From a phage: 64,000 bases of DNA. This document shows positions 1-64,000 of this stretch, one piece after another (within the stretch, counting starts at the first letter, position 1; each line of letters opens with the position of its first letter). The DNA lies in the sequence record PZ171032.1; one strand, written 5' to 3'. The notes beneath the pieces are model-generated. The model did no database searches. It had not been told where the DNA came from and saw only the letters and a list, made by a program, of their open reading frames with translations. Made by a program: the position numbers and the translations under genes.

Positions 1-200
1 GGATCGTAAAGGACATTAAGGAGCCTTTTAGGGTAAAAGTTAAGAAGTTTTTTGATTCTAAGATTAACATACTTGCCGTTGTGCTAGGCGTAATTCAACT
101 TCTGTTAATTTTGCACTATCTTGAACTGTTGTTTAAGTAGTGTGCAATAAGGCACAAAGGATGTGCCATAACTAAATAAACTAAGAAAGAGGTAGAGAGA

Positions 201-548
201 ATGCCAAAGATTAAATCGATATTAATGTGGGTAGCTGTTGTAGCTTTTGTAGGATACTGGACTTGGGAAACTGAATTAAAAGATATTGGATATACCAGTC
301 TTGAGAACAAGGCGTGCATTGGCATAACCGATGCATTCAGGCAAAATGCTATGGATCACGAATGTGTCGATGCAGACATAGATGAGAAACTGTCTAAGGA
401 CAAAGACTTCTACCACGGGTATGCTTTGCTTGATAGTGGGGACACTGTAGAGTTCTGGTCGTGGTTCCGTAAAGATGGAACAATAAAAACAGCAGTAAAG
501 ATCTCTAACAAAGAGTTAATGCTGTTGCAGCAGAAGGAGGCTCAATGA
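201..548 (+). CDS. hypothetical small membrane protein (N-terminal TM helix)
   Basis: ORF with upstream AAGAGG RBS; hydrophobic N-terminus WVAVVAFVGYW; first gene of a co-directional array. Confidence 0.6.
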   Translation: MPKIKSILMWVAVVAFVGYWTWETELKDIGYTSLENKACIGITDAFRQNAMDHECVDADIDEKLSKDKDFYHGYALLDSGDTVEFWSWFRKDGTIKTAVKISNKELMLLQQKEAQ

Positions 549-832
549 TCTGGATATCCTATGCTGATGGCACCATGCTGTATACTGCAGGTACCAGATA
601 TGAAGTTCAGGAGAACGATAAAAAATTTATCGTAAGAACATTTGACAAGGACGACAACCTTTTGCTAGAATTAACTTACAAGGTTGGGGATGTATCTAGC
701 ATCCAATTGGATTGTGGTCATAAAGATAACCCCCTCAAAAAACCTGGAATAGGCAAGGCTTCAGAAGAACGTTTGTCTCGTATTGCAGAAAGCGTTTCTA
801 ACCAAAAACCCAAAAAGAGGACCAGAAAATGA
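545..832 (+). CDS. hypothetical protein
   Basis: ATGA stop/start overlap with upstream gene; no recognisable motif. Confidence 0.6.
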   Translation: MIWISYADGTMLYTAGTRYEVQENDKKFIVRTFDKDDNLLLELTYKVGDVSSIQLDCGHKDNPLKKPGIGKASEERLSRIAESVSNQKPKKRTRK

Positions 833-1029
833 GTGACAAAATTCTTAAATTTAATACCTACTACGAGAATGATTTGAACGATCTGTATTATATAGTGCGT
901 AGCGAAAACCCGAATGTAGTGCTGTTTTGCAGAGAACCTTTCAAAAGAGAGGAGATTGAATCTACCATGGATGTGGATCAGATTTCACACCTGCTGCTCC
1001 TTGGATCATTAAAAGAGGCAGTATTCTAA
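829..1029 (+). CDS. hypothetical protein
   Basis: ATGA stop/start coupling; no motif. Confidence 0.55.
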   Translation: MSDKILKFNTYYENDLNDLYYIVRSENPNVVLFCREPFKREEIESTMDVDQISHLLLLGSLKEAVF

Positions 1030-1048
1030 ACCAGGGTGGAGGGTTTTT

Positions 1049-1234
1049 ATGAAGCACTATTGTCTATCTGGTAGAATGGGTGCAGATTGTGATTGGGTTT
1101 TCTTAAAACTTGTCAGCATTCGAGAGTTCATCCCGGAGGAAGAGCAAGAAAGCGAGCTGATGTCATGGATCAACCATTACGGTAACACTTTTCGGCATGT
1201 TAAGGTGGAAGAGTTGCCAAGCGAGGCTGATTGA
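1049..1234 (+). CDS. hypothetical protein
   Basis: GGAGGG RBS upstream of ATG. Confidence 0.55.
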   Translation: MKHYCLSGRMGADCDWVFLKLVSIREFIPEEEQESELMSWINHYGNTFRHVKVEELPSEAD

Positions 1235-1236
1235 CT

Positions 1237-1326
1237 ATGATTGCATCAATATTAACGTTTATGGGCGGCGTGGCATTCGGATTCATTGTTTGCCTGTTTA
1301 TAGTGATTATGTCTATGCGAGGCTGA
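1237..1326 (+). CDS. tiny hydrophobic peptide (29 aa, MIASILTFMGGVAFGFIVCLFIVIMSMRG)
   Basis: short ORF exactly filling the gap between two genes; single predicted TM helix; below the track size cutoff. Confidence 0.3.
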   Translation: MIASILTFMGGVAFGFIVCLFIVIMSMRG

Positions 1327-1329
1327 ATT

Positions 1330-1626
1330 ATGAAACTTTTTGAGTGGTTTAAAAAGTTTAAATATAAAGCTGTAGCCATCGTGCCATGGTCCATTCAATG
1401 GGTGGACGATGAGGGATTACCAATTCCAGGTGATAAAGACACGGGATACTGGATCATGCTTGAAAACGGGTTTGGAAAGCGAAAATATACGTGCACAAAC
1501 TCTACTCGATCTGCACTTAATAGAGTGCCTGGTTACAAACTTATGGTTGTGTGGAAAATGTCAGGCGTGCCTCCAGCTAACGCTCAATTTCTTACTGACA
1601 ATCCAACCACGGTGGAGGGAGATTGA
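1330..1626 (+). CDS. hypothetical protein
   Basis: ORF in packed array. Confidence 0.6.
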   Translation: MKLFEWFKKFKYKAVAIVPWSIQWVDDEGLPIPGDKDTGYWIMLENGFGKRKYTCTNSTRSALNRVPGYKLMVVWKMSGVPPANAQFLTDNPTTVEGD

Positions 1627-1628
1627 CA

Positions 1629-1910
1629 ATGAAAAAGATTAACAGTGGTGAAGTTGAGTTTAAACTTGTCGGGAAAGGCACTTACTGGGAAGTTCGTCAA
1701 AAGGTATATTTGTTCGGTCTTATTCCCTATTGGTCTAAATTCTACTGGGGAGCTAACGAGTTGGGAAGATACGCCACCAAATCAATGGTACTTATTGGTA
1801 TAGCAGAGTACATTGCAGCCAGAGATAGGGTTGGAGACACTTATTACTATACTGCGGACGATATTCGTAACAGTGTTTACGTCCCACAACCACCTGATGG
1901 AGACCGTTGA
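1629..1910 (+). CDS. hypothetical protein
   Basis: track ORF starts at TTG 1623; in-frame ATG at 1629 preceded by GGAGGGAG. Confidence 0.6.
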   Translation: MKKINSGEVEFKLVGKGTYWEVRQKVYLFGLIPYWSKFYWGANELGRYATKSMVLIGIAEYIAARDRVGDTYYYTADDIRNSVYVPQPPDGDR

Positions 1911-2134
1911 TGAAAGTTAAAGTTTTAGATTCAAGCTTCTATATTGGTCAGGAGCCTTTAGTAGGAAAAGTGTTTACTGCTATCCCTAACGAAGATTACC
2001 CTGACCTTTTAAAAATAAAAGGAGCAGATCTTATTGCCGCTGGTGCATCTCAGGACTGCTTTGACAGTCAGTGGACCTACAACTTTGCCCTAGGCGAGGA
2101 TGTAGAGGTAGTGGAGGACGATCATGAAGGTTAA
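1910..2134 (+). CDS. hypothetical protein, small-gene paralogue family A
   Basis: N-terminus MKVKVLDSSFYIGQ is near-identical to the next gene (MKVKILDSNVYLGQ); C-terminal hydrophobic-V-V-E-D motif. Confidence 0.6.
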   Translation: MKVKVLDSSFYIGQEPLVGKVFTAIPNEDYPDLLKIKGADLIAAGASQDCFDSQWTYNFALGEDVEVVEDDHEG

Positions 2135-2378
2135 AATTCTTGATTCTAACGTCTACTTGGGACAATCCTTCCTGAAGGGAAAGGTCGTTCCTGCGGTATA
2201 CTTTGAAGGGTTGCCGTGGGATGATCCTGTGCGGCAACATCACAGTTATGTAGGCCACAACGTGGTGTTTATCTTGGGATCAGACCTGATCACCGCTGGT
2301 GCACCTGAATATTATTTCGGGGAAGAGTCCTATTATGCCTTTGGGGTAGGGTCAGATGCGGATATTGTAGAGCTGTGA
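2124..2378 (+). CDS. hypothetical protein, small-gene paralogue family A
   Basis: paralogue of 1910-2134; C-terminus YAFGVGSDADIVEL resembles FAFVVGSDVEVIEE of 4268-4600. Confidence 0.6.
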   Translation: MKVKILDSNVYLGQSFLKGKVVPAVYFEGLPWDDPVRQHHSYVGHNVVFILGSDLITAGAPEYYFGEESYYAFGVGSDADIVEL

Positions 2379-2390
2379 TGGGTAACCGTT

Positions 2391-2789
2391 GTGAAAAATA
2401 AACTGTTTAAAGTTACAATGAAAATTCGCGGAGCTTGGAGCGTAAAGCAAGGGCGTATTCCGGAATTTGAGAAAGACTTCTACGTAGTCTCCACCTCGGA
2501 GGAGGCTGCATGCTGGCAGGCTGGCTATGCCTATGCAAGAACCTGGTACGAAGGATACCAGACTGGGGGCTATGACGGAGAAATTATCAGCAAGGGTGTA
2601 GAAGAAATTAATGTGTTGACAAGTGAAAAAGTTTTTGTTATAGTGCATCCAGATTCCAGAGTGAAGCATTACTGGAATGCCAGAACAAAAACTTGGACAC
2701 CGTTTGCAGATTCTGCTACACCACTTTTAAACCAAAAAGCTCTTGACTCTGCCCCAAGCTATGGGGTTGTTGAAGAAAAGCTAAACTGA
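2391..2789 (+). CDS. hypothetical protein, paralogue family B
   Basis: shares VHPDSRVKHYWNARTKTWTP-type segment with 4600-4995 (RHPHSNIAYYWDVLNNEWTP); GTG start, uncertain. Confidence 0.6.
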   Translation: MKNKLFKVTMKIRGAWSVKQGRIPEFEKDFYVVSTSEEAACWQAGYAYARTWYEGYQTGGYDGEIISKGVEEINVLTSEKVFVIVHPDSRVKHYWNARTKTWTPFADSATPLLNQKALDSAPSYGVVEEKLN

Positions 2790-2806
2790 AACAGTGAGGT
2801 GTCACT

Positions 2807-3097
2807 ATGATGGATTTAGTTCTGAATATTGATAACGCAGGAGAGGTTAAAGACGATGGTGTAACAAGCATGGACCAACCATGCCCTGCCAAGATTGACT
2901 CAAAATGGACATATAAGTTTGACGGAGAGATCTTTGCAAATGATGAAAAGGTTGTAGATGCTGCAGCCATTTTGAACGCTCTAGGGTACGACCCTGTGAA
3001 TTCTTTGATCAAGGATCCTGTTGAGTTTGCAGAGTATGTTCGAAAAATGGCAGATCTTGCTGTAGATATTTTAGATACTATCGATAATAAGCTGTAA
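2807..3097 (+). CDS. hypothetical protein
   Basis: GAGGTG RBS upstream of ATG. Confidence 0.6.
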   Translation: MMDLVLNIDNAGEVKDDGVTSMDQPCPAKIDSKWTYKFDGEIFANDEKVVDAAAILNALGYDPVNSLIKDPVEFAEYVRKMADLAVDILDTIDNKL

Positions 3098-3103
3098 AAA
3101 CTG

Positions 3104-3132
3104 TTGACACAACGCTTCAGCTATAGTATTAT
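3104..3132 (+). promoter_or_regulatory. sigma70-type promoter (TTGACA-N17-TATTAT) followed by 5'UTR hairpin
   Basis: TTGACA and TATTAT with 17-nt spacer; inverted repeat AGAGAGA/TCTCTCT at about 3142-3167 before the AAGGAG RBS of the HPF-like gene. Confidence 0.6.
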
Positions 3133-3184
3133 TGTTTTCAAAGAGAGATGGTTGTTATTCTCTCTTCCTTAAAAGGAGCACGTT

Positions 3185-3502
3185 ATGCAAATTGAAATCA
3201 CTGGCAACGTAGAAATCACTGAAGGTATGGTGTCTTTCATTTCCCACAAAATGTCTAAGCTGGAGCGTTTGCACCCCTCTGCCAACTATGCACGTGTTAG
3301 TGTAAAAGTTGAAAATGATCACCAGGAAGTTATGGCGTTCATTTTTGACAATTCTGGAAAAGAAGTTATTGCCAAAGCTAAAGGCAGTGATGCTTACGAG
3401 GCAACTGACCGTATGGTAGATGTTGCAGCACGTCAGCTGGCTAAATGCGGTGGAAAGAAAGGTAAGGGGAAAGGCAAAGTAAAGATTGACTTTGGAGAAT
3501 GA
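3185..3502 (+). CDS. ribosome hibernation promoting factor / RaiA (YfiA) family homologue
   Basis: MQIEITGNVEITEGM...KLERL...ARVSVKVEN...GSDAYEATDRMVDVAARQLAK aligns along its length with bacterial HPF (MQLNITGNNVEITEAL...KLEQY...VYVVLKVEK...GQDMYAAIDGLIDKLARQLTK); lysine-rich C-terminal tail. Confidence 0.8.
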   Translation: MQIEITGNVEITEGMVSFISHKMSKLERLHPSANYARVSVKVENDHQEVMAFIFDNSGKEVIAKAKGSDAYEATDRMVDVAARQLAKCGGKKGKGKGKVKIDFGE

Positions 3503-3511
3503 GGTGCTACA

Positions 3512-3613
3512 ATGGGCGTGATTAAGAAATTAGTCCCAAATGTAGAGATTGCATGCTTTGAAATTATGTTTGCAATCGCAGTTGTAGTTAATGTGTTAGG
3601 TTACGGCTATTAA
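3512..3613 (+). CDS. tiny hydrophobic peptide (33 aa)
   Basis: GAGGTG RBS 6 nt upstream of ATG; fills intergenic gap; hydrophobic core FEIMFAIAVVVNVLGY. Confidence 0.3.
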   Translation: MGVIKKLVPNVEIACFEIMFAIAVVVNVLGYGY

Positions 3614-3639
3614 TATCAAATAATTGAGGAGACCTCTAA

Positions 3640-3909
3640 ATGAAAATTAAATTATTCAAAACTGAGCTGGCAGACAAAAATTGTGGTCTGGTTGAAGGCA
3701 TGATTGTTGAAGCACAACCAGTGGACTATATGAAGGTGGTTCGTGATGCCCTGGGTGAAGGTTTTGATCTGATGGAGCCAGCTCTGCGGGAAGATGTTAT
3801 CGAGATGGCTAAAAAGCACACACCTGAAGGTTTGGTGGTGTTTATTGCACCGGGTAACGGAGAAGAGTTGATTGTAACTCCTGATGTGTATGAGATTGTA
3901 GAGGAATAA
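3640..3909 (+). CDS. hypothetical protein (family A-like C-terminus)
   Basis: GAGGAGA RBS; C-terminus VTPDVYEIVEE resembles the family A C-terminal motif. Confidence 0.6.
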   Translation: MKIKLFKTELADKNCGLVEGMIVEAQPVDYMKVVRDALGEGFDLMEPALREDVIEMAKKHTPEGLVVFIAPGNGEELIVTPDVYEIVEE

Positions 3910-3999
3910 TCCTGCTTGTATTAGCATACTTCCTCGATAAGGAAGGTTTGTAATTATTTGTGGGAAAGGAATCCCATCTCTTACCAGAGGTGATACTAT

Positions 4000-4263
4000 A
4001 TGATTGTTTATTTTAAAACTTCAGGTGGATACCCTGATTCTCAAAGCTTGATCGGAAAAACGTGCACAGCATACTCACCTCTTGATGAGGAGGTAAGCGA
4101 TATTCTACGAAATATGTATCGGATTGATCCCCAAGAAGCTTTTGATCAAAACCTTGTATTTGTCAAAGGCTCAGACATGAAGTCTTTGGGAGCATTCCCT
4201 GAAGCAGATGATGATGCCGTTTATTCGTTCATGACCCCTTTTGAAGCTATGGTTGTTGGGTGA
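4000..4263 (+). CDS. hypothetical protein
   Basis: GAGGTG RBS. Confidence 0.6.
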   Translation: MIVYFKTSGGYPDSQSLIGKTCTAYSPLDEEVSDILRNMYRIDPQEAFDQNLVFVKGSDMKSLGAFPEADDDAVYSFMTPFEAMVVG

Positions 4264-4267
4264 TAAT

Positions 4268-4600
4268 ATGAAAGTACGCTTTATTGGTGAAACAATTCCT
4301 GTGCATCTCCGGTCGCCTGAAGATTCTGCGGATCTTGCATCTCAGAAGGCGAGAGGTTATGATAAGAAAGTAATCTCAACCGATGTAGAACTTGAGGCTA
4401 CTAGTCTACCTGACCCTGCTGCATTCTTTAATCATTATGGATACTATTTCAGCAATCTGATGAATATCGGTGAGCTTGTGTTTATTAGTGGTGGAGAAAT
4501 TGTTAGCAAGCTTGGCGGAGATCCGGATGTCTTTCATGAAACCTGTCCTTTTGCATTTGTGGTGGGTTCGGATGTGGAAGTTATTGAGGAGGTGCAGTAA
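4268..4600 (+). CDS. hypothetical protein, paralogue family A
   Basis: track ORF starts at TTG 4241 overlapping upstream gene; ATG at 4268 follows upstream stop; C-terminus FAFVVGSDVEVIEEVQ. Confidence 0.6.
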   Translation: MKVRFIGETIPVHLRSPEDSADLASQKARGYDKKVISTDVELEATSLPDPAAFFNHYGYYFSNLMNIGELVFISGGEIVSKLGGDPDVFHETCPFAFVVGSDVEVIEEVQ

Positions 4601-4995
4601 TGGTAAGCCTATACCGTGTTGAGTATAGCTCAGATACTGTATACAACGTAAGAAGCAAAGATCGCAGCGACAGAGTGCAAGAAATGTATGTTCTTGCCGA
4701 CAGTCCGTTATCTGCAGCGTTCAAGGCAGGGGCTCTTGCATCTCGTTGGAAATTTGAAGGCGGATCTTTCTATGAAGAAACCCTTGAAGATTCTGTTGTT
4801 ATTTCTTCTGTAGAGGTTTCAGATGACTACGAAGGGAAAAAGTTCGTAATGCGGCACCCACACAGCAACATTGCGTACTACTGGGATGTTCTGAACAACG
4901 AGTGGACCCCAGATCTTCAGAAGGCCACTGTGCTAACACCGTTTTTGGCAGATAAGTTCCCACCAGAAGGTAATTTATCCGCACTGTTTCAGTAA
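4600..4995 (+). CDS. hypothetical protein, paralogue family B
   Basis: paralogue of 2391-2789; start overlaps upstream stop. Confidence 0.6.
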   Translation: MVSLYRVEYSSDTVYNVRSKDRSDRVQEMYVLADSPLSAAFKAGALASRWKFEGGSFYEETLEDSVVISSVEVSDDYEGKKFVMRHPHSNIAYYWDVLNNEWTPDLQKATVLTPFLADKFPPEGNLSALFQ

Positions 4996-5013
4996 TTTTC
5001 TTGCACACAGGTG

Positions 5014-5042
5014 TTGACAACACCAACCCTGTGTGAAATAAT
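5014..5042 (+). promoter_or_regulatory. sigma70-type promoter (TTGACA-N17-AATAAT) nested in an inverted repeat
   Basis: TTGACA and AATAAT with 17-nt spacer; flanked by 8-bp inverted repeat CACACAGG / CCTGTGTG (about 5004-5035), operator-like. Confidence 0.55.
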
Positions 5043-5074
5043 ACCTTCATCTTAACAAGACGGGAGACTGATTG

Positions 5075-5332
5075 ATGAAGATTAAACTGAAAAACCTTGA
5101 AATGGCAGAGATTCAGAATGGTGTTGATTTCCGCTCTAAAGATGGTGACATCTTAGAGGTAAATCTTCCAACCTACGAGCTGATTAAAGGTTTTGGCAAC
5201 GTTCAGGAAGAGGATATTCCAGAAATTCTTATGATGTTGATTCTTGACGGAACTGTGTTTGTAGGTGAAGGTGAGAACGCTATTGCAATCCCAGGCCATT
5301 TTTATGAAGTAGTTGACGAAGAGGTGCTGTAA
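5075..5332 (+). CDS. hypothetical protein (family A-like C-terminus)
   Basis: ATG at 5075 preceded by GGGAGA; C-terminus FYEVVDEEVL. Confidence 0.6.
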   Translation: MKIKLKNLEMAEIQNGVDFRSKDGDILEVNLPTYELIKGFGNVQEEDIPEILMMLILDGTVFVGEGENAIAIPGHFYEVVDEEVL

Positions 5333-5683
5333 ATGAAAGTAGAAATTACTGGTTTTGATGTTAGTGTGGTTCCGGAAGATATTTTAGCTAAACTCCCGGA
5401 AGGTTTTGGTAACGGTGTTGTGGTGGATGCTGTTCCTCCTACTAAAGACATTCTGCTGCAGTATGGTGTAGCAGAGGAAGATGTCGATAAAGTTCTTACA
5501 ATGATGGCAATCGATCGTGTTGTCGTTGTTAAAGGTCTCGATAATTTTGAGAGTGATCCTCTGATTATTCGCGGGGATGACTATAAAATCATCGATAATG
5601 AAGGCCAAGAGTTCTATGAGCCTTGTGCAGAAGATATTCTTAACTTATTACTGGAAGCAGGCACCGAAGAGGAGGACGAATAA
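5333..5683 (+). CDS. hypothetical acidic protein
   Basis: start immediately after upstream stop; acidic C-terminus. Confidence 0.6.
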   Translation: MKVEITGFDVSVVPEDILAKLPEGFGNGVVVDAVPPTKDILLQYGVAEEDVDKVLTMMAIDRVVVVKGLDNFESDPLIIRGDDYKIIDNEGQEFYEPCAEDILNLLLEAGTEEEDE

Positions 5684-6012
5684 TGAAGATTGACCCGTTA
5701 CTGAAGGCTCGTGCAGAAAAAGCGTACACCATTAAGCTGACCAACCTGGTTCCTACTTGTCATCCAGATGTAGGTTGGCCTGAAGGTCTGGTAGAGGGGA
5801 CTGTAACAGCTGCATACCTTCCTAACATCAAATACCTTATGGAAATCTTAGAGATGGATGAGGAAACTGCAGAACAGTTCCAGTTGGATATGAAACAGAG
5901 TGGGACTCTGGTTATTCACGGGTGGTATAATACTAAAGATGCAGAAGACCCTCTGGTAACTTCTAATCTGGCATATGAAATCTTAGGGCCTTTGAACCTG
6001 GAGGAAGACTAA
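5683..6012 (+). CDS. hypothetical protein
   Basis: ATGA overlap with upstream gene. Confidence 0.6.
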   Translation: MKIDPLLKARAEKAYTIKLTNLVPTCHPDVGWPEGLVEGTVTAAYLPNIKYLMEILEMDEETAEQFQLDMKQSGTLVIHGWYNTKDAEDPLVTSNLAYEILGPLNLEED

Positions 6013-6299
6013 TGAAAGATCTGGTTAAGATTAAGATTAAAGATACCAATGGGGAGCTCAGCCATTTTGGAATTAATGATGGTGACGAGCTGATCGCACA
6101 CCTGCCTACCAAGGAGGTTGTAAGCAAAGCAGTTGCCGGAGAAGAAGCTGCAATGCAGGCTGCAGGTGTGGATGAAAACTATGTAGCTATGTGCATGTGC
6201 CGAGATCAGGTTGTTCTGTATAAAGCGTATCGACCAAACGGAGCCACGGAGTGGCTTGTATTCCGACCCGAAGGATATGAAATCTTAGAGGCACTATGA
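6012..6299 (+). CDS. hypothetical protein
   Basis: ATGA overlap. Confidence 0.6.
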   Translation: MKDLVKIKIKDTNGELSHFGINDGDELIAHLPTKEVVSKAVAGEEAAMQAAGVDENYVAMCMCRDQVVLYKAYRPNGATEWLVFRPEGYEILEAL

Positions 6300-6379
6300 T
6301 AAATCTTGCCAAGGTTGCAACGGCACTGTTAATTATTTGCTGGTCAGTAACCTTAACACTGTGTCTTGTATTTCAGTGA
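6296..6379 (+). CDS. tiny hydrophobic peptide (27 aa)
   Basis: ATGA overlap with upstream stop; predicted single TM segment LLIICWSVTLTLCLV. Confidence 0.25.
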   Translation: MINLAKVATALLIICWSVTLTLCLVFQ

Positions 6380-6388
6380 GGTGCTTGT

Positions 6389-6652
6389 ATGAACATCCTG
6401 ATGTGGGTTATAGCAGTGGCGTTTGTTGCATGTTTTTGCTGCTGGGTTGTGGTGAGGATTTCTGTAGCTACCCTTCGGAAGTTGGGGTTCTCAGAATGGG
6501 ATATTAATATCCTTTCTTTTCGCAATGAAACAATCTCAGCCGCCCTGCTTTGTAAGAAATTTAAGTGGGAACCTTGTGAGGTCATGAGCTATCTAAGAAC
6601 AGGCGATATCCCTGAAAGATTTAAAAAAGTTCTTGACGGCAAGGATAAATGA
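6389..6652 (+). CDS. hypothetical membrane protein
   Basis: GTGAGGTG RBS; N-terminal TM helix WVIAVAFVACFCCWVVV. Confidence 0.6.
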   Translation: MNILMWVIAVAFVACFCCWVVVRISVATLRKLGFSEWDINILSFRNETISAALLCKKFKWEPCEVMSYLRTGDIPERFKKVLDGKDK

Positions 6653-6680
6653 CAGTATAGTGACTAACAAGAGGTGAGGG

Positions 6681-6821
6681 GTGACTGATTTTACTGAAGC
6701 TTTAATGATGGCCTTGTCTGTTTTAGCGCTATCGGTGTGTTTTGGGGCGTTATTCACATCTCTGGTTAAAGTTTTACATACAGTATTATTACCCAAGGGG
6801 CGCAGTAATGACGAAGATTGA
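6681..6821 (+). CDS. small hydrophobic protein (about 46 aa; GTG start, may start at internal ATG)
   Basis: GAGGTGAGGG RBS then GTG; TM-like LMMALSVLALSVCFGALF; overlaps next gene start. Confidence 0.3.
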   Translation: MTDFTEALMMALSVLALSVCFGALFTSLVKVLHTVLLPKGRSNDED

Positions 6822-7059
6822 CTTGAATGCTGGCGATCATGTTGTTGTCAAATGCATTGGAGATTATCTTGGATTCACAATCGGCAATACTTACGAGGCG
6901 ATAGTGGCGAAGGTTTATCATGATAAAGTCCTCAGTCTTGTATTTGACTGCGATGATGATGGGGATGACCGATACGTCTGTGAGGTGCTGGCACGAGACG
7001 ATAGTGAAGACCAGAAATTTCTGGTTATTGAACTGAACGGTATTTTTGTAGAACGTTAA
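6808..7059 (+). CDS. hypothetical acidic protein
   Basis: track ORF starts at 6742 (non-ATG); first ATG at 6808 (MTKIDLNAG). Confidence 0.6.
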   Translation: MTKIDLNAGDHVVVKCIGDYLGFTIGNTYEAIVAKVYHDKVLSLVFDCDDDGDDRYVCEVLARDDSEDQKFLVIELNGIFVER

Positions 7060-7087
7060 TTTAAAACAACATAAGGAGACTCTTACT

Positions 7088-7393
7088 ATGGCTAAATCTA
7101 AAGTTGAACTGTTCACCTCTCTTCCTTCTGACACTGCAGAGCGTGATCGCCTTCGCAAAACAATCGAAGAACTGGTGGAACTCCAACTTCAGATTAAAGA
7201 TCTGAAAGATGCCATTAAGGATATCATTCTCGTTGAGAAGCAGGATCATCTGTATTCTCCTAAATTCATCAAATCTTTGGTGGCTACAGAGTTTGATATC
7301 CGCTACGAAGCTGAAAAACGTCGCGCTAAGATTGAAGAAGAGGTTGAGCACATGTCTGAGGCAGACATTCTGTTCAAACGCTCTGTAGAATAA
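7088..7393 (+). CDS. hypothetical protein (charged, helical-looking)
   Basis: AAGGAGA RBS; charged helical composition. Confidence 0.6.
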   Translation: MAKSKVELFTSLPSDTAERDRLRKTIEELVELQLQIKDLKDAIKDIILVEKQDHLYSPKFIKSLVATEFDIRYEAEKRRAKIEEEVEHMSEADILFKRSVE

Positions 7394-7398
7394 TATGG

Positions 7399-7428
7399 CA
7401 GAGGGGCTACGGCCCCTCTTTCACTATT
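7399..7428 (+). terminator. rho-independent terminator-like hairpin
   Basis: GAGGGGC-TACG-GCCCCTC stem-loop followed by a T-rich tract, directly after the stop of 7088-7393. Confidence 0.5.
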
Positions 7429-7445
7429 TGCAAAAGGAACCAGCT

Positions 7446-7772
7446 ATGAGAATGCCAATCACTGTGAAAGAGCTAAATGAACGTGATGCAGGTGGTCTAT
7501 GGCCTGCACGAAAAATCCGCTGCGTCTATATGAAAGAGAATCTTGAACACCTTGATCAACAGATCAAGGTCGGTGATATTTTCGAGGTCTTCTATTCCAA
7601 TCGTCGCAACTGGGAAACCATTCAGCCTTCTGGTTTTGTTCTTGCCAAACTTGACACTGGAGAAGTGATTATCCCTGGGTTGGATATTGTCTTCGAAATT
7701 ATCCAGGAGTGGGATCCGGATAAGATTAGATACGAAGAATTATTCGGTAAAGGTATTATCAAACCTGTGTGA
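7446..7772 (+). CDS. hypothetical protein
   Basis: track ORF starts inside the hairpin at 7395; in-frame ATG at 7446 (MRMPITVKE) lies after the hairpin. Confidence 0.6.
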   Translation: MRMPITVKELNERDAGGLWPARKIRCVYMKENLEHLDQQIKVGDIFEVFYSNRRNWETIQPSGFVLAKLDTGEVIIPGLDIVFEIIQEWDPDKIRYEELFGKGIIKPV

Positions 7773-7780
7773 GGTGGATT

Positions 7781-8080
7781 ATGTCTACAAAGGCAGCTAA
7801 ATACTCTTATATGCCATCAACCTCTGCAGAGGTAGACTTTAGTTTCGATGTATTTCCACTGTTTGAGGTGGTTCTGGCATACCCTACAATACTATCTACA
7901 CCTGAATCACTTGTGCCTGTTAAGTTGCAGAACGCTATGCATTCCATGCACTACAACAATAAATGTAGGCACAGATGGTGTCAGGACGAGGAAAAAGATT
8001 TGGATAGTTTGAGGGATTTTGACAGTCACCTTTTGACACCTTTTAGCTACTCCAATCTTGATAAGCCCTCTTGGGTATAG
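7781..8080 (+). CDS. hypothetical protein
   Basis: track start GTG 7769; ATG at 7781 preceded by GTGAGGTG. Confidence 0.55.
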   Translation: MSTKAAKYSYMPSTSAEVDFSFDVFPLFEVVLAYPTILSTPESLVPVKLQNAMHSMHYNNKCRHRWCQDEEKDLDSLRDFDSHLLTPFSYSNLDKPSWV

Positions 8081-8293
8081 CAAAATATCAAATTTAAGAC
8101 ACCTAGGACGCTCTGTGGCGTCCTTTTCTTTATCTGGTGCACGATTGCATACCTTTGACAGATAATCTCATTACAGAGCGTTTAAGAGCTTCCTACAAAC
8201 AAATCTCTCTTTCGAGCGTAGCGAGAACGCACGTCCGTTTTGACCCAAATCACCATACGCTCGGATTTTAACCAAACCCTCGCGGCGTTTCTG

Positions 8294-8322
8294 TTGACAC
8301 ATTACCGCTTCAGTGATAGTAT
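8294..8322 (+). promoter_or_regulatory. sigma70-type promoter (TTGACA-N17-TAGTAT)
   Basis: CTGTTGACACA...CTTCAG...ATAGTAT closely matches the promoter at 3104. Confidence 0.55.
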
Positions 8323-8342
8323 CCACACATAGTTTGGAGAAT

Positions 8343-8444
8343 ATGGAATACACAATGAAAACACTGTCAGAGGTTTTAGTGGTGATCCTGATGATCATTA
8401 CGTCCATAGCAGCTGTTGCCGGAATACTCACGGGTGGAACATGA
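8343..8444 (+). CDS. tiny hydrophobic peptide (33 aa)
   Basis: just downstream of promoter; TM-like VLVVILMIITSIAAVAGIL; ATGA overlap with next gene. Confidence 0.35.
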   Translation: MEYTMKTLSEVLVVILMIITSIAAVAGILTGGT

Positions 8445-8653
8445 TCAACACACATGCATCTGAAGAGATATCCGAAGGAGTGACCATATGTCCCTTGGCT
8501 GAGCTAGGGAAAGAGGAAAACTTCGATTCTGAAGATTCTCCATCTCCGTCCCAGGGAGACCCTGAGGCTGATGACCTAACGTGGGAGGATATCATAGCCA
8601 TCTGGTTCTCTATTATGCCTGAGCACGAAGAGTTCAGAGGTGGGAGACTATGA
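8441..8653 (+). CDS. hypothetical acidic protein
   Basis: ATGA coupling to upstream peptide; acidic. Confidence 0.5.
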   Translation: MINTHASEEISEGVTICPLAELGKEENFDSEDSPSPSQGDPEADDLTWEDIIAIWFSIMPEHEEFRGGRL

Positions 8654-8774
8654 AGCACCGAGCCCACACAGGTTCCTCATGCTTTAGCATGGCCTGAAGA
8701 GGCAAACGTGCATAATTCCTGTGCATTGGAACGTATAAAACCCTGTTCACACTCTCATTTCCAGAGGAGATTTC

Positions 8775-8990
8775 ATGAAAATAGAAATATTTGGTGGGGC
8801 TGACAACACTCGTGGCCTGATTTACCTTGAATTCGATGAATCATACCTGCCAGAGGTGTTAAATATGGACTCTGTTGCTGAGGCTTTGGGGGTAAGTCCT
8901 AAAGAACTCCACTCTTGTGCTGAGATCGATGGTTGGGAAGAGACCATGAACATTGATTTCAGTGAAGTAGGTGATGAACCGCTGGACTGA
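8775..8990 (+). CDS. hypothetical protein
   Basis: GAGGAG RBS upstream of ATG. Confidence 0.55.
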   Translation: MKIEIFGGADNTRGLIYLEFDESYLPEVLNMDSVAEALGVSPKELHSCAEIDGWEETMNIDFSEVGDEPLD

Positions 8991-10489
8991 CACACAATAT
9001 TAGATGTCCGGCTAAAGTGCTGGAAGCACCTATAGCATATCTTTCAACTAAATTTCCTACCACCACAATCACTTACCTCCCACACATGACTGTTTGCTTG
9101 TTTAGTGAGCAGTCATGCCTTGACATTCTTGCCTATCCTGATAAAATTAAGTTCTTCTCTTTTCTTTTACCGAGTAATTCGGGTTTTCTGTTCTCTTCGG
9201 TTTGAAGGGGTATGGAGATACACCTGAGTGAACAGGGTGAACAACCGAACATTCGGCTATGGCATTAGCATGGCGAAGCGAACGGGTGACGAAAGAGGGG
9301 CCGGAGGACACCAGTCACTGCCATATGATATATGGGTGATAACCTGAAGAGTCTGAATAAGTGTTTAAGTACCAGTCAGAGGAAAAGGTGAATGGTAGCC
9401 GAAGGGGGAGGGGGGGTTTCTTGTATCTTTAATTTGTATATTATGTATACACTTGTAAACCAATTTCATCTGAATCTGTTTACCATACAAAGTGGATTGA
9501 GACAAATATTACCTATTAAACTTGAATTATTTATAGAAAATACCACAACACACCTTAAGTCTTTGATTTTACACATAAATCCTACAGATATTCAACCTCC
9601 ATATTTAACATACTTGTAACATATCCTATACCACACCTGCCTGATCAATTTCCCCAACTACATCCTCTATATTTTACCTGCCTGTACTACCCCTGCCCCG
9701 CCGGGAGTCCCGTCATATCTGGCTTTCCAGCAAATATCCCACCAACAAATATCATTGCCTGAAGAGGGTTTCATCCCATAATACATGCCTTATCTGAAGA
9801 GCGCTTCATACACCACGTAAATTTTTTAATTGACCCCTCCCCGCCGCCGGAGAGGTTGGCTTTTCCCACACAGACCTGAAGAGTCAGCCAGAAATATCTG
9901 AATAGGCCCAATTCTACCACGATTTTGACCTGACCTACAGGGAGGCCCGAAGGGTCTAGCTTTCAGCTAGAGTCCTTGCAGGACCTACAGGAGTGCTGCC
10001 AGGCGGACGGAATGGGAATACTTCTCATTTTTATAATAATTCTCAAATATCGAGGCAGTGAGGCAAATTAATAGGTGAGGCCGTTCACACAGTGGCACAA
10101 CATTTGCAACCTATCTTGTGTGGGGGAATGATAATACCTATCATTGTGAGAACCATTATCATTACGGGCAATTTAACATAATACCCATTATGCGCACCAC
10201 TGGCGATACATACAGGGATTGATAACATGAGTTACAGTTTACGCATATAACAATTATATTTCTTATCATTTGTGTGGGATATAGTTAGCAGCCAATAGAT
10301 TAGATATTGACCTGCATACTTCCAACCGTCTAGACGTCTAAACGCCCACACACCAAGGATTATACATACACTCCTGAATGTAAACAGGGCCGCAAAAATG
10401 CTACCATACAAGCTTGTAAATTTTTCATGCAGCACTTGACAAAGAGGAGAAAAACTTGTCTGACATAATGTGACCTAACTGACACAACA

Positions 10490-10590
10490 TGACACTTTTA
10501 CACACCTATTAGTTTACACACTGGATTGTTTACATTCCTGATTGTTCACATGCTAACCATTTACATGATTGACTGTTTACACACCGATAA
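10490..10590. repeat. iteron-like array of short direct repeats (TTTACACAC / TTTACAT, about 15-bp period)
   Basis: at least six copies of TTTACA(C/T) words spaced about 14-16 bp apart within 100 bp of ORF-free DNA. Confidence 0.5.
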
Positions 10591-10593
10591 TCA

Positions 10594-10613
10594 GCCATGC
10601 CATTCGTTTGCAT
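10594..10613. repeat. 20-bp direct repeat GCCATGCCATTCGTTTGCAT, copy 1
   Basis: exact 20-mer repeated at about 10825-10844. Confidence 0.6.
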
Positions 10614-10656
10614 GACAATAATTATACATGACAATAATCGCACTGATTATAATTAG

Positions 10657-10722
10657 CATGACATAATATAAAAGCAGGGCAACTATTAGCAGATCTATAG
10701 TTGCCCTGCTTGTTATGTCATG
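10657..10722. repeat. long imperfect palindrome (perfect 15-bp arms AAGCAGGGCAACTAT / ATAGTTGCCCTGCTT, extended by CATGACATAA arms)
   Basis: reverse-complementary arms around a 9-nt centre, seen directly in the sequence. Confidence 0.6.
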
Positions 10723-10824
10723 ATTAACTAAATACAAGGCAACTATGATCTGATTAATAGTTTGCAGACAAACTATCACGGGGGTGATGGTTACTGCTTT
10801 TATATTATGTCGCGACTCCGTCGC

Positions 10825-10844
10825 GCCATGCCATTCGTTTGCAT
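10825..10844. repeat. 20-bp direct repeat GCCATGCCATTCGTTTGCAT, copy 2
   Basis: exact copy of 10594-10613; preceded by palindromic GTCGCGAC. Confidence 0.6.
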
Positions 10845-11461
10845 AGTTGCCTTATTGTTACAGGTAAAATAATTACATTATTAATTATTTCTTATCTTTC
10901 TCTTAGTCATCTAATGATTCCAGTCAGTATAGTAATGTACAGTAAACATTAGACGACTAAATATTTCTATGCTTATGATAACTTGCCGTGACAATTTCGG
11001 ACTGTTTACGAAAAATGTTGACACCTGGGCGGGTTTATGTTATGCAGTTTACACGAATAATTATTTCATACAGGTATTGACTATTCCGTTATTCTGTGGT
11101 TGGAATAAATACTTTGCAGGCTATAGAATGGTGTGCGTACGTGAATTCTAAGATCTGGCGGCTATAGTTACACCCGATTTTTCACGTAGAACACGCTTTT
11201 TGGTTTGTGTAAGTGTATGACTTATAAAGATTTTTAGTTGTTGACAGGATATTGAAGATGTGCATCAGGTTAAATTTTGTGCAATAGCTGCAGTACGTGC
11301 ATTTTTGGAAGGAAAAACGTGTAAAAATGGTCCTGCTACCACATAATGAAAGATTATGCAATAGCTATTTTATATGTATATTTGTACAGTGTGTGGGATT
11401 GATGGCTCGTCAATTATTCCACTTGCTGGGTGGGGCCGTTTGTGGTAGGAGGAGAGCAGAC

Positions 11462-11486
11462 AAAAAGAAAGGGGCCTAAGCCCCTT
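11462..11486 (-). terminator. rho-independent terminator (minus strand)
   Basis: minus-strand hairpin AGGGGC-TTAG-GCCCCT followed by a T-run, just past the stop of gene ending at 11506. Confidence 0.5.
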
Positions 11487-11505
11487 GATAATGTAAATTG
11501 TTGTA

Positions 11506-11770
11506 TTATTTGTTACTCATCCAGTTTTCCCAAGCTGCCTGATAATCTGCCTCACTGCGGCGGATCTCTTCTTGTTCTTCAAGCCGGATCTCTTCTTCCA
11601 GGTACCCCAAGATATCGGCTTTTTTTGGTCTGGCGTAACATCCAATCATCTTTTTTACGGGTAAAGATCTTATATGCTTTCTCGCAAACCTCTTTTTTGC
11701 TACCTTTTTGGACTTCAAGAACTTTGTAGGCCATGTACTGAACTAGTTTGAGCTGATCAAGACGTTTCAT
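11506..11770 (-). CDS. hypothetical protein, apparently interrupted by a frameshift at a homopolymeric A tract
   Basis: two overlapping track ORFs (11579-11770 and 11506-11718) in different frames; frame switch coincides with an A7 run; fused product would be about 88 aa. Confidence 0.4.
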
Positions 11771-11833
11771 GATGTTTACCTCTTTATGGGGTTCTGGTTT
11801 GGTGTGGGCCTTTTGGCCCGTGTCATTATCTTA

Positions 11834-12106
11834 TTACTTACGGCGGCAAAATTCAAGTGTTTTTAATTGATAATCTTCCTCAGCTTGGAGTACAACCGCC
11901 TCGATCATTTCGTTGGCATTGGTGAAGCCATACCCTTGAGCGAACTCATCCGCGCCACCTTCGTGATCATGTTCTGCGTTCATCGCTTCCACAAAATGGA
12001 ATTCAAGATTGTTGAGGTAAGGGCTTGATGTTCCGTCCTCTTTTTCGATGAGATCCCAGATAGCATTAAAACGTGATTCGACTTCTTGATTAATCCAGCT
12101 TGACAT
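11834..12106 (-). CDS. hypothetical acidic protein
   Basis: ORF with compact spacing; no motif. Confidence 0.6.
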   Translation of the reverse strand: MSSWINQEVESRFNAIWDLIEKEDGTSSPYLNNLEFHFVEAMNAEHDHEGGADEFAQGYGFTNANEMIEAVVLQAEEDYQLKTLEFCRRK

Positions 12107-12318
12107 AATGTTTTCCTCTCTTCTGGTTGTTGTGTGGGCACTTTTGCCCCTTCAAGATAAATGATACCCCCACCACCTGGCAGATGTCAACGGTTTTTAT
12201 AGTTTTTTATATAACAGGCACCCACGGTGATTGTCTCCCCCCGTCGCCAAGTGCCACCCGTGAGACAAGTATACCAAAAAACAGGACCATTGCAAGCCCT
12301 GTTTATAGTCTATAAGGA

Positions 12319-12510
12319 TTATATTTTTTCGCCTATGTAGTCCGGCCTATTCTTTTCGGTCATACGCTTAAGCATTTTTTGCATATGGCTTATAGCTTGT
12401 AATGTATCCTCTTCCAGGGATGAATCTAGATAATCAGGATCATTCTTCACCTTGCAATGATTATGATAACGCAGTACCGCCAGTACTTTTTTAACTTCTT
12501 CCGCTGTCAT
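12319..12510 (-). CDS. hypothetical protein
   Basis: ORF; no motif. Confidence 0.55.
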   Translation of the reverse strand: MTAEEVKKVLAVLRYHNHCKVKNDPDYLDSSLEEDTLQAISHMQKMLKRMTEKNRPDYIGEKI

Positions 12511-12518
12511 TATCGCGC

Positions 12519-12653
12519 CTAAAACAATGAGTTAATATATAACACCAGATCGCTGACTACCAGGACAACATTAATCAGCACATACCTAACCATAAAGGGA
12601 AAGATCGCCAACATTGCCGCCACGATCCCCATGGTAATAATTATCTTTCTCAT
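12519..12653 (-). CDS. tiny hydrophobic peptide (44 aa)
   Basis: ORF filling the gap before 12319-12510; TM-like IIITMGIVAAMLAIFPF and VLINVVLVV. Confidence 0.3.
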   Translation of the reverse strand: MRKIIITMGIVAAMLAIFPFMVRYVLINVVLVVSDLVLYINSLF

Positions 12654-12921
12654 GGTTAACGGTTCACGTAAGTTTTCCCGTTTACGGTTATCGGCAGATC
12701 CTCCAGGTCTGGATCTTCTTTAAGGTCGCGAGCAAGTTCACCGCACCGAACGCCCTCGAATCCGTAGTACTCTGTCGTGCCATCCTGGAAAGTTTTAGCG
12801 GCAAGGCATAGGCGATAAGTAACACCGATTTGATTGACGGCATGGATATCAGTTAGATCTACCTCTTTTGCCAGCTTTTTGGCGCTTACAGGGCCAACCA
12901 GGGGCGCTATTCGTAGGATAG

Positions 12922-12950
12922 AAATAAAAAGCCCCGCACAATGGCGGGGC
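12922..12950 (-). terminator. rho-independent terminator (minus strand)
   Basis: hairpin GCCCCGC-loop-GCGGGGC followed on the minus strand by TTTTTATTT; directly downstream of stop at 12959. Confidence 0.55.
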
Positions 12951-12958
12951 GTTGGTTG

Positions 12959-13156
12959 TTATTTGTCTTTATGGCGGTATCGTTCTGCCTGTCGTTCACG
13001 TTCCAAAAGTAGGCCGGGCAATTTACGATCATAATGGTTACGCCAGATCTTCCCAAACCTTTTTGGCTTATTCAGTTTATTGTTACGCTGGCGGCGTTCT
13101 GGCAGCTCTTCGGAATCATGAGGGCGCTTTACAATTTTCTCGAAATTAATTTTCAT
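12959..13156 (-). CDS. hypothetical highly basic small protein
   Basis: ATG at 13156 preceded by AAGGGGGG RBS (track start 13180 is upstream non-ATG); Arg/Lys-rich. Confidence 0.55.
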   Translation of the reverse strand: MKINFEKIVKRPHDSEELPERRQRNNKLNKPKRFGKIWRNHYDRKLPGLLLERERQAERYRHKDK

Positions 13157-13517
13157 ATATTCCCCCCTTACTGATCTCAATATTTGCCTGAATCGCCCGG
13201 ATACGGCGCTTTATAACTTCCTGATCTGTGTGGTCGTATCCCCAAAAGTCCACAATTTTTGCGCCCCCCGCCTCCAGGCGGTATAGTGTTTCCTGCATTT
13301 TGTAAGCCGGGATCGGTCGCGGTGTTACTTGGTCACCTTCTTTATTTTTATACTTTATAATATAATCTTCGTTATCGTTGAATGTCCAAAATGGATATTC
13401 TGCAAGGGCGGCACTTCCTCTTTCCTTTTTGTCCTGGATCTTATTTACAATTAAAGCCGTAGCAATAGCGCCAATAATAAAACTTGCCCCGCTGATCATG
13501 TTACTTTCTCCTTTCAT
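13146..13517 (-). CDS. hypothetical membrane-anchored protein
   Basis: N-terminal TM helix ISGASFIIGAIATALIV; AAGGAGA RBS. Confidence 0.6.
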   Translation of the reverse strand: MKGESNMISGASFIIGAIATALIVNKIQDKKERGSAALAEYPFWTFNDNEDYIIKYKNKEGDQVTPRPIPAYKMQETLYRLEAGGAKIVDFWGYDHTDQEVIKRRIRAIQANIEISKGGIYEN

Positions 13518-13575
13518 TGTGTTGATAAACTATCTTTATAGATGGCCCTGCTACCAGGACCACCGAAAAAACAGT

Positions 13576-13821
13576 TTATTTGACGATACCGACAAAACAG
13601 ATCCCGCCTTCCCCTATATAGGCAATATCGGTAATTTTATAATTTGTCAAGATCCGCGTGTTCAGCTCATTAATAAAATCGGTCATCGCGTTGGTGTAGT
13701 TGTCTTCCGTATCTAAGGCATAATCCCAGGTGTAAACCTTTTTACGTCCGAAGCCTTTTACCATGATACGGGCGCTTTTGGTGTTAGTAGGGGCATAATA
13801 CTTGGTGATTAGTGCTGCCAT
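13576..13821 (-). CDS. hypothetical protein
   Basis: AAGGAG RBS; downstream of conserved promoter element. Confidence 0.6.
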   Translation of the reverse strand: MAALITKYYAPTNTKSARIMVKGFGRKKVYTWDYALDTEDNYTNAMTDFINELNTRILTNYKITDIAYIGEGGICFVGIVK

Positions 13822-13862
13822 GGTTTTAACTCCTTTGCATTAGTTCAGTGTTAACAGTATAA

Positions 13863-13892
13863 AGTTTACTTTATTGATGGCCCTGGAGTCAA
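13863..13892 (-). promoter_or_regulatory. sigma70-type promoter within conserved repeat (TTGACT-N18-TAAACT), minus strand
   Basis: repeat element GATGGCC...GGCCATC-AATAAAG-TAAACT shared with the copy at 14484-14513; -35 sits in the loop of the inverted repeat. Confidence 0.5.
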
Positions 13893-13911
13893 GGCCATCT
13901 AAAAATAAATT

Positions 13912-14253
13912 TTACTCGTTTTCTTCCAGCTCTGAAAGCTCTTCTTTCACTTCTTCCAGCTCTGTCTGCAATTCCCGGTATTCTTCATCGTCCTCAATAT
14001 CCAGGCTGTCGATGTAGTCGCTAAATCCGCAGCGGTAAGCGATAGGATCTAACTCCTTGAGGATACGCGACGGAAGAAAAGAAATGTTTCCGATCATAAT
14101 TTCGCCGTAGATCTCGTCTAACCATTCATCATAGTTTTCGTCGTACTTGTCCTCGTCGATTTCAAAGTTATCGATCTTGTTCTCAAGGTCTGCGATCTGT
14201 TTTTTCAGCGCGGCGATCTGCATAGCTTTTTCTGCGGCGGTCATAGTAGTCAT
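13912..14253 (-). CDS. hypothetical acidic protein (coiled-coil-like composition)
   Basis: AAGGAGA RBS; highly charged composition. Confidence 0.6.
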   Translation of the reverse strand: MTTMTAAEKAMQIAALKKQIADLENKIDNFEIDEDKYDENYDEWLDEIYGEIMIGNISFLPSRILKELDPIAYRCGFSDYIDSLDIEDDEEYRELQTELEEVKEELSELEENE

Positions 14254-14304
14254 GGTGTTTTCTCCTTTTGTGTGTTCTGGGAAGTTTTCCCGTTTACGTG
14301 TCTA

Positions 14305-14332
14305 AGTATACCGATTTGGGTTAGCTTGTCAA
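14305..14332 (-). promoter_or_regulatory. sigma70-type promoter (TTGACA-N16-TATACT), minus strand
   Basis: hexamers read on minus strand upstream of gene starting at 14253; followed by short hairpin GGGAA-AAC-TTCCC in the leader. Confidence 0.45.
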
Positions 14333-14452
14333 TTAAAAATTTAAGAAAAATTTTGCGACACCGTTGGCGCTACCCATCAACATTTGCGCCAGGATGTACC
14401 CAATGATGCAAACGATGATGGTTACCTTTGTGTGCTGGCGTGTAGTGCTCAT
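14333..14452 (-). CDS. tiny hydrophobic peptide (39 aa)
   Basis: AAAGGAGG RBS then ATG; TM-like VTIIVCIIGYILAQMLM. Confidence 0.3.
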   Translation of the reverse strand: MSTTRQHTKVTIIVCIIGYILAQMLMGSANGVAKFFLNF

Positions 14453-14483
14453 CTTCAAGCCTCCTTTTAGCCTAACTGAGATT

Positions 14484-14513
14484 AGTTTACTTTATTGATG
14501 GCCCTGGTGTCAA
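14484..14513 (-). promoter_or_regulatory. sigma70-type promoter within conserved repeat (TTGACA-N18-TAAACT), minus strand
   Basis: second copy of the about 45-bp element seen at 13863-13892. Confidence 0.5.
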
Positions 14514-14531
14514 GGCCATCTAAAAATAAAC

Positions 14532-14927
14532 TCAATAAGTTTTTAGTACTTTCCCGTCCAATCTGTCAAGCTGGATCTCGATAGCTGCAGAAAACCTATT
14601 GTAAACCACATCACCCAGGGAGTCCAGCCAATCTATGACGTTATATACCTGCTCTTTATTCTTGCAAGTCCGGATCCGTTTCATTACGTAAGACGGATCA
14701 ATATTAGCGCTCTCGTTGTTGTGGTCCTGCGCATGGCCTGCTGCGCTAGTTATAGATTTTACAACCACCTGAAAGGGCTTTAAGGTGCCTTTTGCGTTCA
14801 TCTCACGCGCTTTTGCTGCGCGGTTGTTATATGTTACACAACGGCGGCAAATGTTGACCAAATGCATATCAATAATTTTTTCATCGTTTGCCAGTTCGTT
14901 CATGATGCGGCGTACGTTCTTATTCAT
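14532..14927 (-). CDS. hypothetical protein
   Basis: ORF downstream of promoter 14976-15003; no motif. Confidence 0.6.
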   Translation of the reverse strand: MNKNVRRIMNELANDEKIIDMHLVNICRRCVTYNNRAAKAREMNAKGTLKPFQVVVKSITSAAGHAQDHNNESANIDPSYVMKRIRTCKNKEQVYNVIDWLDSLGDVVYNRFSAAIEIQLDRLDGKVLKTY

Positions 14928-14975
14928 GATCTTTTTCCTTTGTGCTGGCGGGAAACATTCCCGCCTTTTGTGTCT

Positions 14976-15003
14976 AGTTTACTTAAATTTTGCAGCGTGT
15001 CAA
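14976..15003 (-). promoter_or_regulatory. sigma70-type promoter (TTGACA-N16-TAAACT) with leader hairpin, minus strand
   Basis: hexamers on minus strand; hairpin GGCGGGA-loop-TCCCGCC at about 14948-14966 lies in the leader. Confidence 0.45.
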
Positions 15004-15009
15004 TGATTT

Positions 15010-15408
15010 TTATTCGTGGGCGCATGTTACAATGTGTTTTTTATAGCCCAGGTGGTCAGCAAGTGCCGACAAAAACTCTTCTTCGTAGATCCAGCCGTCG
15101 GCAGTGATCCCCATAGCATTTAATGCGCTCTCAAGTGCTGCGTTAGCTTTATCGTAACCGTGACCGCTCGCCTTGCCGCCAGTATAACCGTACTTATTGT
15201 TCTTGTTGTCGTGAATCCAAAACACGCAGTAGTGAGTGTTCCCGCTGGCGGCGGCATAATACCGGATCTCAGCTACTTCGTGCAAATTATTGCCATCGTC
15301 CAGGCCAACCAGATTATAAGCCTTGTAGAATCCACGATCACGGCGGCAGTTCTTGACATCAGAAAAAGAAAAGTCCGCATTATCAAAATTAAAGGTAGTG
15401 GTTTTCAT
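15010..15408 (-). CDS. hypothetical protein
   Basis: ORF; no motif. Confidence 0.6.
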   Translation of the reverse strand: MKTTTFNFDNADFSFSDVKNCRRDRGFYKAYNLVGLDDGNNLHEVAEIRYYAAASGNTHYCVFWIHDNKNNKYGYTGGKASGHGYDKANAALESALNAMGITADGWIYEEEFLSALADHLGYKKHIVTCAHE

Positions 15409-15472
15409 GATTTTATCCTCTTAGTGTCTTTTGTGCTTTTAGTGTATTTGGTGTCGGACTATATGTCAATAC

Positions 15473-15670
15473 TTATTTTTTATTAAACCAGTGGTTGATC
15501 TGGCCTTTTGTCAGGGCGCAACGATTAAGCTGTTGCCGGGTATAGCTCTGACCGCGACGGAATTTATAAAGGCCTTGCCCGTTGTTGATGGTTACGTCCA
15601 CCTGGCAAACCATTTGATCGGTGACGGCCTGGCGAGTGTTGCGACGTACTTTAATTCCGTAGGCGTTCAT
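15473..15670 (-). CDS. hypothetical protein
   Basis: ORF; no motif. Confidence 0.5.
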   Translation of the reverse strand: MNAYGIKVRRNTRQAVTDQMVCQVDVTINNGQGLYKFRRGQSYTRQQLNRCALTKGQINHWFNKK

Positions 15671-15687
15671 GATTTTTATCCTCTCTG

Positions 15688-15930
15688 TTAATTAGTGTGG
15701 TGTTGTTCACCTTGCGAGGATAAGAATAACAGAACTATCCGAGCTGTCAACCATTGGTTAGAATTATTTTTTGGGCAGAATTCTCCAGCCGCCGCCCCTG
15801 CCAGGTTAACCATCATTTTTTCGTACTCTTCTTTATGTTCCAACGCTCCCGCCATAGCCTTTTCAACCAGGGTGATAGCCTCAGCGTCATTAATCGCTAC
15901 ATTTCCCAGGTGAGTAGCATTACCTTTCAT
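15688..15930 (-). CDS. hypothetical protein
   Basis: ORF; no motif. Confidence 0.55.
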   Translation of the reverse strand: MKGNATHLGNVAINDAEAITLVEKAMAGALEHKEEYEKMMVNLAGAAAGEFCPKNNSNQWLTARIVLLFLSSQGEQHHTN

Positions 15931-16087
15931 TTTTGCACCTCCTCTTCAATTGTTTACCCTACAGCATGGGCCTACCAGGTTTGCAAGATTTCACCCTCTC
16001 CCACCTGGTCAGTTAGGTCCTGCCAGGCTGGCCCCGCCAGGTTGCAACGGTTAGCGCATCAGGTTAGAAAAATTTTTTGAAAAGGTG

Positions 16088-16116
16088 TTGACAGCGGCCC
16101 CGCCAGGTGGCACAAT
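16088..16116 (+). promoter_or_regulatory. promoter-like element (TTGACA-N17-CACAAT) of tandem unit 1
   Basis: perfect -35 hexamer, weak -10 with upstream TG; heads the first of two homologous about 80-nt units. Confidence 0.35.
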
Positions 16117-16129
16117 ATACCTATCGAAA

Positions 16130-16350
16130 GGACGGCAGGCACCGGTGACGGGGGAGACAACCACCGGGGATGGGCGCTGCATAAAATGAGAACGGTTATC
16201 ATTATCATTTAAAAATTTATGCAAAAAATCCTTGCCTTCTTTGTCCTGTGTGATACTATAATAACAAGCCGGGGCAACAGGGGCCGGGAGACAATCACCG
16301 GGCCTGCCCGTTATTCTGCAAACGAGAATGATTATCATTCAAAATTCTAA
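16130..16350 (+). ncRNA. candidate pair of tandem small-RNA or regulatory units (no family assigned)
   Basis: two homologous segments (GGGAGACAAYCACCGGG ... GAGAAYGRTTATCATT) each preceded by its own promoter-like element; no convincing ORF. Confidence 0.3.
16232..16259 (+). promoter_or_regulatory. promoter-like element (TTGCCT-N16-TGaTACTAT, extended -10) of tandem unit 2
   Basis: hexamers with extended -10 TG. Confidence 0.4.
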
Positions 16351-16458
16351 ATGAGAACTCCTCGCATTTAATAAATTTAATTAGCACGCTAATTACCCTC
16401 CGTAACAATTTCCTATAAAATAGTATCCACTAAAATATTCCCATATAGAAATTTTAAA

Positions 16459-16633
16459 AATCCATTTCTGAAAACGAAAAATCGATTTCGTCCCCAAAAA
16501 TTTCAGGTCGAGAGCCGGAACGATTTCCAGAAAATCCGATTCAGAAAACGAAAAACAGATCGAGTACTGAGAAATTTATCGAGAAAAATTTTCAGAAAAT
16601 TCAATCTTTGAAACGAAAAACAGATCGAGTACT
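16459..16633. repeat. direct repeats GAAAACGAAAAA(C/T)(A)GATCGAGTACT (three copies, about 70-85 bp apart)
   Basis: 25-mer repeated almost exactly at about 16544 and 16610, partial copy at about 16459; additional AAATCCATTTT words nearby. Confidence 0.5.
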
Positions 16634-16943
16634 TGGAAAGCTGCGCCACAACTTCAAGGTAGTGGTTGGATTATTACTATAAAAGGTCAAGGGTAAGTGG
16701 GGGAAGTTCTAGTAGAAGGGTGTGAGCATGTGCGGGAAATCTGTAATGGTGGTCTGGAATATGGTGCAGACGATAGGATGAGTGGTTCATCTCGTCGTGC
16801 CTGCTCTGAAAAATCCATTTTAGTTTTCGATCCATTTTCTGATTTTCTAAGGATTTTAAAATATCCTGGTAGGTAAAATATCAAAAGGAGGAAATCCATT
16901 TTAGAAATCCTCCTGATCTCTGGCAACCTGATAACTTAAAATA

Positions 16944-17276
16944 TCAGGCTCCCAGTGTGTTCTTTCCTTTATACAACCGTAAGGGTATAGTTTTTGTAAC
17001 AGTCCATCTCCCCAGCCCTTCCCAGTTCCAGTTGTAGGCATGGTACCCGGTTACGCATGCACTGCTGGAGTGATCATAGGCATAAGAGAACGCTATACGC
17101 ACCAAATGAAACCAGTCTTTCCACGGTTGTGGTCCGTAAGCTTTTCTCCAACACCGACACAAGCTAAATGTCTCAAGAATAGGCAGGATAACAAATCCAT
17201 ACACCGCCACCAGAATAGCCAACGCAATGATTGTCAGGAATACATACCCTGCAGTTGAAACGATGATCTCTGTCAT
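16944..17276 (-). CDS. hypothetical membrane protein
   Basis: two predicted TM helices (VFLTIIALAILVAVYGFVILPIL). Confidence 0.55.
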   Translation of the reverse strand: MTEIIVSTAGYVFLTIIALAILVAVYGFVILPILETFSLCRCWRKAYGPQPWKDWFHLVRIAFSYAYDHSSSACVTGYHAYNWNWEGLGRWTVTKTIPLRLYKGKNTLGA

Positions 17277-17476
17277 TTGTCGTCCCCTTTCTTATGGATA
17301 TAGATATGAGAGCCTGCCTGTATATAAATTTCTCGACCATCTTCTGCAAAGATATGAAATACACGATCACCTTCATACTCGATACGAGATATCTTCATAA
17401 TGGTCTTTCCACCTGGGATACGGATCTCGTCCCCCACAGCGATGTTCCATGCAGATTTAAGCTTAAACATCTGCAC
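17273..17476 (-). CDS. hypothetical protein
   Basis: stop/start overlap with neighbour. Confidence 0.5.
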   Translation of the reverse strand: MQMFKLKSAWNIAVGDEIRIPGGKTIMKISRIEYEGDRVFHIFAEDGREIYIQAGSHIYIHKKGDDK

Positions 17477-17708
17477 CCTCCTTTGGGAACTTGAACTCTG
17501 GCATAGCCATATACGCTACAACAGGGTTGTGATCAAAGTAGAACTGACCGTTAATTATCCCGGTTTTACTCACATAGTTACCAGATCCTGCAAGAGCAAC
17601 CTCGCAAGCTCCGAAATCTACATTGCCATCCTCATCAGCCATGGCTACGATATACTTTCCTAGAGGCATGTTTTTAACGCCGTCTACAAATGTCCACCCT
17701 TTGTTCAT
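17463..17708 (-). CDS. hypothetical protein
   Basis: ORF in packed array. Confidence 0.55.
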   Translation of the reverse strand: MNKGWTFVDGVKNMPLGKYIVAMADEDGNVDFGACEVALAGSGNYVSKTGIINGQFYFDHNPVVAYMAMPEFKFPKEGADV

Positions 17709-17728
17709 ACTTTATCTCCTGCACTTTC

Positions 17729-18061
17729 TTAAGGTAACCAGTAAACAATCTCGCCTTTCAGCTTCATGTCGTTTCCAACATAAATTTCCCAGCCATCCAT
17801 CTTAGCAACTGTAGGCCCAAAGTCATCCGCACCCCTTACCTCTTTCCAGGCTCCGTAGTCAGGTTGCCAGATATAGAATCCACCTTCTTTGTCCCATGCT
17901 CCGTACACTACGTTTAACAGGTTTCCCATTGCAACAATGGTGGGCCGTGGGAATAATACATCTACAGATGCGCCACAATTTCGGGTATCTTTTAAGTTGC
18001 AATCCCAAAAGATGTCTGCCAGTGTGGCGGCGATAGCTTTACGTCTTTCCAATGTTACCAT
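17729..18061 (-). CDS. hypothetical protein
   Basis: ORF in packed array. Confidence 0.55.
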   Translation of the reverse strand: MVTLERRKAIAATLADIFWDCNLKDTRNCGASVDVLFPRPTIVAMGNLLNVVYGAWDKEGGFYIWQPDYGAWKEVRGADDFGPTVAKMDGWEIYVGNDMKLKGEIVYWLP

Positions 18062-18071
18062 GGCACGATAC

Positions 18072-18263
18072 TCACTTGTTGTTAATAAGTTCTAAAACTT
18101 TCTGTCTTACTTTGTCAAGGTCTGTTGATTCAAAAACTGTGCGATATCCCCAACTTTGCCCATAGGAGTGACTGCAATCTCCGTAGCACCATTGCTCAAT
18201 TTGATAGTATTCAAGGAAGGGGTGCTGTCTAACTATGATGCCATCCCGGTTAAAAATTACCAT
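18072..18263 (-). CDS. hypothetical protein
   Basis: ORF in packed array. Confidence 0.5.
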   Translation of the reverse strand: MVIFNRDGIIVRQHPFLEYYQIEQWCYGDCSHSYGQSWGYRTVFESTDLDKVRQKVLELINNK

Positions 18264-18326
18264 AATACGTCGCTCTCTGTTAGTCTGTGCGTATATTATA
18301 CACTGTAGTTTTCAGATGTCAATCTT

Positions 18327-18521
18327 TTACAGGTTACTCCAGTATACTCGGCATTTACATTTCGGGCAATGAGGCTCTTTTATGTAATAACCATCAGTCT
18401 TTGGAACACTTTTTGGTGCAGTTTTAAGATTGTACCGAGTAAAACACCGGAAGCAGGTTACCTCTCCAACCTGTTGATCGTTTATCCACTCGCCAGAGTA
18501 AAGCTCTCTCTTGTTTCTCAT
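18327..18521 (-). CDS. hypothetical Cys-rich small protein (CxxC...CxxC)
   Basis: ATG at 18521 preceded by GGGAGAG RBS (track start 18578 is upstream GTG); paired CxxC motifs. Confidence 0.5.
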   Translation of the reverse strand: MRNKRELYSGEWINDQQVGEVTCFRCFTRYNLKTAPKSVPKTDGYYIKEPHCPKCKCRVYWSNL

Positions 18522-18547
18522 AATTCTCTCCCAAATCCTCTGCAATC

Positions 18548-18718
18548 TTATACCAAAATCTCCAGCCAGAAAGCACACGGGAACACTTTGATGATTGAAT
18601 CTTTACCTGGTTCAGCAGTTCTTTTTCCGTAGGGTAGGTAGAAATACCCTCCTGCAGATTCGAACACAGCCCCTTCGGTTGTATCTATCACAGCCAGAAT
18701 TAAGATTTTAGTCTCCAT
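18548..18718 (-). CDS. hypothetical small protein (56 aa)
   Basis: ATG with GAGGGAG RBS in an otherwise unexplained 190-bp gap; below track size cutoff. Confidence 0.4.
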   Translation of the reverse strand: METKILILAVIDTTEGAVFESAGGYFYLPYGKRTAEPGKDSIIKVFPCAFWLEILV

Positions 18719-18771
18719 AGTGCTCCCTCTCTCAATCGTTGTGGTGACTATACCATCTCAAAAACCCGCTG

Positions 18772-19230
18772 TCAACACTTTTTGTACTCCACCACGATAA
18801 TATTCATATCAAAAGTGGCAAGGTTAATAACGTCCTCTACGTGCTCCCACTTCAAACCGCCTATGCCGCACCCGATCTTAGGGATGTAGAATGGTAAAGT
18901 CGATCCACTGAATACCTCATTGACTAGCTCAAAGCCTTTCAGGATTGAGAAATATTCAGCATTAGGTCCTGGGTAGAACTGAGTATACAGATTGATTCCG
19001 TAGACAATACCTCTCGGAGATAAGTGCTCCCATCGGGAGAACGCACCCAGTTTACTTAGGCAACCGTGTCTGGTCTCTTTGTCAGCTGCCAATGCTTGAG
19101 GGAACTCACGGGCAATCTGTTTTGCTATCCCCTTGCCCATTGTGTGGAAGCAGTTACAACCGTGGATCAGGTGACCAGCACCGCTCTTAAAAAGGGAGAT
19201 TAAATCTCCCTCTACAGTATCAATAATCAC
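18772..19230 (-). CDS. macro-domain (ADP-ribose binding / processing) protein
   Basis: HLIHGCNCFHTMGKGIAKQI and IPKIGCGIGGL resemble the macro-domain N-terminal (NAAN...GGGV) and C-terminal (G-x-G-x-x-G) signatures; start moved to GTG at 19230. Confidence 0.5.
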   Translation of the reverse strand: MIIDTVEGDLISLFKSGAGHLIHGCNCFHTMGKGIAKQIAREFPQALAADKETRHGCLSKLGAFSRWEHLSPRGIVYGINLYTQFYPGPNAEYFSILKGFELVNEVFSGSTLPFYIPKIGCGIGGLKWEHVEDVINLATFDMNIIVVEYKKC

Positions 19231-19645
19231 GGTATGCCAGCTCCTCTTCCGCAATTTCAAAAAACTCAGTCCAGCACTGTGGCATATTGGAGTTACCGAA
19301 GTGGCTTTCATAGTAAAGGTTCTCACCACTTGGAAGATAGAAATCTGTTACCTCATAGAATCCACAATCGTCGCACTCGCCTTCTTCAAACTTAGCCTCA
19401 ACCTTAATACCGAGGAAGGTGAAAAGTTTATGGATATCTTCAGTTTCGAACTCCCAGTGAATGTTGTTTTCCGCATCGGTGTAGAACTGGATCAGCAGAC
19501 CATTGTCCAGTTTACCAAAATACTCTGTGAAGTAACTTCCTTCCCAGAAATCTTTATGACAAATAATATCCATGCGTTTGCCCATAATAATGGTGTGAGC
19601 GTTTTGGGCATCGTCACGAATCAGTTTTGGCATTTCATAGATCAT
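19220..19645 (-). CDS. hypothetical protein
   Basis: ORF; no motif. Confidence 0.6.
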   Translation of the reverse strand: MIYEMPKLIRDDAQNAHTIIMGKRMDIICHKDFWEGSYFTEYFGKLDNGLLIQFYTDAENNIHWEFETEDIHKLFTFLGIKVEAKFEEGECDDCGFYEVTDFYLPSGENLYYESHFGNSNMPQCWTEFFEIAEEELAYRDY

Positions 19646-19713
19646 CTTAGTTCTCCGGGTTCAACAGGTGGTGGTGCTACAGGAAGATCATAAAACATGG
19701 CTATCACAGTCTC

Positions 19714-19911
19714 TTACACAGGAATTGCTTCAAACAGGCCGTTATCTATACCATCCTTCAGATAAAGATTATACTCTATGTCGGTATCTGTATAAAGGGC
19801 AGCATCCAGCATTCTATCTGTGAGTCCATCCATTGGGTGGAGAAACCACCACCCACGCCAGTCAAAGTAACAACCTGGTGCATCTTCTCTTACACGGATT
19901 CGATAAATCAT
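19714..19911 (-). CDS. hypothetical protein
   Basis: ORF; no motif. Confidence 0.5.
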   Translation of the reverse strand: MIYRIRVREDAPGCYFDWRGWWFLHPMDGLTDRMLDAALYTDTDIEYNLYLKDGIDNGLFEAIPV

Positions 19912-20007
19912 GGGCAGTGGCCTCCTGTTAGTTATACATCCCAGTTTTCTTCGTTCATCACGTCCTCCCGTTTTATGAAGTTATAATTGCACACCTTTCA
20001 ACCTGTG

Positions 20008-20424
20008 TCAACAGAAAACTTCAACAAATTCTTCCACAGTTTTAATGTCGTGGGAAAAAGGTTTACGGCTATAACGGGCAATAGCACTATCAACCACCGC
20101 CCGGTACTCAAGATCTTCAGAGTATTTCATGAAGCATTGCAGTGTTTCTGGACAGATAGCCAGATAGCTCCACCACCCTTCATCAGATTGATAGTCAAAG
20201 CCCATGCTCTCCAACCATGAAGCATATACTCCAGCACCCTCAAGCCAGTGAGTATTTTCATCCAGAAACTTGTTAACAGACATGTGAGCTTCTAAGCACT
20301 TGTCCAGCTCTTTTCCGTTAACCAGCCACGCACTGACCGTGGCGCATCCAAGGTCTACAGATTGAGTTGACAGGTTGTATTGGTCATAGTTCTCAGGTTT
20401 AACAATGATATCTTCTAATGTCAT
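20008..20424 (-). CDS. hypothetical protein
   Basis: AAGGAG RBS immediately after terminator; no motif. Confidence 0.6.
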   Translation of the reverse strand: MTLEDIIVKPENYDQYNLSTQSVDLGCATVSAWLVNGKELDKCLEAHMSVNKFLDENTHWLEGAGVYASWLESMGFDYQSDEGWWSYLAICPETLQCFMKYSEDLEYRAVVDSAIARYSRKPFSHDIKTVEEFVEVFC

Positions 20425-20443
20425 TTTTCAGATCTCCTTATAC

Positions 20444-20471
20444 AAAAATGCCCCACCCTTTCGGGCAGGGC
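20444..20471 (-). terminator. rho-independent terminator (GNRA-looped hairpin plus U-run), minus strand
   Basis: minus strand GCCCTGCCC-GAAA-GGGTGGGGC followed by ATTTTT; same element recurs at 32073-32100. Confidence 0.6.
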
Positions 20472-20486
20472 TATGTCAGTTAGGTG

Positions 20487-21110
20487 CTAAAAGTATTCAT
20501 AGAGGTATCCATCGGGAGCTGGAATTTTTTCATGAATGTAGTAATCAACACATATTCCGGTTTCTCTTCTACAAGAGTTGTGGGATACCCATTCTTTAAG
20601 AATGTTGCCATTCATGTCCAGCCTCCTTACATTTTTACACCGTCTACCGCTGGTGCTTCTATGCAACAGAATATCCTCCGTCTGCTTGTCTTTATTTTCT
20701 CCCCAGGTCGTTAAACGGATATTATCAAAAGAGTACCCTTTGAAATCATCTATCCTGTCACAAGAAGGCTTTTTCCTTTTGTCGTATCCGCTGGCTACCC
20801 ACTGATCATACAACTCTTTGTAACCGTTTAGGTATAGCCACTCCTTAAACTCTTTTTTGGTGTAAGTCGGAGGAGGGTGACCTCTTTGCTTGCTGTTGCA
20901 CTTTTGAGACTTGTACAGCACGCGTATTACACCTTTTTCTGAAGAGTCGTGGGAAAACTGGTCAGCCTCTCTGCTGGCCTTCTTACAGCACTCTTTGCAC
21001 TTATTAAGATGACCGTCAGCCATCTTTGGATGTTTGTAAAACTCGGAGAGGTTTTTCACCTCTCCGCACTTGATGCACCTCTTACAATGCGTAGATTCTA
21101 CTTTTACCAT
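20487..21110 (-). CDS. Cys-rich zinc-finger protein (CxxC...H...CxxC; possible HNH-like nuclease or DNA-binding regulator)
   Basis: [36 protein letters not shown] treble-clef-like motif at N-terminus. Confidence 0.55.
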
Positions 21111-22353
21111 ATTGCAGACCTACCGGAGCGAAAGGTATGTCATCACAGAAGTCATACTGCGCCGGATTCTGACCCATCGGGTCATCTTCCGCATCATTTA
21201 CAGGAGGAGCGTCTACAGTGTTTTGCTGTGGAGCTGCTTCCTGTTTGGCAGCCTGAGGTTCTTGATGGTCGGTTGACCCAGCACCGTTCTTGATCCAATC
21301 GTACAACGGTTCAGCCAGATTAGTCAAGACATCTTTTGCTTCTGCAGTAATTGCCGCTGCAAAATCATCAACTTTCGTTTTCTTGTCAATACGGCGACAA
21401 GCGTTCAACACCGCATTACCGACACTGGCACCTACTTCATCTTCAGTTCGGTTGGTGGCTTGAGCATACTCTTTCTTAAGCTCAATAGTGACTACGTGTA
21501 GTGTTTTAGCCACTCCTAGTGGGTCGTCTACCTTAAACCCGCGATCCAGGATGATTTGCAACGCATTGATGCTATGCCCCGTTTCCACACCGATAGGGTC
21601 GTAAGAGGATTTACGCTTGCCACCAGAGCCTTGAGTACCGTTCTCTGCCTTAGGAGGATAGGCCTTGAAACCACTGATAATGTTTCCGGTGTCTTTGTCA
21701 ACAATGGCTGCAACACGACCACCTACCACCAGGTCTTTAAGCTGCTCATCAGTTACAACCATAGCACCTTCGCCAATCTTGTGGTCATTAACAGTAACCA
21801 CGTTGCCAACAATCTGAGTCACATCACCATAGATGCGTAAAACGTCCTGATTGGCATTCTGCTGAGGTTTCTGCTTCTGGCCTTGTGATTGTGCACCTTG
21901 TTGCTGTTTTTGCTGCTGAGTCGCTGCTGGAGCCTCTCCTGCACCCAGCTTAACCATCTTAGCCAGTGAGCCTTTGTAGTAGGTCTTACCGTTATGCTCG
22001 TTTGCCTTCAAAGGGATATTTACGATCCATCCTGGCGTTACGGTTTCCCACTTGTCATCAATTTTAACAGAGACAGAGTCTTGATGACCCGGTTTAAGCA
22101 GCTTATCGCCCATACTGATCCAAACTTCTTCACCACCTTGAAGTAGGTTATCAGAGGAATCCAGTTCAGAAATCAGTAAAGAGATGGTGTGGCTGGATTC
22201 AATTTTCTTACCTTGCCACACAGTGGTTTTAATACCTGTTGTAGGATCAGCACCTTTGATAGGCTTGATGCTGACACGTTTAATCATGCCGTGAGCTAGT
22301 AAAACAGTTTCACGCGGATTCATCGGGTTAGCGAATTGTTGAATAACGCTCAT
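21082..22353 (-). CDS. single-stranded DNA-binding protein-like (acidic C-terminal tail DDIPF)
   Basis: C-terminus ...YDFCDDIPF matches the conserved SSB acidic tail; Gln/Lys-rich flexible linker; position in replication module. Confidence 0.6.
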
Positions 22354-22718
22354 TATTTGTCTCCTTGTTCTTCGTTAGTGTTTGCCGTGTGTGCAAACCC
22401 TGCTTGAATTAATTTGTCCTGAACTTGAGCCAACAGGCCCATTGCAAAACTTGTGGTCCCAGAGAGGGCCATCAACATATCTCGTTGTTGAGCTACCCAA
22501 CCTAAGGCATAGTCCAAACGACGATATTTTTCTTCTTCACGCAGAGCCTGAAATAATTGTTCAGCCTCCGGTTGTTGTGTGAGCTCCTGAAGTCTTCCCA
22601 TGAAAGAAGAAAGCACTAGCAAAAGAGACACTTGATCTTTACTTAACCCTAAGAAAAATTCTTGAGGTTGTTCTTGCTCGTTCATCGCAACCGACTCTTG
22701 ATCGTTCATTTGTTCCAT
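22353..22718 (-). CDS. hypothetical protein
   Basis: stop/start overlap with SSB-like gene. Confidence 0.55.
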   Translation of the reverse strand: MEQMNDQESVAMNEQEQPQEFFLGLSKDQVSLLLVLSSFMGRLQELTQQPEAEQLFQALREEEKYRRLDYALGWVAQQRDMLMALSGTTSFAMGLLAQVQDKLIQAGFAHTANTNEEQGDK

Positions 22719-22801
22719 TATGGAATCTCCGATTTTATTTGAACAACATAGAAGGAGACACTATTTTAGCATCCCCTTCTGTAAATTACAATAGGTATTT
22801 G

Positions 22802-23047
22802 TTAGCCAATCACTTCGAAAGTTCCCCAATTCCCGTCCAGCAGGCAGGTGATCGGATCCCCATCGTCGTCAAAGATTTCAAAGTTTTCAGCATCCAGGAT
22901 GTGGCCCTCAAACACAATACTTTCGTCGCCACCACCAGAGATAACAGCGTATTCCTTACCTTGAGTCAAGTTTTGACACCCTTTGCCACCAAAACCTACT
23001 TCAACACAACGTACTTTCTGTCCTGCGCGAGCAACTACTCCAGTCAT
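22802..23047 (-). CDS. hypothetical protein
   Basis: ORF; Gly-rich. Confidence 0.5.
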   Translation of the reverse strand: MTGVVARAGQKVRCVEVGFGGKGCQNLTQGKEYAVISGGGDESIVFEGHILDAENFEIFDDDGDPITCLLDGNWGTFEVIG

Positions 23048-23064
23048 CTTAAGGTCTCCTGATA

Positions 23065-23385
23065 TTAATCGTCAAGTTCAAAATAGATTTTAACAGCTTC
23101 ATCGAAGATTGGAATCCCGATGTTGTTGATAAGCTGCCAAACTACCATATCTTTACCTGGATCTGGGAGAATGTCAACCTTTCTCCATGCGCTGTATACC
23201 CAGTTCGGACCGCCTTCTGCACTAACTGGCAGATTTTCACCAGCCTCCTGTAGATACTTATACAGCAAAAGATATTCTGGATACTCCAGAACACTGTCCT
23301 CTGTAGTATATAGCAGTTCACGGTATACTTTTAAGAACCCTGCTGGGGTGATGTTTTCAGTCTTCATTTGCTGCTTCTCCTGCAT
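23065..23385 (-). CDS. hypothetical protein
   Basis: ORF. Confidence 0.55.
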   Translation of the reverse strand: MQEKQQMKTENITPAGFLKVYRELLYTTEDSVLEYPEYLLLYKYLQEAGENLPVSAEGGPNWVYSAWRKVDILPDPGKDMVVWQLINNIGIPIFDEAVKIYFELDD

Positions 23386-23746
23386 TCATCAGATCTGCCA
23401 TAGCGTCACCCACGAAGAGAACAACCACATCGTTTACCGCGTCAGCATCATCTTTGTTGACGTTGCTGAATTTAGGACACACAGCAATAATCATATAGAC
23501 ACCGTTACCCACCTGAACTGTCCGTGTGGTGCACATCATGGCGGTATTTGTGCCTTCTTTGAAGGCGAAGCCTTGAAGACGCTCCTCTAGAGTGTTACCG
23601 GTAGACTTCAGAAGCGCCAGCTCGTCCAAGGCATAGATGATATCTCCGGAAGTTAGTGTTGCCTTGCCATCAGACACCATAATCACTCCATCAGCACCGT
23701 CAAGCTTAGAGGCTTCAAAGATATCAATATCCCAAATATTTTTCAT
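23357..23746 (-). CDS. hypothetical protein
   Basis: ORF. Confidence 0.55.
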   Translation of the reverse strand: MKNIWDIDIFEASKLDGADGVIMVSDGKATLTSGDIIYALDELALLKSTGNTLEERLQGFAFKEGTNTAMMCTTRTVQVGNGVYMIIAVCPKFSNVNKDDADAVNDVVVLFVGDAMADLMNAGEAANED

Positions 23747-24018
23747 TACGCTTCCTCGTCGTCTAAGTAATCATCAAGAGAGGTGAAGATTTCACCGAAG
23801 TATTCTAAGATTTCTAGCTCACGTGTGGTGCAGCAAACATAATCGCCCTGGTCGTCCTTAATAGTGGCCTCTTTACCCAGAATATCTACTTCAAGTTCAT
23901 CGTTCAACAGGACTGTCCCTGTGTAAACTTTGTCAGCTGTGCAGTCCCGAAAAGCAGAGTCCTTCTCCAGATAGTCTGGCTTAACCTTGGCTTTAATTCG
24001 TTGGTATTGTTTGGTCAT
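23746..24018 (-). CDS. hypothetical protein, paralogue pair C
   Basis: start moved to ATG with AAAGGGGA RBS; shares AF(R/K)DCT motif and length with 24082-24336. Confidence 0.55.
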   Translation of the reverse strand: MTKQYQRIKAKVKPDYLEKDSAFRDCTADKVYTGTVLLNDELEVDILGKEATIKDDQGDYVCCTTRELEILEYFGEIFTSLDDYLDDEEA

Positions 24019-24081
24019 TGTTGTGGTCCCCTTTCGTTTTGATAGGACCATTGTATTAGGTCCTATCGCTGTTGTCAAGTA

Positions 24082-24336
24082 TTAATGTTCAGGTTTTACA
24101 AAAACGACTTCATTAACAGTGCACCAGACAGAGTCTCCTTCATCATCTTTAAAGGTAAGGCACTGTGCTGAGTTTTCCAGCTCATCGATCTCTTCTTGTG
24201 ATAAAGGGGCCCCTTCTTCCAGAAGGGCTTTTACCAGAGGGTTCTCACAAAACTCTGCTTCATAAATTGCACCGACTGTGCAATCTTTAAAAGCTCGGTC
24301 ATTTGCAACGCATTCTGGCTTCAAAGTAATTTTCAT
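24082..24336 (-). CDS. hypothetical protein, paralogue pair C
   Basis: paralogue of 23746-24018 (ERAFKDCTVGAIYEAEF vs DSAFRDCTADKVYTGTV). Confidence 0.55.
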   Translation of the reverse strand: MKITLKPECVANDRAFKDCTVGAIYEAEFCENPLVKALLEEGAPLSQEEIDELENSAQCLTFKDDEGDSVWCTVNEVVFVKPEH

Positions 24337-24412
24337 CTTGGCAGTCTCCTTAGTTATTTAAAAATCACCGATCTGTTTGTGTGAAGCATCTTATATCTAA
24401 TCTTACTTCTTG

Positions 24413-24784
24413 TCAATGGCTATTTTCAATCAGCCACACAGGGTCGAGGTAAATTTGTTGGCGTGTTGCCCAATGACAAACTTCATTGTACATCTGAATC
24501 TCTTTGTCCGTCAGTTCACGAATAGGCTCATCTATACCCTCATTTTTGTGGTAATCCCAGTCGGCATCGATTTCCCACAGCCATGACTTGTTGTCACCAC
24601 GCTTACGCACACAGAAGTCACCGGGACGGCCTGCCAATGCATTTAAGAACTCGTTCTCCGCTCGCTCTTGGAGAATACTAAGGAGCAAAACGTTAGAACA
24701 TGACCGTAGAATATGCTTCAGCTCACAATCATCAATCTCAACTTCAATACGTTGTTTGACTGTGTGGGTACCTTTTACTAACAT
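24413..24784 (-). CDS. hypothetical protein
   Basis: ATG at 24784 with AGAGGAGG RBS (track start 24811 overlaps upstream gene). Confidence 0.55.
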   Translation of the reverse strand: MLVKGTHTVKQRIEVEIDDCELKHILRSCSNVLLLSILQERAENEFLNALAGRPGDFCVRKRGDNKSWLWEIDADWDYHKNEGIDEPIRELTDKEIQMYNEVCHWATRQQIYLDPVWLIENSH

Positions 24785-24794
24785 CCTACCTCCT

Positions 24795-24989
24795 CTAAAC
24801 GAACTCTGCAAGGGTTGTGTTGTTCACTGCACCGCAGTAAATGGAGTATCCCAGCCCATTAGAGTGCAGAAACCACGGCGTGCCGAAATTATCTTTCACG
24901 TAGACATCGCCGTTGCTTGTAAAGGGCCAATATTCTTCACCAAGGGTGAAATACCTACTCATACCCTCAGCCAGATACTTTACTTTCAT
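24795..24989 (-). CDS. hypothetical protein
   Basis: ORF. Confidence 0.5.
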   Translation of the reverse strand: MKVKYLAEGMSRYFTLGEEYWPFTSNGDVYVKDNFGTPWFLHSNGLGYSIYCGAVNNTTLAEFV

Positions 24990-25213
24990 AGGCCCTCTTC
25001 AACAGCTACAAACTTGGCAAGCAGGGTGGTTCCGTAGATATGATACTCACCGTTTGCCAGATGGGAGATAAACCAGGCAATCCCTTCCTCGTCTTTAATC
25101 ATCTTGTTTGCACGATTTTTATCGTAATAAACCTCGTAGGTCTTTCCTTCTTTAAAGAATGACAGGTCTGTCATCTTTTCTTCTACAAAAGTAGCTTTAA
25201 CCAAAGTTGTCAT
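24986..25213 (-). CDS. hypothetical protein
   Basis: stop/start overlap. Confidence 0.5.
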   Translation of the reverse strand: MTTLVKATFVEEKMTDLSFFKEGKTYEVYYDKNRANKMIKDEEGIAWFISHLANGEYHIYGTTLLAKFVAVEEGL

Positions 25214-25494
25214 TGATCGGTCTCCTTCTTGTTAAGTCTGAATACTGCAATAATAGCATTCCCAAGGTGCAGTGTCAAATCATTTCCAAGATACCACAGC
25301 ATTCCACGGTCATCTTTGATGAAAGGGTGACAATCTGGTGCCTTCCAGACATTGTACACTTTCCCAACCTGAAAGAAATCAGGCCCTGTTGGGATTTTAG
25401 TGCCTGGCCACACTTGAGATACCTGAACACACTCCACCTGCATAATAACAGGGATAGTCATGGATGTAAATGTTTTTGTTGGTTCTACTACCAT
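25210..25494 (-). CDS. hypothetical protein
   Basis: ATG at 25494 preceded by AGAGGAGA RBS located just after the polymerase stop (track start 25584 is GTG inside polymerase exon 2). Confidence 0.5.
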   Translation of the reverse strand: MVVEPTKTFTSMTIPVIMQVECVQVSQVWPGTKIPTGPDFFQVGKVYNVWKAPDCHPFIKDDRGMLWYLGNDLTLHLGNAIIAVFRLNKKETDQ

Positions 25495-25543
25495 AAAAGT
25501 CTCCTCTTTGCTCAACAACACTTCCATGTGTTGATAGTTTACA

Positions 25544-25897
25544 TTAGTGACAATCACCCCAATTACGACCACACAGGTATTCACCTGTGATCTGGAACGG
25601 GACGCCCATCATTTTAGAAGCTTGCCAGAAGCAATGCACCACCATTTCACCCACAGGGCTCCAGATAAGTTCAAGCTTTCCGTCATCGTTCAGGATAGGA
25701 TCGTACACCGTGTTTCCGTCTCTGTCAACCACTTCGTTTCCGTCCTCATCCTTGCGTGCCTTTTTGTACTTATGACCGTCGAACACATGAAGTTTGGCCT
25801 CCTGCTCTGCCTTAAATGCTTCCAGTTCTTCAATTGTGTCGAAGGTGTACACAGTCTTATACTTCGGTGTGTCAGGCACTTGAAGTTGGTACTCATC
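25544..25897 (-). CDS. family A DNA polymerase, C-terminal exon (exon 2)
   Basis: reading frame opens with DEYQLQV, supplying the DE of motif C (HDE), and ends ...GRNWGDCH like T7 gp5 (...GPNWAICH) and Klenow (...GENWDQAH); no ATG of its own. Confidence 0.65.
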   Translation of the reverse strand, partial: DEYQLQVPDTPKYKTVYTFDTIEELEAFKAEQEAKLHVFDGHKYKKARKDEDGNEVVDRDGNTVYDPILNDDGKLELIWSPVGEMVVHCFWQASKMMGVPFQITGEYLCGRNWGDCH

Positions 25898-26739
25898 CAA
25901 TAGTTCAGGTAGGTCGTTAAGCTACCCCGCACCATTACGTGCACAGCCATACAGTTTCCTGTATGGATCGGACTATCTCACTACCTTGTTACCAAGGCAC
26001 CTCCCATTTCGACCGCACTTGCTGGCCTACTCTACTCGCTTCTTCGCACCAATTTATGTTGGCGCTATGCTTTCGATAGTCTCTGAACGTTACTACCAGG
26101 TGTAGTTTTTAGAGATATGTTTCCACTGTCTTCTTTGCTTTATGGCTCTGACCGTCTCATAAGGATACCCAAGATCCCTAATCTCGCATTGTCGTAAACC
26201 ACTTTGTAACAGTTCGCAAATCTCCGTTACCTCATCCTCGGTCAGTACAGCGTTGGCATTATACTCACCGACTGGCCTTACTCTGAGGTCATTATCATAA
26301 GCGTGTTTGATATTTCCACCAGGGGTGGTCCATTCAAGGTTCCAGTATGCATTGTTGTATTTGTTTCCGTCCTTATGGTTCACCCATGTGAGCCTTTCAG
26401 GATCAGGGTTTGATACAAAGCATTCAGCAACCAAGTGGTGGACACCTTTTGTGCACTGCTTCCCCTCGATGAACATGGTTACGCAAAGGTAACCTCGACC
26501 ATTATCAAAACAGAACATTGTTGTATGATCACGTTTCGATAAAGGTATTGTTCCATCATCAAACACGGTATATCCGTGATAATCAACTGATCTAGCCATT
26601 TTAACTACACCCCTTTAGTCTTCGCTGCGGATTAGCATATTGAGCTTTTACCATGTTTAGGTGTAAAAGTCAACTTAGCCTTCCCGTCAATTAAAGAGGT
26701 TTTCGACGTGCATCACTGCACGAAGCCACAATGTTATTT
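25898..26739 (-). mobile_element. putative group I intron (842 nt) carrying an HNH homing endonuclease ORF, inserted in motif C of the DNA polymerase gene
   Basis: exon 1 ends CAU (U at -1), intron ends with G, joining restores Y-Y-H-D-E; GNRA-capped hairpin CCATACAG-GAAA-CTGTATGG at about 25947-25966; HNH ORF in separate frame. Confidence 0.6.
26093..26599 (-). CDS. HNH homing endonuclease
   Basis: HHLVAECFVSNPDPERLTWVNHKDGNKYNNAYWNLEW matches the phage HNH_3-type motif (H-x-V-x-E ... VNH-x-DGNK-x-NN ... NLEW). Confidence 0.8.
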   Translation of the reverse strand: MARSVDYHGYTVFDDGTIPLSKRDHTTMFCFDNGRGYLCVTMFIEGKQCTKGVHHLVAECFVSNPDPERLTWVNHKDGNKYNNAYWNLEWTTPGGNIKHAYDNDLRVRPVGEYNANAVLTEDEVTEICELLQSGLRQCEIRDLGYPYETVRAIKQRRQWKHISKNYTW

Positions 26740-29163
26740 ATGGTAATAGATAATACGACGAACACCTTCATCGTACCACCCACGCTTCACCATTTGGTGG
26801 TGCATAAGTATCCCAACTAAGTCACACAGCGATGCACCACCATTCTGTTGGTATGCATTAAGTAAAGAGTGTTTAGATCGGGTCCAGATGGCATGACCAT
26901 CAAAAGAGTAGATAAACTTCTTACCCGTTGCTTCCCAGAATTTCTCCAGATCCTCTTTACGCCCCTTAAGACCAGGGTTGGCATCCCAAAGTGCATCGAT
27001 CACCCTTTGTCCCAACTCTGGAGAGATGTCCAGCATATCTGCAACTTTATCTTTTTGTGCCCCGTACATAACCCCATACGTGATAGGTTTACCGTCGTTA
27101 CGAGACACCTCTCTGCCTGCTACTTTTGTATATGCCTCAGCATTGTTTTGGTGTGCGTCCCCGTTACTTACAACATCATAATACAAGCCGTTGTCGAACT
27201 CAAAGGCACCCCAAGCCCCGATAAGCTGCTCTAAGTTGGACCCGTCAATACCGATCTCAAAGTATCCTGGAGGAACACCCCACAGACTACGCATCTCTTT
27301 ACCCATAACCACTTTAGGAGATGGTTTAGGCATGTTTGCACAAATACTGTGTTTCTGTCTGGAAGTGTTTGTTAATCCAGAGCTTTTAGCAGGAAGCTTA
27401 TGGTCAATCTTCAAACGTGGGTGATTAAGAAGACCAGTATCAACCTTATCCTCCTTAATTGGATCAAGGACCGATCTGCGGTTTCGCAATGATAACCACA
27501 AGACGATATCTTTAGCCATCTCTCCGTTCAATTTTTCAAGATTCGGACATAGGTGTCCAAACGTATCTTTCAGTTGCGGAGAAGTAATAAGTGCTCTGGC
27601 TTTTCTACGTATTTTCCCGAATACTTCCTTTTTAATCCTTTCGGAGTTAGGAAAGCTTCGGAACTTGTGCACGGTTGTCTGGAACTTAGCATCAGTTTTG
27701 TTCCAGAAGTTGATAATCAGGTCACAATACTCTGACTCTAAAAGCTCGTCCATATATGCATATACTCGTGCATCAACATCTGCATCAGGTAGAGCTTTCT
27801 TCTTGCTGTCTTTAGTTACATCCTTAGTTCTCCACATTGTCGGAAGCCAACCAGCACTGATCAGGTATCGCTTAATATCGTCCTGATTGCTGATTTTCAT
27901 AGGTATCTTGCAGTCAGGCATTCGCTTCTGCTGCAGATCGCTTATTGCCTGATCCATCAGCTCTTTAGGTAAAGGTTGTGGTGTGGAGGTGCCCTTAATA
28001 TAACCTCTCAAGAAATCAGCCATCTTGTCTGGGTCTTTGCAGCCCATCTCTTCACACCATTTTATCCCCATTTTACTGACATCTCCTGTGGAGGTAAATG
28101 CTCGCTTAGGTGGGGCTTTGAACTCTAAAGCGCTCATGTCTACAGGATAGCCAAGCTTATCTTTTAACCATTTCCAACCATTATTGGAGATTGTCCCATC
28201 TTGGTTAAACGGCTTTTCAGGGAACTTGGGCCGCTGAGACATTGACAGCTCTTTTAAAGGTAGTTGTGGTTCAACACGATCAGCTATTTCTTTCATCCAC
28301 GCATCGCAACGGTCACGTAAAGCAATAGCCCCGTCTATGTCGAAATACACACCCTGACGGGCCTGCAGCTCCATCAGGAAGTGCTGCAGCATGCCTCGGC
28401 GTAATGCGTTCTTCCAGGTGATCTTCTTGAACCCTTTTGGCTTCTCTTTGGCAGGATCGTACATAAAGTTCTGCATGTCAGATTTGCCGTAGAATACACC
28501 TTTTGATTCCGCTACCAGCTCTTTCCAGAGCAGCTCCTGGATGATAACGTCCTCGAATACACGATCCACATACTTCCACAGCGGAAGATCGCGCCAGTCA
28601 TCAATTTGAACTTTCTGGTTACCAAGAGCGTAGCCCCATGCCATAAGGCCGTGAGGACCAACAGGCTGCATTTTCTTAGTAACCGGGTTGAATACAGAGT
28701 CCGGACAACCTTTTGGTAAAGGGCGATCAGGCCACAAGATTCGGCTCATCGCCAACGTATCGAACAGGTTAACCTGGTGGTCGTTGATAGTCCCCATACA
28801 TTTAGGATCACGGAACATATCAAAATGAATACCGGATAATCTCTCCATCAGCATAAAGTCATAACTGTAGCAGTTATGGCAGTTCAAAGCTGTTGGTGAC
28901 CAGTCGGAATTTCCTGTAAGCCAACCTTCCAACTCCGAAAAATCTGCTATGCGAACTTCAAAATCTTTATAAAGAGTTTTCTTTGCCAGAATAAAGTTCT
29001 TAGCCTTCTCTATATCCTCCTCGGAGTAGTGTGTGCGGTCATTTAGAGGAAGGAACAGCATAAAACGGTTCTTATTCAGCTCTTTAAACAGGCCGCAATG
29101 ATAATAAAGATCTGGGTCTTCCAGCAAACCGGATGACTCAAAATCGAACGACCACATGCTCAT
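26740..29163 (-). CDS. family A DNA polymerase (T7 gp5 / Pol I-like), exon 1 with 3'-5' exonuclease and polymerase motifs A and B
   Basis: Exo I FDFESSG; motif A IGIDGSNLEQL; motif B RNDGKPITYGVMYGAQ; ORF stops at ...IIYYH-K* exactly where motif C HDE is expected. Confidence 0.85.
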
Positions 29164-29221
29164 ATACAGTTCTCCTTAAAGGGGAGGCGGTTGTACTACC
29201 CCTCCCACTCTTTGTTAAACA

Positions 29222-31300
29222 TTAAAAAGGTGTTTCATCATCCTCAAAACCAGGAACATGGTCAGAGGACGGATCATCGTACTGGAGGTCTTCCTGCGTG
29301 TCAACAGGCTTAACAGTAGGAGTTACAACCTTATCAGCCACAACCTTACCCATAGGTGTTTCTACAACTGCATGCTCCTGATCCTCAAACATAGCCTGAG
29401 GTCTCCAAACAACCTCCCCACCTTCTCCATCTGTAAACATTTGCATTTCTTTGTCCCAGTACCAATTACTGGCATCATGGAACTTACCTGTATGTGGGTC
29501 CATAACCAAAGTGTCTGCAATACCTAAAGTTTTTGCTGGACGGTTTTTAAGACCTACCAGTCGGACACGCCCACGAGAACGATCCACCATTTCTTCGGCC
29601 TCGACACCTATGACTACCCAACTCAACTGTTCAAGCCCAGCCGATCCTCGCAAATTCTCTTTTCGCACAGGATACCAGAAAGGTAACGGGTTACCATCCT
29701 TGTCCTTAGGAGGCACAATCTCTGTACGTTTGAGGTGAGCGATCACCAAGATAAACACATTGAACTGCTTACAAAACGCAGCCAGCTGGGTCATAGCCAT
29801 GTCCAGTTCTTTTCGCTCATCCTTAACATTAAGCCCCGAAATTACCATAGACAGGTGATCCAGCACAATATAACGGCAATGGTACAGGCAAACCATTTGC
29901 TTAAGCTTGGTAATCAACTCGTCCACCGGAATAGACCCGAAATGTTTGAACACTTTGATTTTTCCAGCTTTTGCCCATGATTGGTGAATCTCTGCGTGTT
30001 CTTGATCAGTTAAAAACTGGCTAGGATCTTCAACAAACTCTTTAACATCAAACCCTAGCTGGTTTGCATACAAGGAGTTAATTGCTTCCTCTGGGTCCTC
30101 CTCAAGATGGATCATGCATAGACGATCATCCTCTTCATAGTCATCGGCCTTCGGGCATGTCGGGTCCATCAAGTATCTTGCAATACAATGTTCCAGTTTT
30201 TTAGCTACAGTTGTTTTACCGCCCCCTGATGGCCCTGTAAGCATTACGAGTGTCCCTTTGTGCAAGCCTTTTAGCATTTTTTGCAGTTTTGGAAACTCTG
30301 CGCTGATATCTACCCCGTTGGAAGTCTTTTTCCGCAAAGATTCGATAGAGAAGTCTTCTAAATCCGACACAGCATCAGGCACATACTTAACAGGATGCCG
30401 GAACATGTTTACAATATCTTCCAGCTTTTTAGCCTTTAGCATGTCACGGATATCTTTTACACCGTCAGGATCGTTTACCTCACCGGGGTATTCTACGTGG
30501 TAAACGTTATCAGCCATCAAAAATGCTGCGATATTGTGCGTGGCCTCAACACCTTTAATGACGTGTTTTTGCTTCTCTACCTCGTTAGCTGCATCGTTAT
30601 CCATTGCCAGCACAACTGTTCCATAGCTACGGATAAACTTCTCATTGTTTGCAAAAGTATCTACTGCGTTTGCACATCCACAGTTAATTCCAACAAAAGG
30701 CAGGCATGGTTTTCCTGCCAGATCGCCACCGTTGATAACTGCATCGATCCCGTCCTGGACCTCTTTAGCCCACTGTTTCACCTTTGCCGGGGCTTTAGCG
30801 TTGGTGAGAATCCCTTTTACTTGTATCTGATATGCAGCCTGCCATGCTGCAATAACATCACCTTCTCCCTCACAAACGTTAATCTGCTTACGGTTGTTGG
30901 AAGATGCACACAGCTTTTGACCAAACATCTGAGAGTTAGCCTTTACTATGCCAACAACGGAGAAATGGCCTCTTTGCTCTTTAGGAATCGTCCAGTCACG
31001 CTTTTTGAAACCGGACAGATTTCCGTAGCGGTCGTAATATGGGAAATATGTTGCAGTGACTGTCACACCATCTTCTTGGGATAATGCTGATCGCACACCA
31101 AAATATTGTGCAGCCATCAGACCGATATTTTGTTGTGGGACAGGGACAATTTTAGTATTTTCTAAAACAGTCTCTACAGTTTCAACTTCTTTTTCATCAC
31201 GATAGTCTCGTTTCACACTTCCCCCACTTTTATACTTAGTTGCTTTCGGGTTTGGCTCACCGAAACGGTTGTATGCAGATGCCATAAATTTACTTCCCAT
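29222..31300 (-). CDS. primase-helicase (T7 gp4-like: TOPRIM primase plus DnaB-family helicase)
   Basis: TOPRIM-like CEGEGD; Walker A GPSGGGKTT; Walker B-like FILVIAH; 692 aa; adjacent to DNA polymerase. Confidence 0.85.
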   Translation of the reverse strand: MGSKFMASAYNRFGEPNPKATKYKSGGSVKRDYRDEKEVETVETVLENTKIVPVPQQNIGLMAAQYFGVRSALSQEDGVTVTATYFPYYDRYGNLSGFKKRDWTIPKEQRGHFSVVGIVKANSQMFGQKLCASSNNRKQINVCEGEGDVIAAWQAAYQIQVKGILTNAKAPAKVKQWAKEVQDGIDAVINGGDLAGKPCLPFVGINCGCANAVDTFANNEKFIRSYGTVVLAMDNDAANEVEKQKHVIKGVEATHNIAAFLMADNVYHVEYPGEVNDPDGVKDIRDMLKAKKLEDIVNMFRHPVKYVPDAVSDLEDFSIESLRKKTSNGVDISAEFPKLQKMLKGLHKGTLVMLTGPSGGGKTTVAKKLEHCIARYLMDPTCPKADDYEEDDRLCMIHLEEDPEEAINSLYANQLGFDVKEFVEDPSQFLTDQEHAEIHQSWAKAGKIKVFKHFGSIPVDELITKLKQMVCLYHCRYIVLDHLSMVISGLNVKDERKELDMAMTQLAAFCKQFNVFILVIAHLKRTEIVPPKDKDGNPLPFWYPVRKENLRGSAGLEQLSWVVIGVEAEEMVDRSRGRVRLVGLKNRPAKTLGIADTLVMDPHTGKFHDASNWYWDKEMQMFTDGEGGEVVWRPQAMFEDQEHAVVETPMGKVVADKVVTPTVKPVDTQEDLQYDDPSSDHVPGFEDDETPF

Positions 31301-32054
31301 TAATTCTGCTCCTTACTACAGGCTCGTTTGCTAAGAATACGGCTTTTGCCCAGCCACGTGGTGTGAGGCTTCGAATCATCTTCGTTCTTGCACTCTTTCC
31401 ACCCAGCTTGGCGTGTTGCATGGAATACCCGCTAACCACGTCAACTATTTGCGGGACAGGTTTTGTGGCCGGGATTATAAATCCATTACCTATCCAGCCG
31501 CAAGTTATTTTTGGATAGGCATCACGTGGAGCTATAAATTCAGGAAACCATGGGTTTACATCATCTTCCGGTAAATACCCGCCATAGTCAGAAGGATGAA
31601 AACGGTAATCAGGTTTGCGCCACAGTGTGGACATAACACCTACAGGATTCTCTACATGCCACGGGCAATCGTAAATCTCTCCCAGCTCTTCCGCAACCCG
31701 AGCATCCCTTACAGCATTAATTTGGATCATGGGATCCTTAGCCAGCTTTTTCTTAAAATGTGCAGCACCTGATACCGCTAAATGCGTGCACGGAGGAAAT
31801 GCAAGAATAAAGTCTGGAGCTGGGTACATGCAAAAAGTTTCCTGAGGGAACCATGGGTCAATCCAATAATCCACATAGTGAATGTTGGGATGATCGGTTA
31901 TCACCTCTGCATAACTGCCGTGATCAGCACCTTCTGCATTAAAGCACAGGCACAGATACCCAGCTTTTGCCCAGTCAATGACTGCACCACCAGATCCGTC
32001 AAATAGGCTCCACACAACACCTTTGTGGTAGTGTTCTTTGTAGATAAATTTCAA
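31290..32054 (-). CDS. DNA (cytosine-5)-methyltransferase-like protein
   Basis: motif I SLFDGSGG (F-x-G-x-G-G), motif IV FPPC (PC), motif VI HVENPVGV (ENV); start moved to TTG at 32054 with AGGAGA RBS because the track start lies inside a terminator hairpin. Confidence 0.55.
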   Translation of the reverse strand: MKFIYKEHYHKGVVWSLFDGSGGAVIDWAKAGYLCLCFNAEGADHGSYAEVITDHPNIHYVDYWIDPWFPQETFCMYPAPDFILAFPPCTHLAVSGAAHFKKKLAKDPMIQINAVRDARVAEELGEIYDCPWHVENPVGVMSTLWRKPDYRFHPSDYGGYLPEDDVNPWFPEFIAPRDAYPKITCGWIGNGFIIPATKPVPQIVDVVSGYSMQHAKLGGKSARTKMIRSLTPRGWAKAVFLANEPVVRSRINGK

Positions 32055-32072
32055 TTTGCTGTCTCCTAATGC

Positions 32073-32100
32073 AAAAAGCCCCACCCTTTCGGGCAGGGCC
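32073..32100 (-). terminator. rho-independent terminator (second copy of GNRA-looped element), minus strand
   Basis: minus strand GGCCCTGCCC-GAAA-GGGTGGGGC followed by TTTTT; near-identical to 20444-20471. Confidence 0.6.
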
Positions 32101-32105
32101 TAGTG

Positions 32106-32588
32106 TTAAACCCGGATACCTATTGTATACTCGGTGGATACCAATGTCAAATCTAAATTTAAAATTTCTTGCATCTCATAATATGCGTCCAGGGTGAGAT
32201 ACATTTCCCCATCCTTTTCTACATACTTGTCCAAGTGCTTGAGGCATTTCGGATAACTATCGAGTGCAGCTTTCAGACACTCAAACTCTGTGCTGTTGAT
32301 GAGTCCTTCCATCTTGGCTACCCGTTCTGGGGTAACGATAGCACTGTAGTGAGATTTAGCTTCCTGAATGCAATGGGTCCAAGCATCAACTTTCTCTTCG
32401 AAAAGCCCGAAGAATTTCTTTTTGGTGAGCTTCAGATTCTTTAAGTGCTTAAGCACTCGGTTGCCGATCACAGCCACATCACGAAACTTAAGGATCACTT
32501 TGTCGATATCCTCGCGGCCTATTTTCACAAAGCAAGCCTCACACATTTCAGGAGCTGCGTAACCTACTTTCCACATAAAATCTGACAT
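32106..32588 (-). CDS. hypothetical protein
   Basis: ORF; no motif. Confidence 0.55.
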   Translation of the reverse strand: MSDFMWKVGYAAPEMCEACFVKIGREDIDKVILKFRDVAVIGNRVLKHLKNLKLTKKKFFGLFEEKVDAWTHCIQEAKSHYSAIVTPERVAKMEGLINSTEFECLKAALDSYPKCLKHLDKYVEKDGEMYLTLDAYYEMQEILNLDLTLVSTEYTIGIRV

Positions 32589-32600
32589 AACACTATCTCC

Positions 32601-32999
32601 TTATTCTTCCTGAAAAGCAACGATATCATATGAACTTGCAGACGATCCTGGTGAAGAATGACTCCAGTCTAGGTCATCAGAGTAGTCAGCGTACTGTGCA
32701 CCACTACGTAGTTTATATTTTACCCACTTACCTGGTGCAGGGTTTTCACCACCTTCCCATACTTCCCAGCCTTCTGGCAGGCCGTCCTGGGAATAGTCAT
32801 CCACCTCACTAATAATCTTAGGGTTTGGCACCAAGATCCCTGCAGGCTCTTCCTTCCGGATAAGTGTCCACACAACATAGGTGTCTGAGCAGGCGCATGA
32901 TAGCAAAGTATATCCACTATTCAGAACTTCTGCAAGCTCTTTTTCAGCATCTTCCAATTTGGTTAAGTGGTATTGGAGAATCTTCACACCTGTAATCAT
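32601..32999 (-). CDS. hypothetical protein
   Basis: ORF; no motif. Confidence 0.55.
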   Translation of the reverse strand: MITGVKILQYHLTKLEDAEKELAEVLNSGYTLLSCACSDTYVVWTLIRKEEPAGILVPNPKIISEVDDYSQDGLPEGWEVWEGGENPAPGKWVKYKLRSGAQYADYSDDLDWSHSSPGSSASSYDIVAFQEE

Positions 33000-33343
33000 C
33001 AGAAACCTCCCACTTCTTCGGCAAATGCAGCTGCTGTCGTCGCTGCATCCAGATAGGACTCTAGTTCACGGGCTGCACGTTTGTAAATTGAGTGGCGAAT
33101 ATCGTTTGGCAGTTGGTAGAAGTCCACCTCTTCACCGTTGTGGTAAACATGCACATCAGTGATCTGTCTAAATCCGTAATAGTCAACATCAGAATCACGG
33201 CACTCCGGGTCTGGCAACTGGACAACTGCCTGAGCTTCTACAGTGAACATATCGTCAAGTTCGAAATCGATTTCAAAAGTGTATGGTTTATAACGTTTCA
33301 TCATTTGATTGTACTCTTTATTGATCAGACTTATCTTTCGCAA
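32999..33343 (-). CDS. hypothetical protein
   Basis: ORF; start may be at internal ATG (MMKRY). Confidence 0.55.
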   Translation of the reverse strand: MRKISLINKEYNQMMKRYKPYTFEIDFELDDMFTVEAQAVVQLPDPECRDSDVDYYGFRQITDVHVYHNGEEVDFYQLPNDIRHSIYKRAARELESYLDAATTAAAFAEEVGGF

Positions 33344-34643
33344 TTAAGGTCGGGGCAAGTTTGTAATAACGGAAGCCACCACCACCTTGCCAGTTTACAG
33401 ACTTAGAAATACCACCTTGATCTTCCCCATCGATCACTTTTTCCAAGCGCGGAATAATATGGGTATGGCAATGATCACCAATCTCGATGGAGATCCAACG
33501 TCTTTTCATCTTGTGAGCTACAGCGGCAGTAGTTCCCGAACCACCGAATGAATCCAATACCAAATCACCTTCTCGCGTACACATTTCGAAAATCCGCTTC
33601 AAAAGCGCTTCTGGTTTTTTCCCATTTTTGAAACTAACGCCGCCTTCATTTGCTATTCCATTCCAACTAATGTCTGTCCAAACATCAGTTATTAGTTCCG
33701 CAGGTTGCATATCACCGTCAATTTCCAAAAGCCTGTTGGAGTAAAAGACCATTTGCCTACCATTTGCGATATAAAATCCTTCAACATCCTCATTTGGATG
33801 TACATAAACCTTATCCCTATCTTTCTTTGACTTCTCTATAGTTTCTTTTCTCTTTATTTTAGCACCACCACCAATTGCAACAGATTGAAATACACGTTCT
33901 GCATTATCAATTGCAAATTGTGCTAATTCATCATCGAATGTGTCAGGCAGTTTTTTCTTGGCTTCTTTTGCATCTTTATAGCCATTGGCCTTTGCAAACG
34001 CATCGGCAATACCGCACCACGTCCAATTTTTATAATGATCATCCGGGTTTAATAGGTATTTGTTATATCCGGTATCATAACCTTTAGGTATATAGATTTT
34101 GTTAAGCGGTTTCTGGGTGCGATCTTTTGCATATACAAGCAAAAAGTTTGCTGTGGAGAAAACTGTGGCTCCTGTTGCCTTAAATCCCGAAGGGGAATTT
34201 GTGGTCATCGATATGGTATTTAACTGATTTGCACGACCAAAAATCTCGTCCATCAAAACTTTTAAATACGCCATTTCGCAATCATCTAAGTGAACGAATA
34301 TTACCCCGTCATCACTTAGAAGATTACGAATTATTTCTAACCTATCCCTCATTAAGCCCAGCCAAATGGAATGCTCCAGACTATCATCGTAGTGCTCAAA
34401 AGCCCTCCCGGTGTTGAATGGTGGGTCTATGTAAACACACTTCACTTTGCCTGCGTACTCTTGCTCTAGCGCCTTCAATGCTAATAAGTTATCTCCAAAA
34501 ATCAGCTTATTATCAAAAATATCGTTTTCGGTAACTCTCTGGCTGTGGTAAGACTTACTCGAATCTTCTAACAAAATGTGCGGCTCTAATTTTTTGCGCT
34601 CGTTTTTACCTATCCAGGTAAGTTCTAATTTGGTTTTGCTCAT
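33318..34643 (-). CDS. DNA N6-adenine / N4-cytosine methyltransferase (beta-class amino-methyltransferase)
   Basis: catalytic motif IV VYIDPPFNTG (DPPF) in N-terminal part and AdoMet motif I SFGGSGTT near the C-terminus (beta-class order). Confidence 0.75.
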   Translation of the reverse strand: MSKTKLELTWIGKNERKKLEPHILLEDSSKSYHSQRVTENDIFDNKLIFGDNLLALKALEQEYAGKVKCVYIDPPFNTGRAFEHYDDSLEHSIWLGLMRDRLEIIRNLLSDDGVIFVHLDDCEMAYLKVLMDEIFGRANQLNTISMTTNSPSGFKATGATVFSTANFLLVYAKDRTQKPLNKIYIPKGYDTGYNKYLLNPDDHYKNWTWCGIADAFAKANGYKDAKEAKKKLPDTFDDELAQFAIDNAERVFQSVAIGGGAKIKRKETIEKSKKDRDKVYVHPNEDVEGFYIANGRQMVFYSNRLLEIDGDMQPAELITDVWTDISWNGIANEGGVSFKNGKKPEALLKRIFEMCTREGDLVLDSFGGSGTTAAVAHKMKRRWISIEIGDHCHTHIIPRLEKVIDGEDQGGISKSVNWQGGGGFRYYKLAPTLIAKDKSDQ

Positions 34644-34704
34644 CGTTTGGTGCTCTCCTTAGTTTTTTGTGGGGAGGAGGCCTCCCCTTTATACTCACAT
34701 CTTA

Positions 34705-35046
34705 CTACTCAAGGTCTTCAGAGTCAAGCTCAAAAAGAATCAAACTGTGCATGCCTGCAGAGAGATCAACACACCCTGCAACAATAAGGGTCTGATAGTA
34801 AGGTTCAGCACCCTCGATGTCTTCGTTAAAATCCACAACAAGGTAGTCACCTTTGTTAAAGGTGTATTTGTCCGATGTGAATGCAAAACCTGCCCAGTCC
34901 CCTACTGCAGGATCTTTATCAGTCACCTTTGTTAGCAGTAGATCTTTTTCACGAGATCTTTTAGTAAAATCGTGAATCACAACATCCTTCTCTTCAGGAG
35001 TTGGATTGCCACACACGTAGTTAACGATATTTCTCCACAAACTCAT
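34705..35046 (-). CDS. hypothetical protein
   Basis: stop/start overlap with helicase gene. Confidence 0.55.
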   Translation of the reverse strand: MSLWRNIVNYVCGNPTPEEKDVVIHDFTKRSREKDLLLTKVTDKDPAVGDWAGFAFTSDKYTFNKGDYLVVDFNEDIEGAEPYYQTLIVAGCVDLSAGMHSLILFELDSEDLE

Positions 35047-36413
35047 ACGTCCCCCTCTTCGGCTCTGGTTTCAAAATCTTTCCTGACAATTTTGTCTAAG
35101 TCAGGGAATGTTGTATTGTAAAACTCTACGACTCGCGGGTCAACAATAATGTCAACTTCTCTTAGTGGACGCAACAAGTTTATTCCTTGTATTGTCTTAA
35201 CTCTGCTCAAAGCGACATACGTCATCCCAGGAGAGAAAGCTCCGTTCTTTCCAAGGTCTAGGTTGTAACAATCTAGCGTAAGTCCTTGACTTTTATGAGA
35301 TGTTACGGCGTACCCAGATTTCAGAGGAAGTTGCTTGTATGACCCAATCACTACCCTCTCTATAAACTTCTCCATCTTCCTTTCTGCAATGTTGTATCTC
35401 TGAGATGGCTTATACTCGTTATTCTCCCACAACCTCTGCTCTATGTCAACCTGTGTTCCATCTTCAAGCTCTACCACCACCGCCTTGTTCTTAAATTTAA
35501 CAATTGTGGCACGTGTTCCGTTAACATAATAAGGTACTTTGTGCGTCGGGTCAACATCGTTGGCGGTTATCATAACTTTCATGCCAATTTTCAACTTCAT
35601 CTCCTGCTCAACTGGCAGGGTGGAGGGAAACTTACCCTTCATTTCCCCAGTGTATACCTTCTCCGGGGCGTTGATGGCATCATAGAACCTTCTGTTCACT
35701 TCCTCTGCTTGTTTGTTGGTGGCGCAAATTGTGAGAGCGTCTGTTGGTACACCGCCTTTGTAACAGCGAGCATTAAGTTCTGCTACAACCTCTTTTATGC
35801 GACGACCCTCACGAACACAGTTGAGCATTGTGGCAAATCGAATAGACTCCTGTCGGAACTGATCTATTAGGGCTATGTTGTGGAGGTCAAGCTCTTTCCA
35901 AGATTCGGTATAGCAACACAGGTCTGTATGGTAGAAGTTGAAGTAGGCTTCCTTCTCCATAGAAGAGACAACAGGAGGTGCCTGGTAAAAATCGCCAAAC
36001 AATATGACCTGTATGCCTCCGAAAGGTTTGTCATTTTTTCGAAGGAAGCGAAGTTTCCTATCCATCTCTATAAACTTATCAGCACGGATCATAGAGATTT
36101 CATCGATAATCAGGATGGTAAATGCCTTGCTTTTCAAAGGCTTTGCTGTTTTTGCCCTTATTGCGGTCCAGTCTGACTCCATGCTCACACCTGCTGCAAG
36201 ATCGAAGGTTCGGTGTGCTGTTGCTCCATTAACGTTTAAAGCGGCTACCCCTGTCGGGGCAACCGTTATGCAAGAGTCTCCATACATTGACTGGATCATG
36301 TTGATGAGGTACGTCTTCCCACAACCTGCGGGTCCTGAAACGAAGACATTCTCACCGCTCATGATTGCAACGAGGGCAGCATCTGTGCCTACATCATACT
36401 GCCCTTTTTCCAT
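35043..36413 (-). CDS. Dda / RecD-like SF1 DNA helicase
   Basis: Walker A GPAGCGKTY; motif II IIDEISM; FGDFYQAPPV; motif VSHKSQGLTLD near C-terminus. Confidence 0.85.
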   Translation of the reverse strand: MEKGQYDVGTDAALVAIMSGENVFVSGPAGCGKTYLINMIQSMYGDSCITVAPTGVAALNVNGATAHRTFDLAAGVSMESDWTAIRAKTAKPLKSKAFTILIIDEISMIRADKFIEMDRKLRFLRKNDKPFGGIQVILFGDFYQAPPVVSSMEKEAYFNFYHTDLCCYTESWKELDLHNIALIDQFRQESIRFATMLNCVREGRRIKEVVAELNARCYKGGVPTDALTICATNKQAEEVNRRFYDAINAPEKVYTGEMKGKFPSTLPVEQEMKLKIGMKVMITANDVDPTHKVPYYVNGTRATIVKFKNKAVVVELEDGTQVDIEQRLWENNEYKPSQRYNIAERKMEKFIERVVIGSYKQLPLKSGYAVTSHKSQGLTLDCYNLDLGKNGAFSPGMTYVALSRVKTIQGINLLRPLREVDIIVDPRVVEFYNTTFPDLDKIVRKDFETRAEEGDV

Positions 36414-36691
36414 TACGCCTCCTCGTAAAGAATGTCGATAGTGTTACCGTCTCGGTCAACCACGTATTCAATCGGGTCTCCGTCCTTGCGTGCTTCCGGA
36501 GCTACCACAATCTCATAGCGGCATGCACGGCACTTAGCGCTATTGTGTTGGTATGGCACACTAACCACATCTGCAGGGTCAACCATGACAGTCATTACAG
36601 TGCCGTAGCTCTTCGCATACTCTTTGCTGGCGCAGTGTAAGCCATAGGAGCACGCAGCTTCAGGATCATCCTCTACAAAGTTACGAGGCAT
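36413..36691 (-). CDS. hypothetical protein (start uncertain; frame overlaps 3' end of upstream gene)
   Basis: track ORF starts at TTG 36778 overlapping upstream gene by about 100 nt in another frame; first in-frame ATG at 36691. Confidence 0.4.
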   Translation of the reverse strand: MPRNFVEDDPEAACSYGLHCASKEYAKSYGTVMTVMVDPADVVSVPYQHNSAKCRACRYEIVVAPEARKDGDPIEYVVDRDGNTIDILYEEA

Positions 36692-37617
36692 GGATACAAA
36701 AGCACCTTGGTATTGTGGGACTTTACCACTGTGCCAATCCACCCACTTGCTACCGTTAAACTGAACCCTTTGTAGCAAATGATTCGACCATCTTCTGCAA
36801 TCTGAATATCATTGGCCTGCATAAAATCGTAGAGCATGTTTACAGATTTTGCAGAAGGATTGCGTAGCAGGCGAACGAGGAATTTCACATAGCGGTCATC
36901 CAGCGTTCCGTCTGCATAATCTTTCTCAATTTTCTTTGCAATGGTGGATCGCATCTCTACACCGTAGTAGTAGAGCTTACCATCTTTCATGATCAGGTTG
37001 TCTGCAAGTGTGGTGAACTCATTCTTGCGTTCCAGCCAGACAAGGATTTCACCAATTGCCTCGTCATATTCCTGAACAGAGATATGGTCGAAGACTTTCT
37101 GGTAAACTTCCTCACTTTCGCTGCGGCGAATTTCAAAAATGCCTTCGTTGCAGGTGATCTGGAGGAGTTCCCCACAAATAACTACCAAAGGCTCGATGCT
37201 TCGAGTTTGTTGCTGAGACACACTGCTCACCACCTCCAGCACCGGATCTTTGACTTCTACTAAAGGTTCTTCTGACTTGATTGCCACCCCAGTGAACCCC
37301 ACACCGTGAACAACACACAGTGGGTATACCACGCCCCAACGTTTAACGGAACCTTCGCCTAAGTCTAAGATCATGGCGTACTTACCATTATCTTCCAATC
37401 CATAGCGGAATAAACGGGCCTCTTCGCGGGTTTCAAAATCCTCACGGGTGTAGCAGACGCTGTCACGGTCAGGATCGAACAACTCTGGGGCACCCACTGC
37501 CAGTGTCCAGGTTGTGTCGCCTTTCTCAATGGCACATGTGAAACCCTTCTTCTCAAGTTCTGCACGGCGGTCTCGTGCTTCTTTACGGGTTTTGAAATGT
37601 TCGTAGATGAAAATCAT
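36673..37617 (-). CDS. hypothetical protein with two N-terminal about 40-aa repeats
   Basis: repeated module (YEHFKTRKEARDRRAELEKKGF... / YTREDFETREEARLFRYGLEDNGKY...). Confidence 0.55.
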   Translation of the reverse strand: MIFIYEHFKTRKEARDRRAELEKKGFTCAIEKGDTTWTLAVGAPELFDPDRDSVCYTREDFETREEARLFRYGLEDNGKYAMILDLGEGSVKRWGVVYPLCVVHGVGFTGVAIKSEEPLVEVKDPVLEVVSSVSQQQTRSIEPLVVICGELLQITCNEGIFEIRRSESEEVYQKVFDHISVQEYDEAIGEILVWLERKNEFTTLADNLIMKDGKLYYYGVEMRSTIAKKIEKDYADGTLDDRYVKFLVRLLRNPSAKSVNMLYDFMQANDIQIAEDGRIICYKGFSLTVASGWIGTVVKSHNTKVLLYPCLVTL

Positions 37618-37627
37618 CTTGGTCTCC

Positions 37628-39610
37628 TTATTTGATGTTATTCTTTGTATCGATCAGTTCACGGTATTCAATCATAGCAGGAGTGTCCCAATATTTCAAG
37701 CCCACATGCTTCAAAAGTGGATATTTCTTTTCCAATCTTGCAATATAGGCCTTTCCGCACTTAACCCGGTTGGCGATTAAGATTTTGGCACGATGATTTA
37801 GCTCACTGTGCTTCCACGCGGTGTTACCTTCCCACTTGTGGAAATGTGGCCGATAATTTCCAAAATCCTGCATGGGGATAATTTTCCCTAATTGTCTATA
37901 CAGGCTGTCATATGAAGTTTCATTTGCTGCGCGAGTCAGTAAGAATTTCCAGGCGTCCTCTTTCAACAAATGTTCCACATTTTTCTCTGTAACATACTGG
38001 CAATCAGGATCAGTCCAAAGCAGACGGGATTCTGATACCAGGTACAGGTCTTCCCCTTCAGGAATCTGGAGTGCCGCACGCACACGGTCATAATTTTGCT
38101 GGTAGATGTTACTCAGCTGTCCCAGCCAACAACTTCCACGTTGGATATCGCCCTCATAAGGAATGCAGTGCTTAATCTTCTTGAACTCTGCCTTAGTAAT
38201 ACGTTCACGACGGAAGTAACCATCCTTCTCAAGCTTTTTAACCCAATAACCTGGCTCGTAATGAGTTTTTGTTTCACCTTTCTTCGCAGGTCGGCGAGGG
38301 AGCTCTGATAACAATTTGACCGTATCTGCAAAGAACGGGTGGTGTGCCGCTTCTTTAAACTCTTCCACCAAATCCGTGTTACGGCAATAGAAAACGTTGC
38401 GTCCGGTGATCTCGCTTAAGTAGTTACACTTATTTCGGTTATATTTGCCGTCTCCGTCGTTAAACACTAAGTAGACCCCTCGTAAGAACTCCGACTTTCC
38501 GTAGCAGGCGTAACCTATGCGGCCTTTATTTAAGCCGCCAGCGAAGATCTCACAATCTCCCAAACTTCCTAGTCCTGTCTCTTCCCATCGGTCCCACATA
38601 AAATTCTTACCGAAGATGTGCCCGAACACTCCACTGTTCTTCATCATCTCACGTGCTTCTGAGGATGTTTTTGCTGTCTCCAATTCCGCAACAACTTCTG
38701 CCCCACGAAGACGGATACCCTCTTTGACAAAAGCCTCCAACCGCTCTTGGAATCCACCATCGTCGTGCCCCTCTATGGTCCATTCGCGCCCAGGGTTAAT
38801 ATTGCAATCCCCAATAGGGATCTCTACACAGATTGCAGGGTAGTCTGTCAATGTTTCCAGAAACTTAGAGCGGTAAGGTTGGTGTCCCATCACCACACGG
38901 CTCTCATCAGAGCTGGTATAACCTTTCAGGATAGTCATTTTCCAACCATCTTTCTCGTAGCGATACTGCGCCTCAACCTTGTCACCTTCCAGCATCTTAC
39001 TGGTCATAGGGTCGGTAACGGTAAACGGAAACTTTGCATAGCGTAGGCATGACGCAATAGCAGTGCGATATTTCAGAATATGCTCTTTCTTAACATGGAA
39101 CTGAACTTTTACCCCGTTGTGCTCTTCAGTCTTTCGCTCGCGGATCTTGGTAACGTTTGGGATACCCTGATCCAAGAACAATAGATATGTGCTTTCAACA
39201 CCATTGTGTACACTGATCACATCGAAAGTGTCCACCATGCTGAACGGGGCCTTTGAACCAACACCTTTATTACCCACCAGAGCGTTGCTGTTGCGCTTGG
39301 TTGACTCTCCGAGGTTCATGAAAGTGTTGCGGACCATCTCTTCTGACATGCCTAATCCAACGTCCTGCACAAAGAAGTATGGTTCAAGGTCTGTAGGAGA
39401 GTGAATGATGATCGGTACATCGCCCCGTCCAGACTCAACATGAGAGTCCACAGCATTGAAGATTGGTTCACGGCAGCTTGCCAGCACCTTATCTTCGTAA
39501 ATCCCTTTAATGATTAGCCCAAAAGTCTCTTTGTTCAGAGAAATTGAGCCCCTGGTGACCTCCATATTTCCAGTTAGCACTGCTTTAGTTTCATTACTGT
39601 TTACAATCAT
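37628..39610 (-). CDS. GHKL-superfamily ATPase (Bergerat fold; Hsp90/MORC-like N-terminal domain) with about 450-aa C-terminal region of unknown function
   Basis: N-box EPIFNAVDSH, G1-box VQDVGLGM, G2-box GNKGVGSKAPF in correct order and spacing within the first about 130 aa. Confidence 0.6.
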   Translation of the reverse strand: MIVNSNETKAVLTGNMEVTRGSISLNKETFGLIIKGIYEDKVLASCREPIFNAVDSHVESGRGDVPIIIHSPTDLEPYFFVQDVGLGMSEEMVRNTFMNLGESTKRNSNALVGNKGVGSKAPFSMVDTFDVISVHNGVESTYLLFLDQGIPNVTKIRERKTEEHNGVKVQFHVKKEHILKYRTAIASCLRYAKFPFTVTDPMTSKMLEGDKVEAQYRYEKDGWKMTILKGYTSSDESRVVMGHQPYRSKFLETLTDYPAICVEIPIGDCNINPGREWTIEGHDDGGFQERLEAFVKEGIRLRGAEVVAELETAKTSSEAREMMKNSGVFGHIFGKNFMWDRWEETGLGSLGDCEIFAGGLNKGRIGYACYGKSEFLRGVYLVFNDGDGKYNRNKCNYLSEITGRNVFYCRNTDLVEEFKEAAHHPFFADTVKLLSELPRRPAKKGETKTHYEPGYWVKKLEKDGYFRRERITKAEFKKIKHCIPYEGDIQRGSCWLGQLSNIYQQNYDRVRAALQIPEGEDLYLVSESRLLWTDPDCQYVTEKNVEHLLKEDAWKFLLTRAANETSYDSLYRQLGKIIPMQDFGNYRPHFHKWEGNTAWKHSELNHRAKILIANRVKCGKAYIARLEKKYPLLKHVGLKYWDTPAMIEYRELIDTKNNIK

Positions 39611-40107
39611 TTATTGCGCTCCTTGTAGTAGATATGACTCCCGAATTGAGCTGTCCTCTGCATCTTTTTTGCCCATTTCGGTCGTACTTTGGTCGTATGG
39701 TAGTGTGTTGCTCCACCTGTTATATCCATAGCCATGTATGCAACATGGTTGTTATTATAGACCTTTAGAAGCATCTTTGCAAGACTTTTAGCGTGATCCC
39801 ATGAATCTTTTTCTGTCACCTTAAAAGTTTTGCCGTAGTTTGTCCACGAAAACTGATTAGGTTGGTAGACAATCTTTCTTATAGTGTCCGGGTATTTGGG
39901 ATGAGATTTCCTGTTTAGGGTGGCAAACCCAGATGCCAGCATACCCATCGTGCCATCCCCTCTAGCTTCCCTGTAGATATTGCATGCTAGAATGTTTTCC
40001 TTAGTATCTGATGGCTTGCAAGTATGGTATACTTTTTGTTTTGGTGCTGCAACAACAGGCAGCGATAAAAATGCGCTCAAAATAATAGCAAAGATCTTAA
40101 TTTTCAC
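39607..40107 (-). CDS. SleB-like cell wall hydrolase with cleavable signal peptide (endolysin candidate)
   Basis: N-terminal signal peptide MKIKIFAIILSAFLSLPVVA; hydrolase_2 motifs NIYREARGD and VYQPNQFSWTN. Confidence 0.7.
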   Translation of the reverse strand: MKIKIFAIILSAFLSLPVVAAPKQKVYHTCKPSDTKENILACNIYREARGDGTMGMLASGFATLNRKSHPKYPDTIRKIVYQPNQFSWTNYGKTFKVTEKDSWDHAKSLAKMLLKVYNNNHVAYMAMDITGGATHYHTTKVRPKWAKKMQRTAQFGSHIYYKERNK

Positions 40108-40156
40108 AATGACTCCAAATAGAAAATCCCCGCCGAAGCGGGGGAGGTCTTAGAAA

Positions 40157-40537
40157 TTAATCGTAGTGTGCCAAAATCTCTCCATCGTTGCAAGTTCCCT
40201 CTACAAAGTTATGAAGATTCATGCACTCATCTTGATAGAAGAATTTACCGCTTTTCAGCCGTAGGCCAAACAACTCCGCATCTCCACGATGGCAAGCCTC
40301 TACAAGTTCATAGATTTCATACGGCAACTCTCCGTCGTCATGGAAGAATCCAGCCTTATCGTTGACATAAATGAAGAAATAATCACTGCTATCGCAAGCG
40401 TCCAATATTTTAAACCAGATTTCATCTACATCTTTTTCTCGGATATCGATCACGCAAGTGGAGCTGCATTCGTACTCCTTCTCCGGCTCCTCGGTCAATA
40501 CCACCAGGTAGTTTCCCCGCTTACCTACTTTAGCCAT
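40157..40537 (-). CDS. hypothetical protein
   Basis: ORF; no motif. Confidence 0.55.
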   Translation of the reverse strand: MAKVGKRGNYLVVLTEEPEKEYECSSTCVIDIREKDVDEIWFKILDACDSSDYFFIYVNDKAGFFHDDGELPYEIYELVEACHRGDAELFGLRLKSGKFFYQDECMNLHNFVEGTCNDGEILAHYD

Positions 40538-40546
40538 ACAACCCCC

Positions 40547-41731
40547 TTAAGCTTTAGCCAAAATGGCGCTAAACTCTTCACCAAACTCTTTTACAATCTT
40601 CATCAGGTTTGGGTATGCTTTGATCAACTGAGCAACAATCTTGTCACGCCCTTTACCGATAAGCAAGGCATTTCCTAAGGCGTTAGGTTTCATCATCGCC
40701 ATAAAGACTGAGAATACAAAATCTCGGTTCTCGTCCTTGAAATTTTCCCAAAGGAAATCGAGGAAGTTTGCCACACAGCTAACAAGATCTTCGTCGGAGA
40801 TACTTGCATTTTCCATCATATTGCGAATAGCGATACAACCTTCAGATCCAAGAATCCACAAAATGTCTGGCTGCTTAGGACCTACGTATTCTTTGCAGCC
40901 ACCTGCCATAATCCGACCGATTTCCGGTAAATTACGTTTCTTGGTGTGGTAAGTCCAGATCTCTACCGCTGCAGTGTGACCAATAGCACCTTGTAGAAGA
41001 ACACGGGCCATAGCGTCAGAAATAATACCGCTGTCAAAATCGTGCAAGATGTCAGATGCAGCAACCCAAGATCGCGGTGTGGCAAAAGATGGACAATTAA
41101 TCTCAGCCATAGCCTCATAATTATCAATAGCTGAGGGAACTCTTTTCAAATATCCAATTACAGAGGAATGCACCCCATTAAGGAATGCGTAGTCCTCAAT
41201 AAACACCTCTGCATTGCTTGTAACCTCTACAATGATAAAACGGTTAGCCAGAGGGGCTTCGAGCGCCGAAAGAACCGCACCATCTGTAGAACGGTTACCC
41301 GCAGCCACAAAAACAGAACCCTTAGGGAATGCATAGGTGCCGCACTTGTGGTCAAGCATAATTTGCATTGCAACCTTTTGCAGGTAGTTATCTGCATGAG
41401 TGAGCTCATCCAGAAAGATAATTCCGCTCCAGTCAGGATCCGCAGGCCAAAATTCTGGAATTGCAAACACTGTACGTGTAGTTCCATCCGCTTCTACAGG
41501 GATAGGTAGCCCAGATAAGTCGGCAGGATCTTTATCTGACAGTCGCACGTCAACAAGGTTGTCATCTCGCTCACCGAACATATTATCAGCGATCTGCTTC
41601 ATCACCTGGCTTTTACCCACACCCATTGGTCCCAAAATTAGGACAGATCGGCTATGACGTTGGGCAAACTGAATAATAGCTGGCAACTCACGGACAGTGA
41701 TTTGACCACTTTCGAATACGTTTCTTGACAT
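40547..41731 (-). CDS. MoxR/CbbQ-like AAA+ ATPase
   Basis: Walker A LILGPMGVGKS; Walker B IIFLDELTHAD; sensor-1-like VFVAAGN. Confidence 0.75.
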   Translation of the reverse strand: MSRNVFESGQITVRELPAIIQFAQRHSRSVLILGPMGVGKSQVMKQIADNMFGERDDNLVDVRLSDKDPADLSGLPIPVEADGTTRTVFAIPEFWPADPDWSGIIFLDELTHADNYLQKVAMQIMLDHKCGTYAFPKGSVFVAAGNRSTDGAVLSALEAPLANRFIIVEVTSNAEVFIEDYAFLNGVHSSVIGYLKRVPSAIDNYEAMAEINCPSFATPRSWVAASDILHDFDSGIISDAMARVLLQGAIGHTAAVEIWTYHTKKRNLPEIGRIMAGGCKEYVGPKQPDILWILGSEGCIAIRNMMENASISDEDLVSCVANFLDFLWENFKDENRDFVFSVFMAMMKPNALGNALLIGKGRDKIVAQLIKAYPNLMKIVKEFGEEFSAILAKA

Positions 41732-42000
41732 TAGTAAAAGTCCTCTACTTGTGTGTAAGTGTTTTCAAAGTTTTCCAAAACAGATATCACATCGAATCTG
41801 TCAATATCATACGTGACTCTCCAGTTGTACGCAACCCTTTCTGCTGTTGCCTCTTCTGGCGCTAGTCGTCTGCTGGCATAAAAGAGTGTTGGAGTACACT
41901 TTCTTGCTTGCCCTCTAACTTTCCCATAATAATATCTGTGAATATCTTTGTCAAAATTTAACTCTTTTTCTGCACGAAGTTCATATTGCTGGTATAACAT
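41731..42000 (-). CDS. hypothetical protein
   Basis: stop/start overlap. Confidence 0.5.
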   Translation of the reverse strand: MLYQQYELRAEKELNFDKDIHRYYYGKVRGQARKCTPTLFYASRRLAPEEATAERVAYNWRVTYDIDRFDVISVLENFENTYTQVEDFY

Positions 42001-42044
42001 CTCTACTACTCCTTAAGCAGCATCCTTGCCGCCATTCCTGCCCA

Positions 42045-42425
42045 CTAAAATGCAGTCCGAATCCAGACAAGGTTCTTATCTGCCCAATCATAGAGGCAAG
42101 TCATTGCACTATTGAATTGCTCACACGGAGGATAATCTTCTTCCATCTGGCGCATAGCAGAGCCTTGTGGGTAAAGCTCCCGTGCTGCAAACCACGCGTC
42201 GTAGTCATCAACGGTGTCGAAGTAGTATACAACATCCTCTAACTCAGGATCGAACTTTGAACTATCAGGATCCAGTTGTTCAGGGAACTTGGAGCGTAAC
42301 TTGCCAGCTACAATACTTGCCAACTCGCTAACATGCTTATTGTCCCACTCCACTAGCTTCCCGTCTTCAGTGATGCGTCCTAACCACTGATCATGAAGGT
42401 CAACTGTTGTCTTCCACTGGGCCAT
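42045..42425 (-). CDS. hypothetical protein
   Basis: ORF. Confidence 0.55.
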   Translation of the reverse strand: MAQWKTTVDLHDQWLGRITEDGKLVEWDNKHVSELASIVAGKLRSKFPEQLDPDSSKFDPELEDVVYYFDTVDDYDAWFAARELYPQGSAMRQMEEDYPPCEQFNSAMTCLYDWADKNLVWIRTAF

Positions 42426-42427
42426 TA

Positions 42428-42685
42428 TCAGTCCACCTCTTCTTCTCGTTGTAGTTCAAGATACCCGTAGGTCTGGACATCTTCAAGGGTGTGGAACTCC
42501 CCATCTGCCGCTAATGCACGAACAACTTGGCACAAAACCTTATGAGGAACTTCATCCAGACCAAGATTCAGTGCAGGGAACACCTTATCTAAGTCAACAA
42601 AATAAATGAACTGTAGCTCACCAGCTTCAAAAGGTGTATCTTCAATAAACATCTTCTCGGCATTAGTCAAGATCTGCACTTTCAT
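42428..42685 (-). CDS. hypothetical protein
   Basis: ORF. Confidence 0.5.
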   Translation of the reverse strand: MKVQILTNAEKMFIEDTPFEAGELQFIYFVDLDKVFPALNLGLDEVPHKVLCQVVRALAADGEFHTLEDVQTYGYLELQREEEVD

Positions 42686-43041
42686 TATTCTACCTCCTCT
42701 TCTTTTTCTTCGGCATTAGTTTCATGGCTACCCCACTCCGGAGTTTCCACCTCGATAGTAAACTCACGCACTACACGGTAATTGCCCATGAAGCGCTCTA
42801 CTTCGTCAAGGCTTATGGAGAGGCCATTGGCAACCAGGTCTGCAGCACCCTCTTCTACCAGGTAGTCCAGATTGGCTTCCAGAGCCTCAGGTTCAAACCC
42901 TGTCAATGCAATCAGATAACCTTCCCCTTCATCAGGGAGGACAATACAGCCCAATTGATTTTCTTTAAAAAGGCAGTGACCATCATTATTGATTGGGTGT
43001 TCATTGCAGTAAATAGCTGCACGATAAGTAACTTTAGACAT
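42685..43041 (-). CDS. hypothetical acidic protein beginning MSKVTYRA
   Basis: ATG at 43041 preceded by TAAGGAGA RBS; RBS plus first 8 codons lie in a 30-bp repeat shared with 44880-44908. Confidence 0.55.
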   Translation of the reverse strand: MSKVTYRAAIYCNEHPINNDGHCLFKENQLGCIVLPDEGEGYLIALTGFEPEALEANLDYLVEEGAADLVANGLSISLDEVERFMGNYRVVREFTIEVETPEWGSHETNAEEKEEEVE

Positions 43042-43054
43042 CGGTAAGGTCTCC

Positions 43055-43333
43055 TTAGGCAATTGTCATTTTACATTCTTGAAATTTTAACACAAGACGG
43101 TGATTGTGTCTAGTGTCTAAAAAGATTTTTTCAACCATCAGGCACACGGTATAACCGTCCATCTTGTTGACAACAAAATCTCCAGGATGAGGGAGGATGT
43201 CTCCCGGATTGGGGAAACATAGTCCACTCAGAAAGGCATCGTCAGTGGTGGACTTAATAGATTTCCACACACTGTCTGCCTGAACATGTTCACCGACGTA
43301 ATATACATTACCACATGCCTTCATCATAGTCAA
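43055..43333 (-). CDS. hypothetical protein
   Basis: ORF. Confidence 0.5.
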   Translation of the reverse strand: MTMMKACGNVYYVGEHVQADSVWKSIKSTTDDAFLSGLCFPNPGDILPHPGDFVVNKMDGYTVCLMVEKIFLDTRHNHRLVLKFQECKMTIA

Positions 43334-44229
43334 ACCCTCGCATAAATTAAACTTGTATCAGTATACTTCTTTAATGGGTAAATATCCTGTCCATAGATGC
43401 AATCATTAAACACCTCATCTACCCAAAGGCTACACTTATATCCCATCATTTCTAAAACACCCATCTCTTCTTCGGTAAACTTATCACCGCTCTTGCAAGA
43501 TGTCAATACCTCATTCTGAACTCTTGCTACCTCGAAGCGGTTATTGGCAATATCGCTATTGGCGATCAAATACTCACCTAGAGGGTGTGCGGCATTAAAG
43601 ATGCACAGTGGACGGCTGACGTAATAGTCTCCGGGTGTATAAAAATTGTTGAGGTCTTTCACTAGAACATTCTTATCAGTCACTTCATTTATAACATCAT
43701 GCATATCGCACATCTTTATATGTTTGAGGATTCCATCCCCCATCACAAAATAAAAACTTGCTGAGACACTTTCGGCATAGATCTTACTAGATCCGTTGTA
43801 GTTGTATTTTACTCGGATGCTAACGGGGGTTTTTCCTGTCGCGTTAGCCATCATCCAAAGAAATGGCAGCTCATACTTCTCCTCTGAGGAAACAAAAGGT
43901 GAGGTAGCCAGAGATCGAAAACCTCCAGAGAAGTTGAAAGTTACAGAACCGCTCCGGCGGTATGATACCGCGTATTCTACTTTTATATCGACATACCCAT
44001 TGGAATAGGTGTGTCCTTCATTATCTAAATATGTCCACTTATCAGACCCAGATACCAATCTACGCTCAATAACCTTCATCACTATAGGAATTAATGGGTT
44101 GGTACAAACCGCTTTTGAAGTAGCTTTATCATCTAAAGCCTCGTAAATTGCAGAAAGGATGTCCCCAGCTGAAAGATTGGTTGTTATGTCCTGTTTCCAC
44201 CGCGTACTAAAACTGTTAAGATTTGCCAT
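43330..44229 (-). CDS. hypothetical protein
   Basis: first gene of minus-strand array, downstream of divergent promoter. Confidence 0.6.
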   Translation of the reverse strand: MANLNSFSTRWKQDITTNLSAGDILSAIYEALDDKATSKAVCTNPLIPIVMKVIERRLVSGSDKWTYLDNEGHTYSNGYVDIKVEYAVSYRRSGSVTFNFSGGFRSLATSPFVSSEEKYELPFLWMMANATGKTPVSIRVKYNYNGSSKIYAESVSASFYFVMGDGILKHIKMCDMHDVINEVTDKNVLVKDLNNFYTPGDYYVSRPLCIFNAAHPLGEYLIANSDIANNRFEVARVQNEVLTSCKSGDKFTEEEMGVLEMMGYKCSLWVDEVFNDCIYGQDIYPLKKYTDTSLIYARV

Positions 44230-44269
44230 AAGTAAGTGCTCCTATGTTAGTTTTCTTTCGAATGGGTGC

Positions 44270-44298
44270 ACTATATTGTGGAGTTAGAGTAAAGTCAA
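44270..44298 (-). promoter_or_regulatory. sigma70-type promoter (TTGACT-N17-TATAGT), minus strand, divergent
   Basis: hexamers on minus strand about 40 nt upstream of ATG at 44229 with AGGAG RBS. Confidence 0.5.
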
Positions 44299-44311
44299 CA
44301 CGTTTTTGATG

Positions 44312-44340
44312 TTGACATCTGTTGAGACAATTGATACGAT
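44312..44340 (+). promoter_or_regulatory. sigma70-type promoter (TTGACA-N17-TACGAT), plus strand, divergent
   Basis: hexamers; inverted repeat GTCAACA...TGTTGAC spans the two -35 regions. Confidence 0.5.
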
Positions 44341-44371
44341 TTCTTCACTTACAGAGCACGAGAGACGACTC

Positions 44372-45349
44372 ATGAATCTTGAAAAATATTATACACCAGA
44401 AGAGTTAGAGCGCTTGCTCAAAAAATATAGACGCAAACAGAATAACGCACGGAAACGAGATATAGAGTTCGACCTGTCATGGGAAGAATACCTCCTATTT
44501 GGTAAAAAACTTTTAGGAGATGGAGTATGCGACTATACCCTTATACCTTTTGACATGCACACAGATGAAAACGGGCTGGGGAATCCTTTCTACCCATCTC
44601 TGGAGCGGATAGATGATGAAGGTCCTTATGCGGTTGATAACTGTTGTGTGGTGGGATTGAGATGCAACTCTCTAAAGGACTGTCTGGTAGATAAAAAGAC
44701 TGCAGTCTTGATTAAAGACGAAACTGATCGAAAAATTGTCCAGCAGATGATGCTCCACCTGAGCGAAGAGCGTATGGAGAAATTGAAAGGTGATTATACT
44801 TTTGAAGATTTCATCTTGCAATATGGAACGGAAGAGGATAAACTAGCACTCTTTGACGAAGAAGAGGAGGAAGATATGCTACCGATGTCTAAAGTTACTT
44901 ATCGTGCACCCAAGAAGCACATTTCCGACATTGTAAACGAGCCTATCACAGAAGAGATTGAAGAAATGACGCAACAGGTGCATGAAGAGGAAAAAGAGAC
45001 TCAGGAGGTCGAAGAGGAGATTACAGAAGAGGTTCCTGCACTACCTGATGATGTTGAGATTGCCAAAGCTTACACTTTCTATTGTCAAACGTTCTACGAT
45101 GTAGGTATGAAAGTTGATCTGTCGTTCAGCCAATTTAAGAGTTCGTATATTCGCAAATGCTGTGCTTTAACTGGTGAACGTCTTGGAGCTGGACTTAAAC
45201 CCCTGTTGGTGACCGACTGGAATAAAGGTTTCACTAAAGGAAACTTTATGGTAGTATCTCCAATTATGGAGAAAGCTATGACAGATCTTATGAAGACCAC
45301 CCGCATGACAATGACCGAGTTGGCAGGTATTTTCAAACACGTTAAATAA
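44372..45349 (+). CDS. hypothetical acidic two-part protein (internal MSKVTYRA segment)
   Basis: track ORF starts at TTG 44306 inside the promoter; first ATG at 44372; contains internal copy of the 30-bp repeat. Confidence 0.6.
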   Translation: MNLEKYYTPEELERLLKKYRRKQNNARKRDIEFDLSWEEYLLFGKKLLGDGVCDYTLIPFDMHTDENGLGNPFYPSLERIDDEGPYAVDNCCVVGLRCNSLKDCLVDKKTAVLIKDETDRKIVQQMMLHLSEERMEKLKGDYTFEDFILQYGTEEDKLALFDEEEEEDMLPMSKVTYRAPKKHISDIVNEPITEEIEEMTQQVHEEEKETQEVEEEITEEVPALPDDVEIAKAYTFYCQTFYDVGMKVDLSFSQFKSSYIRKCCALTGERLGAGLKPLLVTDWNKGFTKGNFMVVSPIMEKAMTDLMKTTRMTMTELAGIFKHVK

Positions 45350-45382
45350 TGACAGGGGCCAATGGCCCCTTCTGGAGTTTTA

Positions 45383-46843
45383 ATGGATAGCAGAAGTTCA
45401 GAAATCATTGCCTCGCAGAAAGATGATGCCCTGAGAATGTTGCAGGCTGCACGTATGTATCTCCTTGAAAAGCTGCCGTTTTATGGCACACTACTGTCAG
45501 GGTTGCAGTTCGTAGAAAACCACACATGGTGCTCCACCATGGCAACCGACCATAAACGCATCTATTACAGTCCTGAGTTCATTATGGGATTGGCTGATGA
45601 GCGCAAGGCTATTCTTAAGGCTTCTCTAACTGACGAGCAGTTTGAGATGGCTGAAGTTTTCTATTCCCCAAAATCTGTGAAAGAGGTGGCCTTCCTTCTG
45701 TCACATGAGGTGGGGCATATTATCTGTGATCATCTAGTCCGTGGTAAAAGCTTTGAGCCGGAACTGTTCAATATTGCTTGTGATCACGTTATCAACACAG
45801 GCCTTGTGGTTGACTTTAGCAAACCTCCTTGTGTTTTCTTCCCGAAGGGGAAAAGCACTACGTTCATGAAAGGTAAGCCTTTTGGCTTCTTAGCCAGCTG
45901 CTACTGTGACATGAGGTTTCATGGATGGATTGCTGAGAACGTTTATGCAGTTCTTGATAAGCAAAGAGATCAGAATAACGGTAAAAGTAAGAACGGTAAA
46001 GGTGAGAACTCTCAAAGTGATAAGCGACAAACCGATGATCACATGAGTGGGAACGGTGGCACCAGTGATAATCTTGGAAAGGCTATGGGGTATGATCAGC
46101 CACAACCTGTAATCAGCCAATCTGATAAAGATCAGGCCATGCAGGACTCTGGTGATATGCTGGAGGCAGCAATGCAAGCTTCCGGAGGTCGTTGCCCTGA
46201 GGCGGTGCGTGAGTTTGTCAAGAACAGGGGTAAGCCTGTAATCAACTATATAGACATCATTAAGCAACGCATGTTGTCTAAACGAAAGGCTGAACTGACC
46301 TACAGAAAACCTGGTCGCCGATCTGGGTCTTTGACCAGCACAATGCGAAAAGTTGGGGCTATAAACAAGAACCAGCACGTTATTGTTCCCGGTCGTAATC
46401 CGGAAAACACCATAGATATTGTTGTAGCTTTAGACGTTTCTGGCTCGATCTCTCAAAGAACTTTAAAGAAAATGTTCAATGAAATCACCGGATTGTGCAA
46501 TCTGTATAAAGAGTTTAAGGTTACAATGTTCTGTTGGTCAACTGAGGTTGGAGAGGTTAAAGTATACACTCGCGGTAACATAGATGAGATGATCAACTAT
46601 GAGGTCCACTCAACATGGGGCACAACAGCTGCTTGCGTGTTCGAGTATCTAGATGCCAACATACCAAATGCAAAAGATGTCATCGTATTGACCGACCTAT
46701 ACTTTGAGCATAACTTTGAACAAAAGGCTGTTGACAACAAGTGGAAAAAGTACGATACTTTATGGGTTCTCACCGAAGGGTATAATAAAAATTATATCCC
46801 TAGCTTTGGGAAAACTGTGGAATTAATCGAGTACGCTAAGTAA
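45383..46843 (+). CDS. vWA-domain protein with N-terminal putative metallopeptidase-like domain (HExxH)
   Basis: HEVGH motif in N-terminal half; MIDAS-like D-x-S-G-S (VVALDVSGSIS) in C-terminal half; start moved to ATG 45383 with GGAG RBS, alternative ATG at 45362. Confidence 0.7.
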   Translation: MDSRSSEIIASQKDDALRMLQAARMYLLEKLPFYGTLLSGLQFVENHTWCSTMATDHKRIYYSPEFIMGLADERKAILKASLTDEQFEMAEVFYSPKSVKEVAFLLSHEVGHIICDHLVRGKSFEPELFNIACDHVINTGLVVDFSKPPCVFFPKGKSTTFMKGKPFGFLASCYCDMRFHGWIAENVYAVLDKQRDQNNGKSKNGKGENSQSDKRQTDDHMSGNGGTSDNLGKAMGYDQPQPVISQSDKDQAMQDSGDMLEAAMQASGGRCPEAVREFVKNRGKPVINYIDIIKQRMLSKRKAELTYRKPGRRSGSLTSTMRKVGAINKNQHVIVPGRNPENTIDIVVALDVSGSISQRTLKKMFNEITGLCNLYKEFKVTMFCWSTEVGEVKVYTRGNIDEMINYEVHSTWGTTAACVFEYLDANIPNAKDVIVLTDLYFEHNFEQKAVDNKWKKYDTLWVLTEGYNKNYIPSFGKTVELIEYAK

Positions 46844-46858
46844 GAGAGGAGGTTATTT

Positions 46859-47122
46859 ATGGCAACAGAGTTAAAATTTGCATCAAACCGTAAAACTAAG
46901 AAGTATCTGTCCTCAGTAGCTCCAGGCACTGTGGTGATGTTTGTTGATGAACTTGGGGATGTGAATACAGCACTTGTTGTAAAATCACATCCTGCAAACA
47001 TATATGTTGGGGTATTTGACCTGTTCAGAAAGGTGTTTGTAGAACTGCCTCACAGTTTGGTTGTTACAGAAATGGATGCCTGCATAGAAATTCTTGGCGA
47101 AGTTATGGTGGAGGAACAATAA
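46859..47122 (+). CDS. hypothetical protein, tandem paralogue 1 of 4
   Basis: four consecutive about 87-aa ORFs with shared pattern (K..GTVV...D.......V...ELD..I.ILGE). Confidence 0.6.
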   Translation: MATELKFASNRKTKKYLSSVAPGTVVMFVDELGDVNTALVVKSHPANIYVGVFDLFRKVFVELPHSLVVTEMDACIEILGEVMVEEQ

Positions 47123-47385
47123 TGGCTACCAGCATTGTATTCAATTCTAAGGTGAAGAACAAAAAGCGTGCAGACAGTTTTCCGTGTGGGACCGTGGTAA
47201 GTTGCGACGGAGACGGCATTCAAAACATAGTTATGATTGTCAAAACAGGAGAACATTGTGTGTGGGGGTTCGATTTAGAAAATAATGAGTTGTACGATCT
47301 GCCGCCAAACATGAAAGTTACAGAGCTTGACACCAAAATTACCATCCTTGGAGAGACAAGCTATTCAAAAGAAGGAGGAGAATAA
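47122..47385 (+). CDS. hypothetical protein, tandem paralogue 2 of 4
   Basis: paralogue; ATGA overlap. Confidence 0.6.
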   Translation: MATSIVFNSKVKNKKRADSFPCGTVVSCDGDGIQNIVMIVKTGEHCVWGFDLENNELYDLPPNMKVTELDTKITILGETSYSKEGGE

Positions 47386-47648
47386 TGACCACAAAAATCA
47401 CTATCGCAGAACCGAAAGCTAACACTCAGCCTATCGAAAAGTTTAAGTGCGGTGAGGTGGTAACATTCACACCAGATAATGAAGATGCTAAGATTTTCGC
47501 AATGGTCACAGCTGAGTGGATGTGTGACAACACCACACAGGTTCTGCGTTTTGACACCTATCTTACCGATGAAATCAGGAACGACAAGATTGTGACTGGT
47601 GTGGATACTGAGATTGTTTTCTACAAGAGCTTTTTAGAGGGTTTCTGA
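47385..47648 (+). CDS. hypothetical protein, tandem paralogue 3 of 4
   Basis: paralogue; ATGA overlap. Confidence 0.6.
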   Translation: MTTKITIAEPKANTQPIEKFKCGEVVTFTPDNEDAKIFAMVTAEWMCDNTTQVLRFDTYLTDEIRNDKIVTGVDTEIVFYKSFLEGF

Positions 47649-47649
47649 T

Positions 47650-47883
47650 ATGGCAAAAATTAGAAAATTATCTAGCAATCAGGTTGTGAAAGACTTCGAA
47701 TCTGGAGAGATTCTTTATGTTCGTGATGCAGATGACGAAGGTGAAGATCTCGTTATGTTGGTGGGGCACGCTGAGGACGGATGCATCCAAGCTGTTTTTC
47801 TTGAAACAGCTATGGTGCACTGGATAGAGCTGGACCTGAAAGCACGAAAACCTAAAGCAGAAATCCTGATTTACGAAGATTAA
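47650..47883 (+). CDS. hypothetical protein, tandem paralogue 4 of 4
   Basis: paralogue, more divergent. Confidence 0.55.
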   Translation: MAKIRKLSSNQVVKDFESGEILYVRDADDEGEDLVMLVGHAEDGCIQAVFLETAMVHWIELDLKARKPKAEILIYED

Positions 47884-47899
47884 CAAAAAGGAGATAGCC

Positions 47900-48349
47900 G
47901 TGTTGAGCAAACGTGAATGCGACAGCATTAGCCTGAATTCTTATAAGAAACAATGGTTTGGGGTGGAAGTTTGCCGACTGCGGCTAGGCTCCTACCTGAA
48001 CTTCGTTTATTATGAGAGTGACAGTCGTATCGTTTCTTATGAAGTGTTCTACACTAAGAACACATTCGAACTGCGCCGTAAAGTAGATGGCGGGAGAACT
48101 ACCCCCCAGAATAATTGGGAAACTATTCTGCCTCCAGATGTTATAGGAAGTCCCCTGAATGTATCTGAAGATGAAAATCTTATGGTTCATGCTATGATGG
48201 GACTTGACAGCTTAGAGCTGGCAATCTATGATATGTCCATCGAAGCAGTTAAGCTGGACTACATCGAAAACACTTTAGAGGAAGGTATCAAGAAGTTTCT
48301 CAGTGAGAAATTAAAAGACCACTTTCATAAGGAGCTATATCTGTTATGA
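47900..48349 (+). CDS. hypothetical protein
   Basis: AAGGAGA RBS then GTG start. Confidence 0.55.
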   Translation: MLSKRECDSISLNSYKKQWFGVEVCRLRLGSYLNFVYYESDSRIVSYEVFYTKNTFELRRKVDGGRTTPQNNWETILPPDVIGSPLNVSEDENLMVHAMMGLDSLELAIYDMSIEAVKLDYIENTLEEGIKKFLSEKLKDHFHKELYLL

Positions 48350-48591
48350 AGACCCGTAAAGAACGTAACAAAATTTTACCTGGAGCTCTCGAACACCTGA
48401 TGAAGTGCAGATCTATTTGGCACTCTGCCAAGGAAGGGCAGAAGGTGGTTGTGGTTAGTGACAATACCAACCCGTTTGGAGATTATACCACCATGATGGC
48501 CCCATATGTCCGTGATGGCGTTGTAGAAGTGGTCCCTTACAACGGTTTGCATGAACGGCACTTTGAAAGCACTTTGCTAGTGGAGCTATAG
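48346..48591 (+). CDS. hypothetical protein
   Basis: ATGA overlap. Confidence 0.5.
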   Translation: MKTRKERNKILPGALEHLMKCRSIWHSAKEGQKVVVVSDNTNPFGDYTTMMAPYVRDGVVEVVPYNGLHERHFESTLLVEL

Positions 48592-48593
48592 TC

Positions 48594-49160
48594 ATGGCGG
48601 TCAATGTGGCTTACAACACAGGAAAGCTTGACAGAGACATTGGGTGTCTTGTCCTTTCAGATACAGAAGAGTATTGGGGTTATGGGTTGCTGTCAGACCC
48701 ACACCCGAGCAACCTTGTATCAACAGTGCTATACCGCTACGACCCTGTGCCAACGGTACACGACAAAGACATTCACGACCTTCGGATCAAGTGTCTGGAA
48801 GATCTGCTGAACAATGGTTGCAACGATCTGCGGGTAGCCAAGGAGAAGCTTACAAACATTCACAAAGAGGAAGTGATGAGTACCCTCAGTAAAAGATCAG
48901 TGCACAAAAAGATGATGCTGAACTTTGCAATGGGTATCTACATGGATGGGTATAAGGGAGGGGATCCGATCCTCAAGCTTCGCTGCCCGACACTGTGGGA
49001 AAGAGTGGTTGACAGTAAGGACGGTACTGCCCTGCTCGAACTCCACACTGCAGGTTGGATTTGGCGGTATGTAGACGGATACCCTCTGTGGGCATGTGGA
49101 CCTGGGGAATTTGTTGACAGACCTAGCGCGGTGGTGGACTTACTATTGCAGTTTGAATAA
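48594..49160 (+). CDS. hypothetical protein
   Basis: ORF. Confidence 0.55.
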   Translation: MAVNVAYNTGKLDRDIGCLVLSDTEEYWGYGLLSDPHPSNLVSTVLYRYDPVPTVHDKDIHDLRIKCLEDLLNNGCNDLRVAKEKLTNIHKEEVMSTLSKRSVHKKMMLNFAMGIYMDGYKGGDPILKLRCPTLWERVVDSKDGTALLELHTAGWIWRYVDGYPLWACGPGEFVDRPSAVVDLLLQFE

Positions 49161-49217
49161 AAAGGTGAGTTATAAGGTATTCATACACCTACCAACAATA
49201 CAACAGGAGAGACTAAG

Positions 49218-49493
49218 ATGACGAAAGAAGAGGCCGACGTATTAGATTTTGCACTAGAGGCTACGCAGGAGGCTTTGGTGTTAGCTTGGAAAATGAACCA
49301 GCGTGCTGCAGAATGCAACCGCCGCATCAATGAGATCTTGGGCATGTCTATGTATGATTTCACCATGCATGCCGGAGAGATTCCTGAATTAACTGCCGAG
49401 ATGAATGATCTTGACGATAAAATTAATATCATTCTGAAGACAGCAGAAACAACTCACCAAACCGCCCGTAAATTTATCAACGAGAAGGTGTGA
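49218..49493 (+). CDS. hypothetical protein
   Basis: AGGAGAGA RBS. Confidence 0.5.
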   Translation: MTKEEADVLDFALEATQEALVLAWKMNQRAAECNRRINEILGMSMYDFTMHAGEIPELTAEMNDLDDKINIILKTAETTHQTARKFINEKV

Positions 49494-49960
49494 ATATGGA
49501 CTACAGCTACTGCGGGGAAGAAGTCCCTTTTAATTACAGCAATCTTACCACGAGCAATCCATATGAGACTCGCCACGGCACGCACATCATTGCCATCGAC
49601 TTTGATGGAACGTTTAATGCGAGCCCTTTCATCTTCTCCCGCCTGATCAGGGATCTGAAGAAGGAGGGGTGGACAGTCTACCTTGTGACTTTCCGATTCA
49701 TTACTCAAGACAATGTAGACATTGAGTATTGGCGCAAGGAGCTCGATGTTGGTGTGTTCTACACAGGTGGTGTTCAGAAGGCAGCCTACCTGGCGCAGTT
49801 TGATATCTACCCAGATATCTGGATTGATGATTCTCCGGCATGTATTCCGGCTAAGAATCAGTTAGAGTTTGCAATGAAGGAGATTGAGTATAAGTCTGAG
49901 GCTAAGCGGAACGGATGGCCCTTTATTATTGAAGATTACCCAGATCCTGAACCGGAGTAA
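49490..49960 (+). CDS. HAD-superfamily phosphatase-like protein (possible nucleotidase)
   Basis: HAD motif I IAIDFDGT (DxDG[T/V]) and later WIDDS acidic motif. Confidence 0.45.
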   Translation: MNMDYSYCGEEVPFNYSNLTTSNPYETRHGTHIIAIDFDGTFNASPFIFSRLIRDLKKEGWTVYLVTFRFITQDNVDIEYWRKELDVGVFYTGGVQKAAYLAQFDIYPDIWIDDSPACIPAKNQLEFAMKEIEYKSEAKRNGWPFIIEDYPDPEPE

Positions 49961-49965
49961 GAGCC

Positions 49966-50136
49966 ATGAGGCGAAGATATCATTACCTGATGTGGAAGTT
50001 ATATCAAAATGCTGCCAAAGCCTATCATACCATGTTTGGCAATGACGATCACTACATCATGTTACATCTCACCGCTATTGAGCATCACAATGAGTGGATT
50101 CATGCAATCGTGGCAGGTGATAAAGACTTTAAGTAA
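49966..50136 (+). CDS. hypothetical small protein (56 aa, His-rich)
   Basis: ATG with GGAG RBS directly after upstream stop; below track size cutoff. Confidence 0.35.
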   Translation: MRRRYHYLMWKLYQNAAKAYHTMFGNDDHYIMLHLTAIEHHNEWIHAIVAGDKDFK

Positions 50137-50186
50137 AGTATACCTCAAAAACGTATAGTGCGGCTTTCTAGACGGAGACTGATTAA

Positions 50187-50567
50187 ATGTGCAAGTGTAA
50201 ATCCTATAATTGGAAAGTGAAAGGTGCCAATCATCCAAATGTTATCGTTGATGTGCCTAAAAATCTTCGTGACGGCAAAAAACGTGTGTGCCTTGATAAG
50301 TGTATGGCTAAGCCTATCATGAGTTTGTGGGCAGCAGGTTTGAAAACGCTAAACTGCTGCTGTGGTCATAACAAAGATATTCCAAGCATCATTATCCCAG
50401 AAGATGCAGATCCTAAAGCTTATGCCAAAATACTGACCCGCTATCCCAGCACCTTCCTGATCGGAAAATGGTGTCACGATGAACTCCAATGGTGGATAGC
50501 CTATGGTAGTATAGGCACTACTTTTGGCTTCCCAGCTTTGTCAGAGCGCTATGTCAAAGTGTCATAA
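50187..50567 (+). CDS. hypothetical Cys-rich protein
   Basis: CKCK...CLDKC...NCCCGH cysteine cluster. Confidence 0.55.
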   Translation: MCKCKSYNWKVKGANHPNVIVDVPKNLRDGKKRVCLDKCMAKPIMSLWAAGLKTLNCCCGHNKDIPSIIIPEDADPKAYAKILTRYPSTFLIGKWCHDELQWWIAYGSIGTTFGFPALSERYVKVS

Positions 50568-50671
50568 TAGAATTTAAGGCCTCAAACGAGGCCTGTGCCT
50601 TCATAAATTTCCCCACCCTGTGCGATTGCCTTCCTGAATAAAATACCCTCTCAGATCTCTTAAAATTAAGC

Positions 50672-50700
50672 TTGACACCACCACCAGATCTATATATAAT
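50672..50700 (+). promoter_or_regulatory. consensus sigma70 promoter (TTGACA-N17-TATAAT)
   Basis: perfect -35 and -10 hexamers with 17-nt spacer, about 30 nt upstream of GAGGAG RBS of 50733. Confidence 0.65.
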
Positions 50701-50732
50701 TCTCACCAACCAACCAAACAGAGGAGATCGTC

Positions 50733-51140
50733 ATGGATAATCTTGCAGATGTAAATGTCGAAATTGTTAAACTAAAGTTCTTGGGCTTTCGGGACCCTTA
50801 TTCTTTAACAGCCATACTAATGGATACTCACTTCACACCAGGTAAAGAGTACACTGCCTTCCGTTATATTTGCGGAGATCACGAATCAGCTTACAGTGTG
50901 AATACAAACCTCGGCGAGGGATATTTCATCAGAGATATCACAGATCACTTGTGGGGCATGTGGGAGTTGGTGGAGGAAGAGAATAAATCCCTTCCTAAAG
51001 AGATTTGGGTGCACACCTTCCACACAGGTAAGTTTGGAGGTACGGAACATAAGTCTATCCACTATGATGAAGAAAGTGCCATCAAACAACAAGCTGTGCT
51101 TGGTGGATCTATAGAAAAATTTGTTAAATGCGAGGACTGA
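50733..51140 (+). CDS. hypothetical protein
   Basis: GAGGAG RBS. Confidence 0.55.
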   Translation: MDNLADVNVEIVKLKFLGFRDPYSLTAILMDTHFTPGKEYTAFRYICGDHESAYSVNTNLGEGYFIRDITDHLWGMWELVEEENKSLPKEIWVHTFHTGKFGGTEHKSIHYDEESAIKQQAVLGGSIEKFVKCED

Positions 51141-51143
51141 GAA

Positions 51144-51344
51144 ATGGCTGATTTTTGTAAAGATTGCTCTGAAGAGTTGTTTGGCTTTGACTGCAAAGAT
51201 TTGGAAGGTCTGATCACTGAGGATCAGTGGAAGGAAGGCTATGCAGCACCTGTTATTTGTGAAGGTTGTGGCTATACCTATGTTGACCATAAAGGTAAGC
51301 GCGTCAAGCCGTCTGAAGATGGGGCATGTTGGGAGTATTACTAA
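51144..51344 (+). CDS. hypothetical zinc-ribbon-like protein
   Basis: CKDC...CEGCG paired CxxC motifs. Confidence 0.5.
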   Translation: MADFCKDCSEELFGFDCKDLEGLITEDQWKEGYAAPVICEGCGYTYVDHKGKRVKPSEDGACWEYY

Positions 51345-51353
51345 CTATAAAAA

Positions 51354-51382
51354 GAAAGGGGCCGTTTGGCCCCTTTTTATTT
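51354..51382. terminator. bidirectional rho-independent terminator between convergent transcription units
   Basis: hairpin AGGGGCC-GTTT-GGCCCCT flanked by A-run upstream and T-run downstream, so a U-tract follows the hairpin on either strand. Confidence 0.6.
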
Positions 51383-51391
51383 ACCCCCTTG

Positions 51392-54300
51392 TTAACGAGA
51401 AAAGGTTGCGTAGGCTTCTAGACGATACTGCTGGTCACCAGGGAACATAACACCTATAGAGGCTGTCCCTAGAATCCTGCCTTCCTTTCCAGACTCCATT
51501 CTGAACCCTACCCATCCTGAACTCCTTGCAGCCTCGATGTTGTCGCTATACCCGAAAGTGGCAAGATCGTCAACACCAGCCCCAAACAGCAACTGAAGCT
51601 GACTTCTCGGAAGCCCTATAATTTCAGGAATATACGCACCAAAGTACACCATCTGCCCTACCTTAGGACCGCTGCCGTACTCCATCGGTTTGCTTGTAGA
51701 GAAAGTCTTCATACCAGAAGTACCTGCCGGATTAGGGTATGCCCCGTTTGTTGCTGTACCTATCCACATTCTCCACTGTGGTGCCATCTGTTTGACAGTA
51801 AAAGATGTTGAAGACGTTTTGCGCCCTGCATCATCTGTAACTACAAACTTTATGGTGACATTCCCAGTAGCTTTAAATGTTACCAGTCCTGTGGTGGCAT
51901 CCACTGTTGCAATGTTGGTATTACTACTTTCCCAAGTCTTTCTAATCCCGGATACGTTGGAAGGGGTAATAGAAGGTTCCTGCATCTGCAGTTTACCGCC
52001 CACAATCCCTATGCCGTTGCCAGGATTATACAGTGCACCAACCTCGTCTATAATGTTCCCTGCTTTGAGACTATACTTCCTTGAGAAATTGTAGGTTCCG
52101 TTATAAGTGTGTGTCCCTGAGAAGGTGACATCTGCCTTCCCGTAAGAGATGCAAACCAACGCATACTTCCTGTCAGGCAACGTTTCTCCAGTCTCTGGGT
52201 GAGTTTTACCTACCTGGAACACACTCGGGTCAGTAGAGTCGTGACTATCACTAACGGAGCTTGGACCGCCCATCAACTGTGACAAACAATTCCTTACCCA
52301 TGTCCAGTTATTATCGCTGGAGAAGTCCACAGTCAAATCAAACACAACCCACTCATTTGGCTTCCACACAGGTGTTGTAATGGACTTGCCTACACCACCT
52401 CCTTGGAGTGTTGCCGACTGTTCAGTGATCAGGGCCGCATAGGCCAGAGTTCCTAAACTCAGAGTCTGGCTTGCTGTCCTCACTACCTTAGAATCAGCAT
52501 CTGTGAAGTTGTTGATGATTTGGAATGTGCCATAAGTGTTTTTACAGGTAATTCTGGCGTTCAGTGTGTCAATCTTCCTCACATCTGCCATAGCAGTGTT
52601 AGACACAGAGAAGTCAGAAGCTTTAGCTGAGTTTGCCGCAACAGCAGGATCAACGTTAAGAGTTGCGTTGAACTGACAAGCAGGAGTAACCAGTAGCTTG
52701 TTATCACCTATTTGCTTCCATGAAACACTTTGAACAGGGAGATTCCATTTAATACCTGAGAAAACCTTAGCAACCCTTGGCCCCAAAGCTCCAGTCCTGT
52801 TGTCTTTACAGCACATAGACATGGTGATCGTTGACGGAGTGGCCTGACCAAATAATTGCTGTGCTTTTGCAGAGGACATAGTGTAGAAATTGTCCTTAAC
52901 AAACTCATCAGCAGCTAAAGATCCATCAGCTCTCCACCACTGAACCTGATACCCTGTTTTGTCCCAACCACCGACCTGCTTCAAGTCCTCCCAGGAGATT
53001 TCCAGATCCCCGGTGGTAGGATTGATTGCAGCAGTTCCTGGTGTTCCAGATGACCATATTGGAATATCGAACCACGCTGGTTTAACCGACTGCACTGCGC
53101 TGGGACCTATTGCGGCAGCAAGTTGCTGGCCCATCAATACGCGAGCATCTTTCACCAGACCCCACTCAATCATAGACCCAGAGTAACCTTCTTTCTTGTA
53201 GGCTGAGGATCCGTTCAAATGGATGAGTCGGCTTGTGCCAAAGTTATGTGCTCCACCACCGTTGTCGTCTGCAAAATTGGTTATGATTCTGTCCCTGATA
53301 TTTTTCCATGCCCTGCCTCCAATCTCGTAGTCATGGTCATAACATCTTTGCAGTGTTGTCCAGCAAATGATCGCCATCCTTCTACCATTGCTGAAGCCAA
53401 AGGCCTGATCGTTAAGCTCTCTCCACAAGTAGCAGTTGGTGGTCCACATGGCCCTATGAATGTTAAACCAGTTTATAGATTTGGCTGAGTTGTTCCACTG
53501 AGTCCCAGGTAATTCAGGCCATACTGCATTAACCAGCATGTCTTCTGTTCCTGCATCAACCAGGAACCCTCTCACCTTCTTACCCATGCCTACCCTATCT
53601 TTTGCAATCCAACTGCCAAACAATCTCAGTTTTGGACCGTAGACAACATCTTCCGGATGCTCAAAAGAAATATATTTTAGGTATATTGTAGGGTCACCAT
53701 AGGTGCCATCACAAACAGCTTTGTGCATGTTCTCACCAAGGTCTAGACGAAGTCCTGTTACAACTCTAGACGTGTCGGTGAATTTGTCTGTTAAATCAAA
53801 CTCATACCACCACCAACCTGCACCCAACAATACTTTCTTACAACGCTGTGCATCTGTATCAGATATTCTCTTATCGCCTGCAAAAGGTGAGTCAGCAAAC
53901 TGATAGTGCAGAGCAACCTCAAAAGGATGTGTGGATGTCCCGTTTTCTGCAAGAACTTGTTTACCTATCAGGTCGCACTTAATGATCATCACAACACGTT
54001 TGTATCCGTTTGTTACCGGAATTTGCATGGACATGGATGTCCCATCCATGTTTGATCTCAGTGCAGTCATGATGATATAAGGGTCAACGGCATTGCCCAA
54101 AGTCTCAGGACCGGGGATTATCTTATACTTCTTGACCTGCCCCATGATGTAGTCACTTGCGTAAGTTGCCTCATTCAAGCAAGATCCTCCACCAGGTAAC
54201 TCACCAGGTCCCCAGAAAAATGCGCCGTAACAGTTGTAGAACCACTTGTTAGGATCGTATTTATTCTTGAAGGTCTGAACCTCGTTGGCCTGTTTTGTCA

Positions 54301-57028
54301 AGAAAACCTGCGTGTCTGTGAAGATTGCAGGGTTTACTCTCGCCTGTCTTGGAGGGTAACCTGTAGTTTGGTTAAACCACAAATTACAAGAGTAATCCCT
54401 CATATAGTCATAATCAGAGTATTTGTTTACATCTTCGTTCCAACACATGTTTAGGTTGGTACCGCCCATGCATACAATATATTCTGCGACATACTTATCA
54501 CTTCTGGTAGGAATACCTATGAACCATCTGTTAACAGGCTCATCCCAAGCTGTGCGCTCATCTTTAACGCAGATAGCAATCCAGTCATGTGTTCCTGTTT
54601 TCTTGCACACATCTCGCTTCATACCATAGTAGAACTCTTTAGTATTCGGCTCAGGTGCATTTATCAGGTAACTCCATGCCTGATTTGCATAAGTTCCATT
54701 GGTGCGTGGATCATGATCAAAGGCATACATGATGATCCTTTCCCCACCAAGATGTTCGCCAAGAGTAACTTTGACATTCACATCGCCGTAACCATTGCGA
54801 ACAACATCCATATTGTCAATAGAGATGCCTCTGGGAGTGTAGGCAATCTTCAGCGAGTTATCCTCACTAGTGCCACCAAGTGTAATCCCTATGTTGTTTG
54901 TTGTCCCGTCGGCATATCTTACTGTGGCTTCCCAGCGTATTCCGAAATATCCTGCATCATGGCTAACAATTTTCAGTGTACGAGCACCAGAGTTAGGTTT
55001 TCCAGGATCAGGCCAAGGATTTGGATGTTCATGGACAGTCAACGATGTCCCGTTTTGCTCGTTGACCTGCAACATTTTACCGCCTCTGCCGTTAGGGTTG
55101 AACTCCCACAAGGCTTGTGTTTTCACAATATTGTCATACGTGGTACGTCTCTGATCGTAGATCTCCTGAGTCACATCGTAGGTTACAGACCCGGCATCCA
55201 TTCTATGGAGTCGTACTATATACGATGTATCGCCTTCTACAGCAGGTTGAGCTGCGTTAAGCCCGAAGTATACAGTATCGTTGACATGGAACTGTTTGTT
55301 TCTACCGACAGTATGCCACTTGCCGTTGGACGGGTACGCTGGGACGATAGTGTTCCAGTTCAAAGTCCTTGTTGTGTGGGTTCTGCCTGTGCCATGTTTG
55401 TCATGATAGGTTATTTTTACAGAGTACAGTCCACGTCTGTTAACATTTCTGTTATATTGGGTAACAACAACTTCGTTGGCCCCGCCGTGGTTCCAGTTGG
55501 TGGAGAATTGGTAATTTGCATCTGTAACAACCGTGCCTGCAGCATTTACCAGTTCAATCTTGTCAATAATGAACGTAGCCCCCTCTGGCTGAGGCTTCAA
55601 TTTCATCTTGACCGTGTCACCAATGTAAATATTGCTAACGCTGCTAACACCGTTAACTTCGAAAATATAATCAACACCCCAACTGTCTACTGGGACATTT
55701 TTATACCAATTCTCAGGAACCTCTGTGAACCCCTGGCTATTAAGTCTGCCGCCAAACAGGTTGTTAGATCCTGCAAAACTTCCCCTTGGGATGCCTGACC
55801 ACCAAAGTTTACCATTAACAACAGTAAAGGTTCCTAAGAAACCTTCTCTGTGGATGCCTTGGAAATAAACACTCTCTGTCCAGCTAACTGGCAGGCGTTG
55901 CTCAACATATTTAGCTGTAGCAAGAGCTTGATAGTGGATAAAATTAGCCCTAGGGCTATTGTTTGCAGATTGTGCACCAATATCATTACACAAGTTGCGA
56001 GAGAATCCACGATACTGTTTAGTGCCATTATTGAAGAAAATGCCACTTGTGCCATATCCACGAGCCATTATCACCTCATGGGTGTAGGTGATATTTAAGG
56101 AACGCCATGTGTCATCTCCCCAGACGTCTTGCCCGTAGAATACGTTAACAAGCTGCTGGTCATTGGGTTTGTGCATCCTCTGTGTGGCAATTATTGCCCC
56201 GTTAGGGCCACACATAAACCCTTTCCACTCCTCATCTGCAGGAATGCCCCTCAAATCGTTACGAGTAATCTGCACAGGGGGCCAAACAAGGTCGTTTCTA
56301 CTGTTATTTCTCAGAAAGTCGTATCCAGCAATCCAGAAACCCCTAGGACCACCGAAAATAACAGAGTTGTCATGCACCTCACAGTTGATGCTTGGGTTTT
56401 TCCAAGGGCCTGTTTCAGGATTTTCCGATGTCTCACCAATCTTTACAGGGGTTGCATGCTGATTTTTATCTACATGCAAAGATCCGTAGGTGTTGTTACC
56501 AGATCCATACAGGTTAAGTATGCCAGTACCTTCTGCCTCTGCAATAACCCAGACAGTGTTGTTAATACCGCCCATCACCTCAATAAGGCGTTCTGGGTGG
56601 GTGTCAAGGTGCAATCCTTTAACAATCTGCTCTGGGAGTGGTGTCCACTCGTTTACGCAAACATCATTACCGCCTGCCGCAGTGGATCCGATAAGACCTG
56701 CAGTGCAGCCGATGTAGAAAAACTGGTTATCAAAAGTCCGGATCACAAACGCGCGGTCTGCTCTCCACACATGATCAACATTCCAGGCTGTTTCGCTCGG
56801 ATAGTTTATAGGGCTACGATCCCCAGTGCGGCACTCTCCGAACTTGTTATAGCCAGTAATATTAAGCTGACCATCATCAAAAAGTATAGCTAAGCTATTT
56901 ACATAGGATACTGTGTTGCTTGTACCATCACTGTTGTCTATTGGGTATGACAGAACAGCAAGTTCCTTAATTCCACCCCTCTTATCGAGGAAATGACGAC
57001 CAAGTTTTAGCAAAGGGATTGGAAGCAT
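51392..57028 (-). CDS. giant tail fibre / host-recognition protein (1878 aa) with Big_2 Ig-like domain
   Basis: size and position in tail-fibre module; Big_2-like segment WESSNTNIATVDATTGLVTFKATGNVTIKFVVTDDAGRKTSSTSFTV; GGAG RBS. Confidence 0.7.
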   Translation of the reverse strand: MLPIPLLKLGRHFLDKRGGIKELAVLSYPIDNSDGTSNTVSYVNSLAILFDDGQLNITGYNKFGECRTGDRSPINYPSETAWNVDHVWRADRAFVIRTFDNQFFYIGCTAGLIGSTAAGGNDVCVNEWTPLPEQIVKGLHLDTHPERLIEVMGGINNTVWVIAEAEGTGILNLYGSGNNTYGSLHVDKNQHATPVKIGETSENPETGPWKNPSINCEVHDNSVIFGGPRGFWIAGYDFLRNNSRNDLVWPPVQITRNDLRGIPADEEWKGFMCGPNGAIIATQRMHKPNDQQLVNVFYGQDVWGDDTWRSLNITYTHEVIMARGYGTSGIFFNNGTKQYRGFSRNLCNDIGAQSANNSPRANFIHYQALATAKYVEQRLPVSWTESVYFQGIHREGFLGTFTVVNGKLWWSGIPRGSFAGSNNLFGGRLNSQGFTEVPENWYKNVPVDSWGVDYIFEVNGVSSVSNIYIGDTVKMKLKPQPEGATFIIDKIELVNAAGTVVTDANYQFSTNWNHGGANEVVVTQYNRNVNRRGLYSVKITYHDKHGTGRTHTTRTLNWNTIVPAYPSNGKWHTVGRNKQFHVNDTVYFGLNAAQPAVEGDTSYIVRLHRMDAGSVTYDVTQEIYDQRRTTYDNIVKTQALWEFNPNGRGGKMLQVNEQNGTSLTVHEHPNPWPDPGKPNSGARTLKIVSHDAGYFGIRWEATVRYADGTTNNIGITLGGTSEDNSLKIAYTPRGISIDNMDVVRNGYGDVNVKVTLGEHLGGERIIMYAFDHDPRTNGTYANQAWSYLINAPEPNTKEFYYGMKRDVCKKTGTHDWIAICVKDERTAWDEPVNRWFIGIPTRSDKYVAEYIVCMGGTNLNMCWNEDVNKYSDYDYMRDYSCNLWFNQTTGYPPRQARVNPAIFTDTQVFLTKQANEVQTFKNKYDPNKWFYNCYGAFFWGPGELPGGGSCLNEATYASDYIMGQVKKYKIIPGPETLGNAVDPYIIMTALRSNMDGTSMSMQIPVTNGYKRVVMIIKCDLIGKQVLAENGTSTHPFEVALHYQFADSPFAGDKRISDTDAQRCKKVLLGAGWWWYEFDLTDKFTDTSRVVTGLRLDLGENMHKAVCDGTYGDPTIYLKYISFEHPEDVVYGPKLRLFGSWIAKDRVGMGKKVRGFLVDAGTEDMLVNAVWPELPGTQWNNSAKSINWFNIHRAMWTTNCYLWRELNDQAFGFSNGRRMAIICWTTLQRCYDHDYEIGGRAWKNIRDRIITNFADDNGGGAHNFGTSRLIHLNGSSAYKKEGYSGSMIEWGLVKDARVLMGQQLAAAIGPSAVQSVKPAWFDIPIWSSGTPGTAAINPTTGDLEISWEDLKQVGGWDKTGYQVQWWRADGSLAADEFVKDNFYTMSSAKAQQLFGQATPSTITMSMCCKDNRTGALGPRVAKVFSGIKWNLPVQSVSWKQIGDNKLLVTPACQFNATLNVDPAVAANSAKASDFSVSNTAMADVRKIDTLNARITCKNTYGTFQIINNFTDADSKVVRTASQTLSLGTLAYAALITEQSATLQGGGVGKSITTPVWKPNEWVVFDLTVDFSSDNNWTWVRNCLSQLMGGPSSVSDSHDSTDPSVFQVGKTHPETGETLPDRKYALVCISYGKADVTFSGTHTYNGTYNFSRKYSLKAGNIIDEVGALYNPGNGIGIVGGKLQMQEPSITPSNVSGIRKTWESSNTNIATVDATTGLVTFKATGNVTIKFVVTDDAGRKTSSTSFTVKQMAPQWRMWIGTATNGAYPNPAGTSGMKTFSTSKPMEYGSGPKVGQMVYFGAYIPEIIGLPRSQLQLLFGAGVDDLATFGYSDNIEAARSSGWVGFRMESGKEGRILGTASIGVMFPGDQQYRLEAYATFSR

Positions 57029-57040
57029 TGTGTTCTCCAG

Positions 57041-57070
57041 ATAAGAAAACCGCCCCGTCAGGAGCGGTTA
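57041..57070 (-). terminator. terminator-like hairpin (minus strand)
   Basis: minus strand CCGCTCC-TGAC-GGGGCGG followed by TTTTCTT. Confidence 0.45.
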
Positions 57071-57076
57071 GATATA

Positions 57077-58822
57077 TTAACGTTGTGCAATTACTACGTC
57101 TACAATATCACCAACACCACAATATGTTAATTGCAGCAGGGTAACACTGTTAGCCTTGTTGTTAATAACAGGTGTTGCCGACAGGATAGCATACTTATCG
57201 TGCAAAGTCACGTTGTGACCTACAGCATCCTGAATGACATAGATAACTGCAGTGAATGGATAAGGTTTATCTTCCGCTGATGTCCCAGGCCACTGCCCTA
57301 TTGTAAAATCCCCTTTAGCGTGGACAACATACATACTGGCCTGCCCGTTAGGTGTCCATGTCCCACTAGATGCGTCAACCTCCTCTAAGTCAAAGTCTAC
57401 TTTTCCTGCATGGAAAGAAGGGGCGGTGATAGTTTTACCTGCCTCGATCTCTTGTGAGGTGGTTATCTTGCCACTAGAGTTGATACCATTACAGACAAAG
57501 TTAACATTAGAGAAATCTGGCAACCACCCTGTCACTGTGCCAGAAATCTCAAGGTTATGCAGGCGTGTTGTTCCTGTGCCGTTGTCATTTAAGCTAACAT
57601 CACCATTTACCTGCAAGTTTCTGGTAACGTTGCAGTTTTCAGAGTTTGCAGTTGTTGCAGTTAAAGTGGTTGTTGTCAGCTCGGTAATTATGCCTTTGTT
57701 GGCTGTAAGACCTTCCCCTTCAAAAGTTGCACGCTCATTGACTCTCAGGGTATTCAGAGCTATGTTTTGGATAGAGGCTGTACCTCGAATAACTACAGAC
57801 CCGCCAACCTCTAAATCGCCATTTACCAATGCATCGCCCGTGCTTTCAATGTAGCTAGGGTAGATCATGGTGCCATCGACAGAGTAGGTTATCCCTGTAA
57901 CGGTGCCTGTCACCTCAAGGTTCTTAACCCTAGCGGTCCCATCGACCTGCAATGTCGGTTCGGTTGCTGCCTTCATGGCATTGCCACGAATGTACACGTA
58001 GTCAAAAAAGTTATTACCCAGACCATCAAAATGCACATCGTTATTATTAGCCACTGGTTTCCCAGAAGTTATAGTGTCAGCTATAATCCTGTGGGTGGAC
58101 ACTTCATGAGGTTGCAGCTCTGTGCTTCTCCAGTCTGCATGCTTAGGATCGCTCCACGCAAAAGTAAGTGTAGAAGTATTTGCCGTGAGGATCAGGTTCC
58201 TGAAGCGTGCATTGGAATCTGCTCCATTAACAGGCCCATGTAAGGTAAGTGTGCCCCCAACTATGGTGTTGGCAAGTTCTGTAAGACCTTTTACCACCAA
58301 AGACCCTACAGTAACTTTCATCCCCTCCATGGCTTTAAATATACTATCTACATAGTCAACAACAAACTCTGTGTTTGCTATAGACTCAGACTTATCGTCC
58401 ATTGGAGGAGTAGGTACTCGCGGGTCACCTTCGAACCTTGGGCTGTTAAGTTTTGCGTAGTATTTTGCCATTACTGCAGAGTCGGTGTATAATCTCCAGT
58501 TTGGAGATTGTGAAGGATCTGCTGGCATTCTAACCGGGTTAGATTTTGATGCTGCGGGAGCGTACCACCACTGAGGGCCTGTGTCCCCTTTAAACTCATA
58601 CAACTGGTTAAAAACTGTTGTGGATGCACCATACGCCCAAGGGATTGGTGGCGTTTTAAAATAAAGGGTGTCAAGCATGGCTTTTCGTACCGTAGGGATA
58701 GTGGTCCCATCCTCTACGACAACTTCATCCACAGCGTTACCGTTGACAATCAAGTGCAAACGTTCAGAATCAACAATTACTTGATCTACCGCCTGCTCGA
58801 AGCTTGTCATGTCTTGCGCCAT
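57077..58822 (-). CDS. tail fibre / tailspike protein (581 aa, repetitive beta-rich central region)
   Basis: repeated G-T-x-T-G / N-L-E-(I/V)-(S/T)-G-T-V-T-G segments typical of beta-helical or fibrous tail proteins; location. Confidence 0.6.
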   Translation of the reverse strand: MAQDMTSFEQAVDQVIVDSERLHLIVNGNAVDEVVVEDGTTIPTVRKAMLDTLYFKTPPIPWAYGASTTVFNQLYEFKGDTGPQWWYAPAASKSNPVRMPADPSQSPNWRLYTDSAVMAKYYAKLNSPRFEGDPRVPTPPMDDKSESIANTEFVVDYVDSIFKAMEGMKVTVGSLVVKGLTELANTIVGGTLTLHGPVNGADSNARFRNLILTANTSTLTFAWSDPKHADWRSTELQPHEVSTHRIIADTITSGKPVANNNDVHFDGLGNNFFDYVYIRGNAMKAATEPTLQVDGTARVKNLEVTGTVTGITYSVDGTMIYPSYIESTGDALVNGDLEVGGSVVIRGTASIQNIALNTLRVNERATFEGEGLTANKGIITELTTTTLTATTANSENCNVTRNLQVNGDVSLNDNGTGTTRLHNLEISGTVTGWLPDFSNVNFVCNGINSSGKITTSQEIEAGKTITAPSFHAGKVDFDLEEVDASSGTWTPNGQASMYVVHAKGDFTIGQWPGTSAEDKPYPFTAVIYVIQDAVGHNVTLHDKYAILSATPVINNKANSVTLLQLTYCGVGDIVDVVIAQR

Positions 58823-58831
58823 GATTTCTCC

Positions 58832-59098
58832 TTAAGCTTTTTGCTCTTCGTTTTTAACGTGGTCAGGGTGCTGGCAACCCCACCGGAGCGAGATGAATTT
58901 GCTAATAAGCTGGGGGCAGGCTACTGAAGGTGCATATATCCACGCATACCATTCAGGAAGCGTATCATTATACCCCATATGAATAAACACCCCAGTCATC
59001 ACCGCCATGCCTATGTTCGACCATAGCTTAGATTGGGATACTTTCGTAGGGTCATCAGATGCCGCAACCAGTCCCCATAAAAACTGAGTTAGTTTCAT
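58832..59098 (-). CDS. small membrane protein (two predicted TM segments; holin-like or fibre-associated)
   Basis: hydrophobic stretches FLWGLVAA / IGMAVMTGVFIHMG and charged C-terminus. Confidence 0.5.
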   Translation of the reverse strand: MKLTQFLWGLVAASDDPTKVSQSKLWSNIGMAVMTGVFIHMGYNDTLPEWYAWIYAPSVACPQLISKFISLRWGCQHPDHVKNEEQKA

Positions 59099-59109
59099 TT
59101 ACCCTCTTT

Positions 59110-60156
59110 TTAAGCATAAGATATAGTGATCCATTGACCGTTTACAAGTTTTTGGATAGCACCTGTCCAGTAATCACCTTGATAAGGGTGTTTATAAGCG
59201 TAGTTACCAGAGCACATCACATGTCCAGGGTAGACTCTTGACTCTCTGTAGGTGGTTTTGAAACGGTTCGCTATCCTTACATCGTCAACCCCTCTACTGG
59301 GCATAGGGACAGTAAGGTTACCACTACCGTCTGCGCTGTTACCGTTTACCCTGCGGACCACGTTTCTTCCACCAACGGTTGCATATTGGCCTCTAACGGT
59401 TTCATCGTTACAATCAACTCTTCCACCTATTTGAGCGCTTCCGCAGGATTGTTGTCCGTTAACAGTGGCTCTTGGTATCGTGACCGCATTGGCATTTGCA
59501 GAGGAACTTTTTGCATCGTTGCATTCAAGATTTCCTTGGATAGCCAGTCTTGCACGGTTGGCAGTTATAGCATTGAGCTTCATAGCCGAAAACACAGTCT
59601 GCCCACCAGAAGGTTGAAATCTCCAACGGAACCCGTCTATTTGGTGAGAAGGATCATCAAGGTCTGTGCCGTCAGCACCACCGATGTTGTCCATAATCCA
59701 GAAGTCCATCGTCGTCTTGTCTGGAGTTATGGTGGTATATATTGCCGCATTGTCTGTTGACGCAGATGCAAACTCGATTCTTTGAAGGCCTAAAGTTTGA
59801 GTCTGAGTCATTATGTCTCCAGACTTGTCAACATACAGATCGTCCATTTCTTCAGGCGAGTATACATTGAGAACTTGACGTGCAGCAGCTTTGTCTGGAA
59901 CGTCTGCTAGATTATTAGTGACCCTTAAGAATCTATTATCCCATCCTGGGACAACATCTTCTGTTAAATGCTTTAACCACGCAGAAAGCATGTGAAGTTC
60001 AAAGTTAACAACTTCACATGCCACTCTTTGTGTCATATCCCAACCTTTCAATCTCTCTTCTTTTTTTGGTTGAGACTTATTCAACTCTCCCGTATTTTCA
60101 AGCACAACATCCTGATTGGCCCAAATATCAAGAGGGATAACTGGTTTAGTCATCAC
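59110..60156 (-). CDS. tail fibre protein, paralogue 1 (348 aa)
   Basis: collinear similarity with 61168-62208 (shared N-terminus P(L)(D/E)IWA, shared C-terminus QKLVNGQWIT(I/V)(S/N)YA). Confidence 0.65.
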   Translation of the reverse strand: MMTKPVIPLDIWANQDVVLENTGELNKSQPKKEERLKGWDMTQRVACEVVNFELHMLSAWLKHLTEDVVPGWDNRFLRVTNNLADVPDKAAARQVLNVYSPEEMDDLYVDKSGDIMTQTQTLGLQRIEFASASTDNAAIYTTITPDKTTMDFWIMDNIGGADGTDLDDPSHQIDGFRWRFQPSGGQTVFSAMKLNAITANRARLAIQGNLECNDAKSSSANANAVTIPRATVNGQQSCGSAQIGGRVDCNDETVRGQYATVGGRNVVRRVNGNSADGSGNLTVPMPSRGVDDVRIANRFKTTYRESRVYPGHVMCSGNYAYKHPYQGDYWTGAIQKLVNGQWITISYA

Positions 60157-60242
60157 GTTCTCCTGAGAAAATTCCTTAGGACTATTTTAACACTTTAGGG
60201 AACAAAATGCAAGAACGGAGTCCTTTCCGTTCTGACCTTTGT

Positions 60243-60557
60243 TTACCTTTTACTATGCTCTACGAGCATGTGCAAAATCTTTTGTACATCGGCTCTGATG
60301 CCGGAGACATCTGTCCTGACATCCTGCTTAAGGTCGTTAATATCGGCCTCTAGCTTGCTTAACCGGGTCTCTATAACGGAATCAAGTTTATCTTTTGTAA
60401 CCATACTGTTTTTCACTAAGATGAGGTCTTTCTCCAGCTCATCCAACCTCTTGGAAATGCCTTTCCATTTGGTGTGCCACTGGTTGAAAGCCCATACACA
60501 GATCGGGACAACGGTACCCATGCAGATACCGTACAATGCCGCCAAATCCAACTCCAC
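60243..60557 (-). CDS. membrane-anchored protein with charged helical ectodomain
   Basis: single N-terminal TM (LYGICMGTVVPICVWAF) followed by charged heptad-like sequence. Confidence 0.5.
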   Translation of the reverse strand: MELDLAALYGICMGTVVPICVWAFNQWHTKWKGISKRLDELEKDLILVKNSMVTKDKLDSVIETRLSKLEADINDLKQDVRTDVSGIRADVQKILHMLVEHSKR

Positions 60558-60568
60558 AACACCTCCTC

Positions 60569-61153
60569 TTAGAGGGTAGGTCGCTCCGGGAAGAAAATGT
60601 CAGGGGCTTTAGATGTATCTATTTCAAGAAGTTTTACCCTGTACATTTTCAAATCTCTGATGTTACGTTTCTGGTCATCAGTAAGATCATATTCAAGGTC
60701 AATCATGTCTTGATAGGCACCAATTCTAGCAGTAGCCCAAGCAAGTTCTGTCTCTATGACACCCTCTGCCTGTTGAACAAAGAATTCATTATCTGTGACA
60801 AATTCATCACCAACTAAACGCAAAGCGTCGTGGTGAAGCATAATGTTTTCTGGTACCTCTTCTTTTTTGGCGATAACCACACGAAGACCTGGAGCAGGCC
60901 ATAAGGCATCAGGTTCTTCTGTAGATGTCTTAAGAATTCCCTTCTCGTCAACAAGTAGGAAGATACAACCCGGATTTTCTTGTCGCAATGTTCGTGACTG
61001 CACATACCAATCGCCATCATCATTACGTAAAAAATACCCAGTGTATGCGGTGTAATCCTCAACCTCTTGAGGGGTCAGCTCCTTGGTTTCCTTGTTGGCG
61101 TGGTATTCGCCAGATCCCGGTTGGTAAAGTTTAAACTCTTTAAGTATTTTCAT
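60569..61153 (-). CDS. tail fibre assembly chaperone (Tfa-like)
   Basis: C-terminal signature ...LKMYRVKLLEIDTSKAPDIFFPERP matches the conserved Tfa motif (W/K-x-YR-x-x-L-x-x-VDTS-x-APDI-x-WP); immediately downstream of a tail fibre gene. Confidence 0.75.
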   Translation of the reverse strand: MKILKEFKLYQPGSGEYHANKETKELTPQEVEDYTAYTGYFLRNDDGDWYVQSRTLRQENPGCIFLLVDEKGILKTSTEEPDALWPAPGLRVVIAKKEEVPENIMLHHDALRLVGDEFVTDNEFFVQQAEGVIETELAWATARIGAYQDMIDLEYDLTDDQKRNIRDLKMYRVKLLEIDTSKAPDIFFPERPTL

Positions 61154-61167
61154 GCTAGTCCTCCGAT

Positions 61168-62208
61168 CTATGCATAATTAACAGTGATCCATTGACCATT
61201 TACAAGTTTTTGTAAAGGTCCTGCCCAGTAAGTTGAACCACGCATCTCTTTTTTGTCACCGAAATGCCAGCCTGTGACAACGTAGCCGTTGCGGATTGGA
61301 GATTCAGAAACGCCGTCCACAAGTCTTGCACCGATTCTGATGTCTTGCACACCCGTCTGCGGGATAGTGATCGTTACATCACCGTTACCGTTAGCCGTCA
61401 CTCCGTTCACAGAGCGAACCACATTTCTGTTACCTACAACACAGTGCTGGCTTCTTACAACCATACTGTCACAACTTGCACCACCATTAACATATACTGA
61501 CCCAGCCGTCAACTGACTAGCCACATTACAGTTGGTGAATGTTGCGGTATTGCTGATAGTAAGGTTATTGCACCTCATGTTATCGACAACTTCAACATTG
61601 CCTACCACTTTCAACAGCGCACGGTTAGCCGTGATCGCGTTAAGGTACATCAAAGTGAACTCTGGATTAATATCCGGCTGAGTTGGCTGGAATCTCCAAC
61701 GAAACGCATCTATTGTAGATGTGCCACCATCATCAAACGACCCAAAATTATCACTTAACCCAAAGTCGAGAGTTGTCTTATCTGGGCCAATAGTTGTCTC
61801 TATCCAAGCCTTATCTGTCTCGGCAGCTTTAAAGTTGATACGTTGCAAACCCAATGGGCCTGTCATTGTATCACCTGTAACTTTTACATACCTAGCGTCT
61901 GCCTCTTCCTTAGTAATAATCCCAAGGTTTCTACGGGCAACAGGAATGTTCAAAAGATCACTCAAGTTATTATCACGTACCAGATAACGGCCTTCTTGAG
62001 CGGGGATCTGCTCGTCAGCAATGTATTTTGCCCAAGTCCCGAGCATATTGAAAATATAGTTAAGCTCTTCGCATGAGGGCTTTTGACCAAGATCCCAACC
62101 TTTTCTCCACAAATCATCAATCGGGCGTAGCCTGTTCTGTCTGTGGGTGTTAGGCAGAACCTGATCCTCCTCTGCCCAAATCTCTAATGGAAAACTAGGT
62201 TTTGACAT
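61168..62208 (-). CDS. tail fibre protein, paralogue 2 (346 aa)
   Basis: paralogue of 59110-60156; followed by Tfa-like chaperone. Confidence 0.65.
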   Translation of the reverse strand: MSKPSFPLEIWAEEDQVLPNTHRQNRLRPIDDLWRKGWDLGQKPSCEELNYIFNMLGTWAKYIADEQIPAQEGRYLVRDNNLSDLLNIPVARRNLGIITKEEADARYVKVTGDTMTGPLGLQRINFKAAETDKAWIETTIGPDKTTLDFGLSDNFGSFDDGGTSTIDAFRWRFQPTQPDINPEFTLMYLNAITANRALLKVVGNVEVVDNMRCNNLTISNTATFTNCNVASQLTAGSVYVNGGASCDSMVVRSQHCVVGNRNVVRSVNGVTANGNGDVTITIPQTGVQDIRIGARLVDGVSESPIRNGYVVTGWHFGDKKEMRGSTYWAGPLQKLVNGQWITVNYA

Positions 62209-62220
62209 TTTATCTCCTGA

Positions 62221-63972
62221 TTATGAGAAGTCTGGCGGGACAACATCTTCTACATACCCTTTCAGAGCAACCTGCCCCATATGAAGCACGGTAGAATCTC
62301 TAGCGGTAACAGTGATGCTGTCAGACATTACTTGCGGGTATGCCCACACATACTGTTTTACCTCAGGGTATCTATACTCTATAGTTGCCATGTTTCCGCA
62401 AATACATCTCCATAAAAATTCTTGGTAATTCCTAGTTGGGTCGTAGCCATATACCGGAGCAAGCTCTTTACTAGGAACGAACCCTGCAAGGTATTGTATT
62501 TCAGACGGTTGCCAACCTAACTTAACGATAGGTATGTTTACAGACTCTTTTGCCTTTTCAATACCTCCCTGCATCACCCAATCGTAGCACTCAGTGCAGA
62601 AGAAATCAAGAGCACCTGCTTCCTTTTTATATTGGTCAGCAAGGTTCAGCTTTTGCGTAAGCTCGGTTTCCATAATGGTTGGGAAAAACAGCAAAGCTGT
62701 CATCTGAGCTGATGCAGCGTGTGCTTTTATTGCCTTTGAAATAGCCGCAATACGAGCGCCAAGCTTACCACGACAAAATGCTACATACTTGTCGTAAACA
62801 CCGCCAGTTTTAGGATCGTCAATAGTCCCAATATCTAATGCATACTCGCCTGTCTCATCATAAAACGCCTGTTTTGTAGGGTAATCATAAATACAAGGTC
62901 TACGAGTATCGGTATTGTACCACCACCACGGTTCACCAACCTGCATAATCACTGGCAGGTTGTTTCTCATAGCGGCTGATGCAAAATTCTTAAATACTGC
63001 AGTAAGGAAATTCATACCCTCTTCAATGGTTGGAGACAGGAGGTAGCTACAAGGTGTATACCCTGTTTTAGCGTAGTTATCGTTCCAGTCTCTTTGGGTC
63101 CATTCCAACGGGCAGGCGTCGCTGAAAAGCTCAAAACTTACAGATTGCATAACGTCGAAGTTATGTCGTTTGGCATTGTACATAAAATCATCATGCCATT
63201 TATAAGCTGCAGCGTTTAGCGCTCCTGTTCTGTTTATAGACCATTGGGTTCCTGACCATGTGTAGTCATAATAATGACTCATACCAACATAATGGTTTAT
63301 GGTTCCGGTATAGCCCAGACGCTTGATATTGTTCAACACCCTTAAAGGAGACACGTTCCACATATCGTCATATGCGGTGCAGATCCCAACATCGTGCTCT
63401 TTAACCTGAATATTGTTAAGTTGCATCATTTTCCAGCCTGTGTCTGGCTGGAGCAGATCTAGGCGCAACTCACACTCTACATTTTCCGTTCTCGGGTCTG
63501 TGCTATTACTTACCCAGTCTTTAGGCATGAGCGGTATTAAAATCCTTCTCACCTGCCGAGGATCAACACCCATCATGTTGTTGTTCTGGTCCATCCCGAC
63601 GCAGTCCTCAAAATCAATATGAATTTCTGCAACATTCTTATCCTCTGAGATGCTGACAGCATATTGAGCTAAAGGAACATAGATGATTGTGCCATCAACA
63701 AGGTCTACAGTCATAATCATCTTTTCAGGAGTGGAGAAGTTGCTGGCGTTGGTTATTGACATTCTGAACCAAAGCTTGGTGTTTCTCATCTCATAGTGAT
63801 CATCAAACCCAATACCGAAATGGTCATACTTGTCAACTGTTTCCCAAATGCACCCAGCCATACCCCCATATGTTCTTGACACTAAACGGTTAATACAACA
63901 GTTGTTATCTGCAACAATACAGGTACTTTCAGTCTGCTGAGTAGTTGTAACCCAATACCTTGGGTGAAACAT
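62221..63972 (-). CDS. hypothetical structural protein (583 aa; possible tail/baseplate component)
   Basis: large ORF at upstream end of tail-fibre module with GAGGAG RBS; no catalytic motif recognised. Confidence 0.5.
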   Translation of the reverse strand: MFHPRYWVTTTQQTESTCIVADNNCCINRLVSRTYGGMAGCIWETVDKYDHFGIGFDDHYEMRNTKLWFRMSITNASNFSTPEKMIMTVDLVDGTIIYVPLAQYAVSISEDKNVAEIHIDFEDCVGMDQNNNMMGVDPRQVRRILIPLMPKDWVSNSTDPRTENVECELRLDLLQPDTGWKMMQLNNIQVKEHDVGICTAYDDMWNVSPLRVLNNIKRLGYTGTINHYVGMSHYYDYTWSGTQWSINRTGALNAAAYKWHDDFMYNAKRHNFDVMQSVSFELFSDACPLEWTQRDWNDNYAKTGYTPCSYLLSPTIEEGMNFLTAVFKNFASAAMRNNLPVIMQVGEPWWWYNTDTRRPCIYDYPTKQAFYDETGEYALDIGTIDDPKTGGVYDKYVAFCRGKLGARIAAISKAIKAHAASAQMTALLFFPTIMETELTQKLNLADQYKKEAGALDFFCTECYDWVMQGGIEKAKESVNIPIVKLGWQPSEIQYLAGFVPSKELAPVYGYDPTRNYQEFLWRCICGNMATIEYRYPEVKQYVWAYPQVMSDSITVTARDSTVLHMGQVALKGYVEDVVPPDFS

Positions 63973-64000
63973 TCTCTCCTCAACAGTATCCCAAGATATC

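Follow-up and report, generated by a model that had tools for sequence, protein, structure and literature searches.

Two genes of a phage genome, one for a MoxR-like AAA+ ATPase and one for a protein that joins a metallopeptidase-like segment to a vWA domain, lie on opposite strands of the window, the 64,000-nt stretch of DNA (PZ171032.1) that we analyzed. This led us to ask whether the two genes belong together and, if so, what such a pair does in a phage. The phage is an rV5-like Vequintavirus (coliphage). We found that the two products match the gp24/gp25 pair long known from phage N4, here encoded on opposite strands. The finding is real and is not new in kind: GenBank records already annotate both genes this way, and a 2021 study had described the module in jumbo phages. 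On balance, we lean toward the reading that the products of genes 4 and 12 are two halves of an ATP-driven remodeling or processing machine of early or mid infection. The genes, domains, and motifs are as follows.

40547-41731, minus strand: MoxR-clade AAA+ ATPase gene (394 aa; rV5 gene 4; homologue of N4 gp24)
41609-41632, minus strand: Walker A motif GPMGVGKS of the ATPase gene
41405-41422, minus strand: Walker B motif IIFLDE of the ATPase gene
45383-46843, plus strand: gene for the vWA / zincin-like partner (486 aa; rV5 gene 12; homologue of N4 gp25)
45383-46360, plus strand: N-terminal DUF2201_N zincin-like domain of the vWA protein
45704-45718, plus strand: HEVGH, in the DUF2201_N domain
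46400-46840, plus strand: C-terminal vWA (DUF2201) domain of the vWA protein
46433-46447, plus strand: MIDAS motif DVSGS, in the vWA domain with T414 and D438

Motifs and predicted folds of the two proteins

A preliminary description of the window had assigned gene 4 to the MoxR/CbbQ-type ATPases, and our results bear this out. The protein matches phrog_1297 'ATPase' (E 2e-110). Residues G37/G39/K40/S41 and D108/E109, sensor 1 (N146), the Arg finger (R164), and sensor 2 (R220) are all invariant across 48 homologues. The AF2 model (pLDDT 86.5) contains a helix-2 insert hairpin (strands 75-81 and 84-90) and a short pre-sensor-1 beta-hairpin at about residues 129-134. In Foldseek, the best PDB folds were NorQ (E 6e-8) and CbbQ2, and the top PDB sequence-profile match of the family was midasin (E 4e-10). 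Precomputed matches to AAA_3 and AAA_5 exist for homologues that are 31-36% identical to the protein. Thus, the gene 4 product is a MoxR-clade AAA+ ATPase. Of the HMM matches that the preliminary description had proposed as a check, those of the partner scored above the gathering score, but AAA_5 reached only 16.7 bits with the ATPase, against a cut-off of 22.

The partner matches PF13203 (DUF2201_N; E 9e-28, 98.1 bits versus a cut-off of 23.2) and PF09967 (DUF2201; E 3e-11), in agreement with the earlier reading of an HEVGH segment followed by a MIDAS-type vWA domain. The C-terminal domain is predicted to take the vWA alpha/beta fold, and its fold matches include the NorD VWA domain, BchD, and the Rea1 MIDAS domain. 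Lack of the DxSxS MIDAS geometry in a structure prediction had been named as a result that would refute the pairing. The motif is complete: D351, S353, S355, T414, and D438 show no variation among 37 sequences and, judged by the secondary structure of the model, occupy the loops where MIDAS residues are expected, and DxS[GAS]S is present in 112/112 unique partner sequences.

The N-terminal domain carries HExxH on a helix. The motif is found in 110 of the 112 partner sequences, with two family members lacking it. H108, E109, and H112, like both candidates for a third zinc ligand (H117 and D134), are conserved at 90% or more. Fold searches returned no solved peptidase fold for this domain, giving only vWA among the matches listed, and its sequence matches to M48/HtpX/BepA, SprT-like proteins, and minigluzincin (MJ1213) were weak. 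The domain is not tied to a solved peptidase, and therefore its peptidase activity is putative, as indicated by the HExxH motif and the Pfam label. The literature searched contained no experimental report of proteolysis by DUF2201_N, nor did it yield experimental data for a phage member of the pair. A disordered insertion rich in Gly, Asp, Lys, Gln, and Asn occupies residues ~195-245 of the partner, and the model is of low confidence at residues 200-228.

The partner gene starts at 45383, not at the ATG at 45362. A GGAG lies 5 nt upstream of the former, the latter falls in the loop of a hairpin, and the LL12 and Murica annotations use the identical start. Chance is no explanation for the ORFs, motifs, and layout of this pair.

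Linkage of the two genes among phages

By hhalign, the ATPase aligned to N4 gp24 with a probability of 99.9 (E 4.7e-35) and the partner to N4 gp25 with a probability of 100 (E 1.9e-50). The N4 proteins, an AAA ATPase and a vWFA / PF13203 protein of the Schitoviridae, have the same domain architecture and catalytic motifs as the rV5 pair. The rV5 proteins are longer, with a C-terminal helical extension on the ATPase and insertions in the partner. Whereas the N4 genes are adjacent and co-directional with the ATPase gene first, those of the window are separated by 3651 nt and sit in different operons. This agrees with the spacing of about 3.6 kb, the opposite strands, and the intervening divergent promoters noted in the preliminary description.

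In 68/80 IMG/VR loci, the vWA gene follows the ATPase gene directly, in the same orientation and at a distance of 57-562 nt; of the other 12, 9 had no room to judge, 1 lacked a vWA gene, and 2 were split. The 68 loci come mostly from one environmental lineage; counted by independent lineages, the support is about 10 rather than 68. The same ATPase-first adjacency on one strand is present in N4, Litunavirus, phiTE, and the jumbo phage CBB, and likewise in four contigs: one of a 578-kb megaphage, two from bacterial genomes, and a further metagenomic one. The genes are adjacent in 9/10 metagenome-assembled genome (MAG) loci as well. Across 50,697 phage records, the genus-level spread of the two proteins was nearly identical.

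The distance, the opposite strands, and the separate operons in the window could be taken to mean that the two genes have no functional relation and simply share a region. We consider this highly improbable: it does not fit the adjacency in about 10 independent lineages or the matching phyletic distributions, and the ATPase and vWA genes are the only co-conserved genes of the region, none of the rV5 genes between them being co-conserved with the pair. The pairing had been said to depend on co-conservation in relatives, and this linkage supports the earlier proposal of a functional pair. Apart from Vequintavirus, only a GAP31/BIS47-like lineage (locus L006) showed the divergent split layout. 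Thus, the split is a derived layout.

The module has also been described by Iyer et al. 2021 (Viruses 13:63, PMC7824862) as a MoxR plus metallopeptidase-vWA pair in group 2.2 jumbo phages. It shares the two-gene set and the fusion architecture seen here, and Rak2-like CBB carries homologues. However, their account dealt with jumbo phages alone and proposed a role in virion assembly and processing, whereas the phage studied here has a genome of about 137 kb, split genes, and an early-region location.

Genomic context and predicted timing

The following regulatory features were predicted around the pair.

44270-44340, both strands: predicted bidirectional sigma70-type promoter region common to both operons, between genes 10 and 11
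44298 to 44270, minus strand: leftward promoter-like site TTGACT-17-TATAGT (sequence match)
44312 to 44340, plus strand: rightward promoter-like site TTGACA-17-TACGAT with an extended -10 TG (sequence match)
45354-45370, plus strand: GC-rich hairpin AGGGGCCAATGGCCCCT, separating the vWA gene 12 from the Srd-like gene 11
40128-40143, minus strand: terminator-like hairpin at the end of the leftward unit, which runs from gene 10 to gene 3; it lies two genes past the ATPase gene start

Judging from the promoter-like sequences and gene position, the pair is most likely transcribed early or in mid infection, and the common promoter region probably keeps the split genes co-regulated. The hairpin at 45354-45370, annotated as a terminator in Murica, may act as an attenuator; as a terminator-like element between genes 11 and 12, it is a point against the reading that we favor. 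N4 uses the phage RNAPII for its middle genes, in contrast to the sigma70-type promoters predicted here.

This context bears on whether the MoxR-vWA couple folds or assembles the head or tail, with the zincin-like domain trimming structural proteins. Such a role was proposed by Iyer et al. for jumbo phages, with the Acidianus two-tailed virus as precedent (PMC7824862): there, a viral MoxR-vWA couple has a chaperone role in tail development, although that couple belongs to an archaeal virus, lacks the peptidase fusion, and has a structural role. The genes flanking the pair in CBB encode virion structural proteins and Hsp70, and roseophage RPP1 has a 'second structural module' close to its gp24/gp25 homologues (PMC4193335). 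The published rV5 gene table gives no mass spectrometric evidence for gp4 or gp12 in virions, and none of six gp4/gp12 tryptic peptides that we looked for is present in the rV5 supplements; chaperones, however, may be absent from virions even if they assemble them. Against a virion role, the late block of genes 27-66 does not include the rV5-like pair, which lies in predicted sigma70-driven units beside rIIA/rIIB and an Srd-like anti-sigma gene. Likewise, gp24 and gp25, which belong to the 14-gene core of N4-like phages, are middle transcripts (PMC4193335) and lie amid nucleotide-metabolism and replication genes, with dCTP deaminase and rII as neighbors. In the large environmental lineage, the pair has a 5'-3' exonuclease gene on one side and thymidylate synthase on the other, and the morphogenesis module of LL12 has its own annotated prohead protease. 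The N4 and rV5 pairs are alike in being non-virion and near rII and nucleotide-metabolism genes. We therefore regard assembly and maturation of the virion, which the preliminary description had thought conceivable beside interference with a host system, as a possible but rather unlikely function; gene context, which in relatives also includes ClpX/Hsp20/ClpS/ClpP in the 578-kb contig, favors a non-structural early or middle role.

Possible mechanism and clients

If the two proteins form the machine that we favor, both would be cytoplasmic and non-structural and would act on a phage or host client. The ATPase would form a hexameric ring, on which the C-terminal vWA domain of the partner may dock, by analogy with NorD on NorQ, CbbO on CbbQ, and the MIDAS domain of Rea1. 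The MIDAS Mg2+, held by the five invariant residues, would capture an acidic residue of the client. ATP hydrolysis would twist or stretch the flexible linker of the partner together with the client, which could then be processed at the putative HExxH site. The preliminary description had cast the vWA protein as the substrate of a chaperone. Because of the analogy to NorQ/NorD and CbbQ/CbbO, we instead take it to be an adaptor or co-chaperone, and possibly the effector.

The analogy has limits. NorQ and CbbQ are the closest solved structures to the ATPase, and their vWA partners have a MIDAS as here. However, they share only 16-21% identity with the phage ATPase, which adds a C-terminal helical domain of about 110 aa, and NorD and CbbO, whose clients are cNOR and Rubisco, lack a peptidase domain, whereas the rV5 partner has a zincin-like one. 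NorQD works through finger-in-pore docking and linker stretching (PMC13036017). No such finger is apparent in the phage partner, whose DUF2201 vWA domain is compact; the secondary structure of the modeled 140-aa domain contains no long hairpin insertion. Midasin/Rea1 also combines an AAA ring with its own MIDAS domain, but it is a single-chain giant of eukaryotic ribosome biogenesis and lacks a peptidase domain.

These relatives raise the question of whether the pair loads a metal or cofactor into a metalloenzyme in the manner of NorQD, CoxDE, or CobST/BchID, with HExxH holding the metal and cutting nothing. The matches to NorQ, CbbQ, the NorD VWA domain, and BchD are consistent with this, as is the frequent location near nucleotide-metabolism genes, and the authors of the 0305phi8-36 study took their MoxR-like gene to be metal-chelatase-like. 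However, HExxH on a helix in a Pfam putative-metallopeptidase family is a typical peptidase signature. In the lineages examined, no conserved client metalloenzyme, no CobN/BchH-like gene, and no conserved third gene of any kind travels with the pair, and its neighbors vary between lineages. Metal insertion is therefore improbable in our view.

A narrower form of the explanation that we favor is a dedicated counter-defense or host-takeover protease that destroys a specific host protein, for example an immunity factor or a nucleoid or replication factor. The early-region location beside the Srd-like gene and rIIA/rIIB, which counter Rex, fits this. The ATPase subfamily also occurs almost exclusively in phages (at least 593 viral loci versus 10 MAG contigs among the genomes of 185,579 species), and on one contig of a bacterial genome, genes for a helicase, a kinase, and a PP2C phosphatase lie close to the locus. 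However, the pair belongs to the core set of N4-like phages with very different hosts, which fits a housekeeping function better, and the PADLOC defense models gave no matches. We consider so specialized a role unlikely, though less so than metal insertion.

More tentatively, the remodeling or processing machine could be a phage-specific ATP-powered metalloprotease with a logic like that of Cdc48-Wss1 or FtsH, acting early or in mid infection on a defined replication or takeover client. If true, this would explain the core status of the pair in N4-like, rV5-like, and Rak2-like phages, and the rV5 lineage would show its two halves working in trans from separate operons. A DNA-bound protein or a host regulatory protein would be examples of such a client.

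The ATPase and its vWA/zincin-like partner

We found both proteins that the preliminary description had read from the sequence, a MoxR-type ATPase and a protein combining a HEVGH segment with a vWA domain, and promoter-like sites on opposite strands between their genes:

Features of the ATPase-vWA region
40547-41731, minus strand, gene 4 (gp4), MoxR-type AAA+ ATPase, 394 aa
45383-46843, plus strand, gene 12 (gp12), vWA/zincin-like partner, 486 aa
44298->44270 and 44312->44340, opposite strands, divergent promoter-like sites
43018-43046 and 44880-44908, arms of a 29-nt inverted repeat

For the ATPase, the motifs, the fold, and the profile matches agree. The protein matched phrog_1297 (E 2e-110), and its matches to Pfam AAA models were subthreshold only (AAA_5 scored 16.7 bits, with the cut-off at 22). 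Its distant homologs number in the thousands, and those about 31 to 36% identical to it bear both AAA_5 and the MoxR family model AAA_3. Walker A (G37, G39, K40, and S41), Walker B (D108 and E109), sensor 1 (N146), the arginine finger (R164), and sensor 2 (R220) were invariant in a 48-sequence alignment, and Walker B was kept in all 207 unique sequences of the family. The AlphaFold model (pLDDT 86.5) has an extra C-terminal helical domain as well as a helix-2 insert hairpin and a pre-sensor-1 hairpin, which are typical of the MoxR/dynein/McrB clade. The top PDB structural matches of this model were NorQ (E 6e-8) and CbbQ2, while the top PDB profile match of the family was midasin. Judged from the predicted structure, the ATPase is closest by fold to the NorQ/CbbQ group. 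The ATPase subfamily that bears the motif DVRLSDKEP was found almost exclusively in viral contigs, and a scan of genome contigs with the ATPase alignment returned 10 MAG contigs only.

The partner matched DUF2201_N (PF13203; E 9e-28) and DUF2201 (PF09967; E 3e-11), with HEVGH and DVSGS where expected. In the alignment, the MIDAS residues D351, S353, S355, T414, and D438 were invariant, and H108, E109, H112, H117, and D134 were at least 90% conserved; the MIDAS motif was kept in 112 of 112 unique sequences and HExxH in 110. The start codon at 45383 is correct, because GGAG precedes it and the in-frame upstream ATG lies inside a hairpin loop. An insertion of hypervariable length in the N-terminal domain is disordered and has many Gly, Asp, Lys, Gln, and Asn residues. 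With clustering at 50% identity, the representatives with the vWA-peptidase architecture numbered 33,318 at E<=1e-3 and 14,594 at E<=1e-30; it is present in 665 of 50,697 phage records.

Pairing across lineages and the split layout

The ATPase and partner genes are a pair, co-conserved as neighbors across lineages. The ATPase gene is directly upstream of the vWA gene both in a 4.9-kb contig from a relative 37 to 39% identical and in a 164-kb viral contig. Of at least 593 IMG/VR loci that match the ATPase profile, we retrieved 80. In 68 of these, the vWA gene lay 57 to 562 nt downstream on the same strand; of the remainder, 9 end too early to judge, 1 has no vWA gene, and 2 are split. Up to 52 of the 67 IMG/VR loci analyzed have neighboring gene clusters in common, so that one environmental lineage dominates. 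Therefore, we down-weighted the 68 adjacent loci as independent evidence and counted by lineage instead. The pair is adjacent in coliphage N4, in W70-like contigs, in the Rak2-like jumbo phage CBB, in a 578-kb megaphage contig, and in three further metagenomic or genomic contigs, one of which (1.25 Mb) comes from a bacterium. In Litunavirus Ab09 one small ORF separates the two genes, and in phiTE, where both are on one strand, an HNH homing-endonuclease gene does so. The pair is also linked in 9 of the 10 MAG loci, and a tblastn search of the 50,697 phage records gave almost identical genus distributions for the two proteins.

Counted from the bidirectional promoter region, the ATPase gene is the seventh leftward and the vWA gene the second rightward. 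We observed this split, divergent layout only in Vequintavirus and the BIS47/GAP31-like lineage, while phiTE, from the same subfamily, keeps the pair on one strand. Thus, the Vequintavirus split is a derived rearrangement. Since the halves are on opposite strands, operon-based detection of MoxR-vWA systems would miss the pair in the window. For the ancestral gene order, phiTE_055 was considered as a Srd homolog and rejected, as we found no similarity.

In other lineages, the pair is not accompanied by any of the genes that separate it in rV5. We rejected a third component among these intervening genes, including the 89-aa ORF at 41731-42000, on finding no homologs outside close relatives; the exceptions are the ORF at 42045-42425 and the Srd-like gene, which recur in the BIS47/GAP31-like locus.

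A perfect 29-nt inverted repeat (TACCGATGTCTAAAGTTACTTATCGTGCA) lies either side of the divergent promoter. Each arm codes for (L)PMSKVTYRA, one at the beginning of gene 8 on the minus strand and the other in frame within the Srd-like gene 11, where it follows an acidic linker. The repeat is present in the Murica clade (the window, LL12, Murica, and rV5_ev146), and the gene 11 arm is missing in rV5, FV3, and HMD-6. We rejected the idea that the repeat caused the split or was left behind by it: inverting the segment between its arms would not render the two genes colinear, the repeat is confined to the Murica clade, and that segment was inverted in 0 of 120 related records. The repeat is probably a recent recombination scar, and its copy in gene 11 is possibly an internal start or a domain swap.

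Relation to N4 gp24/gp25 and a proposed role

In profile comparisons, the ATPase family matched N4 gp24 (probability 99.9, E 5e-35) and the partner family matched N4 gp25 (probability 100, E 2e-50); the rV5-like pair is shown to be equivalent to gp24/gp25. These two genes, annotated as "unknown" and "vWFA domain," are among the only 14 core genes common to 25 N4-like phages, and in N4 they are transcribed as middle genes (PMC4193335). The pair, which supplies 2 of those 14 core genes, is very widespread. The module is already known, as N4 gp24/gp25 and from group 2.2 jumbo phages, in which Iyer et al. (2021) described the same coupling of MoxR with a metallopeptidase-vWA protein. Several Vequintavirus records also annotate the two genes in this way. 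Our additions are modest: the pairing across lineages, the equivalence to N4 gp24/gp25, and the derived nature of the Vequintavirus split.

The link to N4 means that genetic results in N4 or EdH4 carry over to rV5-like phages; for the question of the client, the window offers no more tractability than N4 itself. Because rV5-like phages are biocontrol and therapy agents against E. coli O157, a conserved enzyme pair in them is worth knowing about. In the literature searched, we came upon no experiments addressing what the pair does in any phage, and the papers on DUF2201/PF13203 were genome reports only. EdH4 knockdowns in the CRISPRi-ART paper are limited to MCP and rII genes, and the PA5oct and Pseudomonas phage transcriptome papers leave the pair unmentioned. 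Bacillus phage 0305phi8-36 grows more slowly after losing a deletable island that contains a MoxR-like and a vWA-like gene.

Functionally and by descent, the pair is a MoxR-vWA couple. Unlike all characterized couples, it has a zincin-like domain fused to the adaptor and no known client. The two proteins had initially been read as a possible chaperone-substrate pair; the pairing stands, but the analogy with NorQ/NorD corrects "substrate" to adaptor/effector. In NorQ/NorD, the MoxR hexamer grips the vWA domain by a finger in the pore and by the adaptor C terminus, ATP hydrolysis twists and stretches the adaptor linker so that the client is remodeled, and the MIDAS site is a likely client contact (PMC13036017). 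Given this precedent, and because all motor catalytic and MIDAS residues are kept, we propose that the pair would be an ATP-driven remodeling machine whose adaptor would also bear an effector, the zincin-type peptidase. The insertion in the partner's N-terminal domain could serve as a NorD-type linker, since it is disordered and hypervariable in length. We infer complex formation, proteolysis, and a client for the pair.

Iyer et al. (2021) proposed that the jumbo-phage pair acts in virion assembly with proteolytic processing, and in CBB virion-protein genes and Hsp70 do adjoin the pair. In the window, the pair sits outside the late block (genes 27-66), in sigma70-promoter units by rIIA/rIIB, a SleB-like hydrolase gene, and the Srd-like anti-sigma gene. 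Neither gp4 nor gp12 is marked for mass spectrometry evidence in the rV5 gene table or is among the virion proteins in the main text of that paper, and six tryptic peptides of the two were absent from its supplementary files. A separate prohead protease is annotated in the head module of LL12. Relatives have the pair among 5'-3' exonuclease and thymidylate synthase genes; in N4 it adjoins dCTP deaminase, a few genes upstream of rIIA/rIIB, and in the 578-kb contig it lies between ClpX/Hsp20/ClpS and ClpP. From gene position, absence from the virion data, the separate prohead protease, and the neighbors in relatives, we favor a nonstructural, proteostasis-type role in early or mid infection, with virion assembly as the less likely alternative.

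The 578-kb contig (L104, 6529-7926), whose pair lies inside a Clp-Hsp20 cluster, also bears genes for ribosomal protein S21 and eIF-1a-like products. In the ATPase of this contig, about 90 aa are inserted at the helix-2 insert, and the Walker motifs are the variants GPPGISKS and LALEE.

Annotation of the pair and its neighbors

Positions 40000-47000 of the window matched 122 records, each at 90% identity or more and each of genus Vequintavirus; full-length identity to the best-matching rV5-like coliphages (rV5_ev146, Murica, LL12, CM1, and others) was 97.6 to 99.2%. These records label the ATPase "MoxR ATPase" or "ATPase" and the partner "putative metallopeptidase," "metallopeptidase, contains von Willebrand factor domain," or "VWA-like domain containing protein." The original rV5 paper named gene 4 "MoxR - ATPase" and assigned PF13203 to gene 12, a conserved hypothetical. 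In that phage's record, DQ832317, gene 12 (7756-9217, equivalent to 45383-46843 in the window) is two ORFs of 441 aa and 81 aa and comes up as two pieces in tblastn. Since all relatives have a single 486-aa ORF, the two pieces in that record probably reflect a frameshift or sequencing error.

PHROG phrog_1314 and several RefSeq records label the partner family "HNH endonuclease":

Proteins under the "HNH endonuclease" label
45383-46843 of the window, the vWA-peptidase partner
6165-7307 of the N4 locus (L086), gp25
4971-6323 of the CBB locus (L098), gp217

Pfam detected no HNH domain in the vWA/zincin family. The mislabel may have come from phiTE, where the gene separating the MoxR and vWA genes carries a note of similarity to a putative HNH endonuclease.

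Scans against NCBIfam and PADLOC were uninformative. The ORF at 41731-42000, which overlaps the ATPase start (ATGA), is labeled "ATPase" in PHROGs (phrog_13164) and "ATPase (x2)" in several records. This looks like annotation spill-over, since the ORF has no Pfam match and occurs only in close relatives. Gene 10 (43330-44229) is commonly annotated as "putative alpha 1-3 fucosyltransferase"; it had no Pfam or NCBIfam match and no homologs outside close relatives, and its name in the rV5 record rests on similarity to the C terminus of bovine FUT9. Directly downstream of the ATPase gene is gene 3 (40157-40537, 126 aa), the last gene ahead of a terminator-like hairpin; the rV5 gene table gives T5.083 of phage T5 as its homolog, and gene 3 shows no co-conservation with the pair. 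Directly downstream of the vWA gene come four small ORFs in tandem (87, 87, 87, and 77 aa; 46859-47883). From their sequences they look like paralogs, with 15% to 38% identity to the first ORF (38% for the first two), and we found no homologs outside close relatives. Sixteen records carry the name "Campylobacter phage" (host C. jejuni) and are 93 to 99% identical to E. coli rV5-like phages over 40000-47000, which suggests mislabeled hosts or contamination.

Follow-up and report, generated by a model that had tools for sequence, protein, structure and literature searches.

A 29-bp inverted repeat joining two unrelated genes of a Murica-like Vequintavirus as the probable footprint of a microhomology-bounded patch copy

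The window, a stretch of 64,000 nucleotides of phage DNA (sequence record PZ171032.1), belongs to a Vequintavirus of the rV5/Murica-like type (99.5% identical). Two of its genes, encoded on opposite strands, share a short identical tract. The first is the homologue of rV5 ORF8 (positions 42685-43041, minus strand; 118 aa; PHROG 12908), which has an AAGGAG motif 9 nt upstream of its ATG. The second is the homologue of rV5 ORF11 (44372-45349, plus strand; 325 aa; PHROG 3118), a two-domain Srd-like protein. Pfam searches with ORF8, ORF9, ORF10, and ORF11 returned no significant families. Homologues of ORF11 are labelled either "anti-sigma factor" or "HNH endonuclease", and the RefSeq naming, which also includes anti-termination, is inconsistent. 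The N-terminal domain is similar to the Srd and endonuclease VII PHROGs. Matches of the window's ORF11 to PHROGs 3118, 1400, and 4592 suggest a likeness to T4 Srd ("decoy of sigma70") and to the related ORF11 proteins of the Vequintavirinae, among whose genera the two-domain layout is kept at 30-40% identity. This likeness would concern only the gene that received the repeat, not the repeat itself. The two domains are separated by an acidic, low-complexity linker (44837-45046, plus strand; aa 156-225; 34% D+E) that is rich in indels in alignments of the relatives. In an AlphaFold2 model of ORF11, which was built from a 13-sequence alignment and is poor overall (mean pLDDT 47.8), residues 163-224 are predicted as coil with pLDDT below 50, which is too little to prove a disordered linker. 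An internal duplication within ORF11 was also considered, but is unsupported (BLASTP of the N- against the C-terminal domain, E = 1.7).

One arm of the repeat (43018-43046, minus strand) comprises 5 nt of the 5' untranslated region and codons 1-8 of ORF8, which encode MSKVTYRA. The other (44880-44908, plus strand) lies in frame in the ORF11 linker and encodes (L)PMSKVTYRA. A sequence-only reading of the locus had described an exact inverted repeat of about 30 bp. The repeat is indeed exact, but its length is 29 bp, as base 30 is T in the minus-strand arm (43047) but C in the plus-strand one (44879). The same reading was right that the octapeptide forms the start of one protein and recurs in frame within the other, and that the two proteins differ outside the repeat. 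Two details had to be corrected: the ATG of the plus-strand copy occupies 44885-44887 and does not begin at 44886, and this copy sits within the acidic linker between two conserved domains rather than at the edge of an acidic C-terminal domain. No other perfect inverted repeat in the window reaches 22 nt. When the sequence was shuffled 100 times with its dinucleotides preserved, no match appeared, and under a uniform expectation 7e-9 inverted pairs of 29 exact nt would occur in 64 kb. All 29 nucleotides are the same in the ORF8 start and the ORF11 copy, every synonymous site included, which speaks for a copy and against convergence.

The distribution of the two arms reveals the direction of copying. 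All 18 Vequintavirus loci examined contain the ORF8 arm, with 0-2 mismatches. By tblastn, the ORF8 protein was matched in 117 phage records, the alignment starting from residue 1 in all matches listed, and even a homologue of only 61% identity (L020) begins with MSKVCRAM and thus keeps MSKV..RA. The ORF11 arm, in contrast, is limited to 28 of about 120 Vequintavirus records, whereas roughly three quarters of the relatives have no copy; this difference sets the polarity as ORF8 to ORF11. Elsewhere, the homologous position of ORF11 reads ACCGATG-CAGGATTTTAAAAATTTCATGGCTG-ATCGTGCAG, and the alternative linker motif M[ST]P[MA]Q[DE][FL][KR][NE]FM..R is found in the rV5, FV3, and Aya types and in homologues that are 62-65% identical. 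The copy in ORF11 is therefore the derived state of a sub-clade of rV5-like E. coli phages, as opposed to the ancestral linker of sister lineages and outgroups, while the start of the donor ORF8 is kept throughout. An allele intermediate between the ancestral and derived linkers was not found. Exact matches to the 29-mer were absent from IMG/VR viral contigs and from GTDB genome contigs, and among JGI/ENA metagenome contigs a single one contained it, in the parental arrangement. A search for literature on rV5/Srd or Vequintavirus recombination yielded none specific to this locus.

Once present, the arms have drifted independently. There is one mismatch in Nomine, A51.2, and PMBT16 and two in Alma, and in ECP32 both arms are altered; the two arms are not maintained together. 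These data also bear on the possibility that the 29-mer has been kept as a working element, be it a peptide motif recognized by a common partner or an mRNA element bound by a translational regulator. Phages from several countries, 28 records in all, contain the derived allele, which has also moved into the ECP32 background and is thus at least well tolerated. However, substitutions arise independently in each arm, the peptide is the N-terminus in ORF8 but an internal linker segment in ORF11, and about three quarters of the relatives manage without a copy. Furthermore, RNA folding of the two contexts revealed neither a significant nor a shared structure (z = -1.78 and +0.37). A function of this kind is very unlikely, and the repeat looks like a mutational scar and not like a working element.

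How the scar may have formed is indicated by a nucleotide alignment of the rV5-type ORF11 allele with ORF8. The two sequences share the microhomologies ACCGATG (7 nt) and ATCGTGCAG[C] (9-10 nt), and ACCGATG and ATCGTGCAG enclose the replaced interior, precisely where the shared tract has its edges. In the window's ORF11, this interior is the TCTAAAGTTACTT of ORF8, which stands in frame in place of the ancestral stretch. The ORF11 sequence on both sides of the 29-mer is orthologous to ORF11 of all other Vequintaviruses. We thus regard the repeat, with a probability of roughly 0.8, as the footprint of one lineage-specific, microhomology-bounded ectopic patch copy from ORF8 into the ORF11 linker. 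The comparisons show the polarity and the microhomologies, as well as the restricted distribution of the copy and its independence from the mosaic breakpoints described below. In an ancestor of the Murica-like Vequintaviruses, the ORF11 linker would have supplied a DNA end or a nascent strand that paired, via the 7-nt microhomology ACCGATG, with the inverted ORF8 start 1.86 kb away, either on that genome or on a sister genome. From ORF8 some 13-22 nt, comprising TCTAAAGTTACTT and neighbouring bases, would then have been copied before the strand returned to ORF11 through the 9-10-nt microhomology ATCGTGCAG[C]. By this route about 25 nt would have been swapped for 13 nt, a net change of -12 nt that preserves the frame and converts the peptide QDFKNFMADRAAN in the acidic interdomain linker into SKVTYRAPK. 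The mechanism could have been a template switch or microhomology-primed short-patch gene conversion, and the underlying enzymology either a strand switch at the replication fork or break repair. The patch lies in a tolerant place, the acidic and indel-rich linker, and the change was presumably close to neutral. By chance alone, some 3,500 pairs of sites in a 137-kb genome should show double microhomologies of this sort; given that the event has been ascertained, the existence of one suitable pair is thus unremarkable.

Some features of the locus fit the patch copy less well. The C residues flanking the tract at 44879 and 44909 are explained by neither the donor nor the ancestor, and to account for them one must assume either additional substitutions or a donor or recipient allele that has not been sampled. 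An FV3-like ORF8 allele, CCTACCAATG, could be an alternative donor, as it accounts for the C at 44879 at the cost of a mismatch at 44884. The replaced segment is moderately conserved in the 62-65% identical homologues, and the change may therefore not have been fully neutral. Moreover, the distances bridged in classic quasipalindrome template switches are tens to hundreds of bp, as against 1.86 kb here. The event nonetheless has much in common with template switches of the quasipalindrome type and with short-patch conversion: a tract is replaced in one step by a nearby inverted copy, the junctions lie in short microhomologies (here 7 and 9-10 nt), and, as in template switching, the result is a cluster of substitutions with an indel by which an inverted repeat arises or is extended. 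It differs from quasipalindrome-type switches in that donor and recipient are 1.86 kb apart instead of lying within one hairpin-sized unit, and in that both are coding and the copy is in frame. Unlike template switches that have been observed, it is deduced from comparison.

After its origin, the derived linker allele would have passed between co-infecting relatives through ordinary homologous recombination, as a cassette of about 0.4-0.5 kb. This "Murica-type" linker cassette, which includes the patch, is a divergent block of alleles about 0.5 kb long and extends from approximately 44600 to 45100 on the plus strand. In comparisons with otherwise near-identical phages, 75-80 differences are confined to the region from about 44600 to 45102. 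The block boundaries lie at about 44600 and 45070-45100 in I29, HeinrichReichert, SophiaRose, and Mangalyan, and in ECP32 the block, here from about 44675 to 45075, is embedded in an FV3-like background. To judge from these boundaries, the cassette is shuffled between lineages by homologous recombination. The 29-mer sits in the middle of the block, with the edges about 200-280 bp away on either side.

This mosaicism must be distinguished from the proposal of the sequence-only reading that the repeat is a recombination joint at which modules are exchanged, in which case ORF11 would be a chimera joined at the 29-mer. The linker region of ORF11 is truly mosaic among the relatives, and the ORF8 and ORF11 proteins diverge past the repeat. 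Yet ORF11 is orthologous to its counterparts in all relatives on both flanks of the 29-mer, and the mosaic boundaries at about 44600/45100 and 44675/45075 do not coincide with the repeat. Homologues of ORF8 were found only in Vequintavirus, and among the database matches they were never joined to parts of ORF11. In the alignment of related genomes, on which the sequence-only reading had staked this claim beforehand, the ORF11 copy was missing from about three quarters and no breakpoint fell at the 29-mer. What survives of the proposal is a recombination-like copying between two genes; a site where modules swap the repeat is not, as its flanks are native and the breakpoints lie elsewhere, and we consider a module joint extremely unlikely. 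The repeat resembles the proposed boundary or "linker" crossover sequences of mosaic phages insofar as a short sequence is common to otherwise unrelated genes. Unlike these, it does not coincide with mosaic breakpoints, is intragenic in the recipient, and is recent.

An inverted repeat within two coding sequences could also be the substrate for DNA inversion. The segment between the arms (43047-44879; 1,833 bp), which is the part that would invert upon recombination of the arms, contains ORF9, ORF10, the first 169 codons of ORF11, and, between 44230 and 44371, the divergent promoter region. An inversion of this 1.83-kb segment, similar to that of the Mu G segment or a shufflon, would fuse the N-terminal part of ORF11 to ORF8 (N-ORF11::ORF8) and leave the C-terminal domain of ORF11 as a stand-alone gene with the ribosome-binding site of ORF8. 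The arms agree in peptide and reading frame, and in silico the flip yields two intact in-frame chimeras while both divergent operons are still transcribed. A length of 29 bp is about the minimum for RecA-type homologous recombination. As in the Mu G segment (Gin), the P1 C segment (Cin), and the R64 shufflon, the inverted repeats lie in coding sequence in the same frame, and inversion would exchange C-terminal protein parts. Unlike the Gin, Cin, Hin, and shufflon systems, however, the locus has no invertase gene and its second orientation was not found in the databases, and in contrast to Gin, Cin, and the shufflon the repeats are not conserved as a pair, nor do the genes code for tail fibres or pilins. 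Pfam and PHROG scans of ORF6-ORF12 and the MoxR ATPase detected no recombinase domain. All 116 near-full-length records are collinear, although this was seen in consensus assemblies, where a minority inverted subpopulation might not appear. The predicted junction occurred in none of 114 matching records of the phage collection, where no record reached a coverage of at least 80%, and had no match in complete E. coli genomes. Likewise, no chimera appeared among the protein-database matches, the single metagenome contig is parental, and the arm pair is limited to a sub-clade in which the arms drift apart. A Mu- or shufflon-like inversion substrate is thus exceedingly improbable. It is also very unlikely that the 29-bp repeat serves Murica-type phages as a low-frequency homologous-recombination switch that inverts the promoter-containing 1.83-kb segment. 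If true, such a switch would produce the N-ORF11::ORF8 fusion, place the C-terminal domain of ORF11 on the ribosome-binding site of ORF8, and lead to population heterogeneity in an early host-takeover protein.

As the tract includes the initiation region of ORF8, its copy may have provided or improved an internal translation start in ORF11, from which the linker and C-terminal domain would be made as a separate protein of 154-157 aa. The ATG of the repeat itself (44885; M172) has no Shine-Dalgarno core 4-10 nt upstream. Three codons before it, at 44876 (M169), lies another in-frame ATG with GGAGG 5 nt upstream (44864-44878, plus strand; GAGGAGG followed by 5 nt and the ATG; predicted product 157 aa). 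Among 325 internal in-frame ATGs in the long ORFs of the window only 4 have such a core. A Shine-Dalgarno-like core and an ATG near the boundary between the N-terminal domain and the linker occur in 9 of 11 homologues, including those of Seunavirus and Mydovirus, and gene callers chose ATG 44876 on truncated contigs. Three apparently stand-alone C-domain proteins (157-161 aa) are assembly truncations, as their contigs begin 15-16 nt upstream of the ATG. However, glutamate codons (GAG/GAA) yield Shine-Dalgarno-like strings by themselves, and the core and ATG of 44876 also exist in rV5 and FV3 types without the repeat. The patch therefore neither marks nor created this site. ATG 44876 is the better candidate and is older than the patch; an internal start owed to the copied initiation region, or marked by the repeat as had been suggested, appears very improbable.

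Unless rare inversion or internal initiation can be demonstrated, the preferred reading, a patch copy, carries no obvious consequence for the biology of the phages. For annotation it advises caution: shared N-terminal peptides should not be taken for signs of domain shuffling, and a perfect inverted repeat with a start codon need be neither regulatory nor a module boundary. The locus would offer a clean natural case of a templated, microhomology-bounded patch that moved between two unrelated phage genes, with donor, recipient, ancestral state, and the later spread by homologous recombination all visible in one place.

The start of ORF8 (42685-43041, minus strand, 118 aa) recurs in inverted orientation inside ORF11 (44372-45349, plus strand). 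Repeat finding placed the two arms at 43018-43046 and 44880-44908, 100% complementary and 1,833 nt apart. No other perfect inverted repeat in the 64-kb window reaches 22 nt, and the uniform expectation for a 29-nt inverted pair is 7e-9. The sequence-only reading had described an exact repeat of about 30 bp; it is exact, but its length is 29 nt, as the 30-mer found at 43018-43047 (minus strand) has one mismatch at 44879-44908 (plus strand) in a pattern search of the window. The 30-mer had 0/100 matches in shuffled sequence. The ORF8 arm (minus strand) comprises 5 nt of leader and codons 1-8 (MSKVTYRA), with AAGGAG 9 nt upstream of the ATG. The same octapeptide is indeed encoded by the ORF11 arm (plus strand), in frame, as ...EEDM-LPMSKVTYRA-PKKH....

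The two arms differ in distribution. Among 18 Vequintavirus loci compared, the ORF8 arm was found in all 18 with 0-2 mismatches, and the ORF11 arm is restricted to the Murica-like set. A 91-nt query spanning the ORF11 arm found full-length matches in 28 records, 27 of them at 100% identity and that of ECP32 at 97.8%; in all other Vequintaviruses the match is limited to 29 nt at ORF8. Homologues of ORF8 occur in 117 phage records, every alignment among the matches listed begins at residue 1, and the homologue in L020, a syntenic relative further removed (61% identity), begins MSKVCRAMIYINEKP. The alternative ORF11 linker motif is kept in the homologues P0015 and P0016, which are 62-65% identical (MTPAQELREFMEKR...). 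This widespread ORF8 start, together with the alternative motif in distant ORF11 homologues, shows that ORF8 was the donor and ORF11 the recipient.

In the protein, ORF11 reads EEDM-SPMQDFKNFMADRAAN-KHISD without the arm and EEDM-LPMSKVTYRAPK-KHISD with it. From left flank through left shared tract, interior and right shared tract to right flank, the rV5-type ORF11 reads GATATGTC, ACCGATG, CAGGATTTTAAAAATTTCATGGCTG, ATCGTGCAG and CCAAC, the window ORF11 GATATGCT, ACCGATG, TCTAAAGTTACTT, ATCGTGCAC and CCAAG, and the ORF8 start CCTT, ACCGATG, TCTAAAGTTACTT, ATCGTGCAG and CTATT. According to this three-way nucleotide alignment, the ancestral recipient therefore already had a 7-nt left-hand and a 9-10-nt right-hand tract in common with ORF8; the exchange is confined to the interior, with a net change of -12 nt, in frame. 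The tract-edge bases C 44879 and C 44909 fit neither donor nor ancestral recipient, which implies extra substitutions or unsampled alleles. Since roughly 3,500 site pairs with 7-mer and 10-mer matches within 40 nt are expected per 137-kb genome, suitable microhomologies are unsurprising once the event is ascertained. The linker (34% D+E at aa 156-225) was modelled as low-confidence coil, and the entire structure model is poor. From this comparative anatomy we infer one recent ectopic event, bounded by microhomology, in which the start of ORF8 was copied into the linker of ORF11 and of which the repeat is the scar; the copying may have proceeded by template switch or short-patch gene conversion.

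Inversion between the arms was also considered, and in silico inversion of 43047-44879 leaves two intact in-frame ORFs. The inverted orientation is unsupported, however: the predicted junction reached 80% coverage in none of 114 matching phage records and was not found in complete E. coli genomes, chimeric proteins were not found among ORF11 homologues in a set of 5.8 billion proteins, and in the single metagenome contig where the 29-mer was found the spacing is parental (1,862 nt). Pfam and PHROG searches of the neighbouring genes revealed no recombinase encoded near the repeat. Judged by their sequences, the two arms are not kept matched to each other. Of the phages with the ORF11 arm, Nomine, A51.2 and PMBT16 each have one mismatch in the ORF8 arm (reading TGCCG) and Alma has two, and ECP32 has changes in both arms.

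The repeat had also been proposed as a recombination joint for modular exchange of gene segments, an idea that the alignment of relatives contradicts. I29, HeinrichReichert, SophiaRose and Mangalyan follow the window almost base for base from 42685 to ~44590 and then show ~75-80 differences, the first at 44600 and the last at 45067-45102. ECP32, which has FV3-like flanks and is Murica-like from ~44675 to 45075, is a clear recombinant carrying a Murica-like cassette. These block boundaries and ECP32 suggest that the linker is a 0.4-0.5 kb cassette swapped by homologous recombination. Its apparent breakpoints (~44600-44675 and ~45067-45102) fall in the conserved domain-coding flanks, and the 29-mer lies mid-cassette; it was thus rejected as a module joint. 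The ectopically copied patch would later have spread within this cassette. The linker (44600-45100) is a hypervariable mosaic with indels of 3, 9 and 12 nt, exchanged among Vequintavirus lineages. A dense block of ~28 substitutions at 43187-43356 (ORF9 and the 3' end of ORF10) sets Nomine, A51.2 and PMBT16, otherwise near-identical, apart from the window; by its sequence it is another small recombination cassette.

Nor does the repeat appear to mark an internal translation start, as had been suggested for an ATG at 44886. The repeat does contain an ATG, but at 44885-44887 (M172), with no SD core 4-10 nt upstream. GGAGG lies 5 nt upstream of the ATG at 44876 (M169); a 5-nt core precedes only 4 of the 325 in-frame ATGs internal to the window's long ORFs. 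A comparable SD-like core and ATG near the N-domain/linker boundary occur in nine of 11 ORF11 homologues, Seunavirus and Mydovirus included (window 44864-44878; loci L003, L004, L019, L020 and L022-L025; GGAGG, AGGAG or GAGG, followed after 5-8 nt by an in-frame ATG), and are missing in Kashira and Avunavirus 19-1-2. Because this arrangement is present in genomes without the repeat, it predates the patch, and the question of a start at M169 is independent of the repeat. A conserved internal start yielding a C-terminal protein of ~150 aa is possible; the Glu-rich sequence makes SD-like strings likely at 44864-44878, so that codons confound the signal. Database "proteins" of 157-161 aa starting at M169 were rejected as real short genes and regarded as truncation artefacts, because their source contigs begin 15-16 nt upstream. 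Two independent metagenome contigs (L029 and L030, both at 1-20; window ~44861) break at a GAAGAGGAGGAAG run at this distance from the M169 ATG, probably an assembly-graph break from strain variation in the linker, which leads to the spurious gene calls in protein databases.

Escherichia phages pangalan, Murica and relatives (Vequintavirus, rV5-like) share 99.5% identity with the region, and 42000-46000 is collinear in 116 of 120 matching phage records, the other four being short fragments. Sixteen "Campylobacter phage" records share 93-99% identity with rV5-like phages of E. coli over this region, and their assignment to C. jejuni looks doubtful. A divergent promoter region separates ORF8 to ORF10 (minus strand; rV5 numbering) from ORF11 and ORF12 (plus strand). 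This unit is flanked by a MoxR-like AAA+ ATPase (40547-41731) and the DUF2201 metallopeptidase/VWA protein ORF12 (45362-46843; labelled "HNH endonuclease" in RefSeq), a pairing also kept in L019 and L020, which are more distantly related. ORF8 matches only PHROG 12908, a family without assigned function. ORF11, annotated "anti-sigma factor; Srd-like", matches PHROG 3118 along its entire length, and its N-domain additionally matches Srd, "decoy of sigma70" and endonuclease VII PHROGs; its public labels conflict ("anti-sigma factor", "HNH endonuclease" or "anti-termination protein"). Pfam gave no match for ORF8 to ORF11, including ORF10 (43330-44229), publicly called "alpha 1-3 fucosyltransferase".

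Other repeats occur in the window. GC-rich hairpin and T-run units recur between genes (13528-13587, 13863-13922, 14484-14543; 20445-20471, 32073-32099; for example GATGGCCCTGG...CAAGGCCATC, and GCCCCACCCTTTCGGGCAGGGC) and look like repeated terminators. Three tandem-like copies of a 57-nt unit with GAAAACGAAAAA(C/T)(A/C)GAT, spaced 65-74 nt, lie at 16444-16639, and a 63-nt direct repeat of 83% identity (59111-59173 and 61169-61231, 2 kb apart) possibly marks paralogous genes.

RNA folds of both 29-mer contexts were unremarkable (z = -1.78 and +0.37), and the analyses run gave no evidence that the repeat functions as an element at the DNA, RNA or peptide level. As a scar of copying from ORF8 into ORF11, it would be a fresh instance of an already known kind of mutation.

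Follow-up and report, generated by a model that had tools for sequence, protein, structure and literature searches.

This locus raises the question of why an rV5-like phage carries two paralogous short tail fibre genes and only one recognizable fibre assembly chaperone gene, and what the two small membrane proteins encoded among them represent. The window (64,000 nucleotides of record PZ171032.1) belongs to a Vequintavirus, an rV5-like E. coli myophage: DNA searches gave about 97 to 98% identity to many rV5-like phages, and at least 80% of the 7-kb region was present in 111 of the 118 matching records. The five open reading frames of the locus lie on the minus strand where the original prediction had placed them, one start codon excepted, and are homologues of rV5 gp33, gp32, gp31, gp30, and gp29, with the same order and sizes. 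We call the two short tail fibres STF-A and STF-B and the chaperone Tfa. The features, all on the minus strand and given from the upstream end, are as follows.

62221..64000, minus strand: 3' part of the rV5 gp34 homologue, 690 aa in relatives (Pfam NCTSP_N and TIM-barrel_NCTSP, E = 2.6e-80; Bas59 and rV5 annotations)
61168..62208, minus strand: STF-A, short tail fibre, rV5 gp33 homologue, 346 aa (PHROG 4465, 2e-171; phiTE STF and Mu S matches)
60569..61153, minus strand: Tfa chaperone, rV5 gp32 homologue, 194 aa (Pfam PF02413; PHROG 136)
60243..60557, minus strand: 104-aa protein, rV5 gp31 homologue (hydropathy and charges; PHROG 5345, unknown function, 1e-48)
60212..60233, minus strand: terminator-like hairpin after the 104-aa gene (terminator scan and folding)
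60169..60205, minus strand: putative late promoter of STF-B (likeness to rV5 P030)
59110..60153, minus strand: STF-B, second short tail fibre, rV5 gp30 homologue, 347 aa (PHROG 4465, 3e-165; 43% identity to STF-A)
58832..59098, minus strand: 88-aa small hydrophobic protein, rV5 gp29 and phi92 gp144 homologue (PHROG 1322, "membrane protein," 2.7e-32)
57077..58822, minus strand: 581-aa lateral or long tail fibre, rV5 gp28 homologue (PHROG 4549; phiTE 9cuy_g match)
57048..57069, minus strand: Rho-independent terminator after the 581-aa gene, rV5 t028 (scan, 9 pairs, 6 of them GC; rV5 Table S4D)
51392..57028, minus strand: 1878-aa lateral fibre protein, rV5 gp27 homologue (Pfam Big_2, 4e-8; Bas59 annotation)

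The locus is very probably a short-tail-fibre module, in which a pair of paralogous fibres of the baseplate is encoded together with a single assembly chaperone and two small membrane proteins that are conserved. All five genes are under purifying selection, with a pN/pS of 0.09 or less for each in comparison with Bas59.

In phmmer searches of the PDB, the N terminus of the phiTE short tail fibre (9CUY) was matched by STF-A residues 1 to 108 (E = 1.4e-19) and by STF-B residues 1 to 83 (E = 2e-8), and a profile of the STF family matched it with an E value of 2.9e-25. Residues 3 to 92 of the phiTE fibre have been modelled bound to wedge 1 using cryo-EM (cryo-electron microscopy). Toward the other end, STF-A residues 286 to 343 aligned to residues 440 to 501 of the Mu tail fibre S (PDB 5YVQ; E = 8e-7), and the family profile matched the Mu S tip with an E value of 8.2e-8. 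STF-B alone gave no Mu S match in the PDB at an E value of 1 or below, though the full lengths of STF-A and STF-B align with 43% identity, and none of the three queries found a T4 gp12 chain at that threshold. The phi92 orthologue, gp147, is fibre III by cryo-EM and sits in six copies on the wedge protein gp145. Together, the wedge-docking match, the Mu S match, and the phi92 assignment support the earlier suggestion that the two ~347-aa proteins are receptor-binding fibres; they appear to be attached to the baseplate rather than to be core parts of it. The AlphaFold2 monomer model of STF-B reached a pLDDT of just 32; the evidence for the fold is sequence based only. We propose that each fibre, presumably trimeric, docks on a baseplate wedge through an N-terminal domain of about 90 to 110 aa, followed by a neck motif (NLxD...AR.NLG), a beta-rich shaft, and a Mu S-type C-terminal tip. 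In Bas59, in the L008 and L009 genomes, and in the single-fibre relatives, STF-A lies in a module ordered wedge, baseplate protein, (gp34), STF-A, and Tfa; STF-B belongs to the same module and has no Tfa of its own. Both copies would be carried in the virion. In the mass spectrometry table of the rV5 virion (19 loci), gp30 and gp33 are both missing, although the text of the paper names them.

Further fibre genes flank the module. The gp34 homologue is the immediate upstream neighbour of STF-A and extends past the end of the window: the 583-aa open reading frame at 62221 to 63972 is the 3' part of the 690-aa gene, and its frame stays open to the end of the window. Its domain matches, together with the Bas59 and rV5 annotations, mark its product as either a lateral fibre protein or one resembling a tail sheath, containing an N4 gp65-type TIM barrel. 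Downstream of STF-B, and predicted to be cotranscribed with it, is the 581-aa gene, residues 8 to 325 of whose product match the phiTE "putative tail fiber protein" 9cuy_g (E = 1.8e-77). The 1878-aa gene is the last of the fibre cluster; the rV5 virion mass spectrometry table includes locus 27.

STF-A and STF-B are collinear over their full length (43% identity, 59% positives, E = 9e-95, far beyond chance), in agreement with their predicted paralogy. In deposited annotations, STF-B begins with the ATG at 60153 (347 aa) rather than with the GTG at 60156. Numbered by STF-A residues, identity between the copies is 40% at 1 to 70, 44% at 71 to 125, 58% at 126 to 200, 28% at 201 to 262, 53% at 263 to 292, 27% at 293 to 330, and 75% over the last 16 residues. 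The pair had been described as sharing both termini around a diverged centre; the terminal strand is indeed kept, but at 40% identity the N terminus is conserved no better than average. The best-conserved regions are residues 126 to 200 and the terminal strand, and the most divergent are the shaft (201 to 262), which also has indels, and the tip sub-domain, at residues 293 to 330 or thereabouts, where that of STF-B is distinct. STF-B is 78% identical to its L009 counterpart and 49% identical to its L008 counterpart, compared with 87% and 72%, respectively, for STF-A, and these alignments mark STF-B as the faster-evolving copy.

The single chaperone gene is well supported. Residues 121 to 192 of its product match Pfam Caudo_TAP (PF02413) with 45.8 bits, against a gathering threshold of 22.1 (E = 8.5e-12), and the protein matches PHROG 136 (tail fibre assembly; 7e-37), confirming the predicted Tfa-like function. 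It consists of a variable N-terminal domain and a conserved Caudo_TAP C-terminal domain (121 to 192). No Tfa follows STF-B, and the 88-aa protein encoded downstream has no similarity to Tfa in Pfam or PHROG searches. In every genome examined, the extreme C terminus is common to both paralogues and changes together with Tfa. In the window and in L009, the Tfa of which is 77% identical to that of the window, the fibres end in NYA and SYA; in L008, the Tfa of which is 47% identical, both fibres end in QTL. Because the same C-terminal strand is found in both fibres and covaries with Tfa, we infer that the single Tfa (gp32) would fold both STF-A and STF-B. In Mu, the alternative tips have their own chaperones (S/U and S'/U'). 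The STF-B tip is 27% identical to that of STF-A, and STF-B alone does not match Mu S, so that its use of the same Tfa is not assured.

Synteny bears on the origin of the second fibre. In single-fibre relatives the gene order is STF, Tfa, a 104-aa-like gene, a polytopic membrane-protein gene, and an 88-aa-like gene, and among the records compared only Vequintavirus has two STF copies. By synteny, STF-A is the orthologue of the one short fibre that related genera carry (its identity to the Seunavirus-like STF is 50%, compared with 39% for STF-B), and STF-B occupies the slot of the relatives' polytopic membrane-protein gene (~150 aa). This does not fit the idea of a duplicated cassette in which each fibre has its own membrane protein: relative to single-fibre phages the fibre gene alone is extra, and the small genes are already present in those phages, which makes the small proteins ancestral neighbours of the fibre gene, not partners belonging to one copy or the other. 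We suggest that the extra STF originated in the Vequintavirus lineage when the fibre gene was duplicated by itself, and that it was inserted between two ancestral small membrane-protein genes, displacing the polytopic one, and that the inserted STF-B gained its own late promoter. The putative promoter at 60169 to 60205 differs by one base from rV5 P030, one of the "putative late promoters" of rV5 Table S4C, and the terminator-like hairpin at 60212 to 60233, which was found in our scan as an 8-pair stem with a T-rich tail (extended fold, -17.5 kcal/mol; z = -3.3), divides the STF-A unit from the STF-B unit. STF-B also has its own Shine-Dalgarno sequence. Since the inserted copy has a promoter of its own, we propose that STF-A/Tfa/gp31 and STF-B/gp29/gp28 are separate late transcription units.

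That STF-B has its own function is suggested by several observations. Lacking a chaperone of its own and diverging faster than STF-A, it might be regarded as a redundant or decaying duplicate, but this is highly improbable: the gene is intact in every sampled Vequintavirus record and in divergent metagenomic lineages, its pN/pS against Bas59 is 0.08, it retains a Shine-Dalgarno sequence and a late promoter, and both its anchor and its C-terminal strand are conserved. Most likely, STF-A and STF-B would bind different variants or epitopes of the lipopolysaccharide (LPS) core. The terminal receptor of V5-like phages is the LPS core, and LL12 requires WaaG and the outer-core Glc I; on K-12 lacking Glc I, plating of LL12 is abolished (efficiency of plating, about 1e-6), which implies that the two fibres are not independent receptors on that host. 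More broadly, the claim that the phage carries several receptor-binding proteins matches the known "Swiss army knife" of rV5/phi92-like phages, which carry many such proteins (Maffei et al. 2021, PMC8594841). A related question is how a single baseplate holds both fibres. In the structures of phi92 and phiTE, each wedge has a single site for a short fibre, for a total of six on the baseplate. Both paralogues keep a homologous N-terminal anchor. STF-A and STF-B might therefore not form independent fibre sets, and might instead form heterotrimers, occupy the six wedge sites as a mixed population, or have STF-B docked elsewhere, for example, on another fibre. The anchors are just 40% identical, which is compatible with different docking partners, and the phiTE long fibre touches the short fibre. 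On the other hand, the sequence gives no sign of a second docking site, 43% overall identity and the shaft indels would make regular heterotrimers unlikely, and no Vequintavirus baseplate structure was found in the literature searched. We regard such joint or alternative mounting as rather unlikely, and give equally little weight to its corollary, that the duplication altered baseplate architecture and not merely receptor specificity.

The small membrane proteins are conserved well beyond Vequintavirus. The original prediction of a transmembrane/helical 104-aa protein was correct in that there is a single clear N-terminal hydrophobic helix (approximately residues 3 to 24), behind which lies a charged, coiled-coil-like region; its acidic N flank (E2, D4) and basic C flank (K30, K32, K36, R37) predict an N-out/C-in topology with a cytoplasmic C-terminal domain. 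No Pfam or NCBIfam family matched it, and a 104-aa-like gene follows Tfa in Seunavirus-like, Certrevirus, and Aeromonas relatives. The 88-aa protein, predicted to span the membrane twice, has one marginal Kyte-Doolittle segment (25 to 43, mean 1.05); the second is weaker and kinked by proline. For gp29, the gene table of rV5 records no transmembrane domain (Kropinski et al. 2013, PMC3606486). The low-confidence AlphaFold2 model of the 88-aa protein (pLDDT 58) has helices at 3 to 11, 22 to 41, 44 to 55, and 62 to 73. Homologues occur in 374 phage records from Vequintavirinae, phi92-like/Phapecoctavirus, and Aeromonas Plateaulakevirus and, in the records examined, are always encoded within the fibre/baseplate module; their PEW and LRWG motifs are invariant, and their charged C-terminal tail varies.

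Gp31 and gp29 are conserved and are probably non-virion inner-membrane proteins: they are missing from the chains of the phiTE virion models, and phi92 gp144 is unassigned in the phi92 cryo-EM. One possible, if tentative, role is that of accessory factors for the fibres or baseplate, as membrane-anchored assembly helpers or as superinfection-exclusion or progeny-protection proteins. In three phage groups, and in spite of rearrangements, they have kept their place beside STF-Tfa or wedge genes, and their genes are under purifying selection. This basis is purely contextual, however, with no homology to any characterized exclusion or assembly protein; Vequintavirus can do without the polytopic member of the set, and, as a rule, genes for exclusion are early or moron-like, not parts of late operons. 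The suggestion that one or both are lysis proteins, such as the missing V5-like holin, expressed late from the fibre operons, fares worse. T4 gene t does sit after tail fibre genes, the holin of V5-like LL12 "could not be positively identified," both genes lie in late units, and the 88-aa protein is small, helical, and universally conserved in the group, with a hydrophobic hairpin-like core and a variable charged tail; moreover, the phi92-like positional analogue of the 104-aa protein weakly matches an Rz-like spanin PHROG (E = 5e-4). However, the endolysin (rV5 gp89, LL12 gp90) and the i- and o-spanins (LL12 gp66/gp65) are encoded elsewhere, and the 88-aa gene has no genetic linkage to them. 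A much more holin-like candidate exists in rV5 gp129, which has two strongly hydrophobic transmembrane domains and a Lys/Arg-rich tail, compared with the weak, proline-kinked second segment of the 88-aa protein and the absence of a listed transmembrane domain in gp29. The predicted cytoplasmic coiled coil of the 104-aa protein is the opposite of i-spanin topology, no o-spanin lipoprotein gene adjoins it among the open reading frames of the window, and no holin or spanin family was matched above noise in Pfam or NCBIfam. Nor would a pinholin suffice, given that neither a SAR nor a signal segment is present at the N terminus of the rV5 endolysin. A lysis role is accordingly quite improbable. It is a long shot that the 104-aa, 88-aa, and ~150-aa polytopic proteins form a deeply conserved, probably non-virion inner-membrane set, embedded in the baseplate/short-fibre operon of Vequintavirinae, phi92-like/Phapecoctavirus, and Aeromonas Plateaulakevirus, with a fibre-tied function, either as the missing V5-like holin or in lysis timing, or as a membrane platform or progeny protection for LPS-binding fibres; the separate conjecture that two fibres sharing six wedge sites yield mosaic virions is just as speculative.

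Much of this was anticipated. The STF paralogy (42.3% identity), the relationship to Mu S/U, and the single chaperone have been published (Kropinski et al. 2013, PMC3606486; Maffei et al. 2021, PMC8594841), the BASEL Vequintavirus "short tail fiber" locus being shown in S5D Fig of the latter, and neither that locus nor rV5 gp33/gp32/gp31/gp30/gp29 differs substantively from the locus in the window. With gene pair and interpretation already in the literature, the finding by itself adds no new biology. What goes beyond both papers is the position of STF-B in the polytopic-gene slot, its own late promoter, the unequal rates, and the covariation of the C termini with Tfa. How the extra copy arose, the promoter it has, the faster pace at which it evolves, and the ancestral set of membrane proteins are modest additions that offer leads for experiments. 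Short tail fibres perform the irreversible LPS core-binding step of infection in rV5-like phages, which are often found in sewage and serve in the biocontrol of E. coli O157 and in therapy cocktails; the way in which one baseplate accommodates two paralogous fibres, possibly widening the range of LPS cores recognized, is relevant to host-range engineering.

Among better-characterized systems, T4 gp12, a baseplate fibre for irreversible LPS core binding, is a functional analogue only, and its chaperone system is gp57A, unlike the Caudo_TAP protein of the window. HHpred had linked rV5 gp30 and gp33 to T4 gp12 (Kropinski et al. 2013, PMC3606486), a link not reproduced in our sequence searches. 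Mu S and U (PDB 5YVQ) are related, in that the C-terminal tip and neck are homologous to those of STF and the chaperone belongs to the same Pfam family; the window differs in having two full fibre genes with one chaperone and an N-terminal anchor unrelated to that of Mu. The alternative tips of Mu come via an invertible segment, each with its own chaperone. Structural parallels are phi92 gp147 with gp148 (Tfa) and the phiTE STF (PDB 9CUY/9MJN, chain c), which have a wedge-docking domain homologous to that of the window STFs and, like the window, a Tfa and a small transmembrane/coiled-coil protein downstream, with an 88-aa homologue (phi92 gp144) in the same module. In phi92-like phages this homologue lies upstream of the wedge genes, unlike in the window, and the fibre of phiTE, a flagellotropic phage, is 554 aa long, with a coiled coil and Ig-like domains. 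The window encodes two short fibres, and phi92 and phiTE one each.

The short-fibre locus lies on the minus strand, and in gene order, with rV5 homologues in brackets, it comprises the following:

62221 to the end of the window, minus strand: 3' part of a 690-aa gene (gp34), whose frame runs off the window
61168-62208, minus strand: STF-A, short tail fibre of 346 aa (gp33)
60569-61153, minus strand: Tfa, tail-fibre chaperone of 194 aa (gp32), above the Pfam Caudo_TAP threshold
60243-60557, minus strand: 104-aa protein (gp31), starting at a GTG behind a good Shine-Dalgarno sequence
86 nt: spacer between the 104-aa gene and STF-B
59110-60153, minus strand: STF-B, paralogue of STF-A, 347 aa from its ATG (gp30)
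58832-59098, minus strand: 88-aa protein (gp29)
57077-58822, minus strand: 581-aa protein (gp28)
51392-57028, minus strand: 1878-aa protein (gp27)

The original prediction started STF-B at 60156, a GTG that stands in the same frame, one codon before the ATG. More than 100 Vequintavirus (rV5-like) Escherichia coli myophages share 97-98% identity with the 7-kb region. Some 16-21 GenBank records titled "Campylobacter phage" (host C. jejuni) also show about 97% identity to the E. coli rV5-like region (window 57000-64000), and these are probably mislabelled or contaminant genomes. The 583-aa ORF at the window end (62221-64000) is a truncated view of the gp34 homologue, which carries N4 gp65-like NCTSP domains; the NGR glycan is the primary receptor of the rV5-like group, and the gp34-type protein is its proposed binder. 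The homology of the 581-aa protein to the long tail fibre of phiTE is clear (E 1.8e-77), and the protein is probably attached directly to the baseplate.

The predicted ORFs, the chaperone and the paralogy of the two short fibres were all borne out, STF-A and STF-B aligning end to end with 43% identity (E 9e-95). In searches against PDB sequences, the short tail fibre of phiTE (Vequintavirinae) was matched by STF-A residues 1-108 (E 1.4e-19), by STF-B residues 1-83 (E 2e-8) and by the STF family profile (E 2.9e-25), and the neck motif also occurs in another solved short fibre, 9zd7. Residues 3-92 of the phiTE fibre have been modelled as a trimeric joint on wedge protein 1. At the other end, the last ~60 residues are matched by the tip of tail fibre S of Mu (5YVQ), with E 8e-7 for STF-A and 8.2e-8 for the profile. 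Cryo-EM work of 2026 assigned the orthologue phi92 gp147 to fibre III, which is attached to wedge protein gp145 in six copies, and a role in irreversible binding was proposed for it. Homology to the phiTE short fibre, Mu S and phi92 gp147 thus supports reading the pair as receptor-binding fibres, as first proposed, rather than baseplate components. This assignment is drawn from sequence homology to fibres that have been solved or assigned, because an AlphaFold2 monomer of STF-B, from a 10-sequence alignment, reached a mean pLDDT of only 31.8; such fibres are presumably trimeric and intertwined. The rV5 mass spectrometry table (PMC3606486, Additional file 5) covers 19 loci, including gp27, gp34, gp37 and gp41 and none of gp29-gp33, although the main text of that paper names gp30, gp32 and gp33 among the detected proteins. 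An O177-phage "proteomics" paper contains no mass spectrometry, and CRISPRi-ART in the rV5-like phage EdH4 covered capsid and rII knock-downs only. Homologue searches in large databases gave few hits, none of them named.

Divergence between the paralogues is concentrated in a shaft segment and in the tip sub-domain preceding the terminal strand, QKLVNGQWIT..YA, which is conserved in both. Identity of STF-B to STF-A, by STF-A residues, is as follows:

Residues 1-70: 40%
Residues 71-125: 44%
Residues 126-200: 58%
Residues 201-262: 28%
Residues 263-292: 53%
Residues 293-330: 27%
Last 16 residues: 75%

Recent gene conversion between the two genes was rejected, because at the DNA level they resemble each other only over 63 nt (83%) at the 3' end.

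The original prediction interpreted the locus as a duplicated cassette, each fibre with its own small companion, and this logic fails on comparison with single-fibre relatives, which already carry the small membrane proteins. In a Seunavirus-like Salmonella phage, Certrevirus PcCB7V and an Aeromonas Plateaulakevirus, the order is wedge, baseplate protein, STF, Tfa, 104-aa-like protein, polytopic membrane protein of ~150 aa, 88-aa-like protein and lateral fibre. Phi92-like phages and Phapecoctavirus have STF, Tfa and a 113-aa TM/coiled-coil protein, with the 88-aa homologue (phi92 gp144) upstream of the wedge genes. The polytopic protein (~146-157 aa, PHROG 7451; L002:5312-5785 in Salmonella phage vB_Sen_SG_WM_RUS_R7, and L005:5336-5794 and L006:4496-4936 in single-fibre relatives) lies between the 104-aa-like and 88-aa-like genes and matched no Pfam or NCBIfam family. 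In Aeromonas phage 2L372X the polytopic ORF is unannotated and has no significant similarity to the enterobacterial one. The record of vB_Sen_SG_WM_RUS_R7 (PQ002170.1) gives Demerecviridae, a taxonomy line that is probably wrong because its baseplate/fibre module is PVP-SE1/rV5-like. In Vequintavirus the slot of the polytopic gene is filled by STF-B, and the gene was found neither there nor anywhere else in the window; the polytopic protein was ruled out as a relative of STF-B (BLASTP E 1.0). The Seunavirus-like STF is 50% identical to STF-A as against 39% to STF-B, and STF-A is the syntenic orthologue of the single short fibre. In the 235 phage records that matched, only Vequintavirus genomes contain two STF copies, and two copies are also present in uncultured relatives. 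From synteny and copy number, therefore, the duplication took in the fibre gene alone, and the small membrane proteins, both of them neighbours from the ancestral arrangement, are not partners of each copy.

Two putative transcription units would divide the locus in the spacer before STF-B:

60233-60212, minus strand: terminator-like hairpin in the spacer (-17.5 kcal/mol, z -3.3)
60205-60169, minus strand: putative late promoter, matching rV5 P030 with one base different
57069-57048, minus strand: terminator t028

P030 is a putative late promoter of rV5 derived with MEME. Transcription from the baseplate promoter P036 would read STF-A, Tfa and gp31, and that from P030 would read STF-B, gp29 and gp28, ending at t028.

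The 104-aa protein carries a single hydrophobic helix at its N-terminus, flanked by acidic residues on the N side and basic ones on the C side, and its coiled-coil domain is predicted from this to be cytoplasmic. The 88-aa protein combines a single helix of marginal hydrophobicity with a second segment that is kinked by proline, and its charged tail is variable. Pfam and NCBIfam searches returned coiled-coil noise only for the former and nothing for the latter, and neither protein matched any chain of the phiTE virion models. Foldseek of the 88-aa AlphaFold2 model (pLDDT 58) against BFVD found no match at E < 2, and phi92 gp144 is not among the structural proteins assigned in the phi92 cryo-EM. 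Metagenomic 88-aa homologues (alignment A8) share a nearly invariant 74-residue core, and many have a Tyr/Ser/Asp-rich C-terminal extension of ~30-40 residues ending in RR; the name DUF2644, attached to one of them at source, was not reproduced with HMMER and is mentioned in no paper.

These proteins had been suggested to act in lysis. In LL12, a V5-like phage, the holin alone has no assigned gene. We consider a lysis role improbable, since the LL12 endolysin and i-/o-spanins map elsewhere and rV5 gp129, whose two TMDs are strongly hydrophobic and whose tail is rich in Lys/Arg, is a better holin candidate. The confinement of gp129 to Vequintavirus (116 records) does not separate the holin candidates. 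The rV5 endolysin is soluble. Directly 3' of its gene, rV5 ORF 90 (L012:710-916) encodes a 68-aa protein whose N-terminus (MKDFLLAILFMAACLACG...) looks like a signal or lipoprotein sequence; the rV5 paper (PMC3606486) does not discuss this protein in its section on lysis. An accessory role of the 104-aa and 88-aa proteins related to the fibres or the envelope is a somewhat better, still tentative, possibility.

Against Bas59, all five genes are under purifying selection (pN/pS <= 0.09, from small counts). In the same genome pairs, STF-B is less conserved than STF-A (78% versus 87%, and 49% versus 72%), and this faster divergence is in keeping with a specificity that varies more with the host. 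Genetic work on LL12 identified LPS outer-core Glc I as the terminal receptor; because deletion of waaG lowers the LL12 EOP to ~1e-6, the fibres are not alternatives independent of each other on K-12. That the phage carries several receptor-binding proteins, as the original prediction held, had already been published: the multi-fibre "Swiss army knife" of rV5-like phages (Maffei et al. 2021, PMC8594841), whose short fibres were there related to the single phi92-like short fibre and to Mu GpS/GpU, and the 42.3% identity of rV5 gp30 and gp33 (Kropinski et al. 2013, PMC3606486) both precede this work, so that the central finding was known before, as was the principal interpretation.

For Mu-type chaperones, published work attributes binding of the fibre to a variable N-domain and trimerisation to a conserved C-domain (summarised in PMC9608196). 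The fibres end in ...NYA and ...SYA in the window and in the divergent relative L009, and both end in ...QTL in L008 (SRR24653873), an uncultured contig of a more distant, Vequintavirus-like lineage whose Tfa is 47% identical to that of the window; the fibre C-terminus therefore co-varies with the single Tfa genome by genome. We infer that one Tfa serves both STF-A and STF-B, against which speaks the tip of the rV5-type STF-B, so dissimilar to that of STF-A. The L008 paralogues (L008:3913-4953 and L008:6001-7065) have different shafts and STF-A-type tips (~293-330), suggesting tip exchange or concerted evolution between them, an event that was not recent because identity over the last 184 nt of their DNA is only 79%. 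In this they differ from rV5-type phages: the tips of the two L008 fibres are 95% identical to each other, whereas those of STF-A and STF-B are 27% identical.
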